From Gemmatimonadaceae bacterium (GTDB lineage Bacteria > Gemmatimonadota > Gemmatimonadetes > Gemmatimonadales > Gemmatimonadaceae): a stretch of DNA of 64,000 nucleotides. Below the pieces are notes generated by a model, which worked only from the letters and a program-made list of their open reading frames with translations, searched no databases and was not told the origin of the DNA. Every line of letters starts with the position of its first letter. Positions within the stretch are counted from its first letter, which is position 1. Positions 1-64,000 of the stretch are shown one piece after another. The DNA is taken from contig JBJMOW010000005.1 of the NCBI GenBank assembly GCA_045803545.1, positions 384,001-448,000 of the forward strand, in the 5' to 3' direction. A program made the position numbers and the translations under genes.

Positions 1-1520
1 ATGCCAACGCCACCGCCATGGTGGAATGAGACCCACGACGCGCCGCTGGCGACGTTGAGCATCGCGTTGAGCAGCGGCCAGTCGGCGACGGCGTCGGTGC
101 CATCGCGCATGCCTTCAGTCTCTCTGAACGGAGACGCGACGCTGCCGGTGTCGAGATGGTCGCGGCCGATCACGATCGGGGCGGAGATTTCACCCTTGGC
201 GACGAGATCGTTGATCGCGACGCCGAACTTTGCGCGGTCGGATTGACCGAGCCAGCAGATTCTCGCAGGCAGTCCCTGAAATTTTATTTTCTTTTGCGCC
301 AGCGAGATCCAGCGCTTGAGATGCTCGTCGTGCGGAAACAGCTCGAGCACCAGCGCATCGGTGCGCGCGATGTCTTTGGGATCTCCGGACAGCGCGACCC
401 ATCGAAACGGTCCCTTGCCTTCGCAGAACAGCGGGCGGATGTACTCGGGAACGAACCCCGGAATGTCGAACGCGCTCTTGAGCCCGGCGTCAAACGCGAC
501 AGTGCGGATGTTGTTTCCGTAGTCAAACGTGATTGCCCCACGCTTCTGCATCTCGAGCATCGCCGAAACGTGCCTGACCGCCGACTGAGTCGCGCGCTTC
601 ACGTACTCCTGAGGATTTGCGTTGCGCATCTCCAAAGCTTCCGGGAACGACATTCCCGACGGTACGTAACCATTCAGCATGTCGTGCGCGCTCGTCTGGT
701 CGGTCAGCACATCAGGGGTGACGCCACGCTTCACCAACTCGGGCAGGACCTCCGCCGCGTTGCCGAGCAATCCAACCGAGACAGCCTCACCGGCGGCTAC
801 CGCGGTGTGGATCATCTCCAAAGCGTGATCGAGGTGCTCCGCACTGCGATCGAGGTAACGCGTTTGAAGCCGCTTGTCGATGCGCGACTGGTCGACTTCA
901 ATCACCAGCGCTGCCGCGCCCTGCATCGTCGCTGCCAGCGGTTGCGCGCCGCCCATCCCACCGAGTCCCGCGGTGAGAACGAACCGGCCGCGAAGATCGC
1001 CGCCAAAGTGCTTGCGAGCGACGGAGCCAAGGGTTTCGTAGGTGCCCTGGACGATTCCCTGCGAGCCGATGTAGATCCACGATCCGGCGGTCATCTGACC
1101 GTACATCATCAAGCCCTTTCGCTCCAGCTCGCGAAAGTGATCCCAGGTTGCCCAGCGGCCGACGAGATTGCTGTTGGCGATTAGCACCCGTGGTGCGCTG
1201 GCATGGGTGCGAAAAACGCCGACCGGTTTGCCGCTCTGAATCAACAACGTCTCATCGGCGCCGAGGTTTCTCAGCTCGCGCACGATCGCATCGAAACAGT
1301 CCCAGTTGCGCGCCGCCTTCCCCGTTCCCCCATACACTACGAGGTCCTGGGGCCGCTCTGCGACGTCGGGATCGAGGTTGTTCATCAGCATTCGCAGTGC
1401 TGCTTCCTGCTGCCAACCTTTGCACGAGATGCTGGTTCCTCGAGGAGCGTGGATCGGACCACGCTCGCGCGCCGCCGCCTCGAAGGATTTCGGATCGTAT
1501 TGCACTCTGAGATCTGTCAT
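1..1520 (-). CDS. hutU: Urocanate hydratase, 3' end truncated by the window edge (absent from the ORF track)
   Basis: Manual translation from ATG 1520 (ATGA overlap with hutH stop): [11 protein letters not shown]...[51 protein letters not shown]; ends near [11 protein letters not shown]. Confidence 0.96.
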
Positions 1521-3037
1521 GTCACAGTCCCAATGTCAGCGAACTTCTGTTCGGCCACCGCCGAACAGATTGCGGCGATGTCGGTGCTGAGCACGCGATC
1601 GCGCTCGAGACGGGGCACAATATCACGCACCCGCTCGTGCGCAGTTCTCACACCACGCCCCGGTCGCAGCGGTGCTCTGAAGTCTATACCCTGTGCGCCG
1701 CACATGAGCTCGATGGCGAGAATGTTCTCCAGATTACGTATCACCCGCCGCGCTTTCCATGCCGCACCCATCGCCATCGGCACCACATCTTCGCGATTGC
1801 CGTCGGTGGGAATCGAATCGACGCTCGCCGGATGTGACAGCACCTTGCATTCGCTCGCCAGTGCAGCTGCCGTTACCTGCGCCATCATGAAACCGGAGTT
1901 CACACCGGCGTTAGGCGTCAGAAACGGCGGCAGTCCCTGATTCAGATCCGGGTTAACCAGGCGATCGATACGACGCTCGGACATCGTCGCCAGGTGCGTC
2001 ATGATGATGGCAAGAAAATCGAGCGCCATCGCGACGGTGAGCCCATGAAAGTTGCCACCGCTCAGTGTCTCACCGTTTTCGAACACGAGGGGATTGTCCG
2101 TCGCTGCGTTGATCTCGCGCGAGACTGCTTCGTCGATCCAGTCGAGCGCGTCCAGCACGGGACCGTGCACCTGTGGCATGCAGCGTAGCGCATACGGGTC
2201 CTGAACCCGCGGATCACCATGGCGGTGCGATTCCCGAACCTCGCTGTCCGCCAGCAGATCGCGGAGCAGCGCTGCCGACCGTATCTGGCCGCGCTGTCCA
2301 CGCGCATCGTGGATCCGCTCGTCGAACGCGACGGGAGTTCCAAGCAGCGCTTCGAGCGACATCGCGCCAGCGACGTGCGCGGTTCTCCAGAGCGCGCGGG
2401 CGTGGACGAGCGCAATCAACGCAATTGCCGTGTGAGCCTGGGTGCCGTTGATCAGCGTGATGCCTTCCTTCGGCGCCAGCGTCACCGGGTTGGCGCCGAT
2501 CTCACGCAGCATCGCTGTCGCATCCGCTTCTCGATCGCCCTTGAGCAGCGTTCCCTCGCCGATCAGCGCCAGCCCCAGATGCGCGAGGGGCGCCAGATCG
2601 CCGCTGGCGCCCACGCTTCCCTGCTCCGGAATCGGCGGATACACGTCGGAGTTGAGTAAATGAAGCAGCAGATCGACGAGCTCGGGACGTGCGCCGGAGT
2701 ATCCCTTGGCGATCACGTTGGCGCGCAGCAGCATCATCGCCCGCACTTCAGCCTCAGGCAGCCGATCGCCGACGCCCGACGCATGGCTGCGCACCAAATT
2801 CACCTGCAGCTCGGCGAGCTTGTCGGGGGGAATGGCGACCTCGGACAGCTTTCCGAAACCGGTGGTAACGCCGTAGACGATCTCGTTGCGCTTGACGATG
2901 TTGTCGACGACCGCTCGCGTGCGCAGCATCCGCTCGCGCGCAGCCGGCGCCAGGCCCACGCGCACTCGCTCGACCGCGACCGCGTATGCTTCTTCGACCG
3001 AGAGTGTGTCGCCGTCGATCAGAACTTGTTCGGTCAT
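1517..3037 (-). CDS. hutH: Histidine ammonia-lyase
   Basis: [11 protein letters not shown]-forming [28 protein letters not shown]; adjacent to hutU. Confidence 0.97.
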
Positions 3038-4068
3038 GCGCGGCGAGCCGGAGGCGGGAGTGGGGACCCGGGAGGGGGGAGGCGGGAGGCGTTGCGAACA
3101 AGCCTTCGACCATCAGGATTCCAGCGCCACTCCGCCGGCGGGACAATCTCGACGCCTCCGAGCCAGCGCGATTCGGTGTTGATGCTCTGCCAATCTTTTT
3201 TGCCGGCGAGCACGTCGCGACCAAGCGAAGTGAGCGTGAGCTCTCCCTTCACGAAGTCGCGCGATTCGGCAGGTGTGGGAGCAGTCACCGGTGTCCCATC
3301 GCGCCAGGTTACGAGCGGATTGTCTCTTCCACTCAGTCGTTCGAGATAGGAGAAGAAGACGAGGTCGCCGAGGAAAATGCTTTCCTGTTTCTTCGCCACT
3401 TCCAGGAACGCCGCGACAGGAGTGTTATGTCCCTCGCTGATTGCGGTGAGAGCTTCTTGCTCGGAGCGCGAAAGTCCATTCACCGTTGACGGAAATTCCT
3501 CGAGATGTCGCATCAAAGCGCGCGAGAGATAAGGCAATGCCGACGTAGGTTCCTGCAGTAGTCGTTCGATGCGCGTCGGATCGGTCGAGCCAAAATCGCT
3601 CCACGCGCGCTTGGCGAGTGCGAGCTGTTCGGAAGTGACGGCCGGCCGCGCTTCATCGAGCTGCCGCAGCTCCTCCGCTGTCAGCGGTGGAATGTAGCCA
3701 TCGACGACGATGAGTGAGAGTCGCTTCGACCCCGCTGTCCCGGTACTGAAAAAGTCGAGCAGCTGGATCAGCTGCAGCTGATCGTAGAGGTCGTCCTCGA
3801 ACCAGAGAACCACTTCCTCGAAATAATCGAGGTGCTGGATCATCCGATCGCGCTCGACGAAATCGCCGCTGACGTGTGAGAACTCGGCCCAATTGTTACC
3901 GGCGATGAAGCGCGCCCGCTGCTTGCTCAGCTCCTCGAGCGGAAGCGACGAGTCGACCGGACCTTCGTGCAGCACATCCCGCCACGCAATGATCTTCCCC
4001 TCTATGCCAGCGTCGCTGAGGCTGCCGGCGGCAGAATCGCCGTTGGTGATGTTGAGCCGACGAGTCAA
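3034..4068 (-). CDS. DUF1835-like protein
   Basis: LNITNGDSAAG...WRDVLHEGPV...VVLWFEDDLYDQLQL and C-terminal RWLGGV pattern; TTG start. Confidence 0.75.
   Translation of the reverse strand: MTRRLNITNGDSAAGSLSDAGIEGKIIAWRDVLHEGPVDSSLPLEELSKQRARFIAGNNWAEFSHVSGDFVERDRMIQHLDYFEEVVLWFEDDLYDQLQLIQLLDFFSTGTAGSKRLSLIVVDGYIPPLTAEELRQLDEARPAVTSEQLALAKRAWSDFGSTDPTRIERLLQEPTSALPYLSRALMRHLEEFPSTVNGLSRSEQEALTAISEGHNTPVAAFLEVAKKQESIFLGDLVFFSYLERLSGRDNPLVTWRDGTPVTAPTPAESRDFVKGELTLTSLGRDVLAGKKDWQSINTESRWLGGVEIVPPAEWRWNPDGRRLVRNASRLPPPGSPLPPPARRA
3050..3091. repeat. Six degenerate 7-bp tandem units (GGAGGCG-like) in the 3' end of the DUF1835 gene
   Basis: ggaggcg ggagtgg ggacccg ggagggg ggaggcg ggaggcg; encodes RLPPPGSPLPPP. 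Confidence 0.8.
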
Positions 4069-4071
4069 ACG

Positions 4072-7000
4072 TCAGGGAGTCAGCGGACGGTAAGTGGCTC
4101 GGTCATAGTTGAATTTTAGATCGGGCTCCGCATTGAGGGCAATGAAGAAATTGAACGCGAAGTTCCCGTTCGGCGCCTGGGTAAATCCGAAGATCGCGCG
4201 CCAGTCGTGCAGTTGGCGCTGCAGGGTGACGGTGTGAGCGCCGAATTTCTTGGACTCAAAGTCGTAGTTGGTGCCCCAGGTGCCGGCCCAGTTCTGTGTC
4301 AGGTGGAAATTGAAAGACGAGTTGATGTTCTGGGTTGTCGGTGTCCGCACGAACGGCGCACCTCCCAGGCTGGTCCCCTGGCTGGCGGTGGCATTCTGTG
4401 CCTGCGTCAGGGCCTGCTGCAGACACTGGGTGTAAACGATCGGATTCGCCTGCACCGGTGCACACTGCGCCTCGAAAGAGTTTTGATCGATGATGACGCC
4501 GTTCCCGGTGGGGGGACGCTGCCTATTGAAGTTGTAGTTGAGGCTCAAGCTCCAACCCCGGTCGGCAGGAAGCGAGAACTGCTGTTGGCGCGACGTGATA
4601 CCCGCTATCGGTGTGCTCGCGACCCGGTTGGCAAGCGCGTCCTGGCCGGTTACTTCGGTCGTCTCGATACCCGGATGCGTCGGCGGGACCGCGCGGCCAA
4701 AGAGTCGGGTTATAACGCCGAAGATTCCTGACTGCGCGTTGAGCGATAACGACGAGCTGATGCCGGTCAGATACGGCTTGAAGCGCGCGGTATCGCTGAG
4801 AACTTCGCCCTGGTACAGCGACCAGTGCACGTTCCCCGTAAAACCGGGGAGCAGCTCGGACGTCAGGTTGGTATTGAAGTCCGACGTGCTGAATCCAGAA
4901 CGATGTGTCTTGCGCGCGCGCTCGAAATCGTAGGCCACCGAAGAGAAATCCATCGATAATACTTTGATCTTCTTGGGCTCCGCGACGCTGCTGGTGTCGT
5001 CGCTTCTCACTTTCGCCTCGAGCACGTGAGAGAGACCGAGAGTGATCTTGTTCTCTGCCAGCGACCCGAGAAACTCCTGACGACTGCGATTTGTGGCCTG
5101 CAGGAATTCGTCGCTCAAATGGGCGGTGGGCGAATACGTGTACTGGATCACCGGCGTGATTGAATGCCTGAAGCGACTCACCGGGCCGAAGCCCGGGAAA
5201 AGCGCAAACAGCGTCGGAGAGGCGCTGAGGTTGAAGCTCGGTCGCTTCGACTGATGAACGAACTGTCCATTGCTGAACAGCGATCTCACCCAGAAGCCGT
5301 GACTGCCGTCGACGTTGCTGAATCCAATCGAAGGATTGAGGTTGAGCGATCCGTGAAGCAGCCCGGGCAGCCCGAAAGAGGTCTGCCAATCGACGTTGGT
5401 GTCGAAGGATTTCGCGAACACCCTGCTGGTGCGGATCGAAGAGTCGGCCGGATTGCGGATGACCCACGTTTGCGGCGTGTTCACTTCATTGTCCGTCATC
5501 GAAAAGCTGTTCTGCCAGTTGAACCCGCCGATTCGAATCGGAGTCGAGAAACTCGAGCTGGTGTGTCTCTCGTCGTGTCTGTTCGCGACGGAATCCTGCA
5601 CGCCCCGTGAATTCAGGAAGTACCGATAAGGGAACTCGCTTCCCTGATCCATGTTGAGCGATTGGTTGGTGACGAAACTGAAATTCGGGGTCCAGTCCAG
5701 CCAGCTTGCCAGCGCAATCACCGGCGAGGAGATGCTCAGTTTCGGAAACTCGCGGTCGACTTCTTTCCGGCCGGAGTGCTGCGAATTGCTGAAGCCAAGT
5801 CCGAGGGCTGCGGGTCCGATCTTTGTGTCATAGCTGGCTGTCGAGCGGATCGTGGCCAGCACCTGCGCCACATTGAATGTGGTCTGTCGCTGCAGCGCGG
5901 TGTTGGTCTCGTAATTGATGTCCGCGTGCAGATGGGTGTCCTGCGACAAATCCTGGTTATGATACCAGCTCACGGCAGTGTTCGACGAGCCATCGCGCTG
6001 CGCATGGTAATACGCTCCGATGCGACCACTCATGAACCGGTCGAGCCAACGGTACTGCAGCTCGCCATTGTAGCGCATATAGCCCGGATCGCCTTGGGAC
6101 GGGCGACTTCCACTGCGCCAGTCGAGCGCGACCTGTGCATCCATATAGTCGCTGATCGCGAAGTAGTAGCCGAGGTTATCGATGTGCCGCCGGTACGTCG
6201 GGCTGTTGCGGAATATTTCACTCAGTCCGAAACGCGGCGCGAGCACCCCACTACGTCGTCCGGATCGCAGATCCTGGAAGATGAACGGCAGCCACATGAC
6301 GGGAACGTCGCCGATATAGAGCACTGCCGGACGCGCGACCATAATGTTCTTGGAAACCATCTTGATCTCGTTGGCGCGGAAGTGATAATCGGGGATCGAG
6401 TCGTCGCAGCTGGTAATCGTCCCGTTGCGAACGTAGAAGGCCGTCTCTTTCCCGCGCGACGTGTCGCTCACAAAAGCAGCCGTGCGACCGTTCACGAACC
6501 AGTTCTCTCCGGTCTGGGCGATCTGGGTCTGGATGTTGGTGACAACGCCGCGGTGCAGCTCGACGTTGTACGCCATCTCACCCCTCGCGATGACGTCCGC
6601 CGCCTGCTGCTGTGGATCGCGCAGGATCACGGTGTCACCACGCGCGACGATGATCTTGGTCGAGTCGCTGTAGATGATGCTGTCGCCGACGAGGATCGTC
6701 TGCTCGCGATTGACGCCTGCCGGCTTGCCTTTCAGCGTAAGCGTCTTCGTCTGCACGTTGAACACCGCCTGCGCACCCTGATATCGCGTCGGGGTGTAGC
6801 CTTCCCGGTGCAGCAATGCCTGCATCACCGAGTCGGTATCAGTCCACTTGATCAGATCGCGCTGAGTCGAATCACGCCTGGTCGTGTCGCGCCGGGTGGT
6901 ATCAGGCCGAACTGTCTGCCCGGGTCGCGCACCGCCGACTTGCGCCGAGCTGACATGCGGCGCGAGGGCCAGACCCGAAGCGAGGAGCAACATCATCAGC

Positions 7001-7845
7001 CGCCGCAGGCCAGGTGCTGGAACGGGTTCCGCTGCGCCAAGCTCGGCGGCCCGCGCTTCCGCCTGCTCGCGCAGATCCGCTTCCTCACGCCTGCGTTCGC
7101 GCTTCTCACGCTGCCGAACGACAAAGAACGCGACCGCAACGCTCAGCTCGTACAGGAAATACAGCGGAACCGCTAGTGCGAACAACGAATACGGGTCCGC
7201 GCCCGGCGTGATGAACGCAGCCGCCGTCAGACAAATGACGATGGCGTGCCTTCTGTATTTCGAAAGGAACTTCGGGCTTACTAACCCGAGCGCAGTCAGC
7301 GCCAGAATCGCGATCGGCACTTCGAACACCGCACCGAAGGCGAGGCACATGCTGATTGCAAAGTCGAAATAGTCGGTCGCCGAGATCATCGGAGTCAAAG
7401 CAGTTGACTCGATGCCCATCAGGAACTTCAGCGTCAGCGGCAGCACCACGAAGTAGCTGAGCGCGATCCCGAGCAGGAACAGCACGACGATCGAGACCAG
7501 CACCGGCACGATGACTTTCTTTTCGTGCGCGTAGAGCGCGGGTGCCAGGAATCCCCAGAACTGACCGGCGACAACTGGTGATGCCAGAATGATCCCCAGC
7601 ACCAGCGATGCATTCAACAAAATGTGGAATGAGGTGCCGGGGTGCGTGTAAATCAGCTTTTGCCCGTGCAGCAACGGCAGAATCGGACGCTCGAGCACAC
7701 GGATGATGTCGAGCTTCGATAGTAGAATGAACGCGACGACTACGCCGAGGACAACGGCGGCCGCAATCCAGAATAGGCGGTGGCGCAGCTCCTCGAGATG
7801 GTCGAGGAACGGCATCTCATGGCTTGGAGCTTCACTCATCGCCAC
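4072..7845 (-). CDS. tatC: TatC fused in frame to a putative LPS-assembly protein LptD (start may be ATG 7839)
   Basis: N-terminal EMPFLDHLEELR, multiple hydrophobic spans, FITPGADPYS and LYELS give a full TatC; then a signal-like LRRLMMLLLASGLALAPHVSSA|Q; then LptD-like ITSCD..PDYHFRANEIK...PAVLYIGDVPVMWLPF...RRSGVLAPRFG and beta-strand-rich C-terminus with LQRQLHDW. Confidence 0.88.
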   Translation of the reverse strand: MAMSEAPSHEMPFLDHLEELRHRLFWIAAAVVLGVVVAFILLSKLDIIRVLERPILPLLHGQKLIYTHPGTSFHILLNASLVLGIILASPVVAGQFWGFLAPALYAHEKKVIVPVLVSIVVLFLLGIALSYFVVLPLTLKFLMGIESTALTPMISATDYFDFAISMCLAFGAVFEVPIAILALTALGLVSPKFLSKYRRHAIVICLTAAAFITPGADPYSLFALAVPLYFLYELSVAVAFFVVRQREKRERRREEADLREQAEARAAELGAAEPVPAPGLRRLMMLLLASGLALAPHVSSAQVGGARPGQTVRPDTTRRDTTRRDSTQRDLIKWTDTDSVMQALLHREGYTPTRYQGAQAVFNVQTKTLTLKGKPAGVNREQTILVGDSIIYSDSTKIIVARGDTVILRDPQQQAADVIARGEMAYNVELHRGVVTNIQTQIAQTGENWFVNGRTAAFVSDTSRGKETAFYVRNGTITSCDDSIPDYHFRANEIKMVSKNIMVARPAVLYIGDVPVMWLPFIFQDLRSGRRSGVLAPRFGLSEIFRNSPTYRRHIDNLGYYFAISDYMDAQVALDWRSGSRPSQGDPGYMRYNGELQYRWLDRFMSGRIGAYYHAQRDGSSNTAVSWYHNQDLSQDTHLHADINYETNTALQRQTTFNVAQVLATIRSTASYDTKIGPAALGLGFSNSQHSGRKEVDREFPKLSISSPVIALASWLDWTPNFSFVTNQSLNMDQGSEFPYRYFLNSRGVQDSVANRHDERHTSSSFSTPIRIGGFNWQNSFSMTDNEVNTPQTWVIRNPADSSIRTSRVFAKSFDTNVDWQTSFGLPGLLHGSLNLNPSIGFSNVDGSHGFWVRSLFSNGQFVHQSKRPSFNLSASPTLFALFPGFGPVSRFRHSITPVIQYTYSPTAHLSDEFLQATNRSRQEFLGSLAENKITLGLSHVLEAKVRSDDTSSVAEPKKIKVLSMDFSSVAYDFERARKTHRSGFSTSDFNTNLTSELLPGFTGNVHWSLYQGEVLSDTARFKPYLTGISSSLSLNAQSGIFGVITRLFGRAVPPTHPGIETTEVTGQDALANRVASTPIAGITSRQQQFSLPADRGWSLSLNYNFNRQRPPTGNGVIIDQNSFEAQCAPVQANPIVYTQCLQQALTQAQNATASQGTSLGGAPFVRTPTTQNINSSFNFHLTQNWAGTWGTNYDFESKKFGAHTVTLQRQLHDWRAIFGFTQAPNGNFAFNFFIALNAEPDLKFNYDRATYRPLTP

Positions 7846-7877
7846 CGCCTCCCGCCTCCCACTTCCCGCTTCCCGCT
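7846..7877. repeat. 7-bp tandem repeat (about 4.5 units) between the cpoB stop and the tatC start
   Basis: cgcctcc cgcctcc cacttcc cgcttcc cgct; supplies a GGAGG upstream of tatC. Confidence 0.85.
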
Positions 7878-8709
7878 ATTTAATCGACTGTAAACGCTCA
7901 TCGGCGAGGGCTGCCTCGTCGGAGCGTGGATAACGCTTGATGATGTCCTGGAATATCCGCTTCGCTTCAGCGGTTTTCTTTTGCGCCTGCAGAGACAGCG
8001 CGCGTTTGTACATCGCGGTCGGCACGCGCGGTGAGTTGGGATACTTCTGGATCAACGATGCGTATTCCGCGTCGGCTGCATCGCTGTTTCGCTCAGCTGC
8101 ATACGCCTGCGCCGTATAAAACATCGCGTCGGGCACCAAGTCGGACCTGGGGTATTTCTGAATCAGCTCGGCGAACGCTGCGCGCGCGGACGTGTTGCCA
8201 CCCTTGAGCAGCTGATCGCGGCCCGCCTGTAAGAGTTGCGCGGGACCCGGTCCCCCGGCAGTCGGCTCCGCGGCACTGACTGGAGAAGTGTCTGCGCTCG
8301 TTGGCGCCGGCTGCGTGGTTTTATCCTCGATCTGAGCGCGCATGTCGCGAAGGCGCTGCTCGCTCTGACCACTGAGATCCTGCAGCTGCTGGATGTCTTC
8401 CTTCATTGCGGCCAGGTCAGACTCGCTCGCCGTCTTCATGGCATTGACGCGCCTGCTCAGCGCATTGACCGAATCGGTCAGTGTACGCATGCTGCGCGTA
8501 ACTTCGATCAGATACGCGCGCTGCACGGAATCGGCGGCGGTGGTGCTGGCGCGGGTGCCAACGAGGTCCTGCTGTAACTGGCTGACGTCGGACTTCGTGG
8601 CAAAAAAGCACGCAGCGTTCAGGAGAGGAACACCGAGAACGACCACCCTGCATTTGAAAACCTTCGTCGGGTGGGAAAAGATCCCACTGCGCAAGAATTG
8701 TCTGGTCAT
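7876..8709 (-). CDS. cpoB: Tol-Pal-associated TPR protein CpoB/YbgF, probable lipoprotein
   Basis: Coiled-coil N-half, TPR C-half (KYPRSDLVPDAMFY, KYPNSPRVPTAMYK, RYPRSDEA), directly after tolB; exact start uncertain. Confidence 0.85.
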   Translation of the reverse strand: MTRQFLRSGIFSHPTKVFKCRVVVLGVPLLNAACFFATKSDVSQLQQDLVGTRASTTAADSVQRAYLIEVTRSMRTLTDSVNALSRRVNAMKTASESDLAAMKEDIQQLQDLSGQSEQRLRDMRAQIEDKTTQPAPTSADTSPVSAAEPTAGGPGPAQLLQAGRDQLLKGGNTSARAAFAELIQKYPRSDLVPDAMFYTAQAYAAERNSDAADAEYASLIQKYPNSPRVPTAMYKRALSLQAQKKTAEAKRIFQDIIKRYPRSDEAALADERLQSIK

Positions 8710-10019
8710 TGGGAGTACGAGCCCACTTCAGGGTTTGCGAGAATAGGCGACCACGCTGCCAGCCTCGCTCCCTTGCTGTGAGTGAGCTGCCGAGCGCGAC
8801 CGGATTCCGTATCCACGATCCACAACTGCTTGTCGCCACCACGCGACGACGTGAAAACAAGATGGCGTCCATCAGGCGCCCACGACGGATCTTCGTTCTC
8901 TCCCTCACTGGTCAGCTGCTTTGGTACCCGATCGCGCAGGTCGATCATCCAGACCTGGAAATTCCCGTTCTGCTGCTCGTACGCGATCGCGCGACCATCC
9001 GGCGACCAATCCGGACTCGCACGGTAGCTGCGCACACCAGGCTTGTACGGCGTGAGCAGCTGAACATTGGACCCGTCCGCATCCATAATATAAACCTGAG
9101 GCGACCCGGATCTTCCCGAAATAAACGCGACCTGAGTACCATCGGGACTGTATGATGGCGAAGTGTTGTCGGTGCCTCTGCCGATGGTGATTCTCTTCGG
9201 CTCTGTCGAATCCATCGACGCGAAAACCAGGTCTGTCCCGTTGCCGGTTCCGCGCGCGTAAAGAATCCCGTTTCCGTTCGGTTGATAGACCGGCGTGATG
9301 TTGAGACCGGCGCGAATCTGACTGACGCGACGCGTCTTGCCCGTCTTCACGTCGAGCTCCTGCACCTGAGTACCAGTATTGCCGAGTACGGTGAAGACTA
9401 CTGCTTCGCCCGACGGCGACCATGCTGGCGACAGAGCACCGCGTCCCGTCGTGATTGCGCGCGTCTCGGCGCCATCGCTATCGACGATTTTCAGCTCGCC
9501 GTTTATCACGTACGCGATACGGGTCTGGGCGATGCCGCGCTTTCCAAAAGTCCACGCTTCGATCTGATCGGAGACACCGTGTAAAGCAAATCGCCAATCG
9601 CGATCGCGACGATCGAAAAGAAAATGCTCGGACTGCAACAGCTGTCCCCGAGCCACGTCGTATGCGGCGACGTGGAGTCCCTGTGAAGTCGGCGTCATTC
9701 TCACCAGCAGCGCCGCTCCGAATTTCGCGAACAGTGGAAAATTGATTTTCTGGCCTGCCGACGGTGTCATCCCGCGCAACGTCTCGGCGTCGAGGTCGAC
9801 CACGGTGAACCGGTCGCTGTAATCGAGATCGCGTTGCACGATCGTGCGCAAAGAATCCCTGTCATCGTCCTGAACTGGCAGCACGATTACACCTGGCTTG
9901 GTACCGCTCTCGTAACTGAGCCCGAGGCGGACGCCAGGTGTCGTTGTCGTATCCTGGGCGCGCAAACCCATTGGAGCGACGAGAAGAGCAGCAAGTGCGA
10001 TTAAGACGCGACGATTCAT
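8706..10019 (-). CDS. tolB: TolB
   Basis: Signal peptide, RDLDYSDRF, GIAQTRIAYV, PD40 repeats (SPAWSPSG, SPSYSPDG, SPDWSPDG, PSWAPDG). Confidence 0.92.
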   Translation of the reverse strand: MNRRVLIALAALLVAPMGLRAQDTTTTPGVRLGLSYESGTKPGVIVLPVQDDDRDSLRTIVQRDLDYSDRFTVVDLDAETLRGMTPSAGQKINFPLFAKFGAALLVRMTPTSQGLHVAAYDVARGQLLQSEHFLFDRRDRDWRFALHGVSDQIEAWTFGKRGIAQTRIAYVINGELKIVDSDGAETRAITTGRGALSPAWSPSGEAVVFTVLGNTGTQVQELDVKTGKTRRVSQIRAGLNITPVYQPNGNGILYARGTGNGTDLVFASMDSTEPKRITIGRGTDNTSPSYSPDGTQVAFISGRSGSPQVYIMDADGSNVQLLTPYKPGVRSYRASPDWSPDGRAIAYEQQNGNFQVWMIDLRDRVPKQLTSEGENEDPSWAPDGRHLVFTSSRGGDKQLWIVDTESGRARQLTHSKGARLAAWSPILANPEVGSYSQ

Positions 10020-10771
10020 TACTTCAGGAATTCCGGATCGAAGCTGAAGACGACAGGAAGCGCGTCGTCGGGAAAGCCGGCCGGCAACGGTCCGAATGCG
10101 CGCGTGCTCGAAGCGGCTTCGACCGCTCCCTGCGCTTCGAGATCGAACGAGAAATTGCCGGACTTTCTGATGAATGTGAGATCGGACACGGAGCCATCAC
10201 GATGGATTAAAAACCTTACTTCCGCTCTCAAACGAGCAGCGGGATTTCTTGGTTTGAAGTTCAGCGCAATCTGTCGAACGATGTTGTTGAGATACCCTGG
10301 AAACGGGAACTCGATCCCCTCAGCGCGCACCGTCGCAACGTCGGTTCCCTTCCCGCCAATCGGGCCTCCGCCCGCCTTCGGCGCGTCCGTCTTGGTCTGA
10401 GTGGTTGGCTTGGCTTCGGTCGGTGTTGTCGCTTTCGGTTTTGCCGCAGGAGCCGCTTTTGTCTGCGTCGGCGCCGGCCGTGCTTTCGCCGGCGCGGTCT
10501 TCGCCTTCGGGACAGGCGGTTCCTTGATCGTTGACGGAGCAGGTGTTGGCGGGGTAACAGGTGTTCTCGCCGCCTCTGCGGGCTTCACCTCACCGATCGC
10601 CCGCTCGCCAGGAGGCGCGGCGACGATATTGACCCGGTACATCGGTGGGAGGGCAACGGGCTTTCGCTCTTTAAGGCTGTTGAAGAGCAGCGTCGCGATC
10701 GCGACATGCAGCAGCGCCGAGAAGGTGAACGGAGCGGCGAGTCCCGAATTCTGCCGCGCTCCGTTGCGCAT
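10019..10771 (-). CDS. tolA: TolA/TonB-family energy transducer
   Basis: N-terminal TM with SALLH motif, Pro/Lys/Thr-rich linker, C-terminal SGNFSFD...AV...FGPLP; between tolR and tolB. Confidence 0.8.
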   Translation of the reverse strand: MRNGARQNSGLAAPFTFSALLHVAIATLLFNSLKERKPVALPPMYRVNIVAAPPGERAIGEVKPAEAARTPVTPPTPAPSTIKEPPVPKAKTAPAKARPAPTQTKAAPAAKPKATTPTEAKPTTQTKTDAPKAGGGPIGGKGTDVATVRAEGIEFPFPGYLNNIVRQIALNFKPRNPAARLRAEVRFLIHRDGSVSDLTFIRKSGNFSFDLEAQGAVEAASSTRAFGPLPAGFPDDALPVVFSFDPEFLK

Positions 10772-11184
10772 TACCTGGCCTCGGGCGGCTCGGCGACTAG
10801 TCCGATATCACCGACGCCCGCCGCTCTCATGATCGCCAGCACGCGCACGACTGTGCCGTAAGGGACGCCATCGTCGGCGCGCAGGTAGACCCCGCCGGTG
10901 CCGCGACGGTTTGCCAGCGCTTTGAAGCTTGCTGAGAACTGACTGAAGCTGAGACGCACATCATCAACATAGACCGCACCAGCGCGATCGATGGTCACCG
11001 TCAACCCGCTCTTCGATTCCAGCGGCCGCGACTCCGCTTTTGGCAGAGAGATGTCGACGCCGCCCTGCATCATGGGAGCCGTGATCATGAAGATGATCAT
11101 CAGCAACATCATCACGTCGATCAGGCTGACCACGTTGATCTCCGCGTTCAGTGCCAGGCGATCGCGACCGCGACGGCGCGCCAC
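10771..11184 (-). CDS. tolR: TolR/ExbD
   Basis: AEINVVSLIDVMMLLMIIFMITAP; LRADDGVPYGTVV. Confidence 0.92.
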   Translation of the reverse strand: MARRRGRDRLALNAEINVVSLIDVMMLLMIIFMITAPMMQGGVDISLPKAESRPLESKSGLTVTIDRAGAVYVDDVRLSFSQFSASFKALANRRGTGGVYLRADDGVPYGTVVRVLAIMRAAGVGDIGLVAEPPEAR

Positions 11185-11900
11185 TAGATCATTCCCTCGC
11201 GCACCATCAGCGCGATCAGCTCAGAGCCGAAGCTATCGAGCTCGCCTTCGATTCGGTTGAGACGCGCAGCAAAAATGTTGTACGCGAACACCGCGGGAAT
11301 TGCTACGCTCAACGCAGCTGCTGTTGCGATCAGCGCTTCCGCGACGCCAGGCGCGACCGCACCAATATTGCCCGATCCCTTCGCCGCGATTCCAACGAAG
11401 GCGTCGATGACGCCGAGCACGGTGCCAAGCAGTCCGATCAGCGGACTCACGGATCCGATGGTGGCGAGCGAAGCGACGAAGCGGGCAAGCCTGTCACGCT
11501 CCGTCGAAGTCTCGGCGGCGAGCACGAGCTGAAGCGCTTCGACCTGGGCTCCGCTGAAGCGCGCAGAACGCTCCGATGTGCCGGCGAGCGCGGGCCGAGT
11601 CTCCTCGATGAAGCGAGTCGCCCGCTCCATGACCTTCGCCGGCGGCCCGCCACTTTCGCTCGCCATCTGTTGCGCGCGGGCGAGCGTTGGCATTCCGGCA
11701 AACTCCCGCTCGAAACTCTGGGTGATGCGGAGCGCGCGACGCAGCTCGTACCACTTGGCGAAAATGATCATCCAGCTGATCAACGACAGGATGATCAGAA
11801 TGAACAACACCACTTTGGTGGCAGTCGTTGAATTGGTGACCAGCTCCGCTGGTGAGGTGGGGATTCCCTGCCCGACCTGGAGCAGCATTAAACCGGTCAC
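11184..11900 (-). CDS. tolQ: TolQ/ExbB proton channel
   Basis: LATIGSVSPLIGLLGTVLG, VAPGVAEALIATA, VAIPAVFAYN. Confidence 0.92.
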   Translation of the reverse strand: MTGLMLLQVGQGIPTSPAELVTNSTTATKVVLFILIILSLISWMIIFAKWYELRRALRITQSFEREFAGMPTLARAQQMASESGGPPAKVMERATRFIEETRPALAGTSERSARFSGAQVEALQLVLAAETSTERDRLARFVASLATIGSVSPLIGLLGTVLGVIDAFVGIAAKGSGNIGAVAPGVAEALIATAAALSVAIPAVFAYNIFAARLNRIEGELDSFGSELIALMVREGMI

Positions 11901-12859
11901 GTCACCGCCTCACTCAACTGCTCGGCCGCCCACTTGTAGGATAGAGAAAGTCCTTCTTCCAATCCCACCTGCGGGGTCCAGCCAAGCAGCTGCTTCGCCT
12001 TCTCGACGTTTACATACGATTCCTGCTGCTCGCCGGGACGGTGAGGAGCAAATTCTACCGGTACGTTGCTGCCCGCTGCAGCCTGCAGTTTGCGCGCGAT
12101 CTCGATTACGGGTGTGCCAACACCGGTGCCAACGTTGAACGCGCGCGCATCCATTCTGCCTTTTTCAGGCAGCGGCTTGGTGCCCGCGAGGAAAACGGCG
12201 CGCGCGACATCTCCAACGTAGACGTAGTCGCGCGTCTGCATCCCGTCGCCAAAGATCGTCAGCGGCTTGTTGCTGAGAATGCGGCCGCAGAAAATCGCGA
12301 CCACTCCCGCTTCGCCGTGCGGATCCTGCCGCGGCCCGTAGACATTGCCAAACCTCACCGCAACCGCTTCCTGTCCGTGCACACGCCCGTAGTACGCGAG
12401 GTAGAGCTCGATACTCAGCTTCGAGATCGCATACGGAGATTCCGGATCCTTCGGATACGTCTCGAGGTTCGGCGGAGTGTTGAAGTCGCCGTAGAGCACC
12501 CCACCCGTCGACGTGAAAACCACGCGGCTCTTGAAGTCGCTCTTTCTCAGCGCCTCCATCATGTTGAGCGTGCCGAGGATATTGATGGTGGCGTCATGGA
12601 CCGGATCGGCGACGCTCTTTCGCACATCGATCTGCGACGCGAGATGCGCGATCACGTCATATCGACCCTTTCCTGCCAGATCTGCGAAATCGCGCGAGTT
12701 GACGCTGACCTCGTAGAACCGTGCTTTCTCGGGCAGATTTCGGCGTTTACCGGTGGCGAGGTTATCGACAATATCGACTTGATAGCCTTTCTCCAGAAAG
12801 AGATCGGCTACGTGCGATCCGATAAACCCAGCGCCGCCGGTGACGAGCGCTTTAGGCAA
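11897..12859 (-). CDS. NAD-dependent NDP-sugar epimerase (UDP-glucose 4-epimerase-like)
   Basis: ALVTGGAGFIGSH, SPYAISK, RFGNVYGPRQ; start trimmed to TTG 12859 with GAGGA upstream. Confidence 0.9.
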   Translation of the reverse strand: MPKALVTGGAGFIGSHVADLFLEKGYQVDIVDNLATGKRRNLPEKARFYEVSVNSRDFADLAGKGRYDVIAHLASQIDVRKSVADPVHDATINILGTLNMMEALRKSDFKSRVVFTSTGGVLYGDFNTPPNLETYPKDPESPYAISKLSIELYLAYYGRVHGQEAVAVRFGNVYGPRQDPHGEAGVVAIFCGRILSNKPLTIFGDGMQTRDYVYVGDVARAVFLAGTKPLPEKGRMDARAFNVGTGVGTPVIEIARKLQAAAGSNVPVEFAPHRPGEQQESYVNVEKAKQLLGWTPQVGLEEGLSLSYKWAAEQLSEAVT

Positions 12860-14144
12860 TGTCTTTGGTATCCTCTGGTTTCGGATCGTGGCTGTCACCG
12901 CGCTCGAGGGCAAAGAGGTAGCGCGCGGCATCGACCACGCCGAGTCCCCGACCATTGGCGGCGGCGGCTTTGAGTCGAACGCTTGGCTCGTGCAGGAATT
13001 TGTTCATCAGTGATTTTGAGAATTGCTCGATCGCATCAGCTTGTTCGGGCGACAGCGGGCCGATGCGCTTGAGGGCTGCCGCAAGCTCCGTGCTTCGCAG
13101 CCGGTCCATCTCGTCGCGAAACTCGCGGACTACCGGTACTGCGGCAAGAGCCGCTACCCAGTCCCAAAACTTTTGTACCTCTTCCGCAATGACTTCTCTC
13201 GCGGCGGGGATGTCTTCCTCTCTGCGCTCGAGATTTGCCGCGGCAGCGGCGCGCAGATCATCGAGATCGTAGAGGAACACGTTGTCGAGCGTTCCCACAG
13301 CGGGATCGACATCGCGTGGCAACGCAATGTCGAGAATGCAAAGCGGACGATCGCCACGCGCTCTGATCGCATCGCTCACTCGATTCAGAGTGACCACCGG
13401 CACCGGCGCCGCCGTCGAGCAAATGAGAACGTCGACTTCGCGGAGCGAATCCCAGCACTGCTCGTAATGCATCGCCGTCGCGCCATGACGCTCGGCGAGC
13501 GTGCGGGCCCGATCGTGAGTGCGATTAGCCACGATCGCAACGCGGACCCCTTCGCTCAACAAACACTCGAGCGCCAGCTCTGCGACCTCACCGGCACCAA
13601 GTACCATCGCGCGCCTGCCTGCGAGTCCGCCAAAGATTTTCTTGGCGAGCTGAACTGCCGCCGAGCTCACTGATGCCGCGCCACGACCGATGCCGGTCTC
13701 TTCGCGCGCGCGCGACCCAGCGAGCAACGCGCTCTGGAACATTCGGTTCAGAATCGGCCCCGATTGAGAGCGCGACTGTTCCCAGGCGTCCTTTACCTGC
13801 CCGTGGATCTGCGCTTCGCCGAGTATCATGGAGTCGAGCCCCGCCGCAACGGAGAACAAATGCGCGGTGACTTCACGCTCGCGGTGAACGTACATGTACG
13901 TCTCGGCACCCTCACCGAGTCGCCCGGCGTAGAGCGCAGTGATGCGCGGAGTGAAATCCTCGCTCTCCGCGACGGCGTAAACCTCGGTGCGGTTGCAGGT
14001 CGAGAGCACGACGCCTTCGCGTATTACACCCTCTTCCTTCAGGGACGACAGCGCGTGCAACGACTCGCGCGCATTGAGAGCGAGCTTCTCTCGCACTTCG
14101 ATGGGGGCGGTGGCGTGGCTGACGCCTGCGACGATCAGCGCCAT
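12852..14144 (-). CDS. hemA: Glutamyl-tRNA reductase
   Basis: GVSHATAPIEVREK, LSTCNRTEVY, GLDSMILGEAQI, DIALPRDVD. Confidence 0.97.
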   Translation of the reverse strand: MALIVAGVSHATAPIEVREKLALNARESLHALSSLKEEGVIREGVVLSTCNRTEVYAVAESEDFTPRITALYAGRLGEGAETYMYVHREREVTAHLFSVAAGLDSMILGEAQIHGQVKDAWEQSRSQSGPILNRMFQSALLAGSRAREETGIGRGAASVSSAAVQLAKKIFGGLAGRRAMVLGAGEVAELALECLLSEGVRVAIVANRTHDRARTLAERHGATAMHYEQCWDSLREVDVLICSTAAPVPVVTLNRVSDAIRARGDRPLCILDIALPRDVDPAVGTLDNVFLYDLDDLRAAAAANLERREEDIPAAREVIAEEVQKFWDWVAALAAVPVVREFRDEMDRLRSTELAAALKRIGPLSPEQADAIEQFSKSLMNKFLHEPSVRLKAAAANGRGLGVVDAARYLFALERGDSHDPKPEDTKDIA

Positions 14145-14740
14145 GAGTCCAACCTGTCGACGAACGTGCCGTTCTCGACCGAGTTGCAGAAATCAGTGTC
14201 CAGCAACTTCGACGACACGTCCTGCCATCGATCATCACCGCTGGCGAGTGAGCGCGCGCGCAAGCCGCGCAGCACCGACACCGCTTGCTCGTACCGACTG
14301 TCGAAACGCTCCGCGATCGCATCGCGAATCCGCGCCGCCGCGCCAGGCACACCACCGGCTGAAACCGCGATCGTGACATCACCCGACCGATGCAGCGCCA
14401 TCGTGTGAAAATTTCCCTCGTCGGGAAAATCGGTGATGTTCACGAGTTGTCCGTTCGCGTTCGCGTCGATGGCGATTTGTGCATTGGCTTCGCGCGAATC
14501 GGTTGCGGCGACGACGAGGTTCGCGCCCTCTAGCTGGCCTGTCTCGTATTCATCGCGTATGACTGTGATTCGATGCTGGCGCTCGGCTTCCACGAGCTCG
14601 TCGTTCATTCGCGGCGCAACGACGGTTACCTGGGCTCCCGCGTCCGCGAGAGCGAGAGCCTTTCGCGTTCCCACCGAGCCTCCCCCGACGACGACCGCCT
14701 TGATACGCTCACCGTGGAGGGCGATTGCGAAATCACTCAC
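14135..14740 (-). CDS. Precorrin-2 dehydrogenase / sirohydrochlorin ferrochelatase (SirC/CysG N-terminal type)
   Basis: VVVGGGSVGTRK, LVVAATD..AN, IAVSAGGVP; start trimmed to GTG 14740 overlapping the upstream stop (GTGA). Confidence 0.9.
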   Translation of the reverse strand: MSDFAIALHGERIKAVVVGGGSVGTRKALALADAGAQVTVVAPRMNDELVEAERQHRITVIRDEYETGQLEGANLVVAATDSREANAQIAIDANANGQLVNITDFPDEGNFHTMALHRSGDVTIAVSAGGVPGAAARIRDAIAERFDSRYEQAVSVLRGLRARSLASGDDRWQDVSSKLLDTDFCNSVENGTFVDRLDSWR

Positions 14741-15543
14741 AGGAACTGGCCCCGATTGAGTGACGCGAGTCGGAAAACCACGTACAACAACACAACGCTG
14801 CCGAAGGTGACCGCCGACATCAGCGCGGCTCGTCTCGCCTGCCAGCCGCGCAATACGCGACCGAGCACGAGGGCGCTGACCGCCAGCCACGCGGCGAGTC
14901 CCCAAATCAGCTGCGGGAGCACCAGCGCTCGATACTCGAGCGAGTAGGCGGCAGCGAGCGCGACACCGAGCGTCAGGCCGAGGAAGCCGGCAATCGAGGC
15001 GAGATGATTGACTCGATCGAGGGTCTCGAGGGGCGGAAAGAATCGAAAGATCGCGCCGAAGCGGGCGGATTTCAGCTCGCGACGCGCGACGAGGTACATC
15101 GTGCCCGCTGCCGCTGCGGTCGCGTAGGCGGCGATGCCGATAAAGCTGAGGACGATGTGCATCGTGAGCCACACGGCGCGCGCGCCTTGCGGCTCGAGAA
15201 ATGGGTGCAGACCAGCGACGTTCCCGACCATCGTCACGACTGCAGCCACTGGAGCCGCCACCAGCGTGAGACTCACTTCGCGGGCGAGGCTTTCCACGAC
15301 GACGAGCGAGATCGCCAGCACCAGCCCGGCGAACGAGAGCGCGGGACCGAGGCCGGTCAGCGACGCCGCACCACTCTGCCGAGTGAGGGTAGCGAGTGCG
15401 GTCGCATGGGCACCGATCCCCAGCAACAGCGCCAGCACCACGCCGAACACCGGCGCCTTGACGCGTCTGGCAAACGGCAAAGCCGCGACGGCCGAAGCCG
15501 CCAGGTAGAACGTGACGGCCGCGAAGTGAGCGATCGCAATCAT
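14737..15543 (-). CDS. Cytochrome c assembly protein CcsA/HemX family
   Basis: About 8 hydrophobic spans, WLTMHI, PPLETLDRVN; upstream of hemA. Confidence 0.85.
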   Translation of the reverse strand: MIAIAHFAAVTFYLAASAVAALPFARRVKAPVFGVVLALLLGIGAHATALATLTRQSGAASLTGLGPALSFAGLVLAISLVVVESLAREVSLTLVAAPVAAVVTMVGNVAGLHPFLEPQGARAVWLTMHIVLSFIGIAAYATAAAAGTMYLVARRELKSARFGAIFRFFPPLETLDRVNHLASIAGFLGLTLGVALAAAYSLEYRALVLPQLIWGLAAWLAVSALVLGRVLRGWQARRAALMSAVTFGSVVLLYVVFRLASLNRGQFL

Positions 15544-15559
15544 TGACGCGAAATCTAAC

Positions 15560-15591
15560 AAAAAGCCCCGCGAACTTGATCGCGGGGCTTT
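15560..15591 (-). terminator. Intrinsic terminator after the LysM gene
   Basis: aaagccccgcga / tcgcggggcttt stem with a U-tract on the minus strand. Confidence 0.85.
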
Positions 15592-15615
15592 GGTAAAGCG
15601 TGATTTCTTGGATAC

Positions 15616-16851
15616 TTATGGCATCTTGCCTGTCAGGCGCACCGGCATTCCATCCCGAATGGTCGGCTGTTCCTGGTGGACAATGATCGCCGTGGCGGAA
15701 AACGGAGTTACGCGAACTACCTGGCCAACGCCGGCAACCACCGGGGGCGCCGCATCGTTGTCCGCTCTGCCGGTAGTGTTGTCGATGAAGGTGACTTCGT
15801 CGCCAACCGTCAGACCGTTGGACGAGTTGTTCGAAATGATCACGTAGTGGCCGATCGAAGGCAGCACCGGCTCGTTGTGCACATAGACAACTTCGCCGCG
15901 TGGGCCGCCCGAGACCGGAGAAAGGCTGCCGTCGGGCAGCATGATCTCCGCCGCCGCGATCACGGGCTGATCCAGCTTGATCTCGGCGAACTGGCGGACA
16001 ATACGCGCGACAGGGCGCTGACCAGCCGGCAGTCGTTCGATTTGCAGAATTCCGGTCGGAATGATTACCTGACCGTTCCTGCCCAGATCGGGACCGAGCG
16101 TGTACGACATGTACCTATCGCCAAGTCTCGCCGTCGCGCCGCGAGGCAGCTCCGTGTACAGAGCATCATTCAGCTGATAGCGGGACTGCACGATGGTGGT
16201 TTTGATGCCGGGGCGATCGACGCTGGAGACGAGACGGCCGGCCCCACGGGGGCCGCGATCGGCATACGGGGCCGCTTCGATTTCCCCTCTCCGTACCGGA
16301 CTCTGACGAGCACGGCCGATGACTTCGCCGCTCGCCGCTGCTGCGGCCGTGGCGGCTGCGACGCGGCTCATTGGCGACGCGAAGATGGTGAGATCGGAAC
16401 GTCCGCCCACAACCTGTGACTGCTGCACGGTACTGGTCGCGACATGAGAGACGACTTCGCCCGCGCTGTCGGCGCGAGCGAGTGCGTCCGCCTTTACTTC
16501 ATTGCCCCAGATGCGGATTACTTCGCCCGGATAAATCCAGTGCGGGTCCTTCACGACGTCCGTGTTGCGGCGGAAGATCTCCGGCCAGCGGAACGGATTC
16601 TTCAAGTATGCTTGCGCGAGATCCCAGAGCGTGTCGCCCTTCTTGACGACGTGCTTCACTTCCCTGGTGGTGTCGGTCGTCATGACGAGGTTGTTCGTCG
16701 TGTCGACCTGAGCCGCGGTTGTGTCGGGAGGTGTCGGGTTCTGTGCGAGAGCCGCTGCGCCGGAAATCGTCAGCGCGGCGACGACTGTAATGGCGCTGAG
16801 GCCGGATCTAATTGCGATTAATGACGATGGCGTGCGGGTGTGACGGCTCAC
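15616..16851 (-). CDS. Exported LysM-domain protein
   Basis: Signal-like N-terminus; [36 protein letters not shown]. Confidence 0.88.
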
Positions 16852-16980
16852 TCGTGCTCCGGGACTTAACGGATTGACATTGGCCCGCTTAGGGCGGGTC
16901 AGTCATTGGACGGCCGTAGTTGGGGGAAAGTCACTCTCGGTGACTCGGCGTATGGAGCCGTGTGCCTGGCTGACATCCAG

Positions 16981-17132
16981 AATACAAAAGCCCGGAGCTT
17001 CCAGCTTTGGGAGCTGCTAAGCGCCGGGCTCGGTTTTGATTTGTCCTGCCCGCGAACCCGGATGAAAGCGCGCTTCCAACCGTGCTGGGCGCTAACTAGC
17101 TCCCTAAGCTGGGAGCTCCCGGCTTCTGTATT
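16981..17132. repeat. Long imperfect inverted-repeat element, copy 1 (REPIN/MITE-like)
   Basis: Arms 16981-17035 and 17078-17132 are complementary at 45 of 55 positions (hand count); homologous to 24495-24660. Confidence 0.88.
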
Positions 17133-17173
17133 GTACGCGCCAGTCGAAGCCCCCAGATCCCTACTCCGAGATA

Positions 17174-17674
17174 CTAGAAAGGCAGATCGTCGTCCGTCTC
17201 TTCCAGCGCCCCCGGGAAATCCTCGAAGTCGTTGCCACCCGCGTTGGACGTGGCGGCCTTGGCGCCGGCAGCGGCCGGAGCACGGCTGCGACCGCTGTTC
17301 TCGCCGTCAACGTCGCCCTGAGAGCCGCGACCCCCGCCGAGCATTGTCAACTCACGCACATTGATCTCGGTGCTGTAGCGGGTCTGGTTGTCTTTGTCCT
17401 GCCACTGGCGATACTCGATGCGGCCCTCGACGTAGATCTTGTCGCCTTTCTTACAGTATTTCTCGACGACGTCGGCGAGGCCGGAGCCTTTGGTGTTCCA
17501 CACCACGCAGCGATGCCACTCCGTCTTCTCCTGCTTCTCACCATTCGGCGAATTCCACTGCCGGCTCGTGGCAAGCGAGAACGTAGCGACGCGGTTGCCG
17601 CCGGTGGTCGACCGCACTTCCGGATCGCTGCCCAGGTTTCCGATCAGCATCACCTTATTCAGACTTCTGCTCAC
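17174..17674 (-). CDS. ssb: Single-stranded DNA-binding protein
   Basis: LNKVMLIGNLGSDPEVR, TEWHR, C-terminal DDDLPF. Confidence 0.98.
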   Translation of the reverse strand: MSRSLNKVMLIGNLGSDPEVRSTTGGNRVATFSLATSRQWNSPNGEKQEKTEWHRCVVWNTKGSGLADVVEKYCKKGDKIYVEGRIEYRQWQDKDNQTRYSTEINVRELTMLGGGRGSQGDVDGENSGRSRAPAAAGAKAATSNAGGNDFEDFPGALEETDDDLPF

Positions 17675-17759
17675 TTTGCCTCCTGGCGAGAGAATTCGTT
17701 CCCCGCCGCGAATAGTATAGATCGGGGTCCGACCCCGGGCAAACCAACAATTTCAGCGA

Positions 17760-18248
17760 TCAGCAAAACTTCCCGCAGACTCCCCTCTCGTCGCCGGCGG
17801 GCTCCAACTGCAGGCGCATCACCAAGGCATCTTCGACCGGGCGCCGATAGTAATTCCGCCGGCGTCCGATTTCCTTGAACCCACGCGAGCCATACAGAGC
17901 GCGCGCGGCACGATTCGATTCGCGCACCTCGAGAAAAGCAGTCCGGACACCAGTACCATCGAGCTGGATGAGAACTGCATCGAGCATCTGGCCGGCGAAA
18001 CCACGACCGCGATAGTCCGGGTCGACGGCGACGTTCAACAGCTCAGCATCTGCCCCCACCGAGAACGCGATGATATACCCGACAACAGCGCTCTCCGGCG
18101 GCACGACGACAACGTGAAAGATAGCAGCCTGGCCTCCCAGAATGCGCTGAAAAGATTCTTCACTCCAGGGGTCAGCAAAGGAGGTGCGCTCGATGCGGAC
18201 GATCTCCGCGACATCCGATGATTGGGCGGGCCGCAGCAGCGCGGTCAC
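17760..18248 (-). CDS. rimI: Ribosomal-protein alanine N-acetyltransferase (GNAT)
   Basis: NVAVDPDYRGRG, FLEVRESN, RRNYY...EDALVM; GTG start overlapping tsaB stop. Confidence 0.92.
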   Translation of the reverse strand: MTALLRPAQSSDVAEIVRIERTSFADPWSEESFQRILGGQAAIFHVVVVPPESAVVGYIIAFSVGADAELLNVAVDPDYRGRGFAGQMLDAVLIQLDGTGVRTAFLEVRESNRAARALYGSRGFKEIGRRRNYYRRPVEDALVMRLQLEPAGDERGVCGKFC

Positions 18249-18955
18249 GTCGTCAGCGGTCGCCCGTGCGTCGCTTCCCATCGCACCTGCGCCTCGGCAA
18301 GTCGTCCATAGTCGGGCTCCCAGGCCGCCAAATCAACTGGACCGCCGCTGAGAATGCTTTCCAGGATCGGAGCGACGCCGCGCGCGTGGGGATGAGCGTC
18401 GACGCTCTGGCCGGGCCCGATCACTCGAAGGCCCCGTCGCGATCCCAGCACACCGAGGTCGTCGGCACTGATGATTCTGGGTGGCTCCGATTGTTGCGGC
18501 GGCTCATTGCCGGGCACCACGATGCGGGCAGCGTAGAATTCGCCACGCATTGCGTCCAGAACCGAGAGATATTCCCCGTGGGGGGCCGGCGGTTTGGCGC
18601 CAGTCACAGTCAGCAACAGGGATGACACCGCGTAAAGCGGGACGCCAAGTCCAAACGCCAATCCTTTGGCGACTGAACCAGCGACCCTGAGGCTCGTGAA
18701 ACTCCCGGGACCGCTGCCGCAAACGATTCGGCCAATCTGCGAGCGATCGATCCCGGCCTCCTCCAGACACTCGGCGATCGCCGGCATCAGCTTCTCTCCA
18801 CGACCAGCTCGCGACACCGAACCATCATCGGCGCCAATCGTCCGCTCGGAGAGTACGCGACCTTCGGTGATGAGCGCGACGCTTCCACTATACGTCGAGC
18901 CATCGATGGCAAGCGTGTGAGCGGGTTTTTGAATGCGGGCGTTTTTCTCGGACAT
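18245..18955 (-). CDS. tsaB: t6A biosynthesis protein TsaB
   Basis: LAIDGST, GSGPGSFTSLRV, LDAMRGEFY. Confidence 0.93.
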   Translation of the reverse strand: MSEKNARIQKPAHTLAIDGSTYSGSVALITEGRVLSERTIGADDGSVSRAGRGEKLMPAIAECLEEAGIDRSQIGRIVCGSGPGSFTSLRVAGSVAKGLAFGLGVPLYAVSSLLLTVTGAKPPAPHGEYLSVLDAMRGEFYAARIVVPGNEPPQQSEPPRIISADDLGVLGSRRGLRVIGPGQSVDAHPHARGVAPILESILSGGPVDLAAWEPDYGRLAEAQVRWEATHGRPLTT

Positions 18956-19018
18956 TCGATTGCCGTGGGAGCTCACCAATACTACAGCGGTGCCGGCACT
19001 AAGCAGCAGCTACGGGAC

Positions 19019-19473
19019 TTACCCAGCGAGAAGAATCCGCCGCGCCGGATCGTCGGGAACGTAATCCAGATCGATTGGAAGATGATCTTGGGGAAGCCGC
19101 GAGCCCGCACGCTCCGGCCACTCGATCAGCACCAAAGCGCGCGATGACACGATTTCGTCCCACCCGAGATTCGTGAGCTGCTCCGGTGAATCGAGACGGT
19201 AAAGGTCGATGTGGAATACCGCCGATTTCGGCGCGCGATATTCGTGGATCAATGCGTAGGTTGGACTCGTGATCTCATCCAACACGCCGTAGCCGCGACA
19301 GATTGCCTGCGCCAGCGTCGTCTTTCCAACTCCCAGCTCGCCGGTCAGCGTGATCAACAATGGTGGCGAGATTGCGCGTCCGAGCTCTTCACCCCAGTGA
19401 CGGAGCTCGCTCTCATCGAGAGTGAGGTGCCCCCTGGTGGCGTAGGGCGGGACGACGTGACGGTGCGCCGGCA

Positions 19474-19474
<1 letters not shown>
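19019..19474 (-). CDS. tsaE: t6A ATPase TsaE
   Basis: GELGVGKTT, ITSPTYAL, HIDLYRL, IEWPER. Confidence 0.96.
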
Positions 19475-21508
<2,034 letters not shown>

Positions 21509-21528
<20 letters not shown>

Positions 21529-23719
21529 TCTTGATGTCGCTCGACAGACGCTCTCGGCGCGCCACTTCTGTCACGCCCTTCACTCGTCTTGCCGCCTTAA
21601 TGATTTTCTGCAGATGCGCGAGATTGCCGACTTCGACCGCCAGCTCGCCGATCACGTGACCGTCAGCGCTATGCAGCTCGAAGCTCCGGATGTCGGTGCC
21701 AGTCGCTGACACCGCGGTGGCGAGGTCCGCGTAAAGCCCGCGCCGATCGGTGGCTTCGAGCGCGAGACGCACCATGAATTTCTCGCCTTCCAGCTCCTTC
21801 CAATCGATCTCCAGCCGTCGCTCCGGCTCCTGGATCAGCATCAACAGATTCGGACAATCCGAGCGGTGAATGCTGACGCCGCGGCCCCTCGTTACATACC
21901 CCACAACCGGGTCGCCGGGCACAGGCTGACAGCATTGGGCGTAGCGAACCATCATTCCGTCGACGCCCTGGATTCGGACGCCCTTGGTGGTTCCGCGAAC
22001 CTTGTCTACGAGCCAATCGAGCGGCCCAGGCTTCGGCGGCTCCGCCGTTCCGTCCGCTTCCGGATACAGCTCCTTCAGCACCTGCGAGACGTTGACGTCG
22101 CCCTGGCCGATCGAAGCGATCAGGTGATTGACGTCCATCAGGCGGAGTGTCTTCGCGACTTTCAGGAGATCGCTGTCCTCGGCCTTCGCGAGACGGCGCC
22201 GCTTGATCTCGCGCTCCAGAATCTCGCGCCCAAGCTTGATCGAGGTGTGATGCTCTTCGATGCGCAGCCGTTGCCGGATCTTGTGCCGCGCTCGCCCCGT
22301 GCGCACGTGCGCCAACCAGTCTCTGCTCGGCTTCGCCGACGGCGATGTGATGATCTCTACCGTCTCCGAGTTCTTGAGCTCGCGCGCCAGACTGCCGATG
22401 CGGCCGTTGATGCGCGCGCCTTGGCAATGGAGGCCGACTTCCGTATGAACCGCAAATGCAAAGTCGATTGGCGTCGCGCCCTTCGGCAGCTGAATCACAT
22501 CGCCAGTCGGAGTGAATACGAAGATCTCGTCCTGATAGAGATCGAGCTTGAGGAATTCGAGGAACTCATCGGGCGTCTTCGCGTCGAGCTGCAGCTCCAA
22601 CACCTGGCGGAACCACTGCAATTGGCGATCGAGCTCGTCGGCGCTCTTTCCGGAATCTTCCTTGAACCGCCAGTGCGCGGCGATGCCGTATTCGGCGGTG
22701 CGGTGCATTTCACGCGTGCGAATCTGGATCTCAAAAAGCTGGCTGCCCGGGCCGAACACCGTCGTGTGGAGGGACTGATATCCATTCGACTTCGGCTGCG
22801 CGATGTAGTCCTTGATGCGCTCCTGAAGCGGCGTGAACTGGTCGTGAATGACACCCAGCGCGTGATAACAATCCGGAACTGAATTGACGAGGACGCGCAC
22901 GGCGAGGAGGTCGTAAATCTCCTCGTACGGCTTGTCCCACTTCTTCATCTTCTTCTGAATGGACCAGAGGTGCTTCGGTCGCCCAGTGACATCAACGTCG
23001 GCGATGCCGGCTTTGCGAAGATGATTGTCGAGCGGCTCCTTGAGCTGAGCGATTGATTTCTCTCGCTCGGTGCGACGCGTCGCGACTTTCTTGGCGAGGG
23101 CTTTGTACTCCGCCGGCTCGAGATGCTTGAAGGCAAGATCCTCGAGCTCCCAACGAACACGCGCCATACCGAAGCGGTGCGCGAGCGGCGCATACAAGTC
23201 GCGCGTCTCCGTTGCAATGCGCTTCTGCCGATCGGCCGGCAGGAACTCGAGCGTGCGCATGTTGTGTAGTCGATCGGCGAGCTTGATCAGAATGACGCGC
23301 GCGTCCTTGGCGATCGACAGCAGGAGCTTGCGATAATTCTCGACCTGCCGTTCCTGAGAGGAATTGAGCGGCAGGTGACCGATCTTGGTCAGGCCATCGA
23401 CGATTTCGGCGATCTCGCGACCGAACTCGGCTTCGATGTCGTCGACAGTGACGTTGGTGTCTTCGACGACGTCGTGAATCAACCCGCTGGCAACGGTGGT
23501 TGAATCCAGCTGCAGATCCACCAGGATCTTGGCGACTTCGACGCAGTGCGAGACGTACTTGTCACCGGACAAGCGTTTCTGGCCTTCGTGGGCCTTCTCG
23601 CTAAACCGGTAGGCGCGCGTCAAAAGGTCCCGATCGAGGCGATCGGGCAGCCCTGCCTTTAACCACTCGGGAAGGGTGTCCTTCTCCGATTCCTTCTCTC
23701 TTACAGCACCTGCGGTCAA
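21509..23719 (-). CDS. rel: Bifunctional (p)ppGpp synthetase/hydrolase (long RSH)
   Basis: Intact HD (HDVVEDT), [36 protein letters not shown]. Confidence 0.96.
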
Positions 23720-24399
23720 AGCAGTCCTGCCTCCGCGAAGCTTATGTAGCGCCCCCTACCGATAATAACGTGATCCTGCACTGGTATGTCGAGTAGTTTG
23801 CCTGCCTGCACAAGCTGCTCAGTTACTACCCGGTCGTCGGGTGAAGGTGTCGGATCCCCACTGGGGTGATTGTGGACCAGAATTATTGCTGCCGCGCGCT
23901 CCGCGATCGCTTCTCTGAAGACTTCCCGCGGATGTACGAGCGACGAGTTGAGGAGGCCGCGCGTTACGGTGATGTCGCGCTCGAGGCGGTGCTGTGAATC
24001 GAGCACGGCGACGTGGAACTCCTCGACCGGCAGATCTTCCAGGCGTTGCGCGAAGATTTCGTAGACGTCGCGCGGCCAGCGCACCGGGGCGCCTTCCTGC
24101 CGCTCTTCCGCCGCCATGCGCCTTCCCAACTCGAGCGCGGCGTGGATACAAACAGCACGAGCCGTACCTACTCCACGGACGCTGGTGAGAGTCGCAACAG
24201 GTTGCGACGCCAGAAGGCGGAGCGAGCCGCGGCACGTCGAAAGAATCTCCTGGCCAATGCCAAGGCTGGATCGACCCTCCGACCCCGAGCCAAGCAAAAT
24301 CGCCAGTAGCTCGCTCGAGCTCAGTGCGTGCGCGCCGTGGCTTCTTAGCCGTTCACGCGGCCGCTCGGCGGCGGGAAGCTCTCGTATTGCCAATGACAC
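23716..24399 (-). CDS. radC: RadC/JAB-domain protein
   Basis: ERPRERL, VHPREVF, HNHPSGDPTPS, DHVIIG; start trimmed to GTG 24399 with AGGAG. Confidence 0.95.
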   Translation of the reverse strand: MSLAIRELPAAERPRERLRSHGAHALSSSELLAILLGSGSEGRSSLGIGQEILSTCRGSLRLLASQPVATLTSVRGVGTARAVCIHAALELGRRMAAEERQEGAPVRWPRDVYEIFAQRLEDLPVEEFHVAVLDSQHRLERDITVTRGLLNSSLVHPREVFREAIAERAAAIILVHNHPSGDPTPSPDDRVVTEQLVQAGKLLDIPVQDHVIIGRGRYISFAEAGLL

Positions 24400-24494
24400 T
24401 CTTTCTCCTTGTTTCGGATTCGAGAGTGTCGCGCTGCGGCACGGCGGGGCTGCCACCCGCCGTAGGCAGACATCATCAGCGCGCTGCCGCCGGG

Positions 24495-24660
24495 CATCCA
24501 CGAAACTAAAGCCGGGAGCTACCAGTTTGGGAGCAGCTTAGCGCCGAGCCCAATTTGATTTCTTTTTCTGGGCGAAGATCTAGATGTGAGCGTGCTTTCA
24601 ACCAAGCTGGGCGCTAAACAGCTCCCAAGCTGGGAGCTCCGGGCTTTGGTTTACTGGATG
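24495..24660. repeat. Long imperfect inverted-repeat element, copy 2 (REPIN/MITE-like)
   Basis: Arms 24503-24549 and 24606-24652 are complementary at 40 of 47 positions (hand count), plus outer catcca/tggatg; homologous to copy 1. Confidence 0.88.
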
Positions 24661-24685
24661 GCAGTCGAAGTCGCCGCGATTCAGA

Positions 24686-28024
<3,339 letters not shown>

Positions 28025-28037
28025 CGACCCATCTACC

Positions 28038-28640
28038 TCAAGCGTCGCGCGACCTATAAAGCCGTCGCGACGCGATGAATTTCTCAACACTTTCCGGCAC
28101 GAATCCCCTGATGGATTTGCCGTCGGCCAATCTCTGCCTGATTTCCGTCGACGAGACATCAACCTGCCGCGTCGACAACGTCTCAACTCCCGTGCGCTTT
28201 ACCGACGGGTCGGAGGTCTTTGTCCCCCCTCTCGGTTTCGCCCGAAACATCACGGCGAGTGTCGCCAGCTCACGAATCCGCTCCGGTTTTCTCCAGCTGT
28301 CGAAGCTCGCGAGCGAGTCCTCGCCAAGCAGAAGGAATAGCTGCGATCCCTCAAAGCGGACGCTCAACCCCTCTAAAGTGTCAACGGTGAAAGATAACCC
28401 CTCACGACTGATTTCTGCGTCATCCACCGAGTAGCGCGAGTCTCCCGCAATCGCGAGTCGCACCATCTCCAGGCGCTCCGCTGCACTGGCGATAGCGGGC
28501 CGATCGACCTTTAGCGGTTGCGCATGCGCGGGGACGAAAAAAAGCCTGTCCAGCCGGAGCGCTTCGAACGCATCGGCAGCGAGGATCAGGTGGCCGATGT
28601 GGGGAGGATCGAAGGTGCCGCCGAAGACCCCAATCCTCAC
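28038..28640 (-). CDS. nadD: Nicotinate-nucleotide adenylyltransferase
   Basis: GGTFDPPHIGH, SFTVDTL, VSSTEIR. Confidence 0.96.
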   Translation of the reverse strand: MRIGVFGGTFDPPHIGHLILAADAFEALRLDRLFFVPAHAQPLKVDRPAIASAAERLEMVRLAIAGDSRYSVDDAEISREGLSFTVDTLEGLSVRFEGSQLFLLLGEDSLASFDSWRKPERIRELATLAVMFRAKPRGGTKTSDPSVKRTGVETLSTRQVDVSSTEIRQRLADGKSIRGFVPESVEKFIASRRLYRSRDA

Positions 28641-28641
28641 G

Positions 28642-29427
28642 CTAAGTCGCTGGCGTTGCCGGCGCGGGACCGCACCCGTCGCTTACCTCGCGATCGCCGG
28701 GATACGCTTTTCGCATTGCGTCGCAGAGATCGCGCGCATCCTCCGTGTATTTGATCGTGCGATAGGCTTCGAGCAATCGCAAATACGCGTCGCGGGTCTT
28801 CGGCGCGTTGGGATGAAGGCGGATGACGTCCTTGAAATAGATGATCGCCGAGTCGAAGGCCTTCCGTTTCAGGTACAAGTAGCCGGTGTCGTAATCCTTC
28901 TCGGCGAACCACTCGTCCAGTCTCCCCAACTCTGTCTTGGCGCGCGCCGAGTACGGCGAATCGGGAAAGCTCGTGAGCAGCGACTCGAACGCCGTCACGG
29001 CCGATTTTCCGTACGTCGCATCGAGCTGCGGCTTCCGCCACTCGTGCTGATACGCCTTCCCCGACAAGAAGAACGCATCATCGACAAGTGTGTCCTGCGG
29101 AAACGCATCTATCAGACGGTTGTACGTTCCTGCCGCGAGCAAGTACTCGCCTTGCTTCGTCTGCGACTGCGCCAGGTAGTAGTACGAGAGCGGCAGCCTA
29201 GGATCGCGCGCCGTCAGTTGCAGTGTCAGCTGCTCGAACGCCTTGGTCGCGTTGTCGTAGCGGCCGGCCTTGTATTCGGCCATGGCAACCTGCCACAGCT
29301 TGTCGGGCTCAGGATATGTCTTGACGTTGAAAGCAGCCTTGCAAGCGAGCGGTGCGACGAGCAGCAACAACGCCAGCCAAAATGATTTTCTATTGAACAT
29401 CCGATTGTTTATTACCCTCTGCGACAT
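28642..29427 (-). CDS. bamD: Outer-membrane protein assembly factor BamD (lipoprotein; start may be 29400)
   Basis: Lipobox PLAC, TPR pattern, AFESLLTSFPDSPY, AEKDYDTGYLYLKRK. Confidence 0.88.
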   Translation of the reverse strand: MSQRVINNRMFNRKSFWLALLLLVAPLACKAAFNVKTYPEPDKLWQVAMAEYKAGRYDNATKAFEQLTLQLTARDPRLPLSYYYLAQSQTKQGEYLLAAGTYNRLIDAFPQDTLVDDAFFLSGKAYQHEWRKPQLDATYGKSAVTAFESLLTSFPDSPYSARAKTELGRLDEWFAEKDYDTGYLYLKRKAFDSAIIYFKDVIRLHPNAPKTRDAYLRLLEAYRTIKYTEDARDLCDAMRKAYPGDREVSDGCGPAPATPAT

Positions 29428-29441
29428 AGCGGGTTCATCCG

Positions 29442-30782
29442 CTATGCCGTGGCGTAGGATCCTGCCGAAGCGAGCGAAACGATTCGTCCCTTACCCTTCG
29501 CAAGTTTGGCGGTGGCGTTTCTGGAATCCACCACGACCTTGGCGAGGTGAACTACGCGCTGATAGTCGATTTTGGTGTGGTCGGTAACGATGACGACCGC
29601 GTCGGCCTTGGTCAGCTCGTCGTCGGTGAGAGGAACGCTGGCATGCTCGTGTCCGTCCTCGCGGAACTTTGCCACGTACGGATCGTGGTAGCGCACTTCC
29701 GCGCCCTGTTGCTCGAGCAGGCGAATCACATCCAGCGCCGGACTCTCGCGCATGTCGTCGATGTCCTTTTTGTAAGCGACACCCAGAACCAGAACTTGGC
29801 TTCCATTCACTGCCTTCCGCTCCTCGTTGAGCGCTTGCGCCACCTTGCGCACTACGAGCGCCGGCATCTCACTGTTGATCTCACTGGCCAGGTCGATGAA
29901 GCGTGTCTTGTAGTTCAGCGTCCGCATCTTCCACGCGAGGTAGTGCGGATCGAGCGGAATACAATGGCCGCCGATGCCAGGGCCCGGCGTGAATTTCATG
30001 AATCCGAACGGCTTGGTGGCAGCTGCGTCGATGACTTCCCAGATGTTCACGCCCAGTTTGTCACAAACGATCGCCATCTCGTTTACCAGACCGATGTTCA
30101 CCGAGCGGAAAGTGTTCTCCAGCAGCTTGACCAGCTCCGCCGTCTCAGTGCTCGAGACCGGTACCAGCGTTTCGAGACAAGTTGCGTAAAGCGCCGTCGC
30201 CACTTCAGTGCAGTTCGGCGTGATTCCGCCGACGATCTTGGGCGTGTTCTTGGTGTTCCACTTCGGATTGCCGGGATCGACGCGCTCGGGGCTGAATGCA
30301 AGAAAAACGTCCTCGCCGACCGTCAGACCCGCCGCCTCGAGCTTGGGCTGCAGCATCTCACGAGTCGTCCCCGGATAGGTCGTGCTCTCCAGAACCACAA
30401 CGATTCCAGGCCGGCAATTCCTGCCGATCGCGTCGGCGGCTGCGATCACGAAGCCCATGTCGGGATCGCGCGTCTTCGCCAGCGGAGTGGGCACAGCGAT
30501 CGAGATTGCGTCCATCTCCTGCATCCGCTTCTCGTCCTTCGTTGCCTCGAACTTACCCGCCTTCACCAGCTTCGACAGCTCCTCACTCGGCACATCCTGA
30601 ATGTGCGATTTGCCCGACATCAGCGTCTTTACAACCCGCTCGCTGACATCGTAGCCAATGACCTTGAAGCCTGCCTTGGCGAATTCCAGCGCCAGCGGAA
30701 GTCCGACATATCCCAGTCCGACAACGCCAATGCACGCGGTTCTGTTTTCGATCTTTGAAAGGAGCTGATCTTTTAATTGCAA
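29442..30782 (-). CDS. UDP-N-acetyl-hexosamine 6-dehydrogenase (WbpA-like)
   Basis: GLGYVGLPLA, ESTTYPGTT, SPERVDPGN, GIGGHCIP, GVAYKKDIDDMRESP. Confidence 0.92.
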   Translation of the reverse strand: MQLKDQLLSKIENRTACIGVVGLGYVGLPLALEFAKAGFKVIGYDVSERVVKTLMSGKSHIQDVPSEELSKLVKAGKFEATKDEKRMQEMDAISIAVPTPLAKTRDPDMGFVIAAADAIGRNCRPGIVVVLESTTYPGTTREMLQPKLEAAGLTVGEDVFLAFSPERVDPGNPKWNTKNTPKIVGGITPNCTEVATALYATCLETLVPVSSTETAELVKLLENTFRSVNIGLVNEMAIVCDKLGVNIWEVIDAAATKPFGFMKFTPGPGIGGHCIPLDPHYLAWKMRTLNYKTRFIDLASEINSEMPALVVRKVAQALNEERKAVNGSQVLVLGVAYKKDIDDMRESPALDVIRLLEQQGAEVRYHDPYVAKFREDGHEHASVPLTDDELTKADAVVIVTDHTKIDYQRVVHLAKVVVDSRNATAKLAKGKGRIVSLASAGSYATA

Positions 30783-30821
30783 TTGTCGCTCGACGGGTGA
30801 ATGGGAAAAAGGAGCTTGGTT

Positions 30822-31934
30822 TTAGCGGCCGTAAAAACTGCGCACAGCGTCAATGACTTCGTCCAGCTGCGACTGCTGCAGCTCGGGAAAAATCGGTATT
30901 GAAATCGCTTCCTGCGAAGCTCTCTCGCTCTCCGGCAATGCACCGCGCTTGTAGCCGAGATACTCGAAGCAGGGTTGCAAGTGAAGTGAAAGCGGGTAAT
31001 AAACCGCAGTGCCGATCTCTCGGTCCTTTAGATGGGCCTGCAGACCATCACGCTTGGCAACGCGCAGCGTGTACTGGTTGTAGATCGATTCGTTGGCCGG
31101 GTCGATTGTCGGCGTGCGCACATCGTCCAGGTCGGCAAATGCTTTGTTGTAGTACTCGGCGTTCTTGCGGCGCGCGGCACTCCACGAGGCGAGGCTCGGC
31201 ATCTTCGCGCCAAGGATTGCTGCCTGAAGGGCGTCGAGACGGCTGTTATAGCCGACTTCTTCGTGGTAATACGTTTTCATTCCACCGTGCACCCGCAACC
31301 GCTTCAAGCGCGTAGCAATCTCGTCATTCTGCGTCACGATCATGCCGCCGTCGCCAAACCCGCCGAGATTCTTCGAAGGAAAGAAGCTGAAGGTGCCGAT
31401 CGTGGCTGCTTCGCCTGCCATCACCCACTTGTCGTCGACCTTTCGACGGGCGCCAATCGCCTGCGCGGCGTCCTCGATTACGGGAACGGTGTCCGCGATA
31501 TCCATAATTGATTCAATCGGCGCCATCTGACCGAACAAATCGACCGGAATGATCGCTTTCGTCGACGGCTTTATCGCTGCGGCAATTGCTTCAGGCGAGA
31601 TGTTGAACGTATCCGGCTCGATATCGACGAAAACCGGCCGCGCGCCTACGTTGTGAACAGCACCAGCGGTCGCGAAGAACGTGAATGGCGTCGTAATGAC
31701 TTCGTCGCCGGCGCCAACGTTTAAGGCCCGCAGACTGAGTAGCAGCGCATCCGTCCCATTTGCGACGCCGATTGCATGACGCGCGTGCGAAAGCAGGGCG
31801 ATTTCGCGCTCCAGCCGCTCGACTGGCTCGCCGAGAATAAACGCCTGCTCGTCGACGACTTTGGACATCGCATTGATGACCGAGTCGCGGATGGTCGCGT
31901 ATTGGGCTTTAAGGTCTAAAAGAGGGACAGCCAT
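30822..31934 (-). CDS. DegT/DnrJ/EryC1/StrS aminotransferase (WbpE-like)
   Basis: NGTDAL, IEDAAQA, SFFPSKNLGGFGDGG, GYNSRLD. Confidence 0.92.
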   Translation of the reverse strand: MAVPLLDLKAQYATIRDSVINAMSKVVDEQAFILGEPVERLEREIALLSHARHAIGVANGTDALLLSLRALNVGAGDEVITTPFTFFATAGAVHNVGARPVFVDIEPDTFNISPEAIAAAIKPSTKAIIPVDLFGQMAPIESIMDIADTVPVIEDAAQAIGARRKVDDKWVMAGEAATIGTFSFFPSKNLGGFGDGGMIVTQNDEIATRLKRLRVHGGMKTYYHEEVGYNSRLDALQAAILGAKMPSLASWSAARRKNAEYYNKAFADLDDVRTPTIDPANESIYNQYTLRVAKRDGLQAHLKDREIGTAVYYPLSLHLQPCFEYLGYKRGALPESERASQEAISIPIFPELQQSQLDEVIDAVRSFYGR

Positions 31935-31989
31935 TGGGGTCGAAAATCGGGTCAAAGCTATGAAGCCGTTAAAGATACAACCTTTCGGC

Positions 31990-33036
31990 TCAGACTTGTG
32001 CCCGAAGTGGTAAGGGGACCTCTCGACCGGTCCTGGCCGACTCGTAAATGCCCAGAATCAGCTCCAAAGACTTCCGACCCGCCCGCCCATCGGTGTCCGG
32101 TTTTGCTTCGCCGCGCAGCACTGCCAGGACGTTTCGATAGTATCCCTGGTGGCCCAGCCCATAAACGTTGGGGGGATTGGTCTCCACTGCCTCGATCAGC
32201 TTGTCGTCATCGTCGTACTCGGCGAACTGCCAGAAGTCCACTTTGTTGACGGCCGTTCCGCCAATCTTCACCGAGCCTTTCTCGCCAAGGATTGTGATCG
32301 AGCCTTCCAGATTGCGCGGGTAGGCCAGCATCGTCACTTCAATCGATCCGAGAGCGCCAGACCGGAATTTGAGCAAGGCAACCCCGGTGTCCTCCGTCTC
32401 GATCCGTCGCGCCAGGGTCGCCGTTTTCGCCATCACGGACTCAACCGGTCCCATCAGCCACTGAATCAAATCGACGTAGTGCGATGCCTGGTTCATGAAA
32501 GCGCCGCCGTCGAACTCCCACGTCCCCCGCCACGGTGCCTGGTCGTAGTACTCTTGCGGCCTTGCCCAATGCACCGTGCAGCTCGCCATGTAAATCCGTC
32601 CAAAGCGATTCTTGTCGATCGCGTGCTTGAGCAATTGGATCGGCGCGTTAAGCCTGTTCTGTTTCACGACGAATAGCTGCACACCGGCCTTGTCGCACGC
32701 CTGGACTAGCGAATCGGCGCCCGTGAGCGAGATCGCCATCGGCTTCTCCATCACCACGTGCTTGCCGGCTTTTGCCGCCGCGATACCCTGATCGGTATGA
32801 AGGCCCGACGGCGTCGCAATCGTGATCACGTCGGCGTTAGTGTCCTTCAGCATTTTCTCGTACGACGAGTAGCACGCGACGCCGCGCTCAGTGGCCGCCT
32901 GCTCGGCCCGCGCCGGATCGACGTCACATACCGCGACCAGCTCGAGACCATCGATTTTCTCGATCGCGTCGAAGTGATTCTTGCTGATGCGACCGCAGCC
33001 GGCCAAGGCAATGCGAAAATTCTTTTCGGAAGACAC
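31990..33036 (-). CDS. Gfo/Idh/MocA NAD-dependent 3-dehydrogenase (WbpB/WlbA-like)
   Basis: GCGRISKNH, EKPMA, VVKQNR, DGGAFMNQASHYVDL. Confidence 0.9.
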   Translation of the reverse strand: MSSEKNFRIALAGCGRISKNHFDAIEKIDGLELVAVCDVDPARAEQAATERGVACYSSYEKMLKDTNADVITIATPSGLHTDQGIAAAKAGKHVVMEKPMAISLTGADSLVQACDKAGVQLFVVKQNRLNAPIQLLKHAIDKNRFGRIYMASCTVHWARPQEYYDQAPWRGTWEFDGGAFMNQASHYVDLIQWLMGPVESVMAKTATLARRIETEDTGVALLKFRSGALGSIEVTMLAYPRNLEGSITILGEKGSVKIGGTAVNKVDFWQFAEYDDDDKLIEAVETNPPNVYGLGHQGYYRNVLAVLRGEAKPDTDGRAGRKSLELILGIYESARTGREVPLPLRAQV

Positions 33037-33605
33037 TATGACGCTCTCCGCAATCGATCTCCGTCCAGCTTATAGCGCGTGCCACAGACCTTGCACGCTT
33101 CCGGATTCTTGTCAGCCAATCGCTCGCCACACTGACACATCCAGCCGACTCTCCGCGCCGGCACCCCAAGCATCAGCGCGTAGGCAGCGACATCCTTTGT
33201 TACGACGCTTCCCGCTCCCACAAATGCGTACTCCTCGAGCGTCACGCCGCACACGATCGTTGCGTTCGCGCCGATCGTCGCACCGCGGCGAACCAGTGTC
33301 TGTTTGTACTCGTTCTTGCGCGAGACATGACTGCGCGGATTGACAACGTTGGTGAAGACCATGGATGGTCCGCAAAACACGTCGTCCTCCAGGATGACGC
33401 CTTCGTAGACCGAGACATTGTTCTGGATCTTCACGTTGTTGCCGATGCGCACGCCGTTCATCACTACCACGTTCTGACCGAGCGAACACCGCTCACCGAT
33501 CACCGCTCCACCGAGCACGTGACAGAAGTGCCAGACTTTTGTGTCGTTCCCGATCTGCGCGCCCTCGTCGACGAACGCAGATTCGTGAATGAACGCCTTG
33601 GCCAT
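33036..33605 (-). CDS. Hexapeptide-repeat N-acetyltransferase (WbpD/WlbB-like)
   Basis: [37 protein letters not shown]-terminal CxC...CxxC. Confidence 0.92.
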
Positions 33606-36600
33606 CAGACGCTGGCTTCCCGGGGGATACGCGCGTGCCACTCTTGGAGAGACAGCACCGACGGCGCGCGCGAGCGCAACGCGAGGATGGCATCACACGC
33701 CGCGTTTGCCGCGGATAGCGTCGTCGTATACGCAACGCGATTCGCGATCGCCGCCTGTCGCATGGTGTAGTCGTCGCGCTGCGATTCCTTGCCAAGCGGG
33801 GTGTTGATCAGGAGTTTGATCTCTCCGTTCAGCATCAGGTCGACACCGTTGGGCCGACCCTCAAAAATCTTCAGCACGCTCTCGGCGGGAATGCCACGTG
33901 CCCGCAGGTATTTCGCCGTACCGGCGGTAGCGACGAGACGGAAGCCCATCTCGTAGAAGCGACGCGCGATTGGTGTGATACCGCGCTTGTCGGAATCGTT
34001 GACGGTGATGAAGATCGCGCCCTGGGTCGGAAGGATATTGTCCGCTGCCAACTGCGCCTTGAAGAAAGCTGCGCCGAACGAGTCGGAAATCCCCATTACT
34101 TCACCGGTCGAACGCATCTCCGGACCGAGAATCGGATCGAACTCCCGGAACTTGTTGAACGGGAAGACCGCTTCTTTCACCGAGATGTAGGCGGGCGCCA
34201 CTTCTTCTGTGAAACCGATTTCCTCGAGCGATTCGCCGAGCATTACCCGGGCGGCGTATGCGGCGAGCGGAACACCAATCGCCTTCGACACAAAAGGCAC
34301 CGTGCGGCTACCGCGCGGGTTCACTTCCAGCACGTAGACCTGTCCGTCTTTGACCGCGTACTGGACGTTGATGAGTCCGACAACGTTGAGCGCCTTCGCC
34401 AAGGCGACCGTGTGCTCGCGCATCTCCTGAATGTCTTCTTCGTCGATCAGGTACGGGGGCAGCACGCACGCGGAATCGCCGGAATGAATACCGGCATCCT
34501 CGATGTGCTGCATCACACCTCCGATGACGACGCGCTCGCCATCGCAGATCGCATCGACGTCGGCTTCGAACGCATCTTCCAGAAAACGGTCGATCAGTAC
34601 TGGCTTATCTTCCGAAACCCGCGCTGCGCGCTCGAAATAATCCTCGAGCGAGGCTTCGTCGTAAACAATTTCCATGGCGCGTCCGCCGAGCACATAAGAC
34701 GGTCGGACGAGCACCGGATAGCCAATCCTTCGAGCGGCCTTTACGGCTTCGTCGAGATTCGTCGCCGTTCCGTTCTCCGGTTGGCGAATGTCGAGGCTCC
34801 GCGCGATGGCGTCGAATCGTCGGCGATCTTCGGCAATGTCGATTGAATCCGGCTGGGTGCCGAGGATGTTCACACCCGCTTCGGCGAGGCCATTGGTCAG
34901 CTTTAGCGGAGTCTGGCCTCCGAGCTGGACGATGACACCGAGCGGCTGCTCGCGATCGACAATGTCCAGCACGTGCTCCAGAGTGAGCGGCTCGAAGTAA
35001 AGCTTGTCGGAAATGTCGAAGTCAGTGGAGACGGTCTCGGGATTCGAGTTGATCATGATCGTCTCGTATCCCTGCTCGCGCAGCGCGAGGGCAGCGCGTA
35101 CGCAGCAGTAATCGAACTCGACTCCCTGGCCAATTCGATTGGGCCCGCTGCCGAGGATGACGACTGATTTCTTGCCGGTCCTGGGTGCTTCGCTCTCTTC
35201 GTCGTAGCTGCTATACAGGTATGGAGTCGCCGACGGGAACTCGCCAGCGCAAGTGTCCACCATCTTGTACGCAGGCGTAACTCCGAACCCGATCCGGCGT
35301 GCGCGTGCGGCTTTTTCTGTTTCGCCACGCAAATCACCGAGCTGTTTGTCCGAGAAGCCCATGCGCTTCATCCGCCACAGCGCATCCTTGTCGATGGTCT
35401 TGAGCTCGGCGAACGCGCGCTCCGCGTCCAGCAATTCTTGCAGCTGGGAGAGGAACCACTTATCGATCCAGGTCAGCTCATACACCTCGTCGATCGACAT
35501 CCCTGCCTGCAACGCGCGCTTGATCTGGAAGATTCTTTCCGGAGTTGCCTGTCGTAGCGCAGCGCGCAGAATCTCGAGCGATTCATCGACGAGCCGGTCG
35601 TCGGCGGGCGATGCCGTCGTCCAGCCGGGCCGACCGATTTCCAGCGCGCGGAGCGCCTTCTGGAATGCTTCCTTGAAGGTGCGGCCGATCGCCATCGACT
35701 CGCCGACGGATTTCATCTGCGTCGTAAGTCGAGGATCGGCGGCGCGGAACTTCTCGAACGCGAAGCGGGGACATTTCACCACCACGTAGTCGAGAACCGG
35801 CTCGAAGGACGCGGGGGTGGTACCCGTAATGTCGTTCGGGATCTCGTCGAGACGGTAACCGACAGCGAGCTTGGTGCCGATGCGTGCGATTGGGAATCCT
35901 GTCGCCTTCGACGCCAGTGCCGAGGAGCGCGAGACGCGAGGGTTCATTTCGATCACCAGCATCTCACCGTCTTCCGGATTGATCGCGAACTGGATGTTGC
36001 AGCCGCCCGCCTCGACGCCGATCTCGCGAATGACGGCGACGGCTGCATCGCGCATGAGCTGATACTCGCGGTCGGTAAGCGTCATCGCCGGCGCGACGGT
36101 TATCGAATCGCCGGTGTGAATTCCCATCGGATCGATGTTCTCGATCGAGCAGACAATGACGACGTTGTCAGCCCCGTCGCGCATCACCTCGAGCTCGAAC
36201 TCCTTCCAGCCGATCACGCTTCGCTCGACGAGAACCTGGGTCACCGGCGAGAGGTCGAGCCCGCGGCGAGCGATGTCCTCGAATTCCTGACGATTATAGG
36301 CGATGCCGCCGCCACTGCCGCCGAGGGTGAACGCTGGACGGATGATCGCGGGAAATCCGGTGAGCTCGAGAATCTCACAGGCCTGCTGCAGCGTCGTCGC
36401 AATCCCGCCCTCGGCGCACACCAGGCCGATTCGCTTCATCGCATCGGCGAATTGTTTGCGATCCTCAGCCATTGCGATCGCGCGCGCATCGGCGCCGATG
36501 AGCTCGACGCCGTAATTATCCAGCACGCCGCGCTCATCGAGCTTCATCGCCACGTTGAGCGCGGTTTGCCCACCCATCGTCGGCAGCAGTGCGTCGGGCC

Positions 36601-36844
36601 GCTCCTTGGCGATCACCAGCTCGACGTACTCGGCCGTCACTGGCTCGATGTAGGTACGATCCGCGAACTCGGGATCCGTCATGATGGTGGCCGGATTGGA
36701 ATTCACCAGCACTACTTCAAACCCTTCTTCGCGCAATGCCTTGGCCGCCTGGGTTCCCGAATAATCGAACTCAGCCCCCTGCCCGATCACGATTGGGCCG
36801 GACCCGATGACGAGGATTTTGCGGAGGTCGGTACGCTTAGGCAT
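33605..36844 (-). CDS. carB: Carbamoyl-phosphate synthase large subunit
   Basis: [20 protein letters not shown], two ATP-grasp halves, C-terminal MGS domain. Confidence 0.99.
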
Positions 36845-36873
36845 TCAAATTCGAGATTCGATCACAATCAAAA

Positions 36874-38169
36874 CTAACGTCGTCTGCTGCAATCGTCGGG
36901 GCGAACCTCGCATCCCCACGGCGCGGGGTCAGACTTGCGTGCCGGTCGATTCGCTGTCGTGACATAGGCGCTGTCCTCGGTCATGAGAAAGCTCCGCACG
37001 TATGGTTTTCCGTAGACCACAGGTCGCATGGAAAGGGAAAAGGTCCGCACAGGCTTCCGTTGGGAACTGCGCGGTGAGGCGTAAATCAGTCGATACGGTG
37101 TCCCATCACGAAGGTGCACAACGCTCGTATCACCATGCAAACGACACCCAACGTCCTTGGGAAGATGCAGTGGATACTCGGTCCACTCGCTGACTGTTTC
37201 GCTACTGATGCAACCGCGAATGTACGCGAGGTCGAGGAAAACACTGTCGACCAGCAAAGCTGGCATTGCCGAGGACGGGGTCACCGTCCTGAGTGGGATA
37301 TCGTCGATTTCCCGAAGCAAGATCCCCGTCTCATCGGTCATATACTTTGTCGGTGCGTACTCGCCAGCCGTAGCGACGGCGAAAAAGCCACCCTCCTTAT
37401 TCGGCAGAATTTCCAGAATGACGTTCTGATTCTTGAGGGCCGTCACCAGCGAGTCGACGCAGTTCGTGTGAACGCAGATGTGCAGACTGGTACGCGCCGC
37501 TTCAAGCGCAATTGCAGTTCGTTTATCGACCTCGACGCTCTCGGCCTTCGCTCTCGTTTCATTCTCGACCATCGATTTCTGAATATCTCGTTGTTCAGTG
37601 GCAGCCAGGCCCGAGTTGATGTGCACGAAAATGAACACCGGCAGCAACAGCGTTGCATACCCGAACCCACCAGCCATTCTCGCGTCACGCGCACCGTCGG
37701 GAGCCAAAGCTCGCCGTGCGCAATACCTCAACGCGAACTGGACGACGAAGAGCGCGAGTAGCGCCGACAACCCCGCGCCCTGGAGCTGGCCGGCGATGTC
37801 ACCCATGACCATCCCGACGTACCCCAGCGGGCTGGGGGTCATCATCAGGAGCAACAACAACCCCAGTCCACTTGCGATGGTAACGAACAGGATTCCGACG
37901 ATCGACGCGCGCGAAAGTGCTTTGGCGAATTCGAAAAGGAGTTGAGGCGGGTTGGGCAGCAAGGAGAGCACTACTATCAAGGCGTAGGGAGCGGCAAGGA
38001 CCGCCGTGTACAAGACCGCGGCCAGACTGTCGGGCCTTCCGCGCTCCACACTCTGCGGATCCCCGTGTGCGACATAGATGGCGCACATCACAACGAGCAG
38101 GAGCACCGACACCATCGACCAGAGTGCGACCTGGGTTTTGCTGGAAAGCACTGGCGGTGGCGCGGTCAT
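36874..38169 (-). CDS. Hypothetical membrane protein with several N-terminal TM spans and a C-terminal extracytoplasmic domain
   Basis: 431-aa ORF filling the rpmB-carB gap; hydrophobic N-half; start uncertain (no SD). Confidence 0.65.
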   Translation of the reverse strand: MTAPPPVLSSKTQVALWSMVSVLLLVVMCAIYVAHGDPQSVERGRPDSLAAVLYTAVLAAPYALIVVLSLLPNPPQLLFEFAKALSRASIVGILFVTIASGLGLLLLLMMTPSPLGYVGMVMGDIAGQLQGAGLSALLALFVVQFALRYCARRALAPDGARDARMAGGFGYATLLLPVFIFVHINSGLAATEQRDIQKSMVENETRAKAESVEVDKRTAIALEAARTSLHICVHTNCVDSLVTALKNQNVILEILPNKEGGFFAVATAGEYAPTKYMTDETGILLREIDDIPLRTVTPSSAMPALLVDSVFLDLAYIRGCISSETVSEWTEYPLHLPKDVGCRLHGDTSVVHLRDGTPYRLIYASPRSSQRKPVRTFSLSMRPVVYGKPYVRSFLMTEDSAYVTTANRPARKSDPAPWGCEVRPDDCSRRR

Positions 38170-38172
38170 AAG

Positions 38173-38198
38173 AAAAAGGGCGCCTCTAGGGCGCCCTT
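38173..38198 (-). terminator. Intrinsic terminator of the alpha operon/rpmB
   Basis: aagggcgcc / ggcgccctt stem followed by a U-tract on the minus strand. Confidence 0.85.
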
Positions 38199-38229
38199 CT
38201 CGGCGAGTTTATAGAAACCCACGCTACCC

Positions 38230-38451
38230 CTACGCAGCGCTCTTTCCTCTCGGCGCGCGCTGAATCTTTCCAGCGTGGAGGCAGCGAGTGCAAACCTTCA
38301 CTTTGGTAATTTTCCCATCTATGACGATGCGCGCGACCTGAAGATTCGGCTTCCAGGTGCGACGCGTCTTATTGTTCGCGTGCGAGACGTTGTTGCCGTA
38401 AGCGACACCTTTGTCACAGACGTAGCAGCGATTTCTCTTGATCTGCGCCAT
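38230..38451 (-). CDS. rpmB: 50S ribosomal protein L28 (Cys-containing form)
   Basis: [24 protein letters not shown]...VCTRCL. Confidence 0.97.
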
Positions 38452-38454
38452 GGT

Positions 38455-38817
38455 TTAGCCCTCCGCCGCGATGAGCTCGATGCGCGCCATTTCCGCGCCA
38501 TCGCCCTTGCGATGACCGGTCTTGAGAATGCGCGTGTACCCGCCCTTTCTCGTAGCGAATCGCGGCGCGACATCCTTGAACAATTTGTCGGCAGTCTCGC
38601 GATGCGGGACGTGACGACCGGTGAGACGGCGGCTGTGCAGCGTTCCCGTCTTTGCCTTCGTGATCAGCTTCTCGACGAACGGACGAAGCTCCTTCGCTTT
38701 CGCCTCCGTCGTCTCGATCGCGCCACGCTCGATGAGCGCCTTCGCCAGGCCTCTCATCAGCGCGAGCTTTTGCTCGCTGGTGCGACGAAGCTGCTTGCCT
38801 TTCTTGCGGTGACGCAT
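38455..38817 (-). CDS. rplQ: 50S ribosomal protein L17
   Basis: MRHRKKG, IETTEAKAKELR, GGYTRILK. Confidence 0.98.
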   Translation of the reverse strand: MRHRKKGKQLRRTSEQKLALMRGLAKALIERGAIETTEAKAKELRPFVEKLITKAKTGTLHSRRLTGRHVPHRETADKLFKDVAPRFATRKGGYTRILKTGHRKGDGAEMARIELIAAEG

Positions 38818-38819
38818 TC

Positions 38820-39896
38820 TTAGCCTTCCTCTTCCTCGTCGGCACCGACGGTGGCGACGTTGCGATTCGGCGGCGTGCCCTGATCGGTGATGCGGACTCC
38901 GTCAGGCGTGTCCTCGTACTTCATGCCGAAGTTGAGGTTCTCGCGCTCGAGCAAATCAGCGATTTCGTTCAGCGACTTCTTGCCGAAGTTCTTGACCTGA
39001 AGGATCTGGCTCTCACTCTGACGGACCAGATCACCAAGTGTGCGAATGTTGGAGTTCTTGAGCGAATTCACCGAGCGAACGGAGAGCTCGAAATCTTCGA
39101 TCGGGGTGCGAAGCAGCTCGCCAAGACGATGCGCGTCACCACCCGACATCTCGGTGCCCGGGGTGAGCGGCGCCGAAGCGTGCGACCCGAAGCCCGCGAA
39201 ATACTGGAAGTGAGTCTGCGCCAGCGCGGCAGCGTAGCTCACTGCCTCTTCCGGCGTGATGGTGCCGTTGGTCTCGACAGTCAGGGTCAACCGATCGTAG
39301 TCGGTGCGCTGGCCAACGCGTGTCTCGGCGACAGCGAAGTTGGCGCGCCGAACCGGGTTGTAGATCGAATCGATTCTCACGACATCGACCGGCAAAGTCT
39401 TGTCGACGACGTGCTGATCGGACTCGACGTAGCCGCGTCCGCGACCGACGTAGAGCTCGACGTTGATCTCGCGATCACCTTGCAGCGTGAACAGCTGGTG
39501 ATTGCGATCGACGATCGTGACACCGCTCTGATTCTCGATGTCCTGCGCGGTGACAGGGCCAGCCGAGCTGCGTGAGATGCGAAGCACGGTGTTCTCGACG
39601 CCTTCATCGAGCGAGAGCGTCAGCGACTTGAGATTGCCGATGATCTGATGGACATCCTCGACCACGCCCGGAATGGTCTGGTGCTCGTGGAGCACGCCGT
39701 CGATGCGGAATCCCCACACTGCCGACCCGCGGAGCGAAGACAGAAGGAGACGCCGCATGGCGTTTCCGAGGGTGTGTCCGAAGCCGCGCTCCAGCGGCTG
39801 AAGTCTGAATTCTGCGACGTTGGGATTGTCTTCGCGCTTGGTGGCTTCGACCAGCTGCGGACGGACAAGCCCTCTGAGATCAATTGCGGTTGCCAT
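38820..39896 (-). CDS. rpoA: RNA polymerase alpha subunit
   Basis: PLERGFGHTLGNAMRRLLLSS, RVGQRTDYDRL, LSVRSVNSL, NFGKKSL; start trimmed to ATG 39896. Confidence 0.98.
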   Translation of the reverse strand: MATAIDLRGLVRPQLVEATKREDNPNVAEFRLQPLERGFGHTLGNAMRRLLLSSLRGSAVWGFRIDGVLHEHQTIPGVVEDVHQIIGNLKSLTLSLDEGVENTVLRISRSSAGPVTAQDIENQSGVTIVDRNHQLFTLQGDREINVELYVGRGRGYVESDQHVVDKTLPVDVVRIDSIYNPVRRANFAVAETRVGQRTDYDRLTLTVETNGTITPEEAVSYAAALAQTHFQYFAGFGSHASAPLTPGTEMSGGDAHRLGELLRTPIEDFELSVRSVNSLKNSNIRTLGDLVRQSESQILQVKNFGKKSLNEIADLLERENLNFGMKYEDTPDGVRITDQGTPPNRNVATVGADEEEEG

Positions 39897-39977
39897 TTTC
39901 TGTTTTTTCCTTAAACAAGCCACCCCGCCCCTAACGCGCGGTGAGCCCGTAACGGGAGTTAGGGTCCCGATGAACTT

Positions 39978-40050
39978 CTGCGAACTGCGAGCTAACTAAT
40001 CATTGCGAGCTGCGAACTAACTGCGAGCTAGGCGCTTCCCGCTTCCCGCT
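39978..40050. repeat. Two abutting 7-bp repeat tracts after rpsD: CTGCGA(A/G) units and CGCTTCC units
   Basis: ctgcgaa ctgcgag...ttgcgag ctgcgaa ctaa ctgcgag; then cgcttcc cgcttcc cgct at 40033-40050. Confidence 0.8.
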
Positions 40051-40681
40051 ACTTCGAATACAACTCCACCACCAATTGCTCCTGAGCAGCAATTGGAATA
40101 TTCGGTCTGGTCGGACGCTCCAGCATCTTGCCGCTGAAGGTGTCGCGATCGACTGCGATCCATGATAGCGGAGCGCCGCGGCTCGACTGATCCATCGCTG
40201 CCATCACGCTCGCCTGCTCGCGTGACTTCATGCGGACGCGGATCTCCTGACCCGGCTCCACCAAATAGCTCGGGATGTCGACGGATTTCTGGTTTATCTC
40301 GACGTGACGGTGACGAACGAGCTGGCGCGCTGCCTTGCGGCTGCCCGCGAATCCCATGCGATACACGACGTTGTCGAGACGCGACTCCAGCGCCGCAAGA
40401 AGATTGTGTCCTGTAATCCCCGGCAGCGGCGCGACGCGCTCGAAGGTGTTCCGGAACTGTCTCTCGCTGACGCCGTAAATGCGCTTGATCTTCTGCTTCT
40501 CGCGCAGCTGCTTCGAGTACTCCGACATCTTGCGACGACGTGCGGTCGACGTTCCGTGCTGACCGGGAGGCGTCGGACGACGCTCGACCGGGCACTTCTC
40601 GGTGAAGCATTTGGTCGCCTTCAGGAACAGCTTCGTTCCTTCGCGACGGCACTGTCTGCAGCTCGCATCCGTATAGCGCAT
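40049..40681 (-). CDS. rpsD: 30S ribosomal protein S4
   Basis: CRQCRREG, QLREKQK, LESRLDNVVYRMG, VELYSK. Confidence 0.99.
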   Translation of the reverse strand: MRYTDASCRQCRREGTKLFLKATKCFTEKCPVERRPTPPGQHGTSTARRRKMSEYSKQLREKQKIKRIYGVSERQFRNTFERVAPLPGITGHNLLAALESRLDNVVYRMGFAGSRKAARQLVRHRHVEINQKSVDIPSYLVEPGQEIRVRMKSREQASVMAAMDQSSRGAPLSWIAVDRDTFSGKMLERPTRPNIPIAAQEQLVVELYSK

Positions 40682-40684
40682 CGG

Positions 40685-41062
40685 TTAGACCCTCCGACGC
40701 TTGGGCGGGCGGCAGCCGTTGTGCGGAATCGGCGTGACGTCCTTGATCGACTTGACCTGCAAGCCAGCAGCGACGAGCGCCTGGATCGCCGACTCGCGAC
40801 CCGAGCCCGGTCCCTGCACTCTCACGTGCACGCGACGAACGCCAAGCGTGAATGCCTCGCGTCCAGCCTGCTCACCAGCGACCGTAGCAGCAAATGGGGT
40901 CGACTTCTTCGATCCCTTGAAGCCGGCCTTGCCGGACGAGCCCCACGAGATCGTGTTGCCCTTGCTGTCGGTGATGGTGATGGTGGTGTTGTTGAAAGTC
41001 GCGCTGACGTGAGCGACACCTTCAGCTTCAATTATGCGTTTGGTCTTTTTGCCAACTGCCAT
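40685..41062 (-). CDS. rpsK: 30S ribosomal protein S11
   Basis: [28 protein letters not shown]. Confidence 0.99.
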
Positions 41063-41123
41063 CGTTATCTAGTTAACCGTTACTTGGTATATAAACCCGA
41101 CGATTGTTATCCGAAGAGCCGGG

Positions 41124-41501
41124 TTACTTGGTGACTTTCTTCTTGCCCGCGATCGCGCGGCGTGGACCCTTCTTGGTACGTGCATTGGTGTGCGTGCGCT
41201 GACCACGAACGGGCAAGCCACGGCGATGACGAATACCGCGGTAGCTCCCGATGTCCATAAGTCGCTTGATGTTCATCGCGACCTCGGTTCTCAGGGCGCC
41301 TTCGACCCGATAGTCCTTCTCGATCGCCTGACGCAGCCGATTGGTATCGGCGTCGTTCAGATCACGCACTCTCTGGTCAGCGTTGACGCCAGTGGTCTCC
41401 AGAATCTCACGCGCGGTCGCGCGGCCGATGCCGAAGATGTAGGTCAGGCCGATCTCGAGTTTCTTCTCACGCGGAAGATCGACGCCAGCAATACGCGCCA
41501 T
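41124..41501 (-). CDS. rpsM: 30S ribosomal protein S13
   Basis: [26 protein letters not shown]. Confidence 0.99.
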
Positions 41502-41505
41502 TTGA

Positions 41506-41622
41506 TCAGCCCTGCTTCTGTTTGTGTTTTGGATTGCGCTTGCAGATGATGCGAGTCACGCCCTGTCTTTTGATGACCTTGCAGTGCTCACAGATCGGCT
41601 TGACGCTGCTGCGAACTTTCAC
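41506..41622 (-). CDS. rpmJ: 50S ribosomal protein L36 (below ORF-track cutoff)
   Basis: Manual translation from [41 protein letters not shown]. Confidence 0.98.
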
Positions 41623-41746
41623 GACGAACTCCCGCTCGATAGCCGAAGGAGGGCAAAAGCCCTCCAAAAATTTCCGAGGTTAGCCTTGGAAAATACATTG
41701 GCTGGACAACCAATGCAACCCGCGGAGCGGTATCACTTTAGGGGAG

Positions 41747-42499
41747 CTAGATGGTCTTCATTACAGACCTGAGCTCCGAGGACGGGTCCTTGGCCTCGGT
41801 GATCATTCGGCCGAGCACGATGTAGTGGGCGCCGGCTCGGGCCGCCTCAGCAGCAGTGACCGTCCGCTTCTGGTCGTCAGTCTTCCCGCCAGCCGGACGG
41901 ATGCCCGGAACCAGCAGCTTCAGTTTTTCACCGTACTTGGCGCTGATTTTCTGCGCCTCCTGACCGCTGCAGACCACCCCGTGCGCACCCACCGACGCAC
42001 ACTCCCCCGCCAGGCGCAGCACTTCGCCGTAGACCTCCAGCGATTTGCGGCCCCACGCCTCGCGTAGCATCGCCGCGTCGAGAGAGGTCAGGATTGTGAC
42101 TCCCAGCACCCCGCACTTGTCGCCGGCACCCTCGACGGCCGCTGCGAGCATTTCTCGCCCGCCCGTAGCGTGTACAGTCAGCAGCTTGGCGCCAATGGTC
42201 GCCGCGCTCCTCGCCGCGCCCCGCACCGTGTTGGGGATGTCGTAGAGTTTGAGGTCCAGGAATACGTCTTTCCCGAGCGCACGCAACGTCTGGACGATCT
42301 GCGGCCCCGTCGCGGTAAATAGCTCACCTCCGACTTTGTAGAACCTGCAGGCGTCACCCAGACGCTCGACCATCGCCAGAGCGAGGTCGGCACGTGGAAA
42401 ATCGAGGGCGACTATTGGAATCGGCTTGCGCGAGGACGCTGGCGCTTCGCGCGCAGCCACCTTGGCCCTCGTTCCACCCGGTCGTTGCGCCGGCGTCAA
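41747..42499 (-). CDS. pyrF: Orotidine-5'-phosphate decarboxylase
   Basis: IVALD, FLDLKLYDIPNTV, GVTILTS, VPGIRP; start uncertain. Confidence 0.96.
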   Translation of the reverse strand: MTPAQRPGGTRAKVAAREAPASSRKPIPIVALDFPRADLALAMVERLGDACRFYKVGGELFTATGPQIVQTLRALGKDVFLDLKLYDIPNTVRGAARSAATIGAKLLTVHATGGREMLAAAVEGAGDKCGVLGVTILTSLDAAMLREAWGRKSLEVYGEVLRLAGECASVGAHGVVCSGQEAQKISAKYGEKLKLLVPGIRPAGGKTDDQKRTVTAAEAARAGAHYIVLGRMITEAKDPSSELRSVMKTI

Positions 42500-42500
42500 C

Positions 42501-43430
42501 TCAGGCCTGCCATTGTAGCGTGCCTCTCAGCTCGGCGAGTGAATCAACACCGTGTTGACTACACCATTTTTCGAGATCACGAACAACCTTGCCTGCGAGT
42601 CGGGGCTCCTGCATTGCTGCCGTCCCCATCGCCACCAAAGATGCACCGGCGATTATGTACTGCACGACGTCAGTCGCTTTGCTGATTCCGCCCACTCCAA
42701 TAACTGGAAGCTCGACCGCGCGCGCAACTTTGTACGTTGCCAGCACGCCGACTGGCAGTAATCCGGGACCGCTCACCCCTCCAGTGCCAAACCCGAGCGC
42801 AGGCTTGCGGCTCTCGACATCGATCGCGAGCCCGGGAAGCGTGTTCACCACCGTGATTCCATCAGCACCGGCCCCCGCCGCGATCTCCGCCGACTTACCG
42901 ATATTGGGCAAGGTTGGCGACAGCTTGACGAAGATCGGCTTGCGCGTCGCCGCTCGCGCGCCACTCACCACGGCGGTCAGCGAAGCATCGTCGGCACCGA
43001 ACTCCATTCCACCTGCCTTCACGTTCGGACAGCTGACGTTGAGCTCGAAGCCGGAAATACCGGGCGAATCATCGAGGGTCTCGACAACACCCGCGAAGTC
43101 TGCGACCTGATTTCCCACCACGTTCACCAGCACCTTCGCGCGCTGGAGATGCTGAGCAAGCCACGGCAGATGCTCTTTGCGGACTTCCTCGACCCCTGGG
43201 TTCGCGAGCCCAACGGCGTTGATCATTCCGCCATCGAACTCCGCGACTCTCGGTGCCGGGGCTCCGTGTCGGGGTTCGAGACTAACTGCTTTGGTGACGA
43301 GCCCGCCCAGCGCGTCGAGATCGATCACGCTCGCAAGCTCCCGCCCGTAGGCGGCCGTACCAGCGGCAAGTAAAACCGGATTTTGAAATTGAATCCCCGC
43401 GACTTTGACGGCGAGCGAGGAATCGGTCAC
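42501..43430 (-). CDS. pyrD: Dihydroorotate dehydrogenase, class 1 catalytic subunit
   Basis: NAVGLANPG, ELNVSCPNV, VKLSP, GGVSGP. Confidence 0.94.
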   Translation of the reverse strand: MTDSSLAVKVAGIQFQNPVLLAAGTAAYGRELASVIDLDALGGLVTKAVSLEPRHGAPAPRVAEFDGGMINAVGLANPGVEEVRKEHLPWLAQHLQRAKVLVNVVGNQVADFAGVVETLDDSPGISGFELNVSCPNVKAGGMEFGADDASLTAVVSGARAATRKPIFVKLSPTLPNIGKSAEIAAGAGADGITVVNTLPGLAIDVESRKPALGFGTGGVSGPGLLPVGVLATYKVARAVELPVIGVGGISKATDVVQYIIAGASLVAMGTAAMQEPRLAGKVVRDLEKWCSQHGVDSLAELRGTLQWQA

Positions 43431-43432
43431 CG

Positions 43433-44713
43433 CTACCGCTGGCCTCCGACTCGAGACTCGTAATGGCCGAGATACGCGATGATTGAATCCGCAATGTTCC
43501 TGGCCAGTGCGCGCTGGTTGGCCTGATCGGTGAGATAGGTCGCTTCGGATTGATTGCTGCCGAAGCCAACCTCCACCAGCACCGCCGGCATATAAGAGCC
43601 CCTCAACACCGCGAAGTTCGCTTGCTGTACGCCGCGATTGGGCCCGGGGTGCACTTCGATCAAACCGTCCTGGATCGTCTGCGCCAAGTCGCTCGACTCG
43701 CGCAAGTGCTCGTTCTGGGCCATGTCGGTAATGATGAAGCTGAGTGGATCGCCTTTTCCCGCGTTGGCCCCTGTCTCGAACTTTACTGATTCGTTTTCCA
43801 TGTCCTGCACACGGCGTTCGTCCTCGGTTTTCGCCTCGGCAAGGAAATATGTCTCAAAGCCCCGTTCCCGCGCGCCGGCGGCGTTGTTGTAACCCGGCGC
43901 GTTGCAGTGGATGGAGACGAAGAGATCCCCGTGATTGGCGTTGGCGATTCTACCGCGGTCGTACAACGCGATCAGAGTGTCGGTCGTCCTCGTCATCAGC
44001 ACGTCGTAGCCGCGCGCACGCATCACCGCCTCGAGCTTCTTCGCGACAGAGAGTGTTACATCCTTCTCGACAAACCACGGCGGATTGTTTCCGATCGGAC
44101 CCGTCATGCCACGGTCTGGTCCGCCATGGCCTGCGTCGATCACAACCAGCTGCCGCACGCGCGGCTTCGACGAAGTGATGATCCGCGGTGGAGTCGAGCT
44201 CGCCGTCGAGACGGGCGCCACAGGAACTGGCGCTGGTCTCGGCATAGAACTCGTTACCGCAGTCGAGTTCGCCGACGACCTGGTCGGAGCAGCTGCCACG
44301 CGTGTGTCCGCTTTCACAGTGAACGTCCTGAGCTCAGCCTGGGCGGCGTCGTAGAAGTAACCGCCGGCGTAACGGGGGATCACTTCGCTCACGAACTGGA
44401 AAGGAAGGTAAAGCTGGCCGCCACGCACCTGCGGCGCGCGCGTGAGGGGCACTGTCAGCGTATCCAGTTTGGCAAACGGGATTCCGTCGATCAGATCCAG
44501 TCGTGCATGCGGCAGTGCAAGCGTGTAATGGAGATTGGTGCCGGTAATCAGGATGCCCTTGAGCGCCCTCATCAGGGCATCGGCACGCACGCTCGCCTCG
44601 CCGCCATTGATCGTAACCGGCACTGAGCTCGTCGACGCGCCATCGCGCACGACGACGAAGGTCGGAATCGGCGAAGCAGCTGCAATTTGCAGGGCAAGGA
44701 GCACCGCGATCAT
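43433..44713 (-). CDS. N-acetylmuramoyl-L-alanine amidase (Amidase_3)
   Basis: VIDAGHGG, EKDVTL, FVSIHCN, PAVLVEVGF; signal peptide. Confidence 0.93.
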   Translation of the reverse strand: MIAVLLALQIAAASPIPTFVVVRDGASTSSVPVTINGGEASVRADALMRALKGILITGTNLHYTLALPHARLDLIDGIPFAKLDTLTVPLTRAPQVRGGQLYLPFQFVSEVIPRYAGGYFYDAAQAELRTFTVKADTRVAAAPTRSSANSTAVTSSMPRPAPVPVAPVSTASSTPPRIITSSKPRVRQLVVIDAGHGGPDRGMTGPIGNNPPWFVEKDVTLSVAKKLEAVMRARGYDVLMTRTTDTLIALYDRGRIANANHGDLFVSIHCNAPGYNNAAGARERGFETYFLAEAKTEDERRVQDMENESVKFETGANAGKGDPLSFIITDMAQNEHLRESSDLAQTIQDGLIEVHPGPNRGVQQANFAVLRGSYMPAVLVEVGFGSNQSEATYLTDQANQRALARNIADSIIAYLGHYESRVGGQR

Positions 44714-45180
44714 CGGGTGCGCACCGCGCGCTGCATGTCGCGCTCATCATCGCGCCGTTTTTCGTCCGCGCGCTTGTCGAACAGCTTCTTTCCTTTGCCA
44801 AGCGCAAGCGCGACTTTCGCCTTGCCGCGCTTGAAGTACAACTCGAGCGGGATCAGCGTGAGACCCTGTCGCTCCACCGCACCGATCATCTTCCTGATCT
44901 CTTTGCGGTGCAGGAGGAGCTTTCGCGTCCGCGTCGGCTCATGATTGAAGTAGCTCGCCTGCTCGTACGGCGCTATGTGCAGGTTCAACAGAAAAACCTC
45001 TCCATCCTTAACGATCGCGTAAGAATCAGCGATGTTGGCCTTGCCGTTGCGCAGCGATTTCACTTCGCTGCCGGTCAAAACCACACCCGCTTCCCAGGTG
45101 TCGAGGATGTGGTAGTCGTGTCGCGCGCGTTTGTTCCGCGCGATCGACTCCTTCTCATCTTTCTCGACCTTCTCTGCCAT
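44710..45180 (-). CDS. smpB: SsrA-binding protein
   Basis: NKRARHDY, GSEVKSLR, RKLLLHRKEI, GKKLFDKR. Confidence 0.98.
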   Translation of the reverse strand: MAEKVEKDEKESIARNKRARHDYHILDTWEAGVVLTGSEVKSLRNGKANIADSYAIVKDGEVFLLNLHIAPYEQASYFNHEPTRTRKLLLHRKEIRKMIGAVERQGLTLIPLELYFKRGKAKVALALGKGKKLFDKRADEKRRDDERDMQRAVRTR

Positions 45181-45300
45181 TTGACTGTGTCTTCAAGTGG
45201 TACGCAACGTTTCGCTGAATCTTAAGTGCCTCTTCAAATCCCGGCGAAGGCTCATACGCCTGCCAGTGTCGCCTGCCAAACACCCTTCCGAGGCAGGACT

Positions 45301-45329
45301 TTGCTGAATCGGTCGCAGGTTACTAAGTT
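45301..45329 (+). promoter_or_regulatory. Putative sigma70-type promoter of tRNA-Leu
   Basis: TTGCTG - 17 bp - TAAGTT, 14 bp before the tRNA. Confidence 0.55.
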
Positions 45330-45343
45330 CATTTCTCGATCTC

Positions 45344-45427
45344 GCCGAAGTGGTGGAACTGGTAGACGCGCTGCGTTCAGGGCGCAGTGGGTGCAAGCCC
45401 GTGGGGGTTCGAGTCCCCCCTTCGGCA
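45344..45427 (+). tRNA. tRNA-Leu (anticodon CAG); CCA not encoded
   Basis: Acceptor gccgaag/cttcggc, anticodon arm ctgcg-ttCAGgg-cgcag, long variable arm, GGTTCGAGTCC T-loop. Confidence 0.97.
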
Positions 45428-45433
45428 CATAAG

Positions 45434-45465
45434 AAAACGGCGCGTCATTTCGACGCGCCGTTTTT
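45434..45465. terminator. Bidirectional intrinsic terminator between tRNA-Leu and rrf2
   Basis: aaaacggcgcgtc / gacgcgccgtttt perfect stem. Confidence 0.9.
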
Positions 45466-45481
45466 ATTTCGTAGACTTTCG

Positions 45482-45976
45482 TCAGGCGGTTTCGAGAATT
45501 GGCAGTCGCGCCTTATCCGACGCCGGCGCCGCGGTCGGCAATCCCACCCGCTCTCTGACCGTCGGTTCGTCGTGAAGCAGGTCGGCTAGACTCACACCCT
45601 GCAACACACCGTCGATCTTCTGTTGGAGCATCACCCAAACCGGGCGAATGCTGCAGCTGTGCGAGGCGGAGCAACGCTCTTCCTCAACCGGATGGCTCAC
45701 GCAGTGGAGATCGAAAGTCTCGAGCTCTGAAGCGTGGATGACATCCCGAATCGAGATTTCGGATGCCGGCTTAGCCAGGACGTACCCGCCGCGCGCGCCT
45801 CTAGTGCTGGCGATAACGCCGGCGCGACGCAAGCGAAGCAGGATCTGCTCGACATAATCCGCCGGTAGTCGCTCCTGTCGCGCTATCTCGCGACCATTGA
45901 CCGGCCCCAAATCGGTTCGCTTGGCCAGGTTAAGCGCGCAAATGACGCCGTACTCTGCCCACGTTGTGATCCTCAT
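45482..45976 (-). CDS. Rrf2-family transcriptional regulator with three C-terminal Cys (probable Fe-S)
   Basis: YVEQIL, STRGARGGYVLAKP, LHC...RC...SCSIRPVW. Confidence 0.93.
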   Translation of the reverse strand: MRITTWAEYGVICALNLAKRTDLGPVNGREIARQERLPADYVEQILLRLRRAGVIASTRGARGGYVLAKPASEISIRDVIHASELETFDLHCVSHPVEEERCSASHSCSIRPVWVMLQQKIDGVLQGVSLADLLHDEPTVRERVGLPTAAPASDKARLPILETA

Positions 45977-46025
45977 GCTCTCACGATAGGCATGCCTTCC
46001 GCTTCAAACAAGGGTTCGACTGCTG

Positions 46026-47450
46026 TCATCCGGCTGAAACTCCGCCGTGCTTCCCGCCTGGTACTCCGATTTCCGTCATCTTCCGAAGATCGAGTACCTC
46101 ATCGATCTCCGCGTCAGGCAGCACTTTCTCCCGCTTTACCAGGTCACGGATGAGGACGTTTTCCTTCACTGACTGCTTGCTGAGCTCCGCGGCGCGAGCG
46201 TAGCCAATCTGTGGAGCGAGCGCGGTGGCGAGCGCGGCCGAGCGCTCGAGCCAATACTTCGCCTGCTCCTCATTCGCTTCCATACCCTGCACCGTCTTCT
46301 CGGCCAGCACGCGCGATGCGTTGCGCAGGATCGTCATCGGCAGCAGAACGTTATAGGCGATGACCGGCATCATCACGTTGAGCTCGAGCTGCCCGTGCTC
46401 GGCGGCAACACTGACGCACGTGTCGTTGCCAATCACCTGGAAGCAGACCTGATTCACCATCTCCGGAATCGAGGGATTCACCTTGCCCGGCATGATCGAC
46501 GAACCGGGTTGTACTGCCGGCAGGCGAATCTCATCGAGTCCGGTGCGCGGTCCGCTGGCGAGGAGCCGCAGATCACTCGCGATCTTGCTTAGATCGAGCG
46601 CGAGCACTCTCAGCTGGGCGCTGAACCCGGCAACATCTCCCATGCTCTGCATCAGCTGTACGCGGTCCTTGCCCTCACGTACATCGACCCTCGCGGATTC
46701 GCGCAGATACTTCACCATCAGGCGGGGGTATTCCGGCTCGACGTTAACGCCGGTTCCAACCGCGCTCCCTCCGATACCGAGGTCACGCAAGTAATCAGCA
46801 GATTCGACGACGCGCTTGATACCTCGACGCAGCGAACCCGCATACGCGTTGAGCTCCTGTCCGAGCCGGATCGGCATCGCATCCTGAAGATGAGTGCGAC
46901 CGGATTTCAGCACATCGTCGAACTCGGCTCCTTTGCGCTCGAACTCTTTTGCGAGCCCGTCGACCGCATCCTGGAGCGATGGCAGCTCGGTCAGACACGC
47001 CAGTCTGATGGCCGTCGGGATCACATCATTGGTCGACTGCGCCATGTTGACGTGATCGTTGGGATGTACCGGCGAGTAACCCCCGCGCGCCGCGCCGAGG
47101 AATTCATTGGCGCGATTCGCCAGGACTTCATTGACGTTCATGTTGTGAGAAGTGCCCGCTCCAGCCTGATAGACATCGACGACAAACTGATCGCGATGCT
47201 TCCCCGCCAGGACTTCGTCGGCTGCTTTCACAATCGCGTCGGCGAGCTTCGCTTCGAGGCGGCCGGTGTCCTTGTGCGTGAGCGCGGCCGCGCGTTTGAT
47301 CCGTACCGTGGCGTCGACAAACGCCGGCAACGGCCTCAGGCCACTGATGGGAAAATTCTGTACGGCGCGCACCGTCTGCACGCCATAGAGCGCTTCGTTG
47401 GGTACTTCGAGCGTGCCGAGAGGATCCTTCTCGGTGCGTGTGTTGCTCAT
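46026..47450 (-). CDS. Aspartate ammonia-lyase / class II fumarase family
   Basis: GTSHNMNVNEV, HPNDHVNMAQSTND, GRTHLQDA, GSSIMPGKVNP. Confidence 0.92.
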   Translation of the reverse strand: MSNTRTEKDPLGTLEVPNEALYGVQTVRAVQNFPISGLRPLPAFVDATVRIKRAAALTHKDTGRLEAKLADAIVKAADEVLAGKHRDQFVVDVYQAGAGTSHNMNVNEVLANRANEFLGAARGGYSPVHPNDHVNMAQSTNDVIPTAIRLACLTELPSLQDAVDGLAKEFERKGAEFDDVLKSGRTHLQDAMPIRLGQELNAYAGSLRRGIKRVVESADYLRDLGIGGSAVGTGVNVEPEYPRLMVKYLRESARVDVREGKDRVQLMQSMGDVAGFSAQLRVLALDLSKIASDLRLLASGPRTGLDEIRLPAVQPGSSIMPGKVNPSIPEMVNQVCFQVIGNDTCVSVAAEHGQLELNVMMPVIAYNVLLPMTILRNASRVLAEKTVQGMEANEEQAKYWLERSAALATALAPQIGYARAAELSKQSVKENVLIRDLVKREKVLPDAEIDEVLDLRKMTEIGVPGGKHGGVSAG

Positions 47451-47465
47451 GCTTAATGATGGCGG

Positions 47466-48107
47466 TTATCGGCCGACGATGCGTGCCGTTCCGTTCAGAA
47501 ATGGATTTGAGACTCTTTCTTCGCCAATCGTCGTATCCGGACCGTGTCCGGGATAGACGACGGTCTCAGGCGGCAGCGAAGCAATCTTCTTTAGCGACTC
47601 GGACAATTGTTGTGGGTTGGACATCGGAAGATCGGTCCGTCCGATCGACCCTGCGAACAGACAATCGCCGACGAGTGCGATGCCATTTCCATGAATGACG
47701 ACGTGTCCGGGCGAATGACCGGGCGCATGCATTACGGTCATTTCCGCATTCCCGAGTTTTAGCTTTTGGCCGTCGACCAGGTCTTCATCGGGCGCCGGCG
47801 GCTCCTCGAACGGCACGCCGTACACTTCGGCCTGTCGTCCTGCCGCTTCGTATAGCCGCCGGTCGGCTGGATGCAGGTAGACCGGCACATTCCACCGGTC
47901 CTTGATCGATGCGATGGCCCCGACATGATCGACGTGGGCGTGGGTGATCCAAATCGCCTCCAATGTCACTCGGGACCGTTCTATTTCTTTAAGCAGCGTC
48001 TCGCCTTCACCTCCAGGATCCACAATTGCCCCTTTTTGAGAACTCTCCTCAATCAGCAGGTAGCAATTCTCCTGAAAGGCGCCGACGGTGAGCGTCTTGA
48101 CCTGCAC
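47466..48107 (-). CDS. MBL-fold metallo-hydrolase (glyoxalase II-like)
   Basis: THAHVDHVG, PGHSPG, GSIGRTD, YPGHG. Confidence 0.93.
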   Translation of the reverse strand: MQVKTLTVGAFQENCYLLIEESSQKGAIVDPGGEGETLLKEIERSRVTLEAIWITHAHVDHVGAIASIKDRWNVPVYLHPADRRLYEAAGRQAEVYGVPFEEPPAPDEDLVDGQKLKLGNAEMTVMHAPGHSPGHVVIHGNGIALVGDCLFAGSIGRTDLPMSNPQQLSESLKKIASLPPETVVYPGHGPDTTIGEERVSNPFLNGTARIVGR

Positions 48108-48109
48108 CG

Positions 48110-49495
48110 TTATTTGCTCGCTTTGCCTCTAAACTGCGTCCAAATGACGATGGCAATGCAGCCCGCACCAGACCTTCTGAACTGATTGGGAACGTCCTCC
48201 GACCGGTACACCTCCATACCCATTACGTCGTCGGGATTCACGAACATGTCGAGGTCTCCGGGACCCATGTCGCGCCATAGAAAGCCGTCGATGAAAACCT
48301 CCGTGCAGTTCCCACGTTGCTGCGCGTAGATGCTGGTAATGCCGCTTCTCCCCCTGATCAGAGAACCGCCCCGCTGCGCACTCACTGTCACAATGGGCAG
48401 GTTCTTCAACATGTCGGTGATGTTGTTTGGCCGCCGGTGATCGATGTCCTCTCGCGTAAAGAAAAAACCAGCGCCCGCACGCTTACGAGAGGTGAAGCCG
48501 TTCTTATCAAGAGCGTATTCGCGACGCGCGGTGATAAGCACGGGATCGAGGATGTTTACCTTGTCAGGCAGCGTGACTATCACGTCGAGTGGTTCGCGCG
48601 AGCTGACATTGACTGCTTCAGCAGCAGTCGAGTAGCTCAAGCTTCTTGCGACAACTATTACTGTCCCCGTCTTGACCGCAGGAAAAAAGAACGCCCCGTC
48701 TTCGCGTGACGTCGCCGCGACGCCCGCAACCGGAATCTCTATTCGAGCACCGGCGACAGGCTTCCCACTCGTTGAGATGACATGGCCGGTGACGACGCCC
48801 TTCGCACCGCTTCCCGAGGGCGGAATCGACAGGCTTTCGAACTCTAGGAGAGCGCCGTTCATTGCTACTGGGACTTCCGGCGTCTCGCCGCCTGCATTGG
48901 TCGCCTGCAAGGTGCCGATCAGATCCGATGGAAGTGTGCAGAATTTGAAGAATCCGTTCGGTGCCGATTCGGCGTTCACGAGGTGCGGAACCCGGACCAC
49001 ACCGTTCGCCTTTGTCACGGAGATGTCGTTCCACTCCAATGTGATTTTCGCGGCCGAAACTGGCATATCAGTGTCAGGGTCCAGCACTCTGCCGACAAGC
49101 GCGGCAGGAGTCGCTGCGACTCCATCGCCGCAGTAGCGGCGTACAAGTGACGGAATGGATGGAACCGCGAGATTTACGACCGCCGCACTGTCCGCACCGA
49201 GTGTGAACGATTGGGTTGCGAGCGTGATCCCCAGACTCTCCAACAGCGGATGAAATACGCCGATCTGGTAGGTTCCTGGCGGCAAGCTATCGATTGTGAA
49301 TCTTCCACTGGAATCGGTTCGCACGGAGCGCGTAACACCTGTGGCAATCACTTCGGCATCACGCAGGGCCGAACCGTTTACGCTATCCACTACAACGCCT
49401 ACGATTCGACCTGTTCGCGCGCCGCCATTCTGTGGTTGCGTTGGTGCGAATGGGAACAGACACGCAAGTGCTGCGAGACACGAAGCGCGAATCAT
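48110..49495 (-). CDS. Exported protein with carboxypeptidase-regulatory-like domains and a C-terminal TonB-plug-like domain
   Basis: Signal peptide; repeated G.V.D...P...A.I modules; TREDI...ITDMLKNLP, VFIDG, VNPDDVMGMEVY, C.AIVIWT. Confidence 0.7.
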   Translation of the reverse strand: MIRASCLAALACLFPFAPTQPQNGGARTGRIVGVVVDSVNGSALRDAEVIATGVTRSVRTDSSGRFTIDSLPPGTYQIGVFHPLLESLGITLATQSFTLGADSAAVVNLAVPSIPSLVRRYCGDGVAATPAALVGRVLDPDTDMPVSAAKITLEWNDISVTKANGVVRVPHLVNAESAPNGFFKFCTLPSDLIGTLQATNAGGETPEVPVAMNGALLEFESLSIPPSGSGAKGVVTGHVISTSGKPVAGARIEIPVAGVAATSREDGAFFFPAVKTGTVIVVARSLSYSTAAEAVNVSSREPLDVIVTLPDKVNILDPVLITARREYALDKNGFTSRKRAGAGFFFTREDIDHRRPNNITDMLKNLPIVTVSAQRGGSLIRGRSGITSIYAQQRGNCTEVFIDGFLWRDMGPGDLDMFVNPDDVMGMEVYRSEDVPNQFRRSGAGCIAIVIWTQFRGKASK

Positions 49496-50520
49496 GTGTA
49501 GCCTCCAGCATTCGCGTGCGAGCTTTGCAGCGCCTCGCGCGTCGCCGGTCCAGAGCCTTCGCGTTCCATCTCCTTGAACCGCGTGATGTACTTGTCTGCT
49601 GCAATCGCGGCCGTCGTCGCATCACCCGATGCGGTCGTTACCTGCCTGGTCAGCTGCGAGCGCAAATCACCTGCGGCAAAGAGTCCGGGAATCGAAGTCA
49701 TCATCGCATTGTCCGTCAGGACGTAGCCGAGCGGATCGTGATCGACGTGACCGGCAATGACACCGGTGTTTGGCCGAAACCCAATGAATACGAATAGGCC
49801 GTTTGCCGGCAGCGGCTTCTTGTCGCCGGTCAGCACGTTCCGCAGATGTAATCCGGTCATACCGGTATCCGGGTTGCCGTCGACTTTGTCGGCGACCGTA
49901 TCCCAGATCACCTCGATCTTCGGGTTGTCGAAGACGTGCTTCTGGAGAATCTTCGACGCACGAAACTCGTTGCGGCGATGGATTAGATAAACCTTGCTCG
50001 CATATCGAGTCAGGAAGTCCGCTTCCTCGCACGCCGCGTCGCCGCCACCGACAACCGCTACGACCTGGTCGCGGAAAAAGGCGGCGTCGCAAATCGCGCA
50101 ATACGACACGCCGCGACCTGCGTACTCGAGCTCGCCCGGGATACCGAGCTTGATCGGTGTTCCGCCGGCCGTCACGATCACCGCAGGCGAGCGATACGTA
50201 TCACCGCCGTCGGTCGACGTCCTGAAGTAGCCGTCATCCATCTTGGTGACGGAAGTGACGGACGTCGTCTCAACGAACTCCGCGCCAAACTGCTTTGCAT
50301 GCGACGCGAACTTCTCCGCCAAATCGACGCCGAGGATCCTCGGAAACCCCGGCACGTCGTCTAAAAACTCGGTGTTGAGAAGCTCGCCGCCTGGGAAGCC
50401 GCGCTCGATAACAGCGGTTTTGAGCATAGCCCGCCCCGTATAGAGCGCCGCTGTCATGCCCGCGGGGCCTGCGCCGACGATTACAACATCATAGTCACGC
50501 GCTGTTGCCAATGAACTCAC
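49492..50520 (-). CDS. trxB: Thioredoxin-disulfide reductase
   Basis: GAGPAG, GVSYCAICD, GGGDAACEEA, GLFAAGD. Confidence 0.95.
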   Translation of the reverse strand: MSSLATARDYDVVIVGAGPAGMTAALYTGRAMLKTAVIERGFPGGELLNTEFLDDVPGFPRILGVDLAEKFASHAKQFGAEFVETTSVTSVTKMDDGYFRTSTDGGDTYRSPAVIVTAGGTPIKLGIPGELEYAGRGVSYCAICDAAFFRDQVVAVVGGGDAACEEADFLTRYASKVYLIHRRNEFRASKILQKHVFDNPKIEVIWDTVADKVDGNPDTGMTGLHLRNVLTGDKKPLPANGLFVFIGFRPNTGVIAGHVDHDPLGYVLTDNAMMTSIPGLFAAGDLRSQLTRQVTTASGDATTAAIAADKYITRFKEMEREGSGPATREALQSSHANAGGYT

Positions 50521-50588
50521 CTCAAATGCTTTCGATACAACAGAGTGGCTGCGTGAAATATAACTGACGCGTCGAGGGCTTTATTCGC

Positions 50589-51320
50589 TCAGACGCGCAC
50601 GTTACGCCCACCGTCGACGATGATGGTCTCGCCGGTCACGAAATCGGCGCTAATGAGGTAGATCACTGCCTGCGCGACGTCGTCAGGCGAGCCGATTCTG
50701 CCAAGCGGAGTGGTTGAAACGAGTTTGTCCCGCTCTGCCGGTCCGTACCCTTCCGGCAACAGCACCGCGCCCGGTGCGATTGCGTTCACTCGAATCTTTG
50801 GTGCCAACGCATGCGCCAGCCCGCGCGTCATCTGCACAATCCCGGCTTTCGTAATCGCGTGCGGCACGTAGTTGCGCCACGACTCAAAGGCTGCGAGATC
50901 GGCGATGTTGATGATCACGCCGCCGCGATCTTTCATGACGCGAGCGGCCGACTGCGACAGAAAGAACGGCGCGCGCAAGTTGAGCGCGAACATCGCGTCC
51001 CAGTCTTCCACGAGGACTTCGCCAATCGGCGTTCTCAGCATCACCGCCGCCGAATTCACCAGCACGTCGAGCGACCCGAACACCTTCGAGATGTGCTCGA
51101 TGACGCGTGGCCCGGTGGCGGGATCAGTGAGATCTCCGGGAAGTGTACGCGCCTCGCCACCGGCCGCATTGATTTCATCCGCCGTCTGCCGCGCGCCTTT
51201 CTCGGAACCGTAGTAATGCACGCCCACGCGCATCCCGGCCTTGCCGAGTGCGACAGCGATCGCGCGTCCAACGCGCGTCCCTGCTCCAGTGACGAGTACT
51301 ACCTTGCCGTCAAGTTCCAC
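50589..51320 (-). CDS. Short-chain dehydrogenase (pteridine reductase/FolM-like)
   Basis: TGAGTRVG, LVNSAA, RVNAIAPG; catalytic YxxxK appears as HAITK. Confidence 0.85.
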   Translation of the reverse strand: MELDGKVVLVTGAGTRVGRAIAVALGKAGMRVGVHYYGSEKGARQTADEINAAGGEARTLPGDLTDPATGPRVIEHISKVFGSLDVLVNSAAVMLRTPIGEVLVEDWDAMFALNLRAPFFLSQSAARVMKDRGGVIINIADLAAFESWRNYVPHAITKAGIVQMTRGLAHALAPKIRVNAIAPGAVLLPEGYGPAERDKLVSTTPLGRIGSPDDVAQAVIYLISADFVTGETIIVDGGRNVRV

Positions 51321-51329
51321 GAGCGCTCC

Positions 51330-52190
51330 TCAACGCCGATCAGATGCGGATGCAGACGACTCGAGTCTGGCATCCTGCTTCTCCAGCCAGCTCGCCGGCA
51401 CATTCATGTTGCCCAACTTGCGCGGCCCATCGGATGCGCCATGCCAGTCCGATCCACCGCTCACCACCAATCCAAAAAACTCCGCCAACGCTTCCAACCT
51501 TTTTATGTCCTCGGCAGAGTGACTTGGATGCTTGACTTCGACTCCGTCAAGACCTGCATTGACCAGCAGCTCGAGTCTCTCCCTTCGACCGCCTTCGCCC
51601 GGATGCGCCCACACTGCCAATCCGCCGGCTTCATGTGCGATTTCGATCGCATCCTCGACAGAAAGCCTCGCCTTGGGCACAAACGCGGCACCACCGTTTC
51701 CAAGGTAGCGAACGAAGGCGTCCTTGAAATCCTGCACCGCACCGCGCCCGATCAGCGCGCGAGCAACGTGCGGACGGCCGACCGCGCCACCCTTGGCCTG
51801 CTGCAAAACTTCGTCGAACGTTATTTGTACGCCAAGAGCGTTCAGCTTCTCGACAATTGTCCGCGCGCGCTCGTACCGCAGCGCACGGAGCTCCGCCAAC
51901 CTCTGCTCGAGCGCCTCGATCCGGGTGAGGTGAAGCGCGAGAAGGTGGACCTCGTGATCATCCTCAAACGCGCTCAGCTCGCAGCCCGCCACAACCCGGA
52001 TGCCGAGTCGATCACCGGTCTCACGCGCGGCGGCAACGCCCGCAATGCTGTCGTGATCCGTGAGCGCCAGAGCGGCGAGATTGCAGCGCTTGGCCGCTTC
52101 GACGACACGCTCAGGCGGGAGTGTTCCGTCGGACGCGGTTGAATGTGTATGCAGGTCGACGAACGTCGGCCGGCCCGCATCCGCGCTCAC
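51330..52190 (-). CDS. PHP-domain phosphoesterase (TrpH/YciV-like)
   Basis: DLHTHSTASDG, LTDHD, GRPHVA, AHP, GGSDWHG. Confidence 0.92.
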   Translation of the reverse strand: MSADAGRPTFVDLHTHSTASDGTLPPERVVEAAKRCNLAALALTDHDSIAGVAAARETGDRLGIRVVAGCELSAFEDDHEVHLLALHLTRIEALEQRLAELRALRYERARTIVEKLNALGVQITFDEVLQQAKGGAVGRPHVARALIGRGAVQDFKDAFVRYLGNGGAAFVPKARLSVEDAIEIAHEAGGLAVWAHPGEGGRRERLELLVNAGLDGVEVKHPSHSAEDIKRLEALAEFFGLVVSGGSDWHGASDGPRKLGNMNVPASWLEKQDARLESSASASDRR

Positions 52191-52453
52191 TGCTCGTAAC
52201 CGGCCTCAGGCGATGTGAAGCTTGGCTGCGACTGCCCGAAAAGTTCTTTCAGCTGCGCGTCCGATAGCTCCGCGAACGCCTGCTCGCGCGAGCGACTTCC
52301 CTGCGGTGAGTAGCGAGTAACTCGCACTTCGCGATCCTTTCCCTCACCGCGCGTGAACATCAGCCCGTATTCGTCCTGGGTATACACCGTGATGTAGCCG
52401 GATGGATAGACACTCCAGCTCTGACCGTTTACCTCGATCGGACGCGCCGGCAT
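52187..52453 (-). CDS. Hypothetical protein
   Basis: 88-aa ORF overlapping both neighbours at start/stop. Confidence 0.7.
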   Translation of the reverse strand: MPARPIEVNGQSWSVYPSGYITVYTQDEYGLMFTRGEGKDREVRVTRYSPQGSRSREQAFAELSDAQLKELFGQSQPSFTSPEAGYEQ

Positions 52454-52710
52454 TACAGATCGACCTCCTGATAAACGCGCGACGGATCCAGCGTTTTGAA
52501 CGGCGCGTTAGCGTGAGCGACTGTTAATGTCTGCTCGTCGTCCGCTTCCGTGAATTCGATGAAAGCGCCCGGGAGCGACGATTCCTCGAATACCCAGAAC
52601 CGACAGTTCGCCGCCGCGTAGTGCGACCGCAGCGCCTTCAACCGCTTCGTATAGTTGGCACGGTCGGCGGATGGAACCGTCGACCGCTGGATTGTCAAAG
52701 ACTTGGGCAT
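52453..52710 (-). CDS. Hypothetical protein
   Basis: Start trimmed to ATG 52710 right after E2 stop; MPKSLTIQR...FWVFEE...FIEFTE. Confidence 0.7.
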   Translation of the reverse strand: MPKSLTIQRSTVPSADRANYTKRLKALRSHYAAANCRFWVFEESSLPGAFIEFTEADDEQTLTVAHANAPFKTLDPSRVYQEVDL

Positions 52711-52711
52711 T

Positions 52712-54082
52712 CTAGAGTCCCGTTTCGGGGAATGATTCGATCGTTTTCTTGAGGAACGCCATGAACTGGTCGGCGACCGCGCCGTCAATCACGCGGTGAT
52801 CGAACGAAAGTGAAAAGTACGCGCAGGTTCGAATCGCAATCACGTCTTCGCCCTCTGTTCCGGTGAGGACTTTGGGGCGCTTCTCGATCGCACCGACGCC
52901 GAGGATGGCGACTTGTGGCTGATTGATGATTGGCGTTCCCATCAACGAACCGAACACGCCTGGATTGGTGATGGTGAAAGTCCCTTCCTGTACTTCCTCG
53001 GGCGACAGCTTCTTGGCGCGCGCACGTGCCGCGAGATCGTTGAGCGCGCGAGTGATGCCGGAGATAGAGAGATCATCGGCGTGCTTGATCACAGGAACGA
53101 TTAGTCCCCAATCGAGCGCAACCGCGATGCCGATGTTCATCTGCTTCCGATAGATGACGTTATTGCCGGCGACAGACGAGTTCATTATCGGAAACGCTTT
53201 CAAGCCGTCGGTGACAGCTTTGATGATGAACGGCATGTAGGTCAGCTTCTGACCGTTGGCCGCCTCGAACTCCGCCCGCTTCTTGGCGCGAATGCGCGCG
53301 ACGCGTGTGAAATCGATCTCGATAAACGAAGTGACGTGCGCGGAAGTGTGTCGCGAGGCGACCATGTGCTCGCTGATGAGCGCGCGCATTTTGGTCATCG
53401 GCTCGACGACATCACCCGGCCACGGAGCGGGAAGCGGGAAGCGGGAAGCGGAAGGCGCTGCAGTTGCTGGCGCTCCGGATTCGATGAAGCCAAGGATGTC
53501 CCGCTTCGTCACGCGACCAGCCACGCCAGTTCCCTGGAGCGACGAGATATTCACGCCATGTTCCGCCGCGATCTTGCGCACCAGCGGCGACGATTTCGTA
53601 CGAACACGATCCTCGAACGAGTTACCGTTGCCGGAGTGCGAAGCCGCGATCGCCGGGGCACTGGGCTGCTGGCGCGCCGCTGTCGGAACAGGAGTGACTG
53701 ACGCCGAGGAACTGGCACTTGCAGGCATCACCGGCCCCGCCGGGCCGCCGTCTTCCGCGCCGCCTGCGCTTCCCGCTTCCCGCGTCCCGCTTCCCGCTGC
53801 GCCTCCCGCTTCCCGCTTCCCGCTTCCCGCTAACGCACCCTTCTCGGTCTCCAGGCGGGCGACGACAGTCTGGACCTCCACCGTCTCGCCTTCCTTGACA
53901 AGAATCTCCGCGATGACTCCAGCAGCCGGGGCCGGGATCTCGGCGTCGACCTTGTCGGTCGAGATCTCAAAGATCGGCTCGTCGCGCTTCACTTCGTCGC
54001 CCACCTTCTTCAGCCACTTCGAAAGTGTGCCCTCAGCGATCGACTCGCCCATTTGCGGCATGATGATGTCTACACGTGCCAC
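52712..54082 (-). CDS. 2-oxoacid dehydrogenase E2 dihydrolipoamide acyltransferase
   Basis: Lipoyl domain EISTDKVDAEIP, binding domain SSPLVRKIA...GRVTKRDI, catalytic FDHRVIDG; start trimmed to GTG 54082. Confidence 0.95.
   Translation of the reverse strand: MARVDIIMPQMGESIAEGTLSKWLKKVGDEVKRDEPIFEISTDKVDAEIPAPAAGVIAEILVKEGETVEVQTVVARLETEKGALAGSGKREAGGAAGSGTREAGSAGGAEDGGPAGPVMPASASSSASVTPVPTAARQQPSAPAIAASHSGNGNSFEDRVRTKSSPLVRKIAAEHGVNISSLQGTGVAGRVTKRDILGFIESGAPATAAPSASRFPLPAPWPGDVVEPMTKMRALISEHMVASRHTSAHVTSFIEIDFTRVARIRAKKRAEFEAANGQKLTYMPFIIKAVTDGLKAFPIMNSSVAGNNVIYRKQMNIGIAVALDWGLIVPVIKHADDLSISGITRALNDLAARARAKKLSPEEVQEGTFTITNPGVFGSLMGTPIINQPQVAILGVGAIEKRPKVLTGTEGEDVIAIRTCAYFSLSFDHRVIDGAVADQFMAFLKKTIESFPETGL
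53427..53454. repeat. GCGGGAA tandem repeat in the second E2 linker
   Basis: gcgggaa x3 plus gcggaag; encodes SASRFPLPA. Confidence 0.85.
53767..53831. repeat. CGCTTCC tandem repeat (about 9 units) in the first E2 linker
   Basis: cgcttcc cgcttcc cgcgtcc cgcttcc cgctg cgcctcc cgcttcc x3; encodes GSGKREAGGAAGSGTREAGS. Confidence 0.9.
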
Positions 54083-54086
54083 CGCT

Positions 54087-54371
54087 TCACCTCTTCCGGT
54101 TGTCCTGTTTGACAGGCCGATTGAGCCGTCGCAATGCAAGGAAAGGTAGCGACAAGGCTCCAATTACGGCGCCGATTCCAGCATATACCCACCAGTTGCA
54201 TGCCGGAAGCCCTTCCGGCGGCTGACATCCCTGAGCGCCGCCGACGAATTTCGCAACGAATACGGCGAGCATTCCACCGCTGAAAAACCCGACCATCGCG
54301 GTGAGACAGCCCACTCCAACGTTGCGCGCTGCCACTTCGGAGCGCGTGAATGGCGGCGGCGGTGCCGCCAT
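54087..54371 (-). CDS. Small two-TM membrane protein
   Basis: ATG overlaps the E1-beta stop; two hydrophobic spans around CQPPEGLPAC. Confidence 0.72.
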   Translation of the reverse strand: MAAPPPPFTRSEVAARNVGVGCLTAMVGFFSGGMLAVFVAKFVGGAQGCQPPEGLPACNWWVYAGIGAVIGALSLPFLALRRLNRPVKQDNRKR

Positions 54372-55348
54372 CAGTACGCTGCCAGCTTCCGCAGCGCGAG
54401 CGCGATGTCGGACGTCTGCGGCAGCACGTAATCCTCGAGCGGCGGCGAATACGGCAGCGGTACATCGGCCGCCGTGACGCGCAGGATCGGCGCATCGAGC
54501 CATTCGAACGCGCTCTCGTTAATCCGCGCTGTGATCTCGCCTGCGACGCCACCAGTTCGAGTATCCTCGTGCACGATCAGCACCCTATTGGTTTTCTTGA
54601 CAGTGGCGATGATCGCCTCGTCGTCCATCGGGAGCAACGACCGCAAGTCGAGAACCTCCACCGACAACCCGTCTTCCTTCTCGACCCGCTCAGCCGCTTC
54701 GAGCGCCTTCCAGACCGTAGCAGCGTAGGTGATGATCGAGACGTCGGTGCCCTCTCTCGCCAGGCGCGCTTTGCCGATCGGTACAACGTGATCGCCGCTG
54801 GGCATTTCTTCCTTGATCCGCCGATAGAGATACTTGTGCTCGAAGAAGAGCACACAGTCGTCGTCGCGAATTGCCGATTTGAGCAATCCTTTGGCGTCGC
54901 TCGCCGTCGCCGGATAAACCATCTTCAGGCCGGGGGTGTGCAGAAATGCAGCTTCCGGGTTCTGCGAATGGAACGGCCCACCGCGCACGTAGCCGCCGCT
55001 GGGGCCGCGCACCACCATCGGACACGGCAGCATCGCGCGATATCTCGCCGTGGCGACGTAGTTGGTGAGCATGTCGTATCCGGTCGAGATGAAGTCGATG
55101 AACTGCATCTCGGCGACAGGGCGCAATCCCATGTGCGCCGCGCCGGCCGCAGCGCCGACGATCGCCGCCTCCGAGATGGGAGTGTCGATTACGCGCTGCT
55201 CGCCGAATTTGGCCATCAAGCCTTCTGTAACCTTGAACGCGCCGCCGTAGGCACCGATGTCTTCGCCGAGGCAGAAGACGTTTTTGTCGCGCTCCATCTC
55301 CTCGAACAGAGCTTCGCGAATCGCCTCGAGATAGGTGATCTCAGGCAT
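54371..55348 (-). CDS. 2-oxoacid dehydrogenase E1 beta subunit
   Basis: ITYLEAIREAL, GEDIG, DTPISE, EMQFIDF, FHSQ, FFEHKYLY; start trimmed to ATG 55348. Confidence 0.96.
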   Translation of the reverse strand: MPEITYLEAIREALFEEMERDKNVFCLGEDIGAYGGAFKVTEGLMAKFGEQRVIDTPISEAAIVGAAAGAAHMGLRPVAEMQFIDFISTGYDMLTNYVATARYRAMLPCPMVVRGPSGGYVRGGPFHSQNPEAAFLHTPGLKMVYPATASDAKGLLKSAIRDDDCVLFFEHKYLYRRIKEEMPSGDHVVPIGKARLAREGTDVSIITYAATVWKALEAAERVEKEDGLSVEVLDLRSLLPMDDEAIIATVKKTNRVLIVHEDTRTGGVAGEITARINESAFEWLDAPILRVTAADVPLPYSPPLEDYVLPQTSDIALALRKLAAY

Positions 55349-56471
55349 CGTGCGTCCCCCAGCTCGACGGTCGCTCGTGCTTTTCCACCGCGGACTTGAT
55401 TCCCTGCCTGAACCAAAGTGGAGAGAGCTCGGGGGGCTCCGCGTAAATCCCGACGAGGCAATCCGTCGGATCCGGCATCGGTGATGCTTCCGCTTCATCG
55501 GTCGCGACGTCGATCTCGCTCTTGACTCGCGCGTCGATCGTATCGAGCTCGCTCTGCAGAATTCCTTCGTCGAGCAATCGTTTTACATAACGATCGACCG
55601 GATCGTTCTCGCTCGCCCAGCGATCGATTTCGCCCGCCGGCACGTACGACTGATTGTCGTGTTCAGCGTGCCCTTTGCGGCGATACGTCATCAGCTCTAT
55701 CAGCGTGACGCCCTCGCCCGCGCGGGCGCGGTCCACCGCCCGCTTGGTGACTTCGTAGGTCGCGATCACGTCGTTGCCGTCCGCTTGCTCACCGACGATG
55801 CCGTATCCGCTCGCCTTGTCCACCAACTGGCGCGCCGCCGTTTGCTTCTTCAACGGCGTGGAGTACGCATATCCGTTGTTCTCGACTATCACGACCAGTG
55901 GACAGCGTTGCACGGCGGCGAAATTGATTCCTTCGTGGAAGGCGCCGGTCGATGTCGCGCCATCGCCGACATACACCAGTCCAACTCGATCCTCTTTTCG
56001 CATCTTGAACGACAGTGTGACGCCCGCCATCACGGGCACCATGTCGCCCAAGTGCGAGATCTGGCCGATGAACCCGCGCACGAGATCGCCGTAGTGGATG
56101 TTCAGCTCGCGACCGCGCGTCGGCGAATCTCCTTTCGCCATGTATTGCTTGATAATCTCGGCCGGCTTCGCGCGCTGAACGAGCATCGATCCGAGGTTTC
56201 GGATCAGCGGCGACAGGATGTCCCCCTTCGACCGGTCGAGCGCGTACGCGCTGCCCACGGAGTCCGCCTCCTGGCCGAGCGAGCGAAAAAGTCCGCCGAT
56301 TACTTTGGTCTGGCGATAAAGATTGACCAGCCGCTCTTCGAGCGACCGCGTCAGGCGCATGTAGTAATAGAGCTCGATCCGCTGCTCTGGCGTCAGCGTC
56401 ACCGGCGCGCCGTCAGCGCGCTCCTTGTTCAAACTTGCGGGACGCGACGCGGTTGTGCCGGACCGCGCCAT
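55341..56471 (-). CDS. 2-oxoacid dehydrogenase E1 alpha subunit
   Basis: GQEA, TPP motif GDGATS...ENN, TYRRKGH; start trimmed to ATG 56471. Confidence 0.95.
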   Translation of the reverse strand: MARSGTTASRPASLNKERADGAPVTLTPEQRIELYYYMRLTRSLEERLVNLYRQTKVIGGLFRSLGQEADSVGSAYALDRSKGDILSPLIRNLGSMLVQRAKPAEIIKQYMAKGDSPTRGRELNIHYGDLVRGFIGQISHLGDMVPVMAGVTLSFKMRKEDRVGLVYVGDGATSTGAFHEGINFAAVQRCPLVVIVENNGYAYSTPLKKQTAARQLVDKASGYGIVGEQADGNDVIATYEVTKRAVDRARAGEGVTLIELMTYRRKGHAEHDNQSYVPAGEIDRWASENDPVDRYVKRLLDEGILQSELDTIDARVKSEIDVATDEAEASPMPDPTDCLVGIYAEPPELSPLWFRQGIKSAVEKHERPSSWGTHDA

Positions 56472-56472
56472 G

Positions 56473-56766
56473 TTAGTACGCCGCTTCGATGCGGTGTCGA
56501 GGATCGCCCGTCTTGTGCAGGGCGACGAAAAACTTCTTGGCGTTGCGATCCAGCCTGCTTTCACCCGTCTGATCGGTATCGATCTCGACGAAGGTGTAAT
56601 GGCCGCCTTCCTTGCGCACACTCAGTGACAGATTCCCCAAATCACCAGCAAATGTACGGGAACGTGCAGTGTGCCCGGATCGCTCCATGCCGATTTCCGG
56701 GAAGAATTCATCAGCGATGCGCAGCACTTCGACCGGCACCAGCTGTGTCCGAAAAAAATGTCTCAT
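56473..56766 (-). CDS. Hypothetical protein
   Basis: ORF tiling the operon gap; start trimmed to MRHFFRT. Confidence 0.68.
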   Translation of the reverse strand: MRHFFRTQLVPVEVLRIADEFFPEIGMERSGHTARSRTFAGDLGNLSLSVRKEGGHYTFVEIDTDQTGESRLDRNAKKFFVALHKTGDPRHRIEAAY

Positions 56767-56774
56767 CTCGAGTG

Positions 56775-57230
56775 TCAGGTTCCTGGCTCTGCCGACGCCG
56801 GATGAACAGTTTGAATCCAGTCGACGCGCTCGAGCGGAAGGCTGGGATCGCGACGGAATTGAATCGCTGCGGCCCAATCGCCAACGGTCGGGAAAAACAA
56901 GCGCGCGGAGTAGGTGCCCAACTCCTTCTCTTTCGCGAAACCGTCGTTGGTATTGGCGCGGTCGGGGCTGGTGGCGAAAATGCGCCCCTCACCATTCTCG
57001 ATGGGCTGCCGCGTCTTTTTATCCTGAACGACGACGCGATATACGACCTGCTCCAGCGCGCGCGGCGGCATCGGATCCTCAGTCACAGTAAACGCGTAAG
57101 AATCCGACCACAGTCTCAGTTGGAGTGCCTTCGGGTTCGGGCTGCAGGTGGCTGGGACGAGTGCGAGGCTGCAGACGAGAAGAAGTCGCTTCCATCTTCT
57201 CGCATCCCGCCTCCCGCTTCCCGCCCTCAT
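56775..57230 (-). CDS. Putative exported/lipoprotein, possibly YtkA/FixH-like
   Basis: Hydrophobic span ending PATC; GTYSA.L.FP..G.W pattern; ATGA overlap with ino1. Confidence 0.6.
   Translation of the reverse strand: MRAGSGRRDARRWKRLLLVCSLALVPATCSPNPKALQLRLWSDSYAFTVTEDPMPPRALEQVVYRVVVQDKKTRQPIENGEGRIFATSPDRANTNDGFAKEKELGTYSARLFFPTVGDWAAAIQFRRDPSLPLERVDWIQTVHPASAEPGT
57187..57225. repeat. Degenerate 7-bp tandem repeat right after the ino1 stop
   Basis: cgcttcc atcttct cgcatcc cgcctcc cgcttcc cgcc. Confidence 0.8.
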
Positions 57231-58561
57231 GACGCGTAGTACTCCAGCCCAAGGTGGGTGATCTGATCCTCACCCATCAAATGCCGGAGCGTGTTCTTCA
57301 GTTTGGTCTGCTGAATGAACAGATCGTGTTCCGGCTGCAGTCCGGGCGCAGCCATCGGACTCTTGTAATAGAAGGACAGCCACTCCTGGATGCCCTTCAT
57401 CCCCGCGCGCTGGGCGAAATCGCTGAACAGAGCGAGATCGAGCACAATCGGCGCGGCGAGAATCGAGTCACGACAAAGGAAGTTGATCTTGATCTGCATC
57501 GGATAGTTCATCCACCCGACGATGTCGATGTTGTCCCAGCCTTCCTTGTTGTCGCCGCGCGGTGGGTAGTAGTTGATGCGCACCACGTGCGAGAAATCCT
57601 TGTACAGGTCAGGATAGAGCTCGGGCTGCAGAATCGTGTGTAGCACGCTCAGTTTCGACTCTTCCTTCGTCTTGAACGACTGTGGATCGTCGAGCACTTC
57701 GCCGTCGCGATTGCCGAGGATGTTGGTGGAATACCAGCCGGTGAGTCCGAGCATGCGCGCCTTGAGTCCCGGCGCAACGACCGTCTTCATCCACGTCTGG
57801 CCGGTCTTGAAATCCTTGCCAGAAATCGGCACGCCACGATCGATGGCGAGCTTTTGCAGCGCCGGTGTGTCGACGCAGAGATTCGGGGCGCCGTTGGCGA
57901 AGGGCACTCCCTCCATGATCGCCGCGTAGGCATACAGCATCGATGGTGCGATGGCGTCGTCGTTTTTCTCCATCGCCTTTTCGAATTGCTCGATCGTCGC
58001 GTGCTGCGGACCAGCCTTGATGAAAATCTCAGTCGACGCGCACCACACGATGACGATGCGATCACACTTGTTCCGCGTCTTGAAGTCCCTGATATCCTGA
58101 CGCAGCTGCTCAGCGAGATCGCGTTTGGTCTTTCCTTTCTTCACGTTGGTGCCGTGAATGCGGGTGACGTATTTGTTCTCGAACACCGCCGGCATCGGCT
58201 TGATGGCTTTCAGGAAATCGGCGATCGGCTCAATGTCCTTTTCCTCGAGCACGCCCGCTTTGCGCGCAGCGGTCAAGGCGTCATCGGGAATCGGATCCCA
58301 CGCGCCGAATACAATGTCGTTGAGGTCTGCGAGCGGAACGAACTCCTTGATCAGTGGCGCGCGCTTGTCGGTGCGCTTCCCGAGGCGGATCGTCGCCATC
58401 TGCGTCAGGGAACCGATCGGACGCGAGCGTCCGCGGCGTATGCTTTCGACCCCGGCCATGAAGGTGGTCGCTACTGCGCCAAGGCCCGGCGTGATAATGC
58501 CCAGTCGGCCCTTTGCGGGGGCGACCGATTTAGAAGAGTCACCAGAAGAGGATCTGGCCAA
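57227..58561 (-). CDS. ino1: myo-Inositol-1-phosphate synthase
   Basis: GLGAVATT, GKDFKTGQT, NILGNRDG, GDNKEGWD, CRDSILAAP. Confidence 0.95.
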   Translation of the reverse strand: MARSSSGDSSKSVAPAKGRLGIITPGLGAVATTFMAGVESIRRGRSRPIGSLTQMATIRLGKRTDKRAPLIKEFVPLADLNDIVFGAWDPIPDDALTAARKAGVLEEKDIEPIADFLKAIKPMPAVFENKYVTRIHGTNVKKGKTKRDLAEQLRQDIRDFKTRNKCDRIVIVWCASTEIFIKAGPQHATIEQFEKAMEKNDDAIAPSMLYAYAAIMEGVPFANGAPNLCVDTPALQKLAIDRGVPISGKDFKTGQTWMKTVVAPGLKARMLGLTGWYSTNILGNRDGEVLDDPQSFKTKEESKLSVLHTILQPELYPDLYKDFSHVVRINYYPPRGDNKEGWDNIDIVGWMNYPMQIKINFLCRDSILAAPIVLDLALFSDFAQRAGMKGIQEWLSFYYKSPMAAPGLQPEHDLFIQQTKLKNTLRHLMGEDQITHLGLEYYAS

Positions 58562-58578
58562 AGTTTTCTCCGTGCTTG

Positions 58579-59313
58579 CTATGATTGAGCGCGGCGGGAC
58601 GCCGGCATTGCCGCCTTTGCGGCGGGAGCGGAAGGATTGGCGGCGCTTGATGGATCGCTGACCATCCGGATCGGTTTAGCATCGCGCGCTTTCGTCGCGC
58701 GGTAAACGTAGAGTATGCGCTGAACTGCAGTGATCCACGCCGTCACGGTCAGCAGGAGTATGATTCCCATCAGCACCCAGCCATTCCAGAACAGGCCAAA
58801 AAAAGACTGAGGCACCGAAAGCAGCACCATACGCTCCGGTCGCTGCATCAGTCCGACCTTCGCGTCGATGCCAAGCGTCTCGGCACGAGCGCGAGTATAC
58901 GAGATGAGAAAGGTGCCGATGATGCAGACAAGGCAGACCACCACCATCGCCAGGTTGTGATGGATCGCGTTGGTCGCGTAGAAGAACGCCAGGCCCGCCA
59001 TCAGGGCACCATCGGCGACGCGATCCAAGGTCGAGTCGTAGAACGCTCCGAACACGCTCGACCGGCCGGTGCGACGCGCGACCTCGCCGTCCGCGACATC
59101 GAAGAAGGCCGTGACATTCATGATCCAGCCGGCGGTCATGATGTGACCGGTCGCGTAAACGACGCTCGCCGCGATGGTTAACAGCGTGCCAACGGTGGTG
59201 ATGGTGTTGGGGCTGACGTTGTGCCGCGCCAGGAATGCAATCGCCGGCTCGATGGCACGCAGCGCTCCGTTTTTTACGTAGTCAGTCGGTTGCTTTACGT
59301 AACGTGGGGGCAT
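58579..59313 (-). CDS. CDP-alcohol phosphatidyltransferase (PIP synthase-like)
   Basis: SPNTIT, DVADGEVAR...GAFYDSTLD, ISYTRARAE, GLMQRPER. Confidence 0.92.
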   Translation of the reverse strand: MPPRYVKQPTDYVKNGALRAIEPAIAFLARHNVSPNTITTVGTLLTIAASVVYATGHIMTAGWIMNVTAFFDVADGEVARRTGRSSVFGAFYDSTLDRVADGALMAGLAFFYATNAIHHNLAMVVVCLVCIIGTFLISYTRARAETLGIDAKVGLMQRPERMVLLSVPQSFFGLFWNGWVLMGIILLLTVTAWITAVQRILYVYRATKARDAKPIRMVSDPSSAANPSAPAAKAAMPASRRAQS

Positions 59314-59509
59314 TCAGCTCAGGCCGGCGGTAAGCGAAGCTAGCCGACTTGCCGGATCGCCGGCTGACGGCAAAAAAAGAGGCCGGCGCTGGATATGCGA
59401 CGGCCGGGTAAACTTAAGCCCTTCAATGACCTATTTCCACCCAAGGGTCCCGGTCCCGACATCTCTCGGCACCGTAGCCGCAGGAATCGGACGACCGGAA
59501 CGCGATGCG

Positions 59510-59839
59510 TCAGGGTAGTCGCCAATCGTACATCGAGTTCAACGTCACGTTGCTCTTCGTATAGGTGCGAGTTCCGTCGACCGTCACCGCCTTGAGATTC
59601 ACTGTCGAGCCGGCCGCCACTCCCGAAACCGGAATGTGCTCGACGGTATTCGCCGCAACCTGCTTGAGGAAAATGTCGCTGGCCCCGCTCTGAACGTACA
59701 CGTTGACCGGCTGACTGAGATTATTGGTGACGTGGAGCGCGACGTCGGCGGCCGGCTCCGGTCCAGTCCGCACTTCGACTTGCCGTCCCGAGCACGCAGC
59801 AGCCGCGACCAGCGACAGCGAGAGCATCAATGCCCGCAT
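59510..59839 (-). CDS. Small lipoprotein of unknown function
   Basis: MRALMLSLSLVAAAAC lipobox; start trimmed to ATG 59839 with GGAGG. Confidence 0.78.
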   Translation of the reverse strand: MRALMLSLSLVAAAACSGRQVEVRTGPEPAADVALHVTNNLSQPVNVYVQSGASDIFLKQVAANTVEHIPVSGVAAGSTVNLKAVTVDGTRTYTKSNVTLNSMYDWRLP

Positions 59840-59934
59840 TCGTTGCCTCCGAGATCTTTGTTTGTGATGGCGCAATTCGGTGCAAGCCCCAGGCCGCCGG
59901 CCCACAGCGACCGCGCTCGCGGCAACCGGTTTTC

Positions 59935-61230
59935 TTACTTGTAAATTAGATACTGCCGCGTCGATTCCCTGAAGGCGTATGCTGCCTTGTATTCTCGATC
60001 GATGATGATGTCCGGATCGTCACCACGCAACAATGCGATGCGATCCTGCGGCGAACCAAAGCGGAGATCGAACGCCCGCGCGTCGATCGTCAAACGACTC
60101 CCGGCGGTGCGGTTGATCGCCCACAAGAGTGAAGCACCGACGCGCGCCGCCTGCAGTGCGCTGCGGCTGATGACCTGAATTCGAATTCCCGGGATGCTCT
60201 GTCCGTTGTACTTCCCGTCCGTCGGATTCACCGGCGTGAAGTTCTCCGCGTAAAAGCGGACGCCGGGTATTTCGCGATCGCGAAGGATGGCAACCGTCGC
60301 CGCAGCGTTCAGCCATGGCGCGCCGACCCGCTGAAACGCGCCGTCTGTTCCCCGTCCGACCGAGAGATTCGTCGCCTCGAACGCGACGAGACCCGGGTAG
60401 AGCATCGCGCTCTGTAGCGAAGGCATGTTTGGCGACGGCTTCACCCACGGCAGACCAGTGAGATCGAACCACACGTCGCGGCGCCAACCCTGCGCCGGCA
60501 CCACGTGCAGGTCAGCGCGAATCTTCAGCACCTCGTTGAAGTACCGAGCTAGCTCGCCCATCGTCATCCCGTGCCGCAGCGGCATTGGCCATAATGCGTA
60601 AGCCTGACCTGCACGCTCCGGCGTCGGATCCTCGGGATTCGCGAGCGCGCTATCGAGCAGCGGACCTTCAATCAAGTAACCGGTTATCGGGTTCGGGCGA
60701 TCGAGCACAATGATGGGTTTCCCTGTCCTCTTCGCCGCACGCATCGAGTAAACCATCGCGCCGACATAAGTCCACGTCCGGGTCCCAATGTCCTGAAGGT
60801 CGAAGACGAGCGCGTCGAGCTTTGCCAGCATGGTGTCCGGCGGTGCGATGGTTTGCTGCCCGTAGAGAGAGAATACCGGCAATCCACTTTGCGTATCGAC
60901 TCCGCTGGCAATGTTCTGGCGATCCTCAGTCCCACGCAACCCATGCTCTGGAGAGAAAAGCTGGACCAGGTTCACACTCGCGTCTCGCGCTTTTTTCTCC
61001 CGTAACATGTCGATGTCGGATCTGCCGCGCTCATCGACCCCCGTCTGATTGGTCAACAAGCCAATCCGCTTGCCGCGAATCAGGTTGATGCTGTCGCCGA
61101 TCAAGACGGTGATGCCCGGCCTGACTTTGGCCTCGGCGAGGTCGCCGGTCGGGTCGATCTGCTTGGCAGTTACAACGCAGCCACTGCAGATTGCGGTCGC
61201 CACTGCGAGCGGCTGAAGGTATCGCCTCAT
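59935..61230 (-). CDS. namZ: Exo-beta-N-acetylmuramidase NamZ family (DUF1343), probable lipoprotein
   Basis: GLLTNQTG, FSPEHG, FDLQDIGTR, LDRPNP, RHGMTMGE, PSPNMP, SVGRGT. Confidence 0.9.
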   Translation of the reverse strand: MRRYLQPLAVATAICSGCVVTAKQIDPTGDLAEAKVRPGITVLIGDSINLIRGKRIGLLTNQTGVDERGRSDIDMLREKKARDASVNLVQLFSPEHGLRGTEDRQNIASGVDTQSGLPVFSLYGQQTIAPPDTMLAKLDALVFDLQDIGTRTWTYVGAMVYSMRAAKRTGKPIIVLDRPNPITGYLIEGPLLDSALANPEDPTPERAGQAYALWPMPLRHGMTMGELARYFNEVLKIRADLHVVPAQGWRRDVWFDLTGLPWVKPSPNMPSLQSAMLYPGLVAFEATNLSVGRGTDGAFQRVGAPWLNAAATVAILRDREIPGVRFYAENFTPVNPTDGKYNGQSIPGIRIQVISRSALQAARVGASLLWAINRTAGSRLTIDARAFDLRFGSPQDRIALLRGDDPDIIIDREYKAAYAFRESTRQYLIYK

Positions 61231-61367
61231 TGATTTTTGTCCCGTAAGTTGATCTTGTTGGGTGGTACCAAATGATACTCTGTCGCGTCCTTTTACGTCG
61301 GGGCTGCGCGAGACGCAGCAATCGCAAACGTCTTGCCTAGCCAGTTTGCCACCTCAATCCATTTGAT

Positions 61368-63212
61368 ATGGCGCTAACAGCGATCGATTGGGCAATTGTC
61401 GCCGCGTATTTCATCCTCTCGACGGCGATCGGTTTTGCGTTCACGAAAAAAGGTGGTGAAAGCCTGAGCGAGTATTTCATCTCGGGACGCCAAGTGAGCT
61501 GGTGGTTGGCCGGTGCCTCCATGGTAGCGACAACTTTCGCGGCCGATACCCCCCTCGTCGTTACAGGATTCGTCTACAATCACGGTGTTGCCGGCAACTG
61601 GATCTGGTGGAACATGCTGATGAGCGGCATGCTCACCGTGTTCTTCTTCGCCCGGCTCTGGCGACGCGCCAACGTCCTGACCGACGTCGAGTTCGCCGAG
61701 ATTAGGTACAGCGGTAAACCCGCGGCAGCCCTTCGCGGTTTCCGCGCCCTGTACCTCGCGCTCCCCATCAACCTGATCATTCTCGGCTGGGTGACCCGGG
61801 CGATGATCAAGATCCTCACCATCTCCCTCGGTCTCCACGACGTACGATTCCTCGGGATGAACATCCCAGGTCAGGTCATCGCCGTCGGAATCTGCTTCGT
61901 CATCACGGTAGCGTACTCCGCCGGCGCAGGTATGTGGGCGGTGCTGTGGACCGATCTGGTCCAATTCGTCATCAAGATGACCGCCGTCATTATTCTCGCC
62001 GTTTACGCTGTGAGAGCCGTCGGCGGCATGAGCGCGCTGAAGGCAGGCCTCGGCACCCACTTCGGAGATGCCAACGCCGCACTCTCCGTGATGCCGATCA
62101 AGATCACCGATCACGGAATCGAGGCTTATGCATGGATGCCCCTACTAGCGCTATTCGTATTCCTCGGCGTTCAGTGGTGGGCAGCCTGGTATCCCGGCGC
62201 TGAGCCCGGCGGCGGCGGTTACGTGGCGCAGCGAATCTTCTCGGCGAAGACCGAGCGGGACGGAGTGCTCGCCACTCTTTTCTTCAACGTCGCACACTAC
62301 GCGCTGCGTCCGTGGCCGTGGATTATCACCGGCCTCTGCACAGTAATTCTCTACCCGGCTGGAATTGGTCCAACCCACGATCACGAAGCTGCCTACGTGC
62401 AGGCCTTCGTCGATCTCCTGCCTACTCCATGGCGCGGGTTCATGCTCGCCGGCTTCGCGGCCGCGTATATGTCAACCGTCGGCACACAGCTCAACTGGGG
62501 CGCCTCTTACCTGGTTAACGATTTCTACAAACGGTTCATCAATCGCACTGCGACGGAGAAGCACTACGTCGCAGTCTCCCGCGCTGCGACTGTGTTCCTG
62601 TTTCTCGCCGCGGCATTGGTGACGATGCAGCTGAGCACCATCGAAGGCGCCTGGAAATTTCTGCTCGCCCTTGGATCGGGCACCGGTCTGGTATTGATCC
62701 TTCGCTGGTACTGGTGGCGCATCAACGCCTGGAGCGAAATCAGCGCGATGACTGCGTCTTTCATCGTGTCGCTGATCGCGATCAGCGTCATCAAGCCCAG
62801 ATTCGCAGCCGATGATTTCAGGGGGGATGCCTGGGTAATGCTCGTTACCGTAGCTATTAGTACAGTCGTCTGGATAGTAGCGACGTTCGTTACAGCGCCT
62901 GAGCCGGAGTCAGTGCTGCAAAGCTTCTATCAGCGGGTGAGGCCTGGTGGGCCCGGCTGGGCGCGGGTTTCCGAGAGCCTGGGGTATGGACGGGAGCAGA
63001 TTCCCGGAGGCGCGCTTGCCTGGACTAACTGGATCGCTGGAATCGTCGCCGTGTATTCATCGTTGTTCGGAATCGGCAAGATCGTGCTGGGGGAAGTCGG
63101 GGTGGGGATAGCGATGCTGGTACTTGCTGTCATCGCCTTTGCGTGGATTGCGCGTTCGTTCCGTGCGGAGGAGCGTGCGAACACCCTACCCGCCCTCAGT
63201 GAAGTCGCCTAA
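61368..63212 (+). CDS. Sodium:solute symporter family protein
   Basis: EYFISGR..SWWLAGASMVATTFAADTPL, QRIFSAK, AAYMST; many TM spans. Confidence 0.93.
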   Translation: MALTAIDWAIVAAYFILSTAIGFAFTKKGGESLSEYFISGRQVSWWLAGASMVATTFAADTPLVVTGFVYNHGVAGNWIWWNMLMSGMLTVFFFARLWRRANVLTDVEFAEIRYSGKPAAALRGFRALYLALPINLIILGWVTRAMIKILTISLGLHDVRFLGMNIPGQVIAVGICFVITVAYSAGAGMWAVLWTDLVQFVIKMTAVIILAVYAVRAVGGMSALKAGLGTHFGDANAALSVMPIKITDHGIEAYAWMPLLALFVFLGVQWWAAWYPGAEPGGGGYVAQRIFSAKTERDGVLATLFFNVAHYALRPWPWIITGLCTVILYPAGIGPTHDHEAAYVQAFVDLLPTPWRGFMLAGFAAAYMSTVGTQLNWGASYLVNDFYKRFINRTATEKHYVAVSRAATVFLFLAAALVTMQLSTIEGAWKFLLALGSGTGLVLILRWYWWRINAWSEISAMTASFIVSLIAISVIKPRFAADDFRGDAWVMLVTVAISTVVWIVATFVTAPEPESVLQSFYQRVRPGGPGWARVSESLGYGREQIPGGALAWTNWIAGIVAVYSSLFGIGKIVLGEVGVGIAMLVLAVIAFAWIARSFRAEERANTLPALSEVA

Positions 63213-63235
63213 ATTTCAGTAGTACTGGAGGATAA

Positions 63236-63592
63236 ATGTCAGTTTCGTCACAACCGGAAATCGAGCTCATCGTCACGCCTGCAGCTGGCGTTGAGGTCAA
63301 GAAGTTTATGGACGCCGAGGGAGTCACTGTGGAGCAGGGCGGACTGCGCGTGAGCGTCCAGCCGGGCGGCTGCAGCGGCTTCAAGTACAGCCTCGTCATC
63401 GAGGATCAGGCTGCGGAGGATGACCTCGTTCTGCAGTCCGAAGGATTCAAGGTCTTCGTGGACCCGTTCTCGGCTCAGTACCTGAATGGCGTCACGATCG
63501 ACTACGTCACTTCCATGCAGGGTTCTGGATTCACCTTCAAGAACCCCAATTCGACTGGGGGCTGCGGCTGCGGAAGCTCCTTCTCGGCGTAG
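63236..63592 (+). CDS. A-type Fe-S cluster carrier (IscA/ErpA/HesB)
   Basis: GGCSGFKY, NPNSTGGCGCGSSF. Confidence 0.96.
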   Translation: MSVSSQPEIELIVTPAAGVEVKKFMDAEGVTVEQGGLRVSVQPGGCSGFKYSLVIEDQAAEDDLVLQSEGFKVFVDPFSAQYLNGVTIDYVTSMQGSGFTFKNPNSTGGCGCGSSFSA

Positions 63593-63615
63593 AGCTTTCG
63601 TCGGTAAGTACTTTG

Positions 63616-63659
63616 AATCGAGGGCGGTGAAATGAACGCGCATTTCACCGCCCTCGATT
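63616..63659 (+). promoter_or_regulatory. Perfect 19-bp hairpin covering the start codon of the downstream symporter
   Basis: aatcgagggcggtgaaATG - aacgcg - catttcaccgccctcgatt, followed by ttctt. Confidence 0.75.
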
Positions 63660-64000
63660 TTCTTGTACTCGTCGTTTACCTGATCGGCACGACCATTCTC
63701 GGCATCTGGCTCGGCCGAAATCAGCGCGACACCAAGGACTACTTCGTTGCCGGCCACGCGATTCCGTGGTGGGCGGTCCTGTTCTCCATCGTCGCGACTG
63801 AAACGAGCGCGTTGACGTTCATCAGCATTCCCGGGCTAGCCTACACCACCAACCTCGGCTTCCTGCAGATCGCCGCGGGGTATTTGCTCGGACGTATCGT
63901 CGTCGCTTATACGCTGTTGCCCCGTTACTACCAGGGCGACCTGGTGACGGCGTACGCGCTACTCGAGAAGCGATTCGGCGTCGGCACCCGCCGATTCGCT
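63632..64000 (+). CDS. Second sodium:solute symporter, truncated by the window edge
   Basis: Manual translation MNAHFTALDFLVLVVYL...DYFVAGHAIPWWAVLFSIVATETSALTFISIPG. Confidence 0.9.
   Translation, partial: MNAHFTALDFLVLVVYLIGTTILGIWLGRNQRDTKDYFVAGHAIPWWAVLFSIVATETSALTFISIPGLAYTTNLGFLQIAAGYLLGRIVVAYTLLPRYYQGDLVTAYALLEKRFGVGTRRFA

Follow-up and report, generated by a model that had tools for sequence, protein, structure and literature searches.

A 64,000-nucleotide stretch of DNA (hereafter the window) from a soil Gemmatimonadota bacterium carries on its minus strand one open frame of 1257 codons plus stop that joins TatC to LptD. Canonical TatC has six spans and ends in the cytoplasm, and canonical LptD begins with its own Met and its own signal peptide. 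In the fused chain, TatC instead runs on into a linker, and LptD follows TatC. Because a protein of the inner membrane and a protein of the outer membrane are here joined by the export signal of the latter, export most likely obliges the cell to cleave the chain into its two parts. We found no description of a TatC-LptD fusion in the literature. The features of the locus are as follows.

4072..7845, minus strand: the fused open frame (ORF list, translation)
7117..7845, minus strand: TatC part, residues 1-243, six helices (Pfam, NCBIfam, PDB, AF2)
7006..7116, minus strand: charged linker RQREKRERRREEADLREQAEARAAELGAAEPVPAPG, residues 244-280 (translation, alignment)
6943..7005, minus strand: signal-peptide-like segment L-RR-LMMLLLASGLALA-PHVSSA, residues 281-301 (rule-based parse, homology)
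6988..6996, minus strand: in-frame ATG ATG TTG after the RR, codons 284-286, possible internal starts, with the ATGs at 6996 and 6993 (codons)
6940..6942, minus strand: codon of Gln302, the proposed first residue of mature LptD, with the cut between 6943 and 6942 (translation)
4075..6942, minus strand: LptD-like part, residues 302-1257 (Pfam LptD_2)
7876..11900, minus strand: upstream same-strand genes (Pfam, ORFs; context, annotated for this window only), namely
11184-11900, minus strand: tolQ-like
10771-11184, minus strand: tolR/ExbD-like
10019-10771, minus strand: TonB_2/TolA-like
8706-10019, minus strand: TolB-like PD40
7876-8709, minus strand: TPR/YfiO-like (CpoB/YbgF-type) gene

The fused frame and its two halves

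An earlier note on this DNA had described an uninterrupted 1257-codon frame with a full TatC in its first 250 or so residues, a linker beginning RQREKRERRREEAD, a segment LRR-LMMLLLASGLALA-PHVSSA ahead of the Gln302 codon, the two ATGs at 6996 and 6993, and an LptD-like region of about 956 residues. The ORF list and the stop-free translation bear out the frame and each of these landmarks, in the order complete TatC, charged linker, signal-peptide-like segment ending SSA/Q302 (the slash marks the proposed cut), and 956-residue LptD_2-type region. The listed start is a GTG; since a database cluster (P0002) that is 100% identical to the fused ORF is 1255 amino acids long, translation probably begins instead at the ATG of residue 3 (window 7839-7837).

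HMM searches uphold the identity of both halves. Over its first 250 residues the chain matches TatC along the full length (PF00902/TIGR00945; structures 4b4a, 4hts): Pfam TatC covers residues 15-227 (window 7165-7803; E 1.6e-62, 211.5 bits against a cut-off of 25.1, positions 1-208 of the 208-position model), NCBIfam tatC scores 188.8 bits (cut-off 132.7), and PDB entry 4b4a matches residues 11-249 with an E-value of 2.5e-44. AF2 places helices at residues 12-45, 71-103, 106-145, 156-185, 191-212 and from 218 onward (pLDDT 82.8), extends the sixth through the linker to residue 270, and drew no hairpin of helices 6 and 7.

The LptD part opens with a low-complexity Thr/Arg/Asp-rich stretch (302-331) and matches LptD_2 (PF19838) at residues 503-976 (window 4918-6339) with an E-value of 3.1e-35 and 122.2 bits against a cut-off of 22.5. 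Its similarity to LptDs of known structure is weak (7omm, E 8.3e-6, residues 399-651; 8h1r, E 1.3e-4). The NCBIfam LptD equivalogs PRK04423 and PRK03761 likewise match weakly, at residues 350-553 and 460-642, and stay below their cut-offs (43.3 and 28.9 bits against 944 and 683), and the classical LptD model PF04453 has no match in the fused protein or in the genome; the LptD half is therefore an LptD_2-type relative and not an equivalog of the proteobacterial type.

The TatC and LptD_2 models each match this genome once, in the fused ORF. Because these matches are single and the genome also has TatA (one TatA_B_E match, C4:376971-377123), two TAT_signal (PF10518) matches, both outside the fused ORF, LptF/G genes and two signal peptidase I (Peptidase_S26) genes, both the TatC and the LptD functions are expected to be needed.

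The fused frame is not an assembly slip, because its joint is free of indels in contigs of two studies and about 29 fused relatives come from independent sources. Two contigs of run X1, which may be the source sample of the assembly, span the joint (6684-6976 and 6949-7473) with 0 differences and 0 gaps, and a contig from another study (X6) spans it at 6892-7164 with 7 substitutions and 0 gaps; no indel is listed for either study. The sole RNA contig compared (X7) ends at 6701, short of the joint. A second genome (G014) shares the fused frame at 89% identity, and the recurrence of this frame in about 29 full-length database clusters at 59-100% identity (JGI, NCBI, ENA) puts it far beyond chance.

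Fused and split relatives

tatC and lptD are adjacent in every family with coordinates that we examined, 10 of the 12 sampled (including f1-f4, f6-f8, f10 and f12). Elsewhere in the Gemmatimonadota (e.g. L005-L008, L030, L031 and L093-L112) the same two proteins are encoded in the same order by separate, coupled genes, the second of the LptD_2 type and with the same LptD signal peptide, ending A-x-A/Q. The lptD start overlaps the tatC stop (RTGA) in 35 of 43 such split loci and lies within 5 nt of it in 40 of 43. Split loci also carry an SD-like GGGAG or GGGGG upstream, whereas the fused ORF of the window lacks the stop, the start and the SD-like motif of this arrangement. The comparison of loci indicates that translational coupling of two separate genes is the ancestral state. 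The coupling of Tat receptor and LPS translocon production that the earlier note attributed to the fusion is already present in the two-gene ancestor, whose stop and start overlap.

The same fusion recurs in related genomes and is the usual state in the sister family f2: of 141 genomes drawn evenly from it, at least 108 have the fused gene, 10 have split genes and 23 are ambiguous, and 81 of 100 full-span genomes have no other match to the junction query. Among the best 120 long TatC-bearing proteins, 119 have both TatC and LptD_2. The gene tree calls for at least seven changes of state and puts fused rows in the midst of split ones in f1/g1, f1/g12, f2 and f4, although its proportions are biased because the f2 loci used for the tree and for the codon analysis were picked as fused. 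On this tree, the fusion arose several times, at least four.

The f2 fusions (about 1150-1200 residues, e.g. L014) share the domain order, the internal signal peptide and the site with the window, but the gene tree gives them a separate origin, so that the fusion in the window is an independent, long-linker event. Helix 6 and the segment are 40 residues apart in the window's genome but only 5-14 apart in 55 of the 60 f2 loci parsed, and most f2 fusions lack a Met at the joint, whereas the window's genome keeps ATG ATG. The fusion began in a two-gene ancestor with an RTGA stop/start overlap, through a small indel that brought the two frames together; for one sister lineage, the indel was a 2-nt deletion inside GTGA. 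The linker is the former TatC tail, now read into the lptD frame.

The joint and its putative cleavage site

By a rule-based parse, the segment has the anatomy of a Sec signal placed after the presumably cytoplasmic C-terminus of TatC, as the earlier note had suggested: RR, 19 uncharged residues before the site, Ser at −3, Ala at −1, and then Gln. Its homologues are the signal peptides with which separately encoded LptD proteins begin, and 44 of 46 split loci show the same pattern of signal peptide and site. All 67 parsed fused loci keep an uncharged stretch of 16-25 residues and a positive loop, with a median net charge of +4 over the 8 residues ahead of the stretch. The residue that follows RRRARR varies among fused relatives (M, I, V or A); within the closest clade, RR directly precedes the segment in all listed clusters, and Met has become Leu in P0004 and P0006.

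Q302 is nearly invariant in the alignment of the 67 fused relatives. A small residue followed by Gln was found in 67 of 68 fused loci, compared with 32% of random 24-residue windows, and position −3 is Leu, Ala, Val, Ser or Gly in 67 of 67, compared with 38% of control small-Gln dipeptides. These two measures are not circular, but the counts at −1 (Ala in 60 and Gly in 7 of the 67) and at +1 (Gln in 67/67 fused and 44/46 split loci) partly are, because the site finder demanded a small residue and then Gln. By these counts, the −3/−1/+1 site is kept in fused genes as strictly as in separate ones.

Proposed processing of the fused chain

Three comparative observations, namely (i) the prevalence of the fusion in f2, (ii) the loss of start codons at the joint and (iii) the kept −3/−1/+1 site, favour the model that the earlier note put forward, and we consider it probable that the product is a polyprotein that signal peptidase I cuts in two, leaving the signal peptide on TatC as a seventh helix. 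Ribosomes would make the six-span TatC and continue, with no stop, through the Arg-rich cytoplasmic linker into the former LptD signal peptide, which would insert as a seventh span with its N-terminus in and its C-terminus out. The 956-residue LptD part would then be threaded through SecYEG, signal peptidase I would cut after SSA301, and LptD, released with Gln302 at its N-terminus, would be delivered to the outer membrane by chaperones and BAM, while the linker and the signal peptide would stay on TatC as its C-terminal seventh helix. The insertion topology, the cleavage and the function of both products are what we infer from this arrangement.

A related system is FbcH of Bradyrhizobium japonicum, reported by Thony-Meyer and colleagues in about 1989-1991 as a precursor of cytochromes b and c1 whose two parts are separated at the signal peptide that cytochrome c1 carries within the chain. 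In both chains a polytopic protein of the inner membrane, its C-terminus expected in the cytoplasm, precedes a Sec signal peptide and an exported protein; resolution after translation, the case for FbcH, is what we propose for TatC-LptD. FbcH, however, unites two subunits of a single complex that share a membrane, whereas TatC and LptD belong to unrelated machines of two membranes, and the exported part is a very large barrel of the outer membrane. A joint with no internal start, as expected of a polyprotein of the FbcH type, is found in relatives (no ATG, GTG or TTG in 17 of 67, no ATG in 53), whereas the window's genome keeps ATG ATG TTG. Viral polyproteins offer a parallel, for example at the core-E1 joint of hepatitis C virus, where host signal peptidase cuts at an internal signal peptide (PMC5402940); the signal peptide of the downstream product remains as the tail of the upstream one and keeps it anchored after the cut. 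The viral case belongs to the eukaryotic ER and TatC-LptD to bacteria, and for the latter no second protease that removes the retained segment is known or proposed.

The strongest competitor, which we regard as unlikely, holds that the frames merged by accident and that LptD still starts at the ATG at 6996 or 6993 with its own, now uncharged, signal peptide, the read-through chain being a tolerated by-product that is cut or degraded. The window's genome, unlike many f2 genomes, retains ATG ATG TTG where the hydrophobic segment begins. MAFFT places CTGATGATG against the GTGATG start of split relatives, one DNA alignment equates the ATG at 6996 with a retained ancestral lptD start, and most of the closest clusters keep the Met. 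Fused and split states also toggle within the genus, so the fusion in the window may be young. Pairing of the 16S tail with the 18 nt upstream (−20 to −3) amounts to −5.0, −6.6 and −8.1 kcal/mol at the ATG, ATG and TTG, respectively, against −8.6 kcal/mol in five split relatives of the same genus.

Several observations argue against this competitor. The GGGGG/GGGAG motif of the split relatives is gone here, and SD-like pairing is weaker in fused loci, with a median of −5.0 kcal/mol (27% at −6 or below) against −6.5 in split loci (61%) and a background of −3.1 (18%). A start at codon 284 would strip the signal peptide of every basic residue, whereas the n-region is net positive in 42 of 44 split LptDs, and the RR lost in this way is conserved in the clade even where Leu replaces the Met. 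In the stretch that runs from the basic cluster behind helix 6 to 13 residues short of the site, 17 of 67 fused loci have no ATG, GTG or TTG at all and 53 of 67 have no ATG; since a GTG lies inside or before the segment in 50 of 67, non-ATG LptD starts are possible in fused loci. No ribosome that makes TatC meets a stop before LptD, so every round of TatC synthesis yields the fused chain, which must be handled anyway.

Of the consequences of the polyprotein reading, a doubtful one is that the retained RR-bearing helix sits in or beside the surface of TatC that binds signal peptides and TatB/TatA, where it could serve TatC as an internal pseudo-substrate or make a new contact with a subunit, and so alter the assembly or gating of the Tat receptor. 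In the short-loop family f2, the helix lies within about 8 residues of helix 6, and some contact with TatC is hard to avoid.

That TatC and LptD stay joined, with the disordered Thr/Arg/Asp- or Pro-rich stretch spanning the periplasm as a tether between the membranes, is very improbable. Such a low-complexity stretch of 30-60 residues does follow the segment in fused forms, but split genes have the same stretch, the uncharged stretch and helix-breaking c-region resemble those of cleavable signals, the genome has its two signal peptidase I genes, and a −3/−1 motif kept in all 67 fused loci over family-level divergence would be needless in a chain that is never cut.

We give hardly any credence to the idea that the RR segment hands LptD to the Tat pathway by way of its own TatC. 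An unfolded barrel is no Tat cargo, and a Tat signal is presented as a free N-terminus. LRRLMM in the window and RR-x-hydrophobic in many split relatives recall a twin-arginine signal, but the segment is short, strongly hydrophobic and Sec-like, it lies internally, behind six spans, and so cannot be presented as such a terminus, and at 60% GC an n-region rich in Arg is to be expected. The TAT_signal model matches the two other loci and not the joint, in agreement with the earlier view that the RR is not a canonical twin-arginine motif. Equally far-fetched is an assembly indel or recent frameshift in a functionally meaningless or dying gene: the assembly is of metagenome type (6 contigs, 93% completeness) and one small indel is enough to merge the frames, but against this stand the indel-free joint in two studies, the fused frame of G014 and the database clusters, and two well-conserved sole-copy halves with 29 invariant TatC columns in 67 sequences.

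Public annotation labels the fused proteins solely as 'twin-arginine translocase subunit TatC', so that hundreds of Gemmatimonadota genomes seem to lack LptD, which can mislead pathway reconstructions. Should the chain be made and cut in the proposed way, a giant outer-membrane barrel would be delivered co-translationally, and family-wide, as a passenger at the C-terminal end of a polytopic protein of the inner membrane, which would bear on the flexibility of outer-membrane protein targeting, and models of the Tat receptor could be tested on a natural seven-helix TatC. The route to such fusions may be simple and general: where an upstream membrane protein ends in the cytoplasm, the stop and start overlap and the downstream gene begins with a signal peptide, an indel that merges the frames would be nearly harmless.

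The fused frame and its surroundings

One uninterrupted open reading frame covers both halves of the TatC-LptD gene, and the joint sequence, the paired ATG codons and the Gln302 codon lie exactly at the positions that the earlier note gave for them.

4072-7845, minus strand: TatC-LptD ORF of 1257 codons
6996/6993, minus strand: ATG ATG, possible internal starts
6942, minus strand: codon of Gln302
7876-11900, minus strand, upstream of the ORF: tolQ-, tolR-, tolA-like, tolB- and TPR/ybgF/CpoB-like genes
Downstream of the fused ORF: DUF1835 gene and hutH/hutU

Translation probably begins at the ATG of residue 3, because an identical database cluster has 1255 amino acids. The assignment of the two halves in the earlier note was borne out by Pfam, which places a full-length TatC at residues 15–227 (E 1.6e-62) and LptD_2 at residues 503–976 (E 3.1e-35). 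The NCBIfam tatC equivalog is passed with 188.8 bits (cut-off 132.7), and the proteobacterial LptD equivalogs match the ORF weakly. Residues 11–264 match solved TatC structures with E values down to 2.5e-44, and residues 397–651 match solved LptDs weakly (E 8.3e-6). The joint reads ...FVVRQREKRERRREEADLREQAEARAAELGAAEPVPAPG-LRR-LMMLLLASGLALA-PHVSSA|QVGGARPGQ..., with the predicted cut between A301 and Q302, and the stretch beginning at Gln302 is QVGGARPGQTVR....

In the 93%-complete genome under study (G000), this ORF is the sole TatC match and the sole LptD_2 match, and the classical LptD model finds no match. The genome also encodes TatA, LptF/G and two signal peptidases I, and the twin-arginine signal model matches it at two places. 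Its sole TatA/B/E match (G000:C4:376971-377123) lies about 7 kb beyond the window and does not adjoin tatC. The tol-type cluster is followed directly by tatC-lptD, all on one strand, and has no pal-like (OmpA-type) ORF of at least 120 amino acids between tolB and the TPR gene.

The earlier note had reckoned with a stop or indel hidden in the linker, and with close relatives that all encode separate genes; neither was found. Contigs of two studies cross the joint, and none of those aligned over it carries an indel: contigs of run X1, which may be the source sample, span 6684–7473 with zero differences, and a contig of run X6, from a different study, spans 6892–7164 with 7 substitutions and 0 gaps. 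A contig difference at 6985 alters the third position of the Leu287 codon without changing the amino acid. The same two-domain frame is present in G014, a genome with 89% identity, and in about 29 database clusters of 59–100% identity (JGI, NCBI, ENA). It is unlikely that the fused frame is an artefact; the fusion is real, recurrent and conserved.

Spread, ancestry and origins of the fusion

A total of 561 proteins of 691–2200 amino acids match the TatC part at E 0.001, and 119 of the best 120 contain TatC plus LptD_2; their source labels, where given, are ‘TatC’ and Gemmatimonadota MAGs. One JGI protein (P0122, 813 amino acids) joins HSP70/MreB-type domains (PF00012, PF06723) to a TatC with 82% identity to that of G000, and is either a TatC fusion of another kind or the product of merged gene calls.

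In a 401-genome sample of the phylum, a single stop-free match over both halves was found, among the matches listed, in 64 genomes of the sister family f2 (including the unpublished G209) and, within f1, the family of G000 itself, only in G000, G077 and G120. Further fused genomes within the genus of G000 are G014, G001 and G008, and one is known from f4 (G207). We then queried 141 f2 genomes, evenly chosen from 73 genera, with a junction-spanning sequence. One stop-free match over the joint was obtained in 100 genomes (one being G209) and both halves in one ORF in 8 more, so that at least 108 of the 141 are fused, 14 possibly so, 10 split and 9 without an assigned state. No other match to the query exists in 81 of the 100, and the fused gene is therefore their sole source of LptD. 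ORF length was rejected as a criterion of fusion because an alternative frame happens to be open in some split f1 genomes, which then also display lptD-frame ORFs of at least 1200 amino acids; the 14 f2 genomes with a long ORF alone were for this reason graded as possible.

In every family inspected (f1–f4, f6–f8, f10 and f12, with f5, f9 and f11 left out of this survey), tatC is directly followed by lptD. Of 43 split loci, 35 show a stop/start overlap (RTGA) between tatC and lptD and 40 have the lptD start no more than 5 nt from the tatC stop, and an SD-like GGGAG/GGGGG is located about 10 nt upstream of the lptD start. Pairing of split loci to the 16S tail has a median of −6.5 kcal/mol and reaches −6 or lower in 61% of them, compared to a background of −3.1 and 18%, and the canonical CCUCC is present in the 16S tail of G000. 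Because of the stop/start overlap and this SD-like pairing, tatC and lptD were translationally coupled already before they fused.

Several split loci have peculiarities of their own. The nearest split relative of the G000 clade, L005 (genome G024), carries six tandem AVSPQS copies in the n-region of its LptD signal peptide (oriented positions ~1246–1500), between MMPRRRE and the hydrophobic core. In the more distant genomes G040 (L013), G298 (L113), G108 (L115) and G060 (L117), tatC and lptD share a frame with a single stop between them, TAG followed immediately by GTG in L013, so that stop read-through alone would yield a fused chain. In L021 (G032), the lptD frame past the tatC stop has no recognisable hydrophobic signal segment (VPRRAGRRAAASGPPPPQPARGE...), which is present in its 94%-similar neighbour L020; a frameshift or assembly error may be responsible.

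A FastTree phylogeny built on TatC and LptD of 108 loci (8 partial loci excluded; L009 had no TatC) requires at least 7 changes between the fused and split states, and none of 500 shuffles was as low. Within f1/g1, f1/g12, f2 and f4, fused rows branch from among split ones, and the split state is also that of the outgroup rows; the proportions in the tree are biased because the f2 rows were chosen for being fused. G000 and G014 form a starred pair, and because its next relative, L005, is split, the tree indicates that the fusion in G000 arose separately from those in f2. The sister pair L003/L091 lacks 2 nt of the overlapping GTGA that split loci have (GGCGTGATG versus AGC--GATC); this deletion looks like the fusion event itself, with stop and start both lost at once.

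Anatomy of the joint

We read 67 fused loci codon by codon (L088 was not parsable). The hydrophobic core leads to a small residue and then Q in 67 of 68 fused loci, a combination present in 32% of random 24-residue windows, and position −3 is L, A, V, S or G in 67 of 67 compared to 38% of control small-Q dipeptides, both figures being independent of the search rule. The cleavage site proposed earlier is thus conserved in relatives. The −1 residue is A in 60 and G in 7 fused loci and A in 40 of 44 split ones, figures which, like those for +1, are partly set by the search rule. The uncharged stretch comprises 16–25 residues in fused and 14–24 in split loci; the 8 residues preceding it have a median net charge of +4 in fused loci, and the n-region is net positive in 42 of 44 split ones. 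The anatomy of a signal peptide is fully kept in the fused loci.

The loop between helix 6 of TatC and the hydrophobic segment measures 5–14 residues in 55 of 60 parsed f2 loci (8 residues in 18), 30–40 in five g1 loci and 40 in G000. AF2 modelling of residues 1–330 (67 sequences) gave a confident TatC, drew the linker as an extension of helix 6 to residue 270 and placed a signal-peptide helix at 279–293 with a pLDDT of only ~57–73 and no packing information. For the short-loop L014, helix 6, loop and segment form one 46-residue helix with no hairpin; as AF2 does not represent the membrane, this result carries no information.

Every parsed LptD, whether fused or split, has Gln immediately after the predicted cut, although this position is partly set by the search rule. 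It recalls the ‘Q rule’ of Bacteroidetes (PMC5837995), an account whose available portions make no mention of Gemmatimonadetes. A first, too strict regex filter gave 4 matches; the genome-wide regex scan found Q at +1 in 40 of 555 cases (7.2%), two-fold over the 3.4% background. The crude regex predicts poorly, and we do not conclude that a Bacteroidetes-like rule operates throughout G000.

Production of LptD from the fused chain

As there is no stop codon, every TatC molecule is synthesized joined to LptD, and the cell must deal with this chain. The C-terminus of TatC is cytoplasmic (structures 4b4a, 4hts), which gives a seventh span the right orientation: the Arg-rich loop and signal peptide would insert after TatC, and the A-x-A site would then face signal peptidase I in the periplasm. 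The conserved site would thus say how the chain is handled. We infer processing of this kind from sequence, and consider a polyprotein cut by signal peptidase I probable in G000 and more probable still in f2.

The main rival, in which most LptD of G000 is still initiated at ATG 6996/6993, is improbable. These codons exist, pairing upstream of them amounts to −5.0 to −8.1 kcal/mol, and one DNA alignment equates CTGATG of G000 with an ancestral GTGATG. However, a start there would give a signal peptide without a basic residue, unlike the split LptDs; the RR just before ATG 6996 is conserved across the clade, and Leu replaces Met in two close clusters. Between the basic cluster after helix 6 and 13 residues before the site, 17 of 67 fused loci have no ATG, GTG or TTG and 53 have no ATG; many leftover GTGs fall within the hydrophobic core or helix 6. 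The residue following RRRARR is M, I, V or A in the protein set, and SD-like pairing before the segment weakens to a median of −5.0 kcal/mol in fused loci (27% at or below −6). The polyprotein proposal of the earlier note thus stands in so far as relatives keep the site and many of them have lost the starts, but G000 itself retains the ATG pair. The sole contig of the one RNA run aligned, X7, lies at 6500–6701, outside the joint. An uncut TatC-LptD tether and a Tat signal in the segment are both unlikely.

No description of a TatC-LptD fusion was found in the accessible parts of the literature on TatC, LptD, Gemmatimonadota, internal signal peptides and polyproteins. The closest precedent is FbcH, a cytochrome b/c1 precursor that is reportedly split at the internal signal peptide of cytochrome c1. 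Another analogue is offered by viral polyproteins that a signal peptidase of the host cleaves, as far as the accessible text describes them (PMC5402940), and the available portions of a 2013 TatC survey (PMC3827258), with one Gemmatimonadetes genome, contain none of the terms ‘fused’, ‘fusion’ and ‘LptD’. The pairing of TatC with LptD is new, the kind of mechanism known, and the proposed processing of the fused chain is directly testable.
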